Shown here piece after piece: positions 1 through 64,000 of a stretch of DNA of 64,000 nt; position 1 is the stretch's first letter, and each line of letters begins with the position of its first letter. Under the pieces are notes generated by a model. That model saw nothing but the letters and a program-made list of their open reading frames with translations. It did not search any database and was not told the origin of the DNA. This DNA comes from Ministeria vibrans ATCC 50519. Taxonomy: Eukaryota > Protista > Filasterea. Position numbers and translations under genes: made by a program. Location of the stretch: NCBI GenBank assembly GCA_943704425.1, contig CALSCP010000774.1, forward strand, positions 105,208 to 169,207, written 5' to 3'.

Positions 1-83
1 CTGCAACTCTCTCGCTTTTATCTTGAAGAAAAAGGTACCATCAGAGAGAGAGAGAGAGAGAAAGGAGGGAGAAAGAAACAAAG

Positions 84-136
<53 letters not shown>

Positions 137-152
137 GGAGAAAGAAACAAAG

Positions 153-192
<40 letters not shown>

Positions 193-949
193 GGGAGAAA
201 GAAACAAAGTGATAGGGAGAGAGACAGAGAAACAAAGTGATAGAGCGAGAGGGAAAAGCACCGGAGAGAAGCGAAGTGGAGAAAATAACAGAGTGGAGAA
301 GGGGGATGGTGCGTGAGAGGGAGTAGAAAATGGAAAGAACACAGAGACCCTCACGCTTTGTCCGGTTTAGACGTGTCGATTGCACGGTTACACGGATCAG
401 ATGCACGGCGAGCCCTTCTCATTTTAGGGGTCATGTTTGCGCACAGCTTTGCGGAAGGAGTGAGCATTGGTACGGTTGAAGGAAACACACACATGATCTA
501 TATATCTGTATTTATATTTTTTATATCTGTATTTTTTTTCTCTCTCGTCCGCTTACGAAATTATGTCCCGTTTAGGCGTTTCGTTTGCTCACAGCGATCG
601 ACTTGCGAGCGTGATTACAATGGGCCTGGCACTGCACAACATTCCCGAGGGTCTTGCGATCAGTCTGGTGCTGGTGCGGCGTGGTGTGAGTCCCCTGCAC
701 TGTGCTCTCTGGTCCATTGCGTCGTCGCTGCCCCAGCCCATCATGGCTATTCCCGCCCTGCTCTCCGTCCAGCTCTTTTCTGAGATTCTCCCTTGGGGGC
801 TGGGCTTTGCATGTGGCGCCATGCTGGCCGTGTCCCTCGACGAACTTATTCCTGAGGCGCGCACCGACCTGCGCACCCGCGACGTTTTCATCATAACGAC
901 CCTTTGCATGCTCCTTGTGCTCGGTGCACATTTCTTTCTTTTTGCGTAG
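1..949 (+). CDS. ZIP (SLC39/ZupT-GufA) zinc/metal transporter, 3' part (5' end outside window)
   Basis: Spliced frame: exon ending at 34 (AAG|gtacc), exon ~345-469 (…ARRALLILGVMFAHSFAEGVSIG), intron 470-575, exon 576-949 with LALHNIPEGLAISL, SSLPQPIMAIP and GFACGAMLAVSLDELIPEA. These are the ZIP TM4/TM5/TM7 signatures. Stop TAG at 947-949. Confidence 0.9.
43..245 (+). repeat. (GA)n microsatellite with embedded GAAACAAAGTGATAG dispersed motif (4 copies)
   Basis: Motif at 75, 144, 201 and 229 in a ZIP intron. The same motif recurs in many other introns (see findings). Confidence 0.9.
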
Positions 950-964
950 CACGTCTCACCTTCT

Positions 965-1268
965 CCCACTGTACCTTACTATCCCAATACATAAGGAACC
1001 CTGCTCAATACGCTCTTGTCTTTTGTGTGATGGATCCAATGTAGTGTGCTTTATCGCCAATGGTACCCACTGTACCTTACTATCCCAATACATAAGGAAC
1101 CCTGCTCAATACGCTCTTGTCTTTTGTGTGATGGATCCAATGTAGTGTGCTTTATCGCCAATGGTACCCACTGTACCTTACTATCCCAATACATAAGGAA
1201 CCCTGCTCAATACGCTCTTGTCTTTTGTGTGATGGATCCAATGTAGTGTGCTTTATCGCCAATGGTAC
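965..1268. repeat. Tandem repeat, 3 identical copies of a 101-bp unit
   Basis: Unit CCCACTGTACCTTACTATCCCAATACATAAGG…TTTATCGCCAATGGTA starts at 965, 1066 and 1167. It lies between the convergent 3' ends of the ZIP and ARMC1 genes. Confidence 0.95.
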
Positions 1269-1436
1269 AGTTGCTCTCTCTCTTTCTCTGTCTCTCTCGC
1301 TCTTTGTCGATCTATCTACCCCTCTCTCTCTGTTTGTCGATCTATCTACCTCTGTCTGTCTCTCTCTCTCTGTTTTTCTCCGTCTCTGTCTCTCTCTTTC
1401 TCTCCGTCTCTCTCTTTCTCTCTCGTCTGTTTGGGT

Positions 1437-2642
1437 TCACCAATAGAGTGTCTTTGAAATGTACGAGCCAATTGAGCCGAACCAGCCGCCCTCATCCTGG
1501 GACGCTGCCTTGGTGCGTGCGAGGGCGTGCTTACTGACGGTCGGCCCATCGTGCGCCTCCTCCTCGGGCAGATACCCTCCACTCGACGTCCCCTCCTGTC
1601 CCTCCGTCTCCTTCTCTTTGCTTCCGCTGCCTTTGCTGCTTCCAATCTTACTGCCGAGCACATCCACCAGAATTTCTTCCCCCTTGTCGTTCTTGATCAC
1701 CTGTAATGGGTGTTTGGTTTGAGTTAAAATAAGAATTGTGTTCGTCTCTCATACGTGTTTGGGGACAAAAGTGCTCGATGCACTCGAAATGGCTCGGCAG
1801 ATGCGGTCCACAAGCAGATCTGTACGACAACGGACAAACACGCGCGCCGGTGCTCGATGCGTATCAAAAGTGAACCTGGAAAAAAAGAGTTGCTGATTAA
1901 TTGTGTGTGTGTGTGTGTGAGTGTGTGTTTACGAGATGACTCCTTTGAGGCGCAGCAGACTCTCTTCGACCTTGCGCTTGTTGGCCTTGCCGCTGAGCCC
2001 TTCAACCGAGAGGGTTACTGTGCGCGCACGCTTGGACCCTGCGCCCAAGTAGAAGCTGGGAGAGCCCGGCTCGACTCGCTCGTTGGACTCCTTGTGGCTG
2101 TTTTCGTTGGCGCGCATCTGCTGCTGGCGCTTTGAACGACGTCGCTGCTGCTTCGCCTCCTCCAGGATGTCTGTGATCTTTGATGCAAGTGTCATGGCCG
2201 CCTCGCTCGAGGGCACCTCGCGGCTGGTGAGCGCTGCGAGACTCGGCATCAATCCCATTTCCTTTGCCATGACGACACGGTTTTCCTCGCAACTCGCAAG
2301 ATATTCGAGCGCTTCGAGCGCTGTCTCAATCACGCTCGCATTGCTGTTGTCCAGAAACAGCACAAGACCTGGCAAGCATCCCTAATCACCAGCAGAGGAG
2401 AGAAAGAAAGAAAGAGAGAAAGAGAGAAAGAGAGAGAGAGTAAGAAACAAAAACATTTTTTTTTCGTTTGTTTGCCCATTGCTTATATCGCCAATGCGAG
2501 AGGGCCAATCGCCCCACTTCAAGCTGGATGCCATCCCACGTGCTGTGTTAAAGCACATTACCTTGTCGTGGACGATCGTAACGCGGTTGGCGGGGTCTGC
2601 TGCGAGCTGGCGCAAATTTTGGACAATTTGAAGTGTTTCCAT
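1437..2642 (-). CDS. ARMC1: Armadillo repeat-containing protein 1 (ARM + HMA-like domain), mitochondria-associated
   Basis: Four exons (2642-2562, 2381-1933, 1875-1755, 1700-1437) with phase-consistent GT-AG introns give [38 protein letters not shown]…FYLGAGSKRARTVTLSVEGL…LLRLKGVISFTF…YLPEEE…GGWFGSIGSYISKTLYW. This matches human ARMC1 motifs as recalled (LRDLAADPLNR, QGCLPGLILFMD, KRAKTVVL, KGVISFTF, C-terminal SRSFYW). Confidence 0.93.
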
Positions 2643-3026
2643 TGTGAAAATAGAGAAGCTGCAGCATTGGTGCGTCACGGAATCACATGAANNNNNNNNN
2701 NGGGGGGGGGGGGGGGGAGTGGGGGATGCGACGCAATCTGGTGGAAAGGTAGACAGTACTGTTACGAAAGACGAGGGTGATGAAAGTCGAAATAAATTGA
2801 AAGTGGACTTTTAAAACTTTTGAGTTGTTTTTTTTTTTTTTTTTCACTTTTGATCGTTTTGAAATCTTTAATCTTTTTCTTTCGCGTTCGCTTTTCTTTT
2901 GAACACTTGTTGTATCATCAAACGCACACACCCTCCCATCCACACACACACACACGCACACCATCTGGTATAATCGCAACCACGTCGACAAAGACTCCCC
3001 CGTTTTCGACTCGCAACAGCAACGAG

Positions 3027-4616
3027 ATGAGCAGCAGCAAACTCAGCAAAGGTCTGACGTCGTCGCAGTACCGTCGTCGTGCCATCCCCAGCCTCCCTGT
3101 GCGGGTCCTGCGCGCCGCACATGAAATCATCTACACATTGATGGTACGACCATACGTGCAGCCGTGAACAGAGAACAAGAAAGAAAGAGAGAGAGAGAGA
3201 GAGTGAGAGACAAAGAGATGGAGAGAAACATCTTTTTTATTTTTCAATGTTTGCGCGTGTTGAAATATCACACTGGCAGACGCTTTTGCACGACCAAGAC
3301 CAGGCCAAGTACTCACTGTATGTCTTTTAAATGCCATCGTTGCAGCCGTCGGTGTATGCGCCGTCGTATCGACGAACGCGCGCGTCGAGAAATCTCGTCA
3401 GACGTCTTGCCAAACTTTTCCCTATCAACGGTGTCATCGGAGTTCGCTACAACGTCCCACGGTCTCTTCTCGAGGCACTCGACGACGATGATGATTTGGG
3501 TGTCTTTGAAAGTCGCCGGCAGCCAGGTATGCGCTGGAAATGGCATTTCTGTTTTTTTTTTTTTTTGCACTATTATATTGCTCACAATATATTATTTGTC
3601 CTATATTTTTTGTAGGTCGTGGTGTTGTTGCTCGAATTGGGAGTCACAGCTATGAGGAAAGATCCAAACCAACAGGAAGGAAAGTGTGGAGAACGCTTCC
3701 GGGAGTGCATCAGGATGAGCACAACGAGTCGGAAAACGACGACGACGACGACGACGACGAAGGTAGAGTGTATCGCGCGTGTGTGGCGTACAGCGACTCC
3801 GATGACAGTGACGGCGGCGAGTACGACTCTGAAGAAGATGATGAGAATGATGACGATGCCGAGTACGACTCGTACGACGAAGACGACGAGGCGGAGCCGT
3901 CGGTCGCTGCCACCCCCGCCAAGACTGGCGCTGGCTCTAAGAAAATCTCTGCACTCGAAATGGAACTGGCTAAATTGCGCGACCAAATTGCAGTCATTGT
4001 GTCAACGCAACAAGAACAGCAACAAATTCAGCAACAAATGCAGCAAGGACCACCACCACCGCCAGCGGCATTTGCGCCATCACCGTGCGGTGGGGACGCC
4101 GACGCCGACGCCAACGCCATGGCCGGAGGTCCGCCACCGCCACCGCCGCCCCCACCCTCCATGGAGTCGCTTATGCCCAAAGAGAGCAATGTATGGGAGA
4201 CCATCCGAGCCAATGTTGCCAAGGGCACTGGCCGCGCCAAGCTTGAAGATGCCAAGAAGCAAAGCGGAATGCCTAACATGAAGGATGTAAGAACATGGAA
4301 GTAATGTCGACGGTTCAGCCAAGTGTCTGACGCATTGTTTGCTCTCTAGATTTTGAAGGGCATGGGTAGTGTGAAGTTGCGCTCCGTCGAGCGGTCACCA
4401 GGAGGGACACCCATCCGACGCAAGCCCGCAGCGGCCGAAAACCCTAGCGCCGCAGACATCATTGCCAATGCGCTCAAGCGCAAGTTTGCCCAGCAACGCA
4501 TGGCGCGCGGCAGTCGTGAAAATTCTCGCGCAAACACTCCATCACGTAGCAGTGCTTCCAAATCCTTTATCGACGAGCCCTCCGACGAAAACGCCTCTGC
4601 ACCCCTCAATGCGTAA
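3027..4616 (+). CDS. MTFR1: Mitochondrial fission regulator (MTFR1/MTFR2/MTFR1L, FAM54) family protein
   Basis: Exons 3027-3143, 3346-3526, 3616-4286, 4350-4616 (phase-consistent). Motifs SRNLVRRLAK, KKISALEMELAKLRDQIAVIV, poly-Pro, MPNMKDILKGMGSVKLRSVERS and AADIIANALKRKFA correspond to MTFR1 ([63 protein letters not shown]). The start codon is inferred. Confidence 0.88.
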
Positions 4617-4839
4617 AGGGAACTTCAATCAATCAATCAATACAATTATTTTTCACGGATGATACTATCATTATTCATGTAATTCTTTAATGATCATTAT
4701 TCATTCCCCAACCCTCCGACCACAATATAATCAATCGATGCAGTTATTTTCACCGATAATACTATCATTGTTAATATAATAAGTCAAATAATCTGTTTGT
4801 CCTCTGACAAGTGACAACAATTTATTAAACAATATTTTT

Positions 4840-6463
4840 ATGTCTATGTATCGATTGCTTGTGCTCTTTGTCGGCTACCTGGCTTTTGCACAAGCCTACA
4901 TTGTCCCATTTGAGCTACACGATGAGATCATGGGTAGGATTCTCACTCACTCGAAAAACCACTCTGAAACGATCGTTGTCAGGATGCGCTCGCTTACGGG
5001 GCGGCGATGCGCGCATTGCCTATGGCCGAGTACTGGGACAGTACGAAGAGAGCCTTGATGGGACCGACGAGGACGTGATCGAGGCAGTGCGGGTCTCGCT
5101 GGAGTGGATTCACGATCAGACGTGTCCGGTCGACGATCAGCTGCCGCGCGTTGTGCGCGCCTGCAAGTTATTACTACGCTCCACTCGGAACCACGACACC
5201 CACGAGGTGTACGAGTGGAACGACCGCAAAGGAAGTGGCGCGGTCGTCCGTCATCGTCGCGCGGTCGTCCTCGGAAAAACTTTGTACATCACCTTTGCAG
5301 TCGACTCGCCAGTCCACACGGTGTACCACCGCGTCGTGGTGTCGCAGGGCCGCGCTCGCGATTGGAACCTGTTTCAGCATGTTTCATGTGTCCATTGTGA
5401 AGAGACAGACGGTGCAGTGGGCGTCAGCTTGCTCACCACAGGCGCCTGTCGTGTGCCACCATCCTCCTATGTCCATCCTCTGTCTTCTTCTTCTTCTTCT
5501 GTGCCGCCTCTCTTTCCGCTTCCCTCACCCCGAGCAGCGGCCGCGTCACACTCGCTTCGTGTGCTCACGTACAACATTTGGAATTTCAACGAGTGGCCAG
5601 TCTACGACCATCGTCTGACTCTGCTGGGCCAAATACTGCGCGAAGCTGACGCCGACATTGTCGCCTTCCAAGAGATGCGATACGACTATGCACGCGCACG
5701 ACACGGACGCAACCAAGCAGAGCATATGGCACGTCTATTGCCCGGCTACCAATTTGTCTTTCAGCCGGCCATGTCGTACACCGAGCGCACGTTTGGTCGT
5801 GTCGAGGAAGGCACGGCCATCTTCAGTCGGCTGCCAATCATCGAGCACGACTACGTGCTGCTCTCACGCGACCATGCTAACCATCACGACGACCACCAGC
5901 GCACCTGTCTTCGTGTTGCCGTGGCCGTGCCCTCCTTGGGCCCCGTGCACGTGTACGTGTCGCACTTTGCGCACGTCGAAGCTGCGCAGCGTCGTGCCGT
6001 TCTCGAAATCGATGCATTTATACGGGCCACTCACAATGGCGCTCCCGCCATATTCGTTGGTGACCTCAACGCCACGCCCGACGCACCCGCTATGGAGTTT
6101 TTGCGCGGCATCCGCGACTTTGACGGCATTCACTCGCCCCTGCGCGACGCCTGGCTGCAGCTGCACCCCGAGCCCCGCGACGGCAGCCCGGCCAACTACG
6201 ACGATGGCGACCCGGAGTCCGCGGACGACGACGCCCCGCGCGACCCAGGCCTCACGTTTGCCACCATCGACCGACACCTGCGCAAACGCATAGATTTTGT
6301 CTACTACGACGACACACTCATTGAGGCGCGGCGCATTGCAACGGTGGGCGATGATGCCGACGCCAACGCACCCGTACACGCCAGCGATCACCGCGGCGTT
6401 CTCGTTGACTTTGTCCGGCGCACACCTCCTACTCCCTCCCCCGTACTACTAATGGATGGATGA
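4840..6463 (+). CDS. Endonuclease/exonuclease/phosphatase (EEP, DNase I-like) family protein with predicted signal peptide
   Basis: Exon 4840-4933 (hydrophobic leader MSMYRLLVLFVGYLAFAQA), 49-nt intron, exon 4983-6463. EEP motifs LRVLTYNIWN, ADIVAFQE, GTAIFSRLP, IFVGDLNATP, RDAW, RIDFVY and ASDHRGV are all present. Confidence 0.88.
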
Positions 6464-6587
6464 TATTCAAGGGTTGGTTGTTTTATAGTTCTAGTTCTAC
6501 ATGTACAAATACGAAAGATGAAGAAGAAGAAAAAAATGAAAGAAAGAAGGGATGCAACACACAGATGTGCACCCACACACACACACA

Positions 6588-6938
6588 CTAAACTTCGGTT
6601 TCGGCAATGAGTTCGCGCATCTGAAAGTTGCCCCAGTCAAACGGCAGCTCGTAGTCGTCGCGGGCCAACGACGGTAGGGCGGCCGCCGCGTAGTCGTCGT
6701 CGGCGCGTGTGTCGTCGTCGTGCTTGCGGCGGCGCGCGCGGTGCAGCAGGTTGGGTACGGACGACTCCATTGTGGCCTTCATGGCATTGCGCGTGTGATT
6801 GATCGACCCACTGGCAAAATCCTTTTGCGTATCCACCCGCAGTTTGGCCTGGTTTGGAAAGGGTCGTTTGCGTCGCAGCACAAAGTACGTCAGGAGCAAA
6901 AAGATGAACTGAAAAGAGGGAGATAGAAAAAAGAGAAA

Positions 6939-7030
<92 letters not shown>

Positions 7031-9156
7031 TAGTGATGAGAGACTCAAACTGTAAGTGTGAGCAGGCCGCATACGGATTCAAGGACAAGCAGACAGAGCC
7101 AGAGAGCAATTCCCGGACCAGATTCAAATCCAAAAAACTCCAGCACTTCATCGCCATTCTCAAAGCAGTTACTCTACGACAGAAAAAAGAGGCGATGAGT
7201 AAGTAGTTGGAAACTTGAAGTGTGATGTGTGCGGAGTATGTTCTCACCTCGGTGGGTGAGCAGCCGGTGAGAGTTAGGCCAGTGAATTCGTTGAGAGTTA
7301 GCACACGGTAGGCATACGCATTCCAGTTGATGTAGTAAAACCACACAAAGTAGTCGGGAATGTGCTTGAGATTAATTAGCAATCCGCTCAACAGCACCTA
7401 AACCAGCACAACACCGTGAGTGTAACATTTCTCTCTCACTTTGTTTCGTTCCTTCTCTCTCTGTTTCAGCCTCTCTCCCTATCACTTCGTTTCTTTCTCC
7501 TCCCCCTTATCACTTTGTTTTCTTTCTCCCTCCCTCTTCTCTCTCTCTTTCTCTCACTCTCTGTTTGTGCAGTTCACCTGTAGCACAATGAGCACTGCGC
7601 CAAGAGCCCCTGCAATCTCACGGCGCGACACCAGCGCACCAATCAAAAGACCCGCACAGGCGCCCCTATCACAAAAGAACAAGACATAGAGAGAACGACA
7701 CATGAGAGATCATATAAACACGCAGAGTACAGGAGTAAGGGATAACGTACGTGTAGGAGACGGAGAGGAGGGTAAAAGTGAAGATGAGCCACTTGGTGAA
7801 CACTGCCTGGAGACCCACCATCCAATAGACAACGCTGGAGAGCACAATGGTCGGGAGGATCTGTACAGGAAGATTCACCAGCACACGCGTCAGAAAGTAC
7901 GGAAACACCTGGTACGTGCCGGCTGCACGCTCGCGTCGATACACCGCTAGATCAACACTATAAAAATAAAGAGACGAAGAAGTGAGTAGAGAGATAGGGA
8001 ATGGGGCGCGTAGAAAGAATAATTTGGCATACCTGAAGACACGCATTGCGGCAAAGACACTGGTGACACCCTCGTTAATGGTAAGCGAGAAGAGCAGTCC
8101 CTGACGGTCTCGCACGCCCGCCTGGTTGTTCTCCACCTGCAGGAAAACAAGGCCAATGAAGATGCCAAGTGTCGTGGCGCGAATGGTCTCCGACACAATC
8201 ATCGGGAGGTTGCGCCAGTAGTTCATGCGATGGAAGAGGAGCAGGTAGCGCATCTGCTGTAGAAGCGTTAAAGGACGAGCCGCTTCAAGCACAGAGCGAT
8301 GGAGCGGCACGCGCGACCCTTGGCGCGACAGCGTGTCCATGTGAATGCTGTCATCGGCCGTCTCATTGTACCTCCCATCCTCCTCTTCTCCAATCGGGTC
8401 GGCTTCGTGCAGCGTGTGCACCGCGTCCACCAGCTCCCGGCGCTCAGGTGACGACTGGAAATGCTTCAACAGACCCGCCACCCGCTTGACGCTCTCAGTG
8501 GACTGCTCGTCCGAGCGATGGTCAAACGACGACACGTCCAAAAAGAAGTCGGCGGGATTCGCGTCAATAGGGCACTGGTAGCCCAGACGCCCCATGTAGT
8601 CGACACAAGCGTCCGCCCGTCCTACACACCCACAGACATGCGCAGTCTAGAATCAGAACTCCTGCATTTTTCGTGTCTTTTTTGTTAATATCACTTGTGC
8701 GTTGTACCAAAGTAGACCATATCTCCATCGGCAAGGAGCAAGAGGCGATCAAACAGGTGAAAGACCTTGCTGCGAGGCTGATGAATTGTGGTCAGCACAA
8801 CACGATTGTTGCTGGCGAGTGCGCGCAGCGTCTCCATCACGTTGGCCGCCGTGAACGAGTCCAGGCCGCTTGTAGGCTCATCAAGCAAAAGCACGTCTGG
8901 GTCACCAATGAGTTCCACCGCAATCGACACACGCTTCTTTTGACCGCCCGAAATGCCGCGCCGTAAGTCGTTCCCAATGCGAGTGTCTGCACAGTCGACC
9001 AGCCCAAGTTCGGCAATCAGTGCGTCGACACGCGCCAGCTTTGTCTCTTCCGAGACACTTGATGGCAGTCGCATGCGCGCGGCAAAGGTCAGCGTCTCGC
9101 GAACCGTCAGAAAGGCCGCATGCGTGTCGTCCTACAGAAAGAAAGAAAGAAAGAAA

Positions 9157-9251
<95 letters not shown>

Positions 9252-9753
9252 TGTGTGTGTGTGTGTGTGATAGAGAGAGAGTGATATATAGAGAGAGACA
9301 AAGTGATAGAGAGAGAAACAAAAGTGACGCACAAAATGTGTCAGGGGCGTCAAGTCAGAGTGGGGGTTCTCTTTCACCTGCATCACATAGCCGCAGCGTC
9401 GCTTGAACTGCTTGGCAGTCAGAATGGTGTTGTTGACCATCACCTCCCCGGTGGTGCGGCCGTTACTCACGCGTCCCGCCAGGATATTCATCAGACTCGT
9501 CTAACCATCGCACATCACAACAGTTGCAATGCCATCAAAATATGATTCATAGGACGACATTTCGAACCTTTCCCGCACCCGACGCGCCCATGATCGCAAG
9601 CACCTGGCCACTATCGACGTAGCCGTACATGGTGTTGAGGATGCGCTTCGTCTCGGCCTTCTTCTGGTCGATTTCATACGCGATGTCGCGCCAGAGGAAT
9701 CGCGCCGCCCCTTGCGACTGCCGCGACATGGCGCTCATTTCGCGCTCCCCCAT
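6588..9753 (-). CDS. ABCG (White-type) half-transporter A
   Basis: Multi-exon gene with Walker A GASGAGK/TS, Q-loop GYVMQ, signature ISGGQKKRVS, Walker B LLLDEPTSGLDS and H-loop TIHQPR. It continues with NPADFFLD, an ABC2 membrane domain (RDRQGLLF, YRRERAAG, NEFTGL) and an ~85-aa C-terminal tail ending at 6588. Confidence 0.93.
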
Positions 9754-10023
9754 GTTTGATCTGACAGCGGGGCAATATCCACTCACGCAACTAAACGAAA
9801 TGAATCTCGCTGCAGAGTCTTATTTGCTATCTGAAATCTTATCTCATCCAGTTTGTATTGTAAGATCGCCCACGTGAAAGATAAGAAGTTCAAAACACAA
9901 TCTGAATTTCCGAAATCGGATTTTGCATTGACTCACATCAAATCAGCCTTTCACGCCTGCCTTTTCGGTGCACTGGTTTAGAGTGTGACTGCTTGAACCG
10001 CGTATAGAGTGTTGACAAAAACC
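9754..10023. promoter_or_regulatory. Probable bidirectional promoter between the two ABCG genes
   Basis: 270 bp between divergent ATGs. Contains inverted GATA boxes (TCTTATCT 9837-9844, AGATAAGA 9879-9886), E-box CACGTG 9871-9876 and the inverted repeat TCCGA-AA-TCGGA 9909-9920. Confidence 0.55.
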
Positions 10024-13336
<3,313 letters not shown>

Positions 13337-13554
13337 TCGACTCTCTTCATCTCTTTCCTCTTGTTGTACTCTGTGATTGCATTGTCGTTGACAATAAAAA
13401 TAATAATAATAATTATTATTAATATTATAACAATAATAATTCAAAGGGAGAGTGCGAAAAAGTAATGCAACATTCTCCTTCTAACAAAGGCGTGGTATTG
13501 AAAGTGATGATAAAAGTTCTATTATTTTATTTTAGCTTGGTACAATATTATAAA

Positions 13555-34292
<20,738 letters not shown>

Positions 34293-34508
34293 CAGGGACT
34301 CTGAGAGAAACAGAGTGGGGGTGAAGAGCACTTGCTCACGGTTGAGTGAAGGAAAAGAGTGCGTGAACCAGTCGAACAAACAAGGAGATTAGAGATTAAA
34401 ACTTTCAATGTAAGATAACAGAGAATACCTTCTGATAAGAAAATCTACATCTGACAGTATATACTCACTCAGTACAGACAGTCAGACTGCAGACACTAAT
34501 TTTGTCTA

Positions 34509-36575
34509 ATGAGCGCCGACAGTGTGTTGTTCAAGAAGAAGCGTGATGTTGTGCGTGAATCAACTTCAGGCGTGCCAGGAAGAGGCGGTTGGCGAAATTC
34601 ACAGGTGGGAGTTTGAATTATTTTTTTTGAAAAAATGCATTACACTCTGTCTGTGGTGTAGAACCCTCTGGAAAAAGCACGACAGCTGTTTCAACAGAAG
34701 GGAACGAGTGCACATAAGAAAGTGACGTCGTTTCAGGGAGCGCAGAGGACTCGCGACACGGCGGCGCTGTCGTTGTCCGACTTGGATGCGTCGACGAGTG
34801 ACAGCGACGACGAGTTCGCGCCAAGCACGGCATTCCTGCGACGTGTGCCCGCCAAACCTGCGCCGTCGGCTCGCGAGGTGTGGGACAAACAACTCAAGAG
34901 CAAGAGGCAGGCGGAGAAGTCAGTGGTACAGCCGGGAATTGACCTCGTATTGGACAGTGAGTGGCTCACAGCAAACACAGATGATCTACCAATGAAAGGA
35001 CACACTGCGCGAGAACCTCGAGCTCTTGGCATGTACGACGATGACGACGATGATGATAANNNNNNNCGACGACGATGATGATGATGATGATGACAGTGTA
35101 CACCATGGCGATATATATGAGGGGGAGGAGGACGACGATGAATTTGGACAGCCAATGCACCAATTTTTGAAGCAGCCGATCGCGATGGCACGACCGGGGA
35201 CAGCGGATTCTCTGATCAGTGAACGCGACACAATGTCACCGGTGTCGGCGTCACGGTATCAGCGGGCGCAGCTCCTCTCGGTACCCATTCGCAGTGTGTG
35301 TTCGGCTGGCAGTCGCGAAGAGATGACGGACGAGAGGCTCAGCGAATTCGACGGCGAAATTCCAAGTGAGAGTGAGTGGCAAGCTGATCATGAGTCGCCG
35401 CCAAAGGAGTTTGACGAGGAAGAATTTGAAGCGGAGGAGGTACAATTCACGACGTATCATGGGTCGGACGAGTCGGTGGCCAGTCAAACGCGTCGAAGCG
35501 ACGAAGTTGTCATGGACATTGCTGAAATCATGTCGGTAAGTGACGCAGAGGAAGTGTCGTACAATCACCAAGAGGACGTGGACGTCAGTGGAAGCGAAAG
35601 TGACGGCACTTCAAGCTCGTCGGTCACGACCACTCATAATTATGATGGGCAGTCTCGGTCGCAATCGACCATGAGTTCGTCGATGGTCTCTGAGCACTTG
35701 AGCATGCGCTCCGGCGGATCCTTTGGTGAAGACACTAGTGCAATCTCCGAGGCACTTGCAATTGACGACAGCCTGAGTGACACTCCTCGTGCCCTAACGC
35801 TGCGCGAAAGCACGTCCGCGTCGATTGCAAGCGAGTCAGACGAGTTGTACGCTGCCGACTCGTTTGTGTCGTCACGACCACCCACTCGCGAAGATTCTCT
35901 GGAGAGGTCGACGTCTCCAGACAAAGTACCGGTGCACCAAGATCAGGCAAGTCGGCCACATCACGTGCCTACATCGACAGCGTATACGTCAGCGCCGCCA
36001 CCACCCACGGTACCGGAGGGCGATGGCATGTGGCTTTACGTTGCACCCTCAAGCTCATCGACTACGTCTTCGGCTTATCATGCCCACCACGAGAGTGTCC
36101 GCGTTGCACCGCACTTTGTACGCGAAGACGAGCTTGACGGTACTTTTTTTTTTTTTCTAAACCAGCTGATCACTCATGCCCAACTCACTTTAAAATTGTA
36201 CTTGATTTTTTTATGTTTTTTTCAGCCGTCACGGAATACAATCCGAATGTAGTGCTACTCAACGATATGTTTCGTCGACAACTGGCACTGATTGAGCGAC
36301 ATCATCGTACCATTATGGAGCAAGCACACACGCCACAGAGCACCACAACGGCCGAGGATTATCCGGGCGAACGTCGTGACACGACAGATCTAGACTCAAA
36401 TTTCGAGCGTCATTCAACGTCAACAACGTCAACAACAGCAAGAAGATCAACAATGGCACACGGGCACTATGAGTACACCTCGTTTGAAGAGACACTACGT
36501 TATATTGAGCAACATCGGCCCAAGCCGCTTTCATTTGCAGAAGCTCAACTGCGCGTACAGATGGAATCAATGTAA
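34509..36575 (+). CDS. C19orf44: C19orf44-like (DUF4614) protein; long acidic/Ser-rich disordered region plus conserved C-terminus
   Basis: Exons ~34509-34604, 34662-36139 (N-gap 35060-35066) and 36226-36575. The C-terminus VAPHFVREDELDAVTEYNPNVVLLNDMFRRQL…HYEYTSFEETLRYIEQHRPKPLSFAEA parallels human C19orf44 as recalled ([30 protein letters not shown]…[26 protein letters not shown]). Confidence 0.75.
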
Positions 36576-36701
36576 ATTATTATTATTATTATTATTATTT
36601 TTTCTTATTAAAATATTATTAGAATTGAAATGGCCTCTTGCAGTTGTCGTCTCTCTCTCTCTCTCTCTCTTTAATCTATCTGGCTCTCTTGTGATCAAAG
36701 C

Positions 36702-37970
36702 TTAGTCAATCTCCCAACCATGTCGCAGAATGCAGCGGAGCATATCGGAGTAGCGGACGACGGCCTGGGGACGGCCGTTGGCATCGACGAGCCAGGCACG
36801 GTGGACACGCGCGACAAAGGTGCGTGTGAAGCACATCTCGAGGGAGACATCCTTGGTGACCGTGACCGGGTTGCGAATCTGACCGCCGTGTTGTTCCAAT
36901 AGAAATTTCTCCACGGGCTGGTTTAGTTTGGACATGGTGTCCCACGTGAGACCGCGCAAGTCGGACGCTGAGAGGGTCGCTGAGATGGCACCGCTGTCGT
37001 CAAGGAGCGCCACTGCATCACCGCCACTGGTGTACAACTTTCGGACTGCTTGCAAGGCTGTCGTGCCCTTGGTGACGGTGCAGACCGCCTGGCCATCCTC
37101 ATGAGGTTTGTCCAGACCCAAATCAGCGAGCGTGCGCTGTGACATGTCGCGCCACTGTGCAACGTGCTCGAGCAGGAAACGAACCAAATCGGTCTGAGTG
37201 AGCAATGCATGGCCAACGGCCGTGCTTTCGTGCAAAACAAACGCACCCTCCTGGCCCTCTTGACCTACTGTGGGCATTCGACGCACAAGCACACGCTGGA
37301 CGCCTCCAGACATGGGGTCAAGGACTTTCATGACCGACGTTGTCGGCTCGTACACCATCAGTCCATCGTGCCACCAACCGCACTTGCCCTCTGCAAACAA
37401 CAACAACAACAACAACAACAGAAGAAGAACACAATCAGTTATTATTATTATTAGTATCATTATTATTATTGCTACTAGTATTATTGTGTAAGATGATTTC
37501 CGGATGATTATACCTTGGGCGAGGCCAACCAAGTTAATGGCAGGGTAGTTCACACCTTTGCCCTTCAACTCCTCGGCAGTCAGGCTCGGATCTTGATCGT
37601 GCTTGAAGTATCCAAATGCAACGTAAAGCAATATGTCAAAGAGGTGGAGAATGCCACGAAACTCGCCGTTGCTTGAGTCGACGACGGGAACCGACAGAAA
37701 GTTGTGCGTCTTCAAAATATTGAGTGCCTCGTCGATTGTGGTCTTCTCATTGATAATGAGCGCGTCGCGGTGATACGCAACAAGACTGCCAATCATACGC
37801 TCGTTGAGAAACTTCTTGATAGGGGCTGCTGTGAGAGAGAGAGAGCGAGAGAGAGGCGAGAACCCAGTCAGAAAAAAAAACTCGCACTTACCGAAGTGCG
37901 AGTTTTTTGTTTTGTTTTGGATATTGCGAGAAGTATCCAAGAAGAGTAGTCTACCTGAGCGTTCTGTCAT
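36702..37970 (-). CDS. Four-CBS-domain protein (AMPK-gamma/KING1-PV42/Sds23-like)
   Basis: CBS motifs TTIDEALNILKTHNFLSVPVVD, GILHLFDIL, LLTQTDLVRFL, ATLSASDLRGL, VHRAWLVD and VVRYSDML. In-frame introns near 37393-37513 and 37828-37890. Exact 5' end uncertain. Confidence 0.82.
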   Translation of the reverse strand: MTERSGRLLFLDTSRNIQNKTKNSHFGKCEFFFLTGFSPLSRSLSLTAAPIKKFLNERMIGSLVAYHRDALIINEKTTIDEALNILKTHNFLSVPVVDSSNGEFRGILHLFDILLYVAFGYFKHDQDPSLTAEELKGKGVNYPAINLVGLAQGIIIRKSSYTIILVAIIIMILIIIITDCVLLLLLLLLLLFAEGKCGWWHDGLMVYEPTTSVMKVLDPMSGGVQRVLVRRMPTVGQEGQEGAFVLHESTAVGHALLTQTDLVRFLLEHVAQWRDMSQRTLADLGLDKPHEDGQAVCTVTKGTTALQAVRKLYTSGGDAVALLDDSGAISATLSASDLRGLTWDTMSKLNQPVEKFLLEQHGGQIRNPVTVTKDVSLEMCFTRTFVARVHRAWLVDANGRPQAVVRYSDMLRCILRHGWEID

Positions 37971-38322
37971 ATCTGCAATTCTGTAGTCTGTAGTTAGTAA
38001 TGTGTACTCACTATGCCTTCTGTGGTTTGTCGTGTGAAATATATTGAAGAGAGAAATAAAAGTATTATTTATTATCAATCACAATTATTATTAGTACTAT
38101 TAGCTTTCTATCTTTTTTTCATACAATGGCATTGCAAAAGGTAAATCAAATACACGGTCACTGTCAAAAGTCAATTGCTTTGGGGAACGCGACGTAGATC
38201 AAACTCACTAACTCAGGAAAGCATTAGATTGGCAACTGCACGTTGTGCGTACGTTGTGTATTGGAGTACAAGCAAAATAAAAATAAAATATAAAAGAAGT
38301 AACAGAACAAACAGAGGGTTAA

Positions 38323-38921
38323 TTACTTGTACAAACGATTATTGGGTGTGAGGGAACCATAAGATTCGGAGGAAGATGCAACAACATTGTATCGCTGGTC
38401 GTGCTGGCGACGTAGCTCACGTGTGGCCGCCTGGAAGAAAAGAGATAGGGTGAGTGAGCGAGGGAGTGAAGAGCGAGTGGACAGAGACGTGAGTAAGTGT
38501 CGAGAGTAAGTGAGTGCGTTAGCGTGTGTATGCCTCACTATCTATGTGAGTGTATGGGAATGCAGAATGAATGTGTGCACTTACGACTGCGACGGAGGGA
38601 TCGTTGAAGCCGCTTGTGCGGTAGACACTGGTCTGACCAACGGAGGTAGATCCAACTGTGCCGGGCGAGGCACTGTACTCGTCGTCTGACTCGTAGCGGT
38701 TGGGGTTGTTGAAGAAGGAGGCGGGATGTTCACGGCCGTGCGAAAGGGACTGAGAGTAACCGCCAAGGATATCACTGGTGCTAAGAAGACTGCTGGGCAT
38801 CATGCGAGTGCTGCCAGGCGTAGACGATGCCATTGCCGAGTGCTGTCCCTGAATCGACGATGCTCGGTGGTGCACGTGAGAGCTTGTCTCTTCGTCTGCC
38901 AGCGTGTCTGCCTAAACAACA

Positions 38922-39017
<96 letters not shown>

Positions 39018-39034
39018 GGAAGAAAGAAACAAAG

Positions 39035-39090
<56 letters not shown>

Positions 39091-40883
39091 AGTGAGAGAG
39101 AGAGATAAAAGAATTGATTGAATGTGCGATGCGGAATAATCAATGAGTTCTGCTTTGAGTGTGATTTTGTGTCGCGTACTCGTGTGTCTGCGTTGTTTGA
39201 TGCGTTGGTGAGCATTCCCAGATTCGTTCGGGGAATCCGTCGAAACAGAAACATAATTCCCACAATCGGAAATATCTCCCAAATAATCAGCGTCGAAAAG
39301 GTCGTCGGGCTCGTCACATGATTTTGCTAAACACAGAACAAAGAACACATAGCGTATTAATTAGAGCAGAAATATACAGATGTGNNNNATCATAATAATA
39401 GACAAAATGATAAATAAAGTGAGAGAGGCGACAATATATATAGAACGTACAATTCCAAACACATCTTGTGCTGAGTGGAGCGAGGCAGTCTCGACAAAGT
39501 CATTGATGGCACGCGATGCAAACGCAAGGATAATCACCAGACACACCACTTTGATTTGCAAGACGGTGACGTTGCTCGGAAGGTACAGTTGTAACTGAAA
39601 AAAAAGTGAAGTATTATTATATTTATTATTATTATCGTTGTTGTTGTACCTTTTTGGGGGACCGAGACAGTACACGAACGACATGGTAAGAGTAGACCGC
39701 AAATATAAAGGTGAGAGTGAGAAAGATGGTTCCAGCAAAAACAATACGAAGCAGTTTCAGAGTGTATGTGACGGGCCACATATCCCTAGAAGAAGACGCA
39801 CAAGGAATCAGTCAAATGGCCCTCTTTTTCTCTTGGGTACCCGACGAAGGAAAGCCAGATAATGGTGAGGATAAGAAGGACAAGGTTGAGGCTAATCCAG
39901 GCGATGACCACGTTGCGTTTGTAGCGTGTTGCGGTCGTTTCCTCTTGACGCACTAGTAATGCTGTGCGTTCGAGTTTTCGGCTGCGCACTACATTAATAT
40001 TTTAAGGAAGCCGGTCATTTAGCACACCGAAAAGGTTCTCTATAATATACATACACACACGTTTCTCTCTGCTTCACTTTCTTTCTCTCTCTCTCTATCA
40101 ATATACATACACACACGTTTCTCTCTGCTTACTCTCTCTATTACTCTCTCTCTCCCTCTCCCCTCTCCCCTCTCTCTTACTCTCTCTCCCTCCTCTTACT
40201 CTATTACTCACTCTCGTTCTCTTCCCTCTCTCCGCCCCCTCTCTGTCTTTCTTTTCACCTGAGTGTACGATTCTCGCCCAGAAGACAGTGAGGAGAGAAA
40301 AGGTACTGAATTCAAAGTTCATGGGAAACCAGTAGAGAATGCGCTGCAGCGCAATGGGCCACGCAGAGCCGGTGATCTTGGAGAAGAACATGCTCCGCAT
40401 AAACGTCCACATAAACACCTGTACTAAGAAGGCACACTGCACACAAACACACACAAAAGAGAGAGTGTGAGTTGTCCGAATTTTTTTTTTCGTTTTTTTT
40501 GTACCTGATAGGACACAAACTTATGTCTGTAGTAGACTATACGGCCGATTTGAACAGCACATACGGCTGTCACAAGGCCATAGAGCACCGCCAGGACAAT
40601 GGTAAGTATTTGGTCGGTGTCCCACTGCGAAAAGAAGAAATAGGAAGGCATGAACGAGCCATTTCAACTTGATACGCGCCCTCCCCGGCGCCCATTCACC
40701 ACCCATTCCATTGAATGATCAACAATGAGCATTCTCAAGGGAAGAGGAAGACGAATTCAAGGACAACCAGAGCGCTGTGGGTCGAAAAAGAGGCGGACAC
40801 AAATCACGTACCACCAAAGGCGGCTCGATTGGCGTCGGCCACGGTAGTGGGCTTGGCTCCGGCACTGCTGTAGTAGAAGCCAT
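38323..40883 (-). CDS. GPR137: GPR137/TM7SF1-family lysosomal 7-TM protein
   Basis: Multi-exon gene with motifs VQIGRIVYYRHKFVSYQ, LYWFPMNFEFSTFSLL, AFASRAI, LIIWEIFPI and SFFNNPNRYESDDE. These match GPR137B as recalled (YRHKRLSYQ, LYCFPVCLQFFTL, FVWELLP, FFDNPRRYDSDDD). The start is inferred. Confidence 0.85.
38925..39105 (+). repeat. (GA)n microsatellite with GAAAGAAACAAAGTGATAG motif
   Basis: Intron of GPR137; motif at 39026 and a variant at 39084. Confidence 0.9.
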
Positions 40884-41183
40884 CGTACCGTTCGAGCCTC
40901 TGCCGAGAGCGCCAGTCCAGAAGTACGAAAGTGACTGAGAGTCAGAGTCTCAGAGACCAGTCAGATTTCATAACGTAACTCATGAGAATCGAACTTGGAA
41001 GAATCTTCTGTGACACTTCGGCATAACACACTGTCTTACAACGACGGAGTAGGGCCACTAGAGTTTACTCAGTCTAGAGCGGGACTAGAGCAGTCTAGAC
41101 CTACGCTACAAGTCGGTTAGAGTCTTCTAATTATCTTTGTCACTTCTCACTTGCCCTGTTGCTCATTGACAATTTTTTTTTGA

Positions 41184-43058
41184 ATGCTCGAAGAGAGCGA
41201 TCCTCAAAAGAGGTTGGGCAATCCAACACCGGTTGACCCGCCTTGTGGTGTTCCTCCTAAGAGCGAAGCGCCGGTAGAGTCGGCGCTTCTGGAGCAGGGT
41301 GTCCGATTGAAAAAACGTTGGATCGTGGGTGACAGAATTGGCAATGGCGCCTTTGGCCAGGTCTACGTTGCGACCGACGGAAACTGTCGAGTGGCCGTCA
41401 AGGCTGAGCCGTGCGCCGCCGACAAACAAGTGCGGGGGGTTTAAAAAAAACCATCGACATGACACAAATTGATGGACTGTTCTAATTGCCGCTCGTCACA
41501 CACACACACTCTCTCTCTCTCTTCATCTCTCTCTTTCTCTCTCGATCTCGATCTCCTACAGGTGTTGAAAATGGAAGTGGCAGTTCTCAAGGCACTGAAT
41601 GCTGGGAACAAGACGCAAGGAATCTGTACGTTTCACGGGTGCGGGCGACACGGCGGCTGCAACTACATTCTGATGCAACTGTGCGGCGAGAACCTCTCGC
41701 AAGTACGTCGCTCGACTCCCGCAAACTCCTTTCCACCCTCCGTAGCCGCCAAAATTGCCATTCAAATGCTCAGAACAATACGGTGTGTCCACGATGCAGG
41801 TACGGTCACAATGGAATACAATATTTTGGGGTGTCCATTTTATCCTTACACTCCTGTAGGGTTTCTGCATCGAGACGTAAAGCCAAGCAACTTTGCGCGC
41901 GCCGATAACGTCTCGGGCGAAATCTACATTCTTGACTTTGGCCTTTCGCGTCGCCACATTTCCGAAGAGTCCTCTGTCCCTGGTGTGGCGTCGCCCAGCG
42001 GTCCGTCTGACAGCGGACTTGAAAGCGAACAGCAAAAGCCGCTGGTGCGCACAGCACGCGCCTCCTGCGGCTTTCGCGGCACGGCACGCTACGCTTCGTT
42101 GAATGCCCATGCAAACCTTGACCTGGGACGACGAGACGATCTCTGGTCGCTCTTCTATTGCACCATCGAGGCCATTGCGGGTCAATTGCCTTGGAGACGT
42201 CTCAAGGACAAGGTCGAAGTGGCCAAGGCAAAACAGGCAACCACAATGGAGGATCTTCTTGAGGGTCTTCCTTCACAACTCGATGCGTTTGCTGCGCACC
42301 TCGAGGAGCTTGCCTACGAGGACATGCCCGATTACGACTTGCTAGAGCAACTCCTTGTCGACATTGTAACTGACCATGGCTCCGTTGCCGATTTGGCCCA
42401 TCTCAGGCGCAACAACGGCCACATCGACAATCAACTCTTGCACAGCTGGCCCGCCGAGCTAATCCTGGGTGCACGACACTCACAGCAGCTTATACAATCA
42501 AAAACACGTACACTTGTGCCTCGCACCGCATCGCGAGATGATAACTCACCACCAAAGAAAACGCGCACGCCACCCACGTCAATCCTGTCACGTCCCAACC
42601 CGCTGCGAGTCAACACCACATTCACACGCACTCCACCTCGCAGTGCCCAAGGATCGCCCTCAGTGTCACCCCGTGCTGCCATTACAGCAGCAGCAGCCGC
42701 GACAAGTGGCACCGATCTTGACCGTGCTCCTGCTCGCTCGCAGCACGATCAGCTGCCTTCGTCACGTCGTGTCTCCATCGATGAAAACCCCATTTTCTCC
42801 TCCGAATCTGCCGCTCTCCAGCCCCAACAACAACAACAACACCCCAAGAACCGTTCAACTCGGCTGCACCACACCATGCCCAGCGTCGAGAACCTCCAAG
42901 CACTTCAACTGTCAGACCTCTCCGAAGTTCTCCCGGACCCTTCGCCTCATTCCATTCAGCCTCATCCCCCGGCTGCCGCCACTCCGGCCTACCACTCACG
43001 CATTACAACTTCACTCCGTCGCAGACGCTTCTACTCTCCATCTCCCGTCATGGAGTAA
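41184..43058 (+). CDS. TTBK: Tau-tubulin kinase (CK1 group)
   Basis: Exons 41184-41430, 41562-41799, 41860-43058. Kinase motifs IGNGAFGQVY, VAVKAE, the TTBK-typical QVLKMEVAVLK, HRDVKPSNF, DFGLSRR, GFRGTARYAS, GRRDDLWSLFY and GQLPWRRLKDK, followed by a disordered S/P-rich tail. Confidence 0.9.
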
Positions 43059-43171
43059 GAGAGAGAGAGATAGAGAGAGAAGAAGAAGAAGAAAAAGAAG
43101 AGGTAAAAAAAAAAGTACTGTACATAAACATCATGACAAATATAAAAAAAATAATCTCAATCAGGCTTTGC

Positions 43172-43425
43172 TTAGCTGTCGACCCCCTTCTTTCCTTCTT
43201 CCTCATCCGCCTCCTCGTCTTCCTCTTCAGCTGCACGTACCACAAGGATCTGGTCGCGCACCACAGCCGAGCACCGCTGCGCCTCAGGCACCAAAAAACG
43301 TAGTGAGTGCTTCATTTCGCTGTCCCGATCGTCTCGGAACATAAACGTTAGTAGATTCGCATGTCGCTTCTTTTGCGTAATCTACACACGAGAGAGAAAA
43401 AAAAAGAATAAGGGGGAGGGCATTA

Positions 43426-43466
<41 letters not shown>

Positions 43467-45492
43467 ACATGACTATAACGCACCTTGGTGCAGAGACTGA
43501 GTGGTCGTGTCTTCACGATAAACGCATGGCCGATGCGATCTGCACGACCCCGCAATACCACCAGATCTTCATGCCCCACCGCAATATACCTACAGCAACG
43601 ATACCCATTGAAGAAAACCCCCCAGACTATCCCTTTGGATTTTGATACGTTGGTAGCATTTGGCCGTCGCTGAAGACCTCGTTGCACGAGAAAATGTGCT
43701 CTGTGCTTGTGCGTTCCATCCACTCGTCGACATCGACACTCTCGCACGCACTCAAATCTTCATCGCGTGCAGCAAACATGGTAGTAGCTGTAGTAGTAGT
43801 AGTAGATGTGCTAGTGGTAGTGGTCGGGGTGGCAGAAGACAATGTGCCTGCGGCCGACGCGTGCGGCTCGTCGTCTTCGTCAATACTAAAGGATGGCACC
43901 GCTGAGGCTCGTACGTCAGTCTGGAAGAGTTGTTTCTGTGGCAACTGACTTGCCGCACCACCTGCGCTACCCAGCTTAGCCCCCTTGGATGTATCCAAGC
44001 CCACCCCAATGTCATTTAGCTCCGGCTCGTTCTTGACCATCTTGACAAAGTCGTCTTTCACCTTTGACGATTTCTCCTTGAGATAATCAGACCAGGCTTT
44101 CCACGACAATGACGAATACGCCCCAGATGGCTCATCCGATGACGACCCTGCTGCTGCGACTCCTGTTCTTGTTGCCCCCGTTGTTGCTGTTGTTGTTGCA
44201 GCTGCTGCTGCTCCACTTGGCGCTGTTCCTTTTACCACGCCCGGGGCGTGGGCACACAGTCGTGACAGGGCAGCATAACCACCGTCAAGGAGACTCACAT
44301 ACTTGCGTCCACGTTGCAAAAAACGTGCTACCACCATGTGCACCCGCGCATCCTCCTCTTCCCCATCCACACCACTAGCACTCCCAGTCCCCATGAAACA
44401 CAAATGTCGCTTGCCCGACGGATCAACAGCGGCTGCCGCGGCCGTGTAAGCCTCTGGGTCGTCCATCATGAGTGACGCATCCAGATGGTGTGCATAAGGT
44501 CCTGCATGACCTGCGCTCGCCCGACTGGCCGCCGATCGACAGTCCACAATAAGATATTCATAAATAAGTGGCGATGCAGAGGGTGCAGATGCATCGTCGA
44601 TGCGAGTCGTCGCATGCACCACAGTCCACACTTCCTTTGCCGACACAGAGACACACAGCGGAATAGGCAGGGCCGTTTCCCGCACTGCAAAACACATCAA
44701 ACAAAAAGAAAAGGGAAAAAAAAAGGTCGTATTAACTATGTGATATATCTACTATAATTATCGTGCAGTACCTGAGAAGAGCGGAGCATAGACACGTTTG
44801 CAAAAAGAAGGGGGCGTCTGTGCGCCGTAGTGACGGGCAACAGCACAGAAATCGGCAATGTCCTCGACATTGAGCTGCGACGGAATGCCCGGCAGCAGTT
44901 CGAGAAGATCGTGAGCGGAGGTGGCGGAGAGGACTGCGTCGCGAAAATTGACCACAATCACGAGAGAGAGGAAGAAGATAAGAAAGGGATCGGCGTCGAC
45001 AAAGTAGGCGTCCCAGACAGCGCGAATCACGGGAGTCGAACAGCGCTCGGCAAAGAGTGTGCGCAGCCAGGGTGCGCTGAACGACTCGGGCGCAAGTTTG
45101 AGCGAATCGAGGTGCACACACACGGCCGGGTCGTGGTACATGAAGAGCAGACGCAGAACGGCAAAGGGAAGCGCACCAGCCTCACTGCAATGACGCGGCA
45201 CATAGTTGCTCAGAATGGCATAGAGGCAGTTGTAGACGGTGCCATCGCCGAGGCCAAGCCCCACCAGGGGTCGCACGAGAGCGGGCCAGCCTCGCTCGCG
45301 CGTAAAGTGCAGCGTGCGTGCCTTGCAATAGTACGTAATGACGCGCTCCATACTCGACGCAAGTTCTTCGTCGCCATCCGCCACACGCACACATTCCGCA
45401 TGCAGCACGTCCTGCTCGGCAAGATCAAGCGCATGTGCATCGGCATCGCCCGCACTCAGCAAGTCTGGCTTGCGATCAACGCCGAGAACGTG
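43172..45492 (-). CDS. TBC1D23: TBC1 domain family member 23 (TBC + rhodanese-like + C-terminal PH-like domain)
   Basis: Motifs ERVITYYCK, YNCLYAILSNYVPR, LRLLFMYHDP, VWDAYFVDADPFLIFFL, rhodanese IVDCR…HLCFMGTG…VVARFLQRGRKYVSLLDGGY and ITQKKRHANLLTF. Stop TAA at 43172-43174. A further 5' exon probably lies at ~45595-45700 (start not resolved). Confidence 0.9.
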
Positions 45493-46679
45493 CTACAAAC
45501 CCAAACCGACTTTGTTTTCAAAAAAAAAAAAAAAAAAAAAAAAAGACAAAGAGAGAAGAAGAGAAGAAGAAGTAGAAATGGAAGCGCTTCTCACTTGATG
45601 CCGGCGGTACGCCAGTTTGCTCCCTTGGGCATATTGATAGAGTATTGGAAAAGAGTGATTAGAATTTAGATTAGAACTGGTTGAATCACAAACGAAAAGC
45701 GACGACACAAACAGCTCAGAACCACTTTGTAAGCTACAGAAGCATCAAGAGGGAAAAGAGACAGGTTGGCTGGAGGCCTGACAAGTGACGCGATGGGGCT
45801 TTTTCTGAGAGAGACAAGTCAGTGACTATTCAGTGCAGACACCTTCACTCTTCCGTCTCTCCGACAGATCCCAACTCAGCCTCCCCCGAGCCACGTACTC
45901 GGCGATGGCTTTCGCTTCTCGAATCTCAGTGGCTGCTGCCCGTCTACGCACTTCGGATGAGCCGCTAGAGCGCAGACTGCAGAGGTAGCTCGTAGGCCGT
46001 AGCTTTACATGCGCTTTACATCACAAGACACGGAAAGATACCCTTAAAAACCCCCCTACGGTCACGACGCACTCGCTCGCGACCCGTCTCTGCCTCACTG
46101 GGCGACCGTAAACAGTTGTGTCCTCATTATCCATCGATATTAATCAATGCTCGTAAATCCTAGTGCGAACTCTTAGCGTATAGTTTCTCGCACAGAAAAT
46201 TCATCGGTGGGAGAAACGTGCTCAACAAGTTACCCCCCAACGTTGCAAAAAAAGAAAAAAACGCGGAACAAATCCTACAGCGAATGCCTCTGTTCTTGCC
46301 TCAACCAAACACCCCTCTCATCAGCTATGCATCTGAACGGTTGCCGATGCGATTCATGTTCTCCTTCCTTGCTCCTGCGACATCCGCGTCTCATCCCAAA
46401 AAGAAACAGGCAGAAATATGAAATATCCTCACCGTCTACGCGCGCGCGCGCGCTGCGTTCTCAACCCGTTGTGGACTTCCACCATGGCACTGCACCCCCG
46501 GCCGCAAGGGCGCGCACCCAGTATTTCATTTCGTGTGGCTGAGCGTTAGAAACAGCTCGAAACGAGTCCATGAGAAAAAAAAAAAAATCTCTCTGCGCGC
46601 GTCAGAGATAACCAACGAAAAAACGGACTACAGTTTTTAAGTCGTTATCACAACCAGGGAGCGCGACTCAGCAAGCCGA

Positions 46680-48914
46680 ATGGAGCCTATTCAACCAAGC
46701 GAAAGTACGAAAGCGCCCGAGAAGCAAGAGGCGTCGCAAGCGTCGCAACCATCCGCCGCGTTTGCGACGCCACCGCAAGTCGCGCTCCCTGGTGGCGGCA
46801 ATGCCGCCAGTGGAGCCGACCCCAATGCTATGAATGCCTTCATGAGTGCGTTCACCTCGCAAATGGCTCAAAATCCGTTATTGTCAGCCACAAATCCCCT
46901 CATGAGCTCGATGATGGCAAATCCTATGATGGCCATGATGATGATGGCAGCCTTCTCGCAAAACGCCGCTGTGAAAACGGCATCGGCTAGCGCCGACCCG
47001 TCTGGAAGTGCCCCCGATCCACAAAGTCATGGTACGCATGACGCCACTGCACATTTGCAGCAGCAGGCGCCAATGATGCCGCAAATGATGGGCATGGGCA
47101 TGCCACAGATGCAATGGCCCATGCCCGGCATGTGGGGTATGGGAAACATGGGCGGGATGGGTGCGGCGCCTTTTTTTTCTTCGTTTAACCCATATGCGCC
47201 CGCCGCCATGTCCGCCGCAATGGGCGGCTATCCGCCCATGCCCATGGCCGACATGATGGACATGGGTGGCGTCGCTGGAAACCCCGCAGCGATGGCAGCA
47301 GCAGCAGCATCGGCGGCGGCATCTGCTGCGGATGGTCTGACGTCGGTAGAAAATAATTCGGCCTTGGCGGAGAATGCAAACACTGATGACGAGATGAATT
47401 CGCACCATCGACAACCGCACACGATGCAGCAGCTGCAGCATCGAACCTCGACATCACCAACGGACCACAGCGCGCACCATGTCACCGTGGCAAAGCGCAG
47501 CGGAGGCCGCGGCCGACCCATGGGGCGGAAAAACGGCGCTTCCCCCGCGTTATCATCCTCTCACTCCCGCTTACCCGCAAGCGACGACAACGATCACCAT
47601 CACCCAATGTCGCTCGATGACGAGGCAACCACACCCGTGTCGCAGGCGGGACACGAGTCGTCCCCTTCGCGATTCAGCGTTAGCGGTCGCGAGATCAAGC
47701 GGCCCGCCTCGGCTGGCGACTACCTCGACTCCGAGCGTGCCGTGTCGCTTTTGCCCGAGTCGTCTGCCCGTGCCACCCCGTACACTCGCAAAGTGCCTGC
47801 AGCAGCGCGTCGCAAGAGCACCGACAACGATCCCGAAATCCGCAACCTTGCTGGCGCTGCTGCCATTGGCGGACACCACTTTGTGTCGGCGCGCAAGACC
47901 CAAGAACGCCGTCGTCCTCGCATGCGTGTTTCCGTCTCCTGCTTGCCCTGTCGCTCGTCGCACCGCGCCTGCAATGGCTCGCGTCCTTGTAACCGCTGCA
48001 CTCGCCTTGAGATTGCCGACATGTGCGTCAACGCCATCCAGCGTCGCCGTGGACCCGCTCCCAAGAAGCCCGAGGACCAGGCGGCGGCCGCCGAGCTTTT
48101 TGAGAAGCAACAGCGTCAGCTCAACTCTTTTTCCATGACCGTACGCCCCTATGCGCTTCATGCGGGCACTCAGCTCGACGCCAATGGCCAGGCCATCAGT
48201 GGCAGCGGTGGACCCATCCGCCACCGCCACGTGCACCGCCAGCGCGCGTCTGCCAGCACTGTGGCCGCAGCTGGCTCGAGCGTCGTCAGTCGCAAGGGTC
48301 ACACGCGCGCTGCGGCGCTCGCCAACCCGTTTATCAACAAGGGTGCCGACGACACCGATTCGGATTTGGACGAGGAAGAAATGCGCCAGCGGATCGACGA
48401 GATGGGCTCTATGGACGGACTGGAGGAGTTGGACGACGAGGAAGATGAAGACGAAGAAGAGGAGGAAGACGAGGAGGAGAAGGGAAAGGTGATGGAGGAG
48501 TTTGCGCGAGCGAGCGCGACAGAAGCGCAGTCGGAGGACAACGGGGAGGTGGAGGAGACACGCACCGAGTCGTTCCGCCATGGCGATGACGCTGATGTGG
48601 ATGAGGATGATGAAGGAAAACAGTTGGACATGACAGCCCCTCACACCACCACCGCAACAACTACAATGTTGGCCGCTAAGGCTAGTGACGGCGATGATGA
48701 GAGCAACGACATCGTAGTTGATTCCGGCTCTGACGAAAGCACAACCCACAACAACAACAACAACGCACAGCCCACCGACAAGCACCCGCCGCGTCTCTCT
48801 CGCCAACAACAACAGCACGCGGTCTCTCCCACTCTCCCAAAGGCCCACTCGCCTCCTCCCGCCCCCAAAAACCGTCGTGGTCGTCCTCCGAATCGCCCTC
48901 GCGCCAATGTTTAA
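46680..48914 (+). CDS. Zn(II)2Cys6 (GAL4-type) transcription factor with Met/Gly-rich N-terminus, acidic region and AT-hook-like motifs
   Basis: Single-exon 744-aa ORF containing CLPCRSSHRACNGSRPCNRCTRLEIADMC (C-x2-C-x6-C-x5-C-x2-C-x8-C) at ~47940-48024. GRGRP and RRGRPP motifs are also present. Confidence 0.85.
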   Translation: MEPIQPSESTKAPEKQEASQASQPSAAFATPPQVALPGGGNAASGADPNAMNAFMSAFTSQMAQNPLLSATNPLMSSMMANPMMAMMMMAAFSQNAAVKTASASADPSGSAPDPQSHGTHDATAHLQQQAPMMPQMMGMGMPQMQWPMPGMWGMGNMGGMGAAPFFSSFNPYAPAAMSAAMGGYPPMPMADMMDMGGVAGNPAAMAAAAASAAASAADGLTSVENNSALAENANTDDEMNSHHRQPHTMQQLQHRTSTSPTDHSAHHVTVAKRSGGRGRPMGRKNGASPALSSSHSRLPASDDNDHHHPMSLDDEATTPVSQAGHESSPSRFSVSGREIKRPASAGDYLDSERAVSLLPESSARATPYTRKVPAAARRKSTDNDPEIRNLAGAAAIGGHHFVSARKTQERRRPRMRVSVSCLPCRSSHRACNGSRPCNRCTRLEIADMCVNAIQRRRGPAPKKPEDQAAAAELFEKQQRQLNSFSMTVRPYALHAGTQLDANGQAISGSGGPIRHRHVHRQRASASTVAAAGSSVVSRKGHTRAAALANPFINKGADDTDSDLDEEEMRQRIDEMGSMDGLEELDDEEDEDEEEEEDEEEKGKVMEEFARASATEAQSEDNGEVEETRTESFRHGDDADVDEDDEGKQLDMTAPHTTTATTTMLAAKASDGDDESNDIVVDSGSDESTTHNNNNNAQPTDKHPPRLSRQQQQHAVSPTLPKAHSPPPAPKNRRGRPPNRPRANV

Positions 48915-50331
48915 TCTTTTGGGTTTTTTTATTCGCACAAGGTACCCCCTTTTTTTCCTTTTTGTTTTTGTCTAATCTTTCGGAAATCTTTTGTTGACTA
49001 TTCAATGTGACGATAACCCAAAGGCGAATAATTGTAATTATATTCCGATATCACAAAATTGTAAATGGTTCAAAAATAAGAGAGTTGAGAAAAAAGTGAT
49101 ATCTAAGCACACACAAAAAATAGATTGAGAACGAAAAAAAAGAGAAAAAAATGATGAAAGAGAGAGGGGGGGAGGGAGAGTAAGCGGAAGTGACGTATTG
49201 TTTTGTGGAGCGGTTCCTGTCTGAACACCCGTCCCATGTAAAAGGGCGTCTATAGTCAAACCCCCCCACGCACGCATATGCATACATCCACAGGAAAACG
49301 TATCGCTCACTCGCAACTTACTCGCAACTCTCTCTTTATTTTTCTAATATTGTGATTAATTTTGGTGAGTTGTGTTGTGTGTGACGGTGGGGGGTTCTTT
49401 CTTGTGTGTGTTGTGTGTGTGTATGTGTGGTGTGCGCTTAAATTTGTTTTTTTTGGTCCGTTCAAGTTTTCTTTTTTTGGCTCTTTTTCGCTCTCTTTTC
49501 ACTTTTTTTTGAGTGTGAGAGATTGAAACGGGGGAAAAGGGGAAAGTGAGAATAGTCACAAGAAGGACGAATTTTGTACGACAGTTTAAGGCATTTTATT
49601 CACGCTTTACTGTAAAGGCAGTGCACTACATTTCAATCTCCCTCCCACTTTCTTTTATTGCCTTTTCTCTTTTTGTCTTTTCTGTTCTCTCTTTTTTGTA
49701 TGTTTTCCTTTTTTCGCTCTTTTTTTTGTTCATTTTTGCAATGAATAGTATGAACGATAACTATTGTAATCTGATTGGATAGTTTTTAATCCGTTTTTCT
49801 TTGCGGTCTTTTTTTGCGAAAACTATATTAAGAACAGTGACTGAAACTCTTTTTTTTCTCTGTTTAGATTTATTAATATTATTATTGGTTTTGGCTCCTT
49901 AAGAAAAAGCGTGTGTGAAGTTTGTACAGATCGAGGGAGAAGAGAAGAAAGAATATAAGGAAAGTAAAGAAGTTCAGGAGCTTATTAAAATATCTATATA
50001 GTCAGCAGAAGAAGTATATAACCCATTTATTAACGATGTAAGATTGAAATAAAAGGTTTCTTTTCAATAAATGCAGTAATAAACCTGCTTTCCTGAAAGA
50101 AGTGCAACCCTAATATATTCACATTAATTATTTTCTTTTTTATTGACTGCGGGTAGCTCACTCCCTTTGGCTCTTCTCCCTCCTTCTTTCTTTTTTCCTC
50201 CTTCTCTCCCTCTCTCTCTCATATCACTTGTCATAATAATAATAATAATAATCATAATCATAATAATTTAATAATAATAATAATTATTATTATTATTTCA
50301 TTTTACAGTGACAATAATAATAATCATGTTG

Positions 50332-51846
50332 TCAAACATTATTGAGAAGGAGCACCGCAATGAAACCCACAAAAAAGGCGAGACTGATAAAGGGGGTGTC
50401 AACATCGTCTTCGGCGTGAGCTTCGGGAAGAAGCTCCTCGGCAATGAGATAGAGTAGGGCGGCCGTGCCAAAGGCAATGAGAGCGGAGAAAACGGGGGAG
50501 GAAGGGGGAACGGAGGAGAGGGCAGCAGATCCAATCAGAGCGCCGACAAACATAAGGAGGGGCAGAAGGGAGGTGATGATAATGCGAGTGGGGAGGGGCA
50601 GGCGTGAAGAGGACGAGAGGGCCGCCGAGAGCGACATGCCCAGAAAGGTCATTTCAATGGTGAGGGCGATGGTCATGAGGATGCCCGCTTGGAGGGAGGT
50701 GGCGCTCATGAGGCCGATGAGGAGGCCGTCCTGGAGGATGTCGATGGCAACGGCGAGCAGAAAGGCCCACGGGAAGTGCTTTGTATGCGTGGTGGGTGAG
50801 GAAGTCGTTGTGTGAGGAGCACTGGAAGAATGACTGGAGGGAAGCGCGGTGGAGGAAACGGGGAGGAGCGGAGCGTCGTCGTCGTTGTGGTTGTTGTTGG
50901 TGTTGTCGTCGTCGTCGTTGAGCGAGATCCGCTCCGCATTGTTATTGCTGTTGTTAATGTTGTTGTGGAGGTGGGCACTGACGACGAGAGAGGTGCGAAT
51001 GGGCGACTTGGTGATGCTGAGAATGGAGGAGGAGCGGTTGAAGAGCGACGGGTTGGGCGGTGCTCGAGAGGCGGCGACCGACATTGACATGCGATGCGCC
51101 ATTTGCGGCGGCGGTGGAGAAGGCAGGGAGTGGATGACTTCACTCGCAGGCAGGGTATGCGATGCCTCCTCTTCTTCCTTTTTGTTGTCTTGTTCGGCTC
51201 TGCTCTCGCACAGTCCTGTGACCACTTTGATTCCCAGCATGAGCACCGTCCCCGCAAAGAACCCACTCAAGGTCGCCCACCACTGGACGTGGGGAGCCGC
51301 GAGCAAGGGAACCAACTCGACGGCCACAGACGCGGTCAGAATGCCTGCCGACAGATGGTTGAAGACGCAGCGGAGGACGGCACCGGGCACGTGCCAGGCA
51401 GCGAGCGCCGCGCCTGAGATCATGAAGAGAGCGGTGATGGCAACGAAGATGGCGGCCTGACCAAACTGCTTGGCAACATCTGCCGCTCCCGTCACTAGCA
51501 CCTGTAGCATGTTGCTATGCTGCTGCTCCAGGGCATCGATTGAGGCGCACGAGACGCTTGACGCGCCGTTGTGGAGGAGAGACAGTTGCAAATCAACATG
51601 CCCACTGCCATTGGCGGGATAGAGCGCCAGACGAGGGCTGACGGTGCACACGGTGGCGTCGCTGCATAGACAAACAACCTTGCCAGTCGCACTGGCATTG
51701 CTGTGCGTCACCAAGAGCGAGACGGACACATTTTGACCCGACAATCCCGTCAGAAAGTCCGTCGAAAATCTCAGGTCGCAATCCGCAACCGAGGCAAACG
51801 CAAGCATCGCTACCACCAAAGCAATGCACGAGTATCTCACACTCAT
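50332..51846 (-). CDS. ZIP-family metal transporter, variant (bacterial-like) type, with signal peptide and N-terminal extracellular domain
   Basis: Intronless 504-aa ORF with NHLSAGILTASVAVELVP, a long low-complexity loop, AVAIDILQDGLLIG, ALTIEMTFLG and FGTAALLYLIAEELLPEAH. The hydrophobic pattern fits the 3+5 TM ZIP topology. Confidence 0.82.
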   Translation of the reverse strand: MSVRYSCIALVVAMLAFASVADCDLRFSTDFLTGLSGQNVSVSLLVTHSNASATGKVVCLCSDATVCTVSPRLALYPANGSGHVDLQLSLLHNGASSVSCASIDALEQQHSNMLQVLVTGAADVAKQFGQAAIFVAITALFMISGAALAAWHVPGAVLRCVFNHLSAGILTASVAVELVPLLAAPHVQWWATLSGFFAGTVLMLGIKVVTGLCESRAEQDNKKEEEEASHTLPASEVIHSLPSPPPPQMAHRMSMSVAASRAPPNPSLFNRSSSILSITKSPIRTSLVVSAHLHNNINNSNNNAERISLNDDDDNTNNNHNDDDAPLLPVSSTALPSSHSSSAPHTTTSSPTTHTKHFPWAFLLAVAIDILQDGLLIGLMSATSLQAGILMTIALTIEMTFLGMSLSAALSSSSRLPLPTRIIITSLLPLLMFVGALIGSAALSSVPPSSPVFSALIAFGTAALLYLIAEELLPEAHAEDDVDTPFISLAFFVGFIAVLLLNNV

Positions 51847-51930
51847 ACCAGCAAGTATTTGTTACACGTTAATATAAAAAATGACCCAAAATTATTCACA
51901 TTAAACATTATTTTGACAAACTTTTTTTTT

Positions 51931-54900
51931 ATGCTCTCTCCAAAACGTCTTCGGGCTACACTGATCAGGCCAACGTCAGGATCGGCGACCGCTCCCTCTC
52001 TGGCGTCGGGCAGTGTGCCGTCGGCAACAGCACACCGAAAAGTTAGTTTCTTCCTCTCTCTTTCTCTCTCTCTCTCTGTCTCTCTCTCTCTCTCTACGTC
52101 TCTCTCTCTCTCTCTCTCTACGTCTCTGTCTTTTTCTCTCTCTGTCTCTCTCTGTCTCTCTCTGTCTCTGTCTTCCTCTTACGACCCACTCTGTTGCTCT
52201 ATTTGCTTTGCTAGGCCGCCGCCCCAACGTCCTTCTCGACGAGTACGTCCGTTGAGACGGCTGCGCATCGTGTTGCAAATTTACTGCAACGACCCGAACA
52301 GTTGGACAAAATTGAATCGCTGGTGCGCAAAACGGACGATCAGAAGCAGTCTGTCGAGGCCCACTTGAAGGTGCGTACACGCAGAGAGTAGACCAGAGCA
52401 TGTTTTGAACGGCGGTTGTCTGTGGTGAGCGTTAGGCGGCCCTTCAGAAGCAACTCGACGACATTTCGACGGGCATTGACAACCTTGAGATTGCCACGGA
52501 CACCGTGCACGTTGTGCAGTCGAATCTCGACGACATGCAAGCACAGTGCAACCGTGTTCTCGACCTGAGCAGCCGCATGGACGAGTTAGAGGTGAGCGCA
52601 CGCAAAACGCAAGAAAAGGTGTTGTTGTTTCGCACTCGCGCTGACTCTCCTCGCTCAACACAGGCCCTGAACAATCGACGAAAAGAGGCGCTCTCGACCA
52701 AAGAAAACCTCTATCGTATCTTTACTGTGCCCGACACGGTCCGCCAACTACAGTCCATGCTTGACGGGTGAGATCACCACCACAACCATACGTTAACCCT
52801 ATATTAATAATAATAATAATAGTTATTATTATTACAATATTAATACAATCTTTTTATTTTCATTAGCGAATCTCCTAATCTCCTTGAGATTCACGAACAA
52901 CTGACGGCACTGGAGTACTGTCGCGACGAGCTACTGTACCACGCTCGTGAGTTACCAGACGAGCGCAACTCGCTCGAGTGGTACTTCACAGAGGTCGAGC
53001 GACTGCGCGGCGAACTGGAGACGCGCGTGTTTGACTTGCTCAAGACGGCGCTACTGCGCGCACGTGACAATTCACGGGCGCTCGTGTCTGCCTTGCGGAT
53101 TGTGGAACGCGAAGAGACGATTGACAAGCGGGTGGCGGAGGCGGCGACGGGGGAGGTGGCAGTTGGGGCACCAGTTTTGCTGGTGGATGTGTCGCGTCGG
53201 CCGCGTCGGTACCGCCGCCAACTGGAGGAGCTGCTGTCGCAGAGCATCCAGGAGCGATTTGAGGCAGAACTGTTTCCGCTGACGGCCGAATCGAGCGATA
53301 TTGAGGCTCTGATGGACCGGTGCACCGAAGTGGTCTATGGCGATCTGATTGGAGTGCGCAAGTATGCTCTGCCGTGCTTCCCACCGCATTACAACATTCT
53401 GCGGTGGTACGCGCAGGAGTACCATCGACGGTTGTACGGCATGCTGGACCACTGTGCGTCGTACATGAAGGAGGCGCCAGGCATTTTGGTGCTATTCAAA
53501 TGGCTTCACACGTACCAGCCCATCCTCAGCGAGAATGTCGGTCTCAGCGACGCTGACTGTGCCACCCTCCAGCCAGTGCTGCTCGACCAGCAGGCAGACG
53601 CGCTCCTGTTGCGCTACACCGATGTGGTTCGCTCAAAAATGAATGAGTGGGTGCGCAATCTCATTGAGACTGAGCTCACCGAGTGGTTTGTTGCGCCCGA
53701 CGGACCACCCGAGCCCGACACAAACGCCGACGGCCATTACATCACTTCGGCTACAGTCATTCTCTTTCAAATGGTTGATCAGCAAGTAAGAGTCAATAGT
53801 TGTTTACATCGCCTGTTTGTTTATGTCCCTCTCCTCTCTCTCTCTCTATCACTTTGTTTCTCTCCCCCTCCTCTCTCTATCACTTTGTTTCTCTCCCCCT
53901 CCTCTCTGTATCACTTTGTTTCTCTCGCCTCCTCTCTCTCTCTCTCAAACTCTCTTTCTCTCTCTCAAACCCTCTCTCTCTCTCTCAAATCTCCTCTCTC
54001 TCTCAAACTCACTATCTCTTCTTGGCCTCATAGGTTGGCGTTGCGTTTCGTACTTTGCACATGCCCATTATCCTGCAGGTGGTTCAGGAGTGCGTTGCGA
54101 TGCTGTTGCTGTTTCAGACGGACTTTGAGCGTGCACTGCGACGTGAAGGAGAGCGGTACTTTGGGACAGTGCCGGAAGAGCGACGCGCGGGCTTTGTGGA
54201 GTATATGATGGCGGTGGTGAACAACACGCGAAAGTGTCGCGACTATGCGAATGAGTTGGCAGAGCGTGTGGATCGCACGATTGACCAGCAGTACCAGGAG
54301 ATGTGTCGCAATCAGATTCGCGGCATGGTCGATGGGTTTACGCAGTTGGCTGAGGTTGCAGTGGACCTGTTGATTGATGTGCTTCTGATGGACATTGTGC
54401 CAGCGTTCAACGCGCTCTTCACCACTGCGTGGTACGTGGTGCCCAGTAGCACTGCACGCACTGTCGAGTCCATTGTGTGCACCCTCGACGACTACACGGG
54501 CGACTTTGCTCATCACATGGACGCCGATTTCTTTGCGTTGCTTGCCTTTCGTTTGCAACTGCGCGTGCGCGCCGCCTTTGTGGCGCGTGTTCTCGCTCCA
54601 AAGACCCTCCTGAGCCCCACGCGTGACGTCGGAAACCGCATTCGCAGCGACACGGATCGCCTTGTGCGTTGCTTCATTGCAATGCGGCCCGCTCGTCGTG
54701 CCAACGACGACACGACACTTGTTATGCCAGGTGCTCTGGTGGATGTGGACCCGGCCGTGCACGCGCGTGACATCACCGAGTGTTTTTCAGTGCTCACCGA
54801 CTTGGCATCGCTCGCGAGCGACGACGAGACTCTGCGCTTTTCGACCTTCTTCAAGTTGTACAAGGAATTCCCTGTCGAGGCACTGGCCATTGCGGAGCGA

Positions 54901-55041
54901 CTCTTGCGTAACCGCGACGACATTGCGCGCAGTGATCGAGGTCCCATTCTTGAGGGTATGCGCGACATGGTCGTAAACACACCTGTCCATCCCAATCCGC
55001 GCAAGGGCAATGTTTTTGCCTCCTGTAACCTTAATATGTAA
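51931..55041 (+). CDS. EXOC3: Exocyst complex component 3 (Sec6)
   Basis: Spliced frame gives AAHRVANLLQRPEQLDKIE…SVEAHLK/AALQKQLDDI, ENLYRIFTVP, NLLEIHEQL, LVSALRIVEREETID, PCFPPHYNILRWY, VILFQMVDQQ, MAVVNN and TLDDY. These are Sec6/EXOC3 motifs. First exon 51931-52041 is inferred. Confidence 0.92.
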
Positions 55042-55195
55042 AAATAATAGTCATGCCATTTATAAATTATAATATGTCGAGCGTACAATACAGAATTTAC
55101 TCAATAACATTAATCAATATCAATACTCAATCATTATAATAATATCAATAATCATTTTAAATTTTTATTCATTCAATTTCATTTGATTTCGAATT

Positions 55196-56861
55196 ATGCT
55201 CGTTGTGTGCCATCCCGTCGACGAAAACGTCGTCGTTGTAGCCCGAGGAGCAACCTTTGCCGTTGCAGATGTGTCGTCGTAAGGGTCTTCTTGGGCGTAA
55301 AGAGACGATGATACCCTTTTTTTTCTTTTTTTTCTGTCGTGTCTTCTGCTTCTCAGGACGGACAACGTGAGAACGTTTGCTGCGCCTGTTCCTGCGCCAG
55401 CAGCCGCTGCAAGTGCCACCGAAGCAGCAGCAGCAGCAGCAGCGCCATCGACGGACACCACTGGTGGCGCGGGTGTCTCGTCCGATGCTGCTGCGGCGGC
55501 GGCGGATGGGGCGGACGAGACGGACGACGCCACGGGCGATCGCGTTGTTGCAATGGCGTTTAACAGCACAGGGACACGCTTTGCCGCCGTCTACGACTCC
55601 AAGACGGTCATTGTGTACGACAACACATGGTCTGCGGTGGGCCAGTGGGCGCTGCGCAAGCGACCGACGACAGTGGCGCTTGCGTCGTCGTCGTCACTCG
55701 TGCTGGTGTGCGACAAGGTCGGCGATGGCCACTTGATCGACACGTCGCGCTGCTCTGCCGAGGAGATTGCCGCGTGGAACAAGGACAAGCCAATTCTGGG
55801 GCACTTGTCGGTGATCTTTGACGTGAAACTCATTCACAACGATCGCTATGCAGTGACGGCCGATCGCGAAGGGAAACTACGCGTGAGTCGCTTCCCCGAC
55901 GCCCACATCATCGAGCGCTTCTGTCTGGGCCACACCGAGTTTGTAGTGACATGTGTGACAAGCACAGCACATCCAGATCTGGTGCTGTCGGGCTCGGGCG
56001 ATGGCACAGTGCGCGTGTGGAATGCGCTCACGGGCGAGTGCGTTTCGTGCGAGCGAGTTGAACCAGAAGAAGCAGAGGCAGAGGCAGAGGCAGAGGCAGA
56101 GGCAAGTGAGGAAGAAGGAGCGAAACGAGTGCCTGTGGTGGCAATGGCATGTGACAATGCGGGATGTGTTGTGGTGGCACTGGAGCACAGTCGCACACTC
56201 ACAGTGTTTGCGCAGTCAGCGCACAACGGAACACTCACCCGCACCGGAACAGTCACAGTCCCGTCCAACAACAGTACGAGTAGTGCGGTCAGTGCACTTT
56301 CGTTTGACTCGGCCCATCGCTTGTGGGTCGTCTGTTCGCCCTCCTCGCCCGAACAGGAACAACAACCACAGTCCCCTCACATCACAATGTTTACCAAACA
56401 CACACCCGACAACTCGGTAACAGCGAAAACCCCCCTCCATTGAATATCAAGTGTGTCACTCACTCACTCTCACTCACTCACTTTGTTTCTTTCTCCCTCT
56501 TCTCTCTCTCACTCACTTTGTTCTTTCTCCCTCCTCTCTCTCACTCACTTTGTTCTTTCTCCCTCTTCTCTCTCTCGCTCACTTTGTTCTTTCTCCCTCC
56601 TCTCTCTTTCTTTCTCTTTCTCTCTTCTTTTTTTCTTTCCAGCTGACTCACTGTGCTATGCCGCTCACTGCGCTCTGTTCTGCCCTTCCCGACTCCTCCA
56701 CTCTTCCTCCTTCCGTCTCTTCCTTTTACCTTTCTGCTCCCAATGCTCCTCATTTTGGCGCTGATAAGTATTACGAGCGCAAACGCAAACGAATCGAACA
56801 AAAGGCCCATCAACAATCCAAAAAGACCAAAAATGTCACTGAAATCGATTCACCATCATAA
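55196..56861 (+). CDS. WDR4: tRNA (guanine-N7)-methyltransferase non-catalytic WD40 subunit (WDR4/Trm82)
   Basis: Motifs RKRPT, VCDKVGD, ILGHLSV, TADREGKLRVSRFPDAHIIERFCLGHTEFV, LSGSGDGTVRVWN and C-terminal YYERKRKR. Introns near 55279-55356 and ~56416-56642. Confidence 0.88.
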
Positions 56862-56919
56862 AATAAAAAATCCGTCTTTTCCTCTATTGCTTCAAGGTTT
56901 TGACTTTCTTTTTTGTACG

Positions 56920-58268
56920 TTATTTGAATGAGAGAGCGAGCTTGGTCAGAGCACTCACAAACTGACTGTTTTGCTCCGGAGTTCCAACTGTCACTCGCAA
57001 ACAATCAGAACAGTGAATTTCGTTTCCCTAAAACAAACAAAAACAATATTACTAACTGTTTTGCGCTGTGTGTTTCGTGAGTACTCTGAATCGACAGACA
57101 ATTCCGTCGTTGGCCATTGTTTTGTAGATTCTATAATAAGTATTAATAAAAGAGAGATAGGAGGAAGAGAGGAGAGAGGGAGAAACAAAGTGATAGAGAA
57201 AGATGAGTTTGAGTTTGCGTGACATTGATTGTGTTTCTCATTGGTCTTTTTTTACTGATGAGCATTTTCAATGCGGAACAAAATGAAGTTGGCGTCGGAC
57301 GGGAAAACTCTCTAAGAAAAAGAAGGTGGTTATTAACATAATGGTTGATAGTGCGTATTTTCTTTGATTTTTTGTACCGAAACAGATTCAATCGATTGGA
57401 GTGCGGAAATCATTTTCGTTCGTTCTTCCTATCAACGTTTGACCGTATAAGTTTCGTGTGATTTGTTTGTTTGTTTGTAGCTATTGTTATTTGTGATCGA
57501 ACCTTCACAATTTCAACCCATTTCTGCATTTTGGAAAGATTCTCAAATGCCTCACAAGCAATTGCTAGAACAGAAAAGAAGCAAATTGAATGAGAGATGA
57601 GAGAGATTTTTTTGCTTCGTTTCTTTGACTCACCCGAGGTCATTTTGCTGATATTGTAAGGAGCTTTGACGCGATTCATAATGTCAATTGTAAACGAGTG
57701 ACCCATTGCAAACCCACATCTACAAAGAGAGAAAAAGAATGGGAAAAGGAGTTTCAAAATGTTTGCTTTTGTGTGTACCGAATTCCGGCGAGTCCAAAGC
57801 TCTTTGAAAGAGTTTGAAGCACAACAACCTACAAAGCAACAAATGAATTAATTCTTCCTGGTTACCATTCATTTTTGATTGACAATAAGCTAGAGAAGAG
57901 GTTAAGAAACAGAGTGATAGAGAGAAAATATCAAAATATCTTGCGATTTTTTACGTTTGGGTGAGAGTGAATAAGTGAAGTAAGACTGGGTTCATCGGCA
58001 AAATCGATGTATGCTTCGTCAATCACAACAATTCCTACAATAACAATATTATTATTATTATTAATTATTGATAATAATTAATTATTATTATTATATTTCT
58101 CTTTTTTGAAAACAGAAAGAAATCAATTCATACATCATTGAGCGTACCTTTGAAACCTGTAGCGACTTCTTCGATGGCCGATCGGTTGAGTAAGTTTGCA
58201 GTAGGGTTGTTTGGAGAGCACAGAAACACGATCCGGATTGTTTGGTCACGAGAGACTTTCTCAATGAC
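56920..58268 (-). CDS. hisC: Histidinol-phosphate aminotransferase, 3' half only (5' exons not found)
   Basis: About nine short exons encode IVFLCSPNNPT, GIVVIDEAYIDF, VVVLQTLSKSFGLAGIR (PLP lysine), VKAPYNIS, SDANFILF, GIVCRFRG and CLRVTVGTPEQN. Stop TAA at 56920-56922. The N-terminal ~150 aa are absent. Confidence 0.85.
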
Positions 58269-58319
58269 CTACACAAAATCAGTGTTACCTCCATTTCTTT
58301 GTTCTCGCTATGGCCTTGT

Positions 58320-58378
58320 TCTCTCTCCTTCTATCACTTGAATTTCTATTCTCTCTCTCTCACTTTGTTTCTTTCTCC

Positions 58379-58460
<82 letters not shown>

Positions 58461-58506
58461 TCTCTCTCTCTCCCTCTCTCTCTCTTTCCCCCCCTCTCTC
58501 TCTTTC

Positions 58507-58538
<32 letters not shown>

Positions 58539-58585
58539 TCCCTCTCTTTCCCTCTCTCTTTCCCTCTCTTTCCCTCTCTTTTTTG
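58320..58585 (-). repeat. (TC)n microsatellite with reverse-complement motif CACTTTGTTTCTTTCTCCC, at the hisC/EML junction
   Basis: Motif at ~58361-58379, followed by ~200 bp of TC/TCC repeats. Confidence 0.9.
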
Positions 58586-58590
58586 TGCAG

Positions 58591-64000
<5,410 letters not shown>

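Follow-up and report, generated by a model that had tools for sequence, protein, structure and literature searches.

A head-to-head ARMC1-MTFR gene pair in an apparent single-celled relative of animals, in Capsaspora and in five animals

In human cells, ARMC1 is the dedicated partner of MTFR: it binds this protein, stabilises it and brings one MTFR together with one MIRO in a 1:1 complex (PMC11980836, Sci Adv 2025). At the outer mitochondrial membrane, human ARMC1 binds two MTFR helices and shields MTFR from degradation; its MTFR-binding aspartates are D27, D37 and D49, its HMA-like domain is termed HMAL, and the [LF]AD[IV] motif of human MTFR1L fits the EF1 pocket of MIRO (PMC11980836). The same paper is silent on gene neighbourhood, the words synteny, adjacency and chromosome occurring zero times in it. 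From the side of gene order, conserved ancestral microsyntenic 5'-5' pairs such as HSPE1-HSPD1 have been described (595 pairs; Irimia et al. 2012, PMC3514665), and the same study reports enrichment and co-expression for pairs in this orientation. Its main text does not name the ARMC1-MTFR pair, which may already lie, unremarked, within published pair lists; literature searches for ARMC1 gene order, microsynteny and bidirectional arrangement found no paper. A cattle paper places ARMC1, MTFR1 and PDE7A within one BTA14 interval, and a honey-bee study has both ARMC1 and MTFR among the genes common to honey bee and vertebrates.

The locus examined here lies in a window of 64,000 nucleotides, by which we mean the whole stretch of DNA that was analysed. 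A sequence-only reading of this window had placed ARMC1 on the minus strand with its ATG at 2642 and an MTFR-family gene on the plus strand with its ATG at 3027, the two being divergent and about 385 bp apart. The list of open reading frames and our exon models bear out both genes, and the distance from ATG to ATG is 384 nt (2643-3026). The two gene identities also hold, given a match to PF05308 and the N- and C-terminal blocks on the MTFR side, and the database matches, sequence motif, HMA-like domain and YW tail on the ARMC1 side. The functional link between ARMC1, MTFR and MIRO, which the same reading had brought up, is indeed published (PMC11980836).

The ARMC1 model runs on the minus strand from the ATG at 2642 to a stop codon that ends at 1437, and has four exons, introns that are all canonical GT-AG and a coding length of 915 nt (304 codons plus stop). 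Position and strand of the gene had been read correctly from the start, whereas its exon count had not, as exon 3 was overlooked. Exon 1 (2562..2642, minus strand; 27 aa, phase 0, start codon 2642-2640), recognised from its open reading frame and the donor GTAATG, aligns by tblastn over residues 1-24 of 27 with the first ARMC1 codons of Nematostella, Amphimedon, Trichoplax, S. rosetta, Capsaspora and Asterias; the intron that follows it has a position common to the window and five other species, ARMC1 of Capsaspora being intronless. Exon 2 (1933..2381, minus strand; 149 codons plus 2 nt) encodes the armadillo helical domain, a basic linker and the start of the HMA-like domain, the remainder of which is encoded by exon 3 (1755..1875, minus strand; 1 nt plus 40 codons; acceptor CCAG, donor GTATGA). 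The translation of exon 3 starts FTFDTHRAPARVFVRCR, agrees with the family consensus SFTFD...R..VR.R and matches Capsaspora at 58% over 31 aa (tblastn). With the codon split at the exon 2/3 junction restored, the protein reads ...KGVIS/FTFD..., also in agreement with the family consensus, within an HMA-like domain (TVTLSVEGLSGKAN...KGVIS/FTFD...) that spans exons 2-3 and has no CxxC. Exon 4 (1437..1700, minus strand; 87 aa plus stop), an open reading frame, supplies a linker with YLPEEE and the conserved C-terminal tail GGWFGSIGSYISKTLYW, and its tblastn matches are the ARMC1 C-termini of Capsaspora, Nematostella, Trichoplax, Asterias, Cynoglossus and lamprey. As this end fits the C-terminal family consensus YLPE[DE]... 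GW......SKxLYW, including the YW tail, the window protein appears to have the type of C-terminal domain that mediates mitochondrial localisation.

The protein database search for ARMC1 took exon 2 as its query. This phmmer search returned 103 matches, and every named match that was checked is ARMC1, from animals, choanoflagellates, ichthyosporeans or Capsaspora; the best full-length matches are 270-320 aa long with the alignment starting at about residue 28, and long multi-ARM proteins were matched only at E > 1e-10. Residues 1-12 of the exon form the motif GCLPGL(V/I)LFLD(N/H), which is invariant in our alignment (A3). Its Pfam scores are 19.7 bits for Arm, just below the cut-off of 20.6, and 13.3 bits for HMA, again below cut-off; the ARMC1 family profile matches ARM-repeat chains in PDB (E 1e-24) as well as HMA chains, and its positions 145-208 match the HMA domains of copper-ATPases and CopZ. 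Three aspartates of the window protein, D16 and D26 (both encoded by exon 1) and D38, have a spacing of 10 and 12, and the third of them occupies an invariant column. We take these to correspond residue by residue to human D27, D37 and D49; on that mapping, the window ARMC1 seems to carry the three-aspartate MTFR-binding face.

The MTFR model runs on the plus strand from the ATG at 3027 to a stop codon that ends at 4616, with four exons and a coding length of 1236 nt (411 codons plus stop). Exon 1 (3027..3143, plus strand), recognised from its open reading frame and the donor GTACGA, is short and encodes 39 aa with a hydrophobic helix; such an exon also opens the MTFR genes of other species, a likeness that is qualitative. 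Exon 2 (3346..3526, plus strand; 60 codons plus 1 nt) carries the N-terminal family motif SRNLVRRLAKLFP...VRYNV. The N-terminal block (R/K)S(I/V/L)(V/I)RxIGxRLP...HFQV is found in the ARMC1-adjacent genes of Capsaspora, Nematostella, Amphimedon, Trichoplax and Asterias, and among versions of the basic helix motif RSIVRxIGxRLP, which the genes of five other species have, SRNLVRRLAKLFP of the window is the most divergent. Exon 3 (3616..4286, plus strand; 2 nt plus 223 codons) encodes an acidic low-complexity region, a coiled coil, poly-Q, poly-P and a basic stretch; by itself it scores 67.7 bits against PF05308 Mito_fiss_reg (cut-off 26.3, E 2.4e-18), and its tblastn matches fall inside ARMC1-neighbour genes at six loci (L001, L006, L007, L004, L008 and L021). 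A word-index search with the exon-3 region returned no matches, so relatives of the window MTFR were found only through ARMC1 neighbourhoods. Exon 4 (4350..4616, plus strand; 88 aa plus stop), placed by tblastn and aligned blocks, contains the C-terminal block VKLRSVERSPGGTPIRRKP...AADIIANALKRKFA, which corresponds to VKLRxVxRSPGGTP...DPAxIIAxALKKKF in a comparison with six species; tblastn with this exon matched Nematostella (E 1e-12), Asterias (1e-10), Cynoglossus (3e-8), Trichoplax (4e-8), Capsaspora (4e-6) and Amphimedon (1e-5). Among the MTFR genes checked, [LF]AD[IV] is present only in that of the teleost (SFADVLW): it was not found in the window MTFR, even with a relaxed pattern, nor in the Capsaspora, sponge, cnidarian, placozoan and starfish genes. 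The motif therefore looks like a vertebrate feature rather than one that defines the family, and the link to MIRO may differ or be younger.

We surveyed linkage at non-human loci in ten genomes, inspecting the upstream divergent neighbour of ARMC1 in each. ARMC1 and MTFR are head to head in seven of the ten, the window included; the other six are Capsaspora owczarzaki (KE346360.1, 517 nt spacer), the sponge Amphimedon (320 nt), the sea anemone Nematostella (348 nt), the placozoan Trichoplax (1274 nt), the starfish Asterias (2197 nt) and the teleost Cynoglossus (1207 nt). The four compact genomes have spacers of 320-517 nt, the remaining three (Trichoplax, Asterias and Cynoglossus) spacers of 1.2-2.2 kb. 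The genes that flank the pair mostly differ (Arfaptin, CSPP1, PDE, ArfGap, proteasome subunit, WD40, ZIP and Exo_endo_phos), the order in the teleost being PDE-MTFR-ARMC1. In human, ARMC1 and MTFR1 are presumably adjacent divergent neighbours on 8q13, for which the cattle BTA14 interval and the teleost locus speak. We take membership of the honey-bee gene set mentioned above to mean absence from Drosophila and C. elegans, as that study was reportedly designed. In Salpingoeca rosetta, the fungus Paraphysoderma and the lamprey, a search up to 10 kb from ARMC1 found no MTFR, the lamprey locus giving only poly-Pro noise; with the pair apart or more than 10 kb apart in these three, the linkage is dispensable. 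The contig of a bird ends 4 kb upstream of ARMC1 and stands outside the ten-genome count. Presence of ARMC1 in a blastoclad fungus would date this gene back to the opisthokont ancestor. As the same pair occurs in the window, in Capsaspora and in five animals (a sponge, a cnidarian, a placozoan, an echinoderm and a teleost), the pairing predates animals, as the sequence-only reading had proposed. Convergent re-association was considered and rejected, being implausible with seven lineages in identical orientation. A scan of metagenomes with the ARMC1 alignment yielded only transcript-like contigs of 1-2 kb, of no use for synteny.

The shared 5' intergenic region of the window (2643..3026) contains G16, T17 and CA-rich tracts and is a putative bidirectional promoter; Rfam found no family in window positions 1-6000. 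The region also contains an assembly gap, N10 (2692..2701), which abuts the G16 run at 2702-2717. The gap sits exactly between both genes, beside a run of the type at which reads fail, as would be seen if scaffolding had joined two unrelated contigs and the adjacency in the window were false. An ENA metagenome scaffold from a different sample (L011, 837 bp, zero N) bridges it: L011 matches window 2798..2710 at 100% and, after 1 nt, window 2661..1915 at 99.87%. It thus has 89 nt from the MTFR side and 747 nt from the ARMC1 side, ordered and oriented as in the window, so the two sides are truly adjacent and arranged as stated. The false join that had been raised as a concern is accordingly rejected; one that recreated the arrangement of six other genomes is not credible, and we give the idea next to no weight. 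Window and scaffold do differ at the gap, as L011 is without window 2662-2709 (30 nt, N10 and 8 G) and its path is 48 nt shorter, which makes the spacer either 336 or about 384 nt long. Since the gap falls in the promoter or 5' leader, at a distance of 50 nt upstream from the ATG of ARMC1, it is crossed by no reading frame. The window has five gaps (10, 8, 97, 7 and 4 N), at least three of which, N10 included, abut a homopolymer or microsatellite, as expected for size-estimated gaps within a scaffold. The source of the window also bears on the argument, because DNA from a fast-evolving or contaminating animal would provide no non-animal data point, and pre-metazoan age would then still rest on Capsaspora. 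An EML tree puts the window organism outside a well-supported animal clade with 100% support, on a branch that is long (1.51), and its grouping there with one choanoflagellate may reflect long-branch attraction; its EML identity to animals (45-50%) is the same as to Chromosphaera (47%), and the ARMC1 tree is a polytomy. The sequence-only reading had argued for a non-animal from hisC and a Zn2Cys6 factor: the latter stands, as a Zn_clus domain above the Pfam cut-off, and the former was not found, either in the window ORFs scanned with Pfam or among the remaining listed ORFs. The Zn_clus family is not known from animals. The window has compact genes with few introns, and ORFs of 1,200-2,200 codons; its EML6-like ORF has no database match above 50% identity, and annotated animal proteomes contain no close relative. 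An animal source is thus quite unlikely in our judgement, and the window organism looks like a single-celled relative of animals.

We consider it likely that the window carries orthologues of animal ARMC1 and MTFR in an ancestral divergent pair, as old as the split between Capsaspora and animals or older, that was retained most probably for the partnership of the two proteins. The pair, with start codons about 340-385 nt apart, would have been inherited from an ancestor at least as old as that split and kept while nearly all surrounding gene order changed. On the best reading, which draws on the human biochemistry, what held the genes together is the stabilisation of MTFR by ARMC1 in a 1:1 complex, and a shared bidirectional promoter would supply both proteins in matched amounts. 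The window proteins appear to retain what such a complex requires: ARMC1 has its helical domain, in which three aspartates are spaced as published, together with the cysteine-less HMA-like domain and the C-terminal membrane-receptor tail, and MTFR has the arginine-rich N-terminal helices. Orthologous ancestral neighbours could also have stayed together neutrally, short spacers offering few breakpoints, with no role for co-regulation or dosage balance. ARMC1 persists in S. rosetta, Paraphysoderma and lamprey, where its linkage to MTFR has loosened or gone; Trichoplax, Asterias and the teleost have spacers that have grown to 1.2-2.2 kb; and a k-mer comparison of the spacers of seven species gave no convincing shared element, only A/T-rich words barely above a simple shuffle. 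Set against this, pair and 5'-5' orientation persist though the outer neighbours differ in nearly every genome, and the products form an obligate stabilising complex, the very setting for which enrichment and co-expression of such pairs have been described (PMC3514665). Purely neutral retention seems improbable to us. The stronger proposition, that ARMC1 and MTFR form an obligate stabiliser-client module, with selection acting on their shared bidirectional promoter from a time before filastereans, the window protist and animals diverged, is tentative, and we would put it slightly short of an even chance.

Not until 2025 were the ARMC1 and MTFR proteins reported to be linked physically and functionally, and gene order offers independent evolutionary support for their partnership; a head-to-head pair that extends from unicellular holozoans to fish dates the module before animals. 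The pairing suggests that matched expression of ARMC1 and MTFR matters, which fits the reported degradation of MTFR without ARMC1. Capsaspora or the window protist could serve as tractable single-copy systems, human cells being complicated by three MTFR and two MIRO paralogues. Were the selected module real, gene order alone could have predicted the 2025 biochemistry, and the ancestral single-copy holozoan system would be a model, free of paralogues, in which to study the control of mitochondrial distribution. As this case shows, a conserved 5'-5' pair can point to a protein partnership not yet recognised; this phenomenon is well known, and ARMC1-MTFR is a good example of it rather than a new principle.

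Compared with the vertebrate ARMC1-MIRO-MTFR(-TMEM11) complex, the window has the same two protein families, an ARMC1 with the helical domain, three aspartates at identical spacing, the cysteine-less HMA-like domain and the C-terminal tail, and an MTFR with basic N-terminal helices, coiled coil, poly-Pro and C-terminal block. It differs in having a single MTFR gene beside ARMC1, whereas vertebrates have three MTFR paralogues, in an MTFR without the [LF]AD[IV] MIRO-pocket motif, and in a long acidic low-complexity insert in MTFR exon 3. The nearest genomic counterpart is the Capsaspora locus (KE346360.1, L001), where Mito_fiss_reg and ARMC1 genes are likewise head to head in a unicellular holozoan; its ARMC1 has no introns against three in the window, and it is flanked by Arfaptin and a proteasome subunit rather than by Exo_endo_phos and ZIP. 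Like HSPE1-HSPD1, the pair consists of unrelated genes placed head to head across a short spacer, from Capsaspora to vertebrates, with products in one mitochondrial complex and a bidirectional promoter as the expected rationale; unlike HSPE1-HSPD1, which reaches fungi, it was not seen in the one fungus examined. ARMC1-MTFR is thus a member of the known class of conserved 5'-5' microsyntenic pairs, and one that comes with a functional explanation.

Over its first 6 kb the window reads as eukaryotic sequence with short GT-AG introns, and the exons of two divergent genes found there were searched one by one, each as a separate query. The minus-strand ARMC1 gene has four exons (2642-2562, 2381-1933, 1875-1755 and 1700-1437; 915 nt, 304 codons plus a stop), as does the plus-strand MTFR gene (3027-3143, 3346-3526, 3616-4286 and 4350-4616; 1236 nt, 411 codons plus a stop), with 384 nt between the two start codons as written. 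The N-termini of all compared species align from residue 1 of ARMC1 (tblastn), which fixes its ATG at 2642, and the four-exon reading of MTFR bears out the ATG at 3027 and the divergent orientation proposed from the sequence-only reading. That reading placed both ends of ARMC1 correctly and overlooked the third exon, of 121 nt, whose translation completes the HMA-like fold; across the codon that exons 2 and 3 share, the protein reads ...KGVIS/FTFD..., which is the family consensus. Convergent with ARMC1 is a ZIP zinc-transporter gene (PF02535; 563-949, plus strand), which seems to start upstream of an intron near 480-560. Between its end and the 3' end of ARMC1 lie a perfect tandem repeat (965-1268; 101-bp unit, 3.0 copies, 100% identity), either a minisatellite or an assembly artefact, and a CT-rich microsatellite (1274-1428), while the window begins with a GA-rich tandem array (43-258; unit 57-69 bp).

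Among 1.8 billion representatives searched with phmmer, ARMC1 exon 2 had 103 matches; the best full-length ones are 270-320 aa long, and their alignments begin near residue 28, in keeping with a first exon of 27 residues. Those with names are ARMC1 of birds, lamprey, sea urchins, the choanoflagellate Salpingoeca urceolata and the ichthyosporean Sphaerothecum, and a further search brought in Capsaspora, S. rosetta, Chromosphaera, Amoebidium, sponges, cnidarians and Trichoplax. There is also a weak match (E = 8.6e-19) in the blastoclad fungus Paraphysoderma sedebokerense, which indicates that the family is older than Holozoa; the fungal gene (L003, JAHLJZ010000096.1, 10001-11587) encodes 338 aa and ends in ...SKWW. 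The ARMC1 alignment contains an invariant 12-residue motif, an HMA-like segment without cysteines and a ...SKxLYW tail. In the PDB, where there is no solved structure of ARMC1 or MTFR, the family profile matches ARM-repeat chains (E = 1e-24) and, at E = 3e-7, HMA domains that bind copper. A phase-0 intron follows residue 27 at the same position in Nematostella, Amphimedon, Trichoplax, S. rosetta and Asterias. The nearest relative of the window's ARMC1 is an NCBI ORF (P0002) on a 792-bp contig of a very fragmented public assembly, 48% identical over exon 2 and reading through an extra intron; its source is probably a related protist. The ARMC1 tree is resolved only in placing these two as sisters.

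On its own, MTFR exon 3 reaches 67.7 bits against PF05308 (Mito_fiss_reg; Pfam cut-off 26.3). The N-terminal motif, in exon 2, reads SRNLVRRLAKLFP...VRYNV, the counterpart of (R/K)S(I/V/L)(V/I)RxIGxRLP...HFQV in the genes beside ARMC1 in five other species, and exon 4 has the C-terminal block ...VKLRSVERSPGGTPIRRKP...AADIIANALKRKFA, which it shares with six species (E = 1e-12 to 1e-5, tblastn). Thus, the assignment of both genes to their families stands: the window proteins show every testable feature save the vertebrate-type MIRO-pocket motif. Among the MTFR genes scanned, the window's included, that MIRO EF1 pocket motif, [LF]AD[IV], was present in the teleost gene only, so the contact of MTFR with MIRO may have arisen later or be achieved in another way. 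Two further genes, of 360 aa in Trichoplax (L004, 5415-8726, minus strand) and 387 aa in Asterias (L008, 2168-7803, minus strand), have no Pfam family on record and both MTFR signature blocks; judged by these blocks, they are unannotated MTFR orthologues.

A false join had been named as a risk at the N10 gap (2692-2701), which is 50 nt upstream of the ARMC1 ATG and hence interrupts no reading frame. At least three of the window's five gaps (10, 8, 97, 7 and 4 N), the N10 included, abut homopolymer or microsatellite sequence, as is typical of within-scaffold gaps whose size is estimated. Two short ENA metagenome scaffolds, both from other samples, also contain an ORF of ARMC1 exon 2. The decisive one is L011 (837 bp, without N), which corresponds to window 2798..2710 at 100%, one base, and window 2661..1915 at 99.87%; as it runs without a break from the MTFR-side spacer into the 5' end of ARMC1, in the window's orientation, the join is real. 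L011 lacks window 2662-2709, 48 positions made up of 30 nt, the N10 and 8 of the 16 G: its positions 80-95 run from C8 directly to ...ACAGCTTCTC, where window 2662-2717 has G16, N10 and 30 more bases. This discrepancy reflects either local mis-assembly at the homopolymer in one of the assemblies or an indel polymorphism, and the spacer is accordingly either 336 nt or about 384 nt long. The separation first put at ~385 bp holds for the window as written, with 336 nt as the alternative along the L011 path.

To place the pair among other lineages, ARMC1 loci of non-human genomes were looked up and 10 kb read on each side. MTFR is the neighbour upstream of ARMC1, head to head with it, in seven genomes: at 384 nt in the window (PF05308 above cut-off), 517 nt in Capsaspora owczarzaki (L001; PF05308 gene), 348 nt in Nematostella (L006; PF05308 gene), 320 nt in Amphimedon (L007; weak PF05308), 1274 nt in Trichoplax (L004/L005) and 2197 nt in Asterias (L008), in both as the genes with N- and C-terminal MTFR blocks, and 1207 nt in the teleost Cynoglossus (L021; PF05308 gene). 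The adjacency is not seen in S. rosetta, Paraphysoderma and a lamprey, in which no MTFR was found within 10 kb of ARMC1; the neighbour in S. rosetta is a 722-aa gene with faint EF-hand matches. A bird contig that ends too early beside ARMC1 stands outside this count. Seven genomes, each with thousands of genes, have the same two genes adjacent in one orientation; the probability that this is chance is negligible, and the arrangement is inherited. Outer neighbours mostly differ between genomes, which marks the pair as the conserved core. Trichoplax and the teleost have a PDE gene on the far side of MTFR, as human has PDE7A; on the far side of ARMC1, Trichoplax and Nematostella have an ArfGap gene, and a 199-aa proteasome subunit is encoded near the pair in Capsaspora and Trichoplax.

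The linked pair predates animals, as had been suggested, and because Capsaspora shows it too, this age is independent of where the window is placed. The source had been taken for a non-animal on the strength of hisC and a Zn2Cys6 factor. No hisC was found in any ORF scanned; the Zn2Cys6 domain (PF00172) is present at 47940-48026 (plus strand; ORF 46680-48914; 26.2 bits, cut-off 21). The source is probably a non-animal protist of holozoan grade, which also occurs in two environmental or host metagenomes. A quick tree puts the window's EML5/6-like protein (59005-63141, plus strand), which has beta-propellers in tandem pairs and HELP motifs, on a long branch next to a choanoflagellate and outside a well-supported clade of animals; the best database identities of this protein are 45-50%, to animals and Chromosphaera alike, and none exceeds 50%. 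Genes are densely packed in the window, and there are very long ORFs free of introns. The window also encodes Sec6 (Pfam scan of ORFs), two head-to-head ABC transporters (ABC_tran and ABC2_membrane; 7669-9500, minus, and 10016-12807, plus; an 8-N gap, 10624-10631, falls within a CT repeat), a second ZIP transporter (PF02535; 50332-51846, minus) and, at 13555-34198 (minus), a run of very large intron-poor ORFs with EGF/teneurin-type EGF arrays and PA14 domains (Pfam), one with a Dictyostelium-type repeat, broken by a 97-N gap at 16997-17093.

Selection for co-expression would best explain why the two genes have stayed together, although they are apart in three lineages. A k-mer comparison of the spacers of seven species found no shared motif. 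ARMC1 and MTFR are both on a honey-bee study's list of genes common to honey bee and vertebrates; by the reported design of that study, both are missing from Drosophila and C. elegans. In human cells ARMC1 does act with MTFR proteins and MIRO, as had been suggested: its helical domain binds two conserved MTFR helices via D27, D37 and D49, D37R abolishes co-purification of MTFR, MIRO and TMEM11, MTFRs are degraded without ARMC1, and each assembly holds one MTFR and one MIRO, the authors terming ARMC1 a dedicated MTFR biogenesis factor (PMC11980836). The window's ARMC1 has D16, D26 and D38 at the same 10- and 12-residue spacing as the human residues (PMC11980836), the D38 column being invariant in our alignment, and the window's MTFR N-terminus is rich in arginine, as charge complementarity requires. 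Where a stabilising protein and its unstable client must be present in matched amounts, a shared bidirectional promoter is an advantage. It is this biochemistry, together with the aspartate spacing, the honey-bee list and the class of 5'-5' pair, that points to selection for co-expression.

No mention of the ARMC1-MTFR gene arrangement was found in the literature searched, although the supplementary lists of microsynteny surveys may include the pair. The gene order corroborates a 2025 biochemical discovery and dates the module before animals. The pair is functionally well explained and reveals no new kind of system: structurally it is a conserved ancestral 5'-5' microsyntenic pair, and as stabiliser and client it resembles the kind that, in the survey of Irimia et al., dominates conserved 5'-5' pairs, among them HSPE1-HSPD1, conserved from human to Capsaspora and in fungi (PMC3514665).
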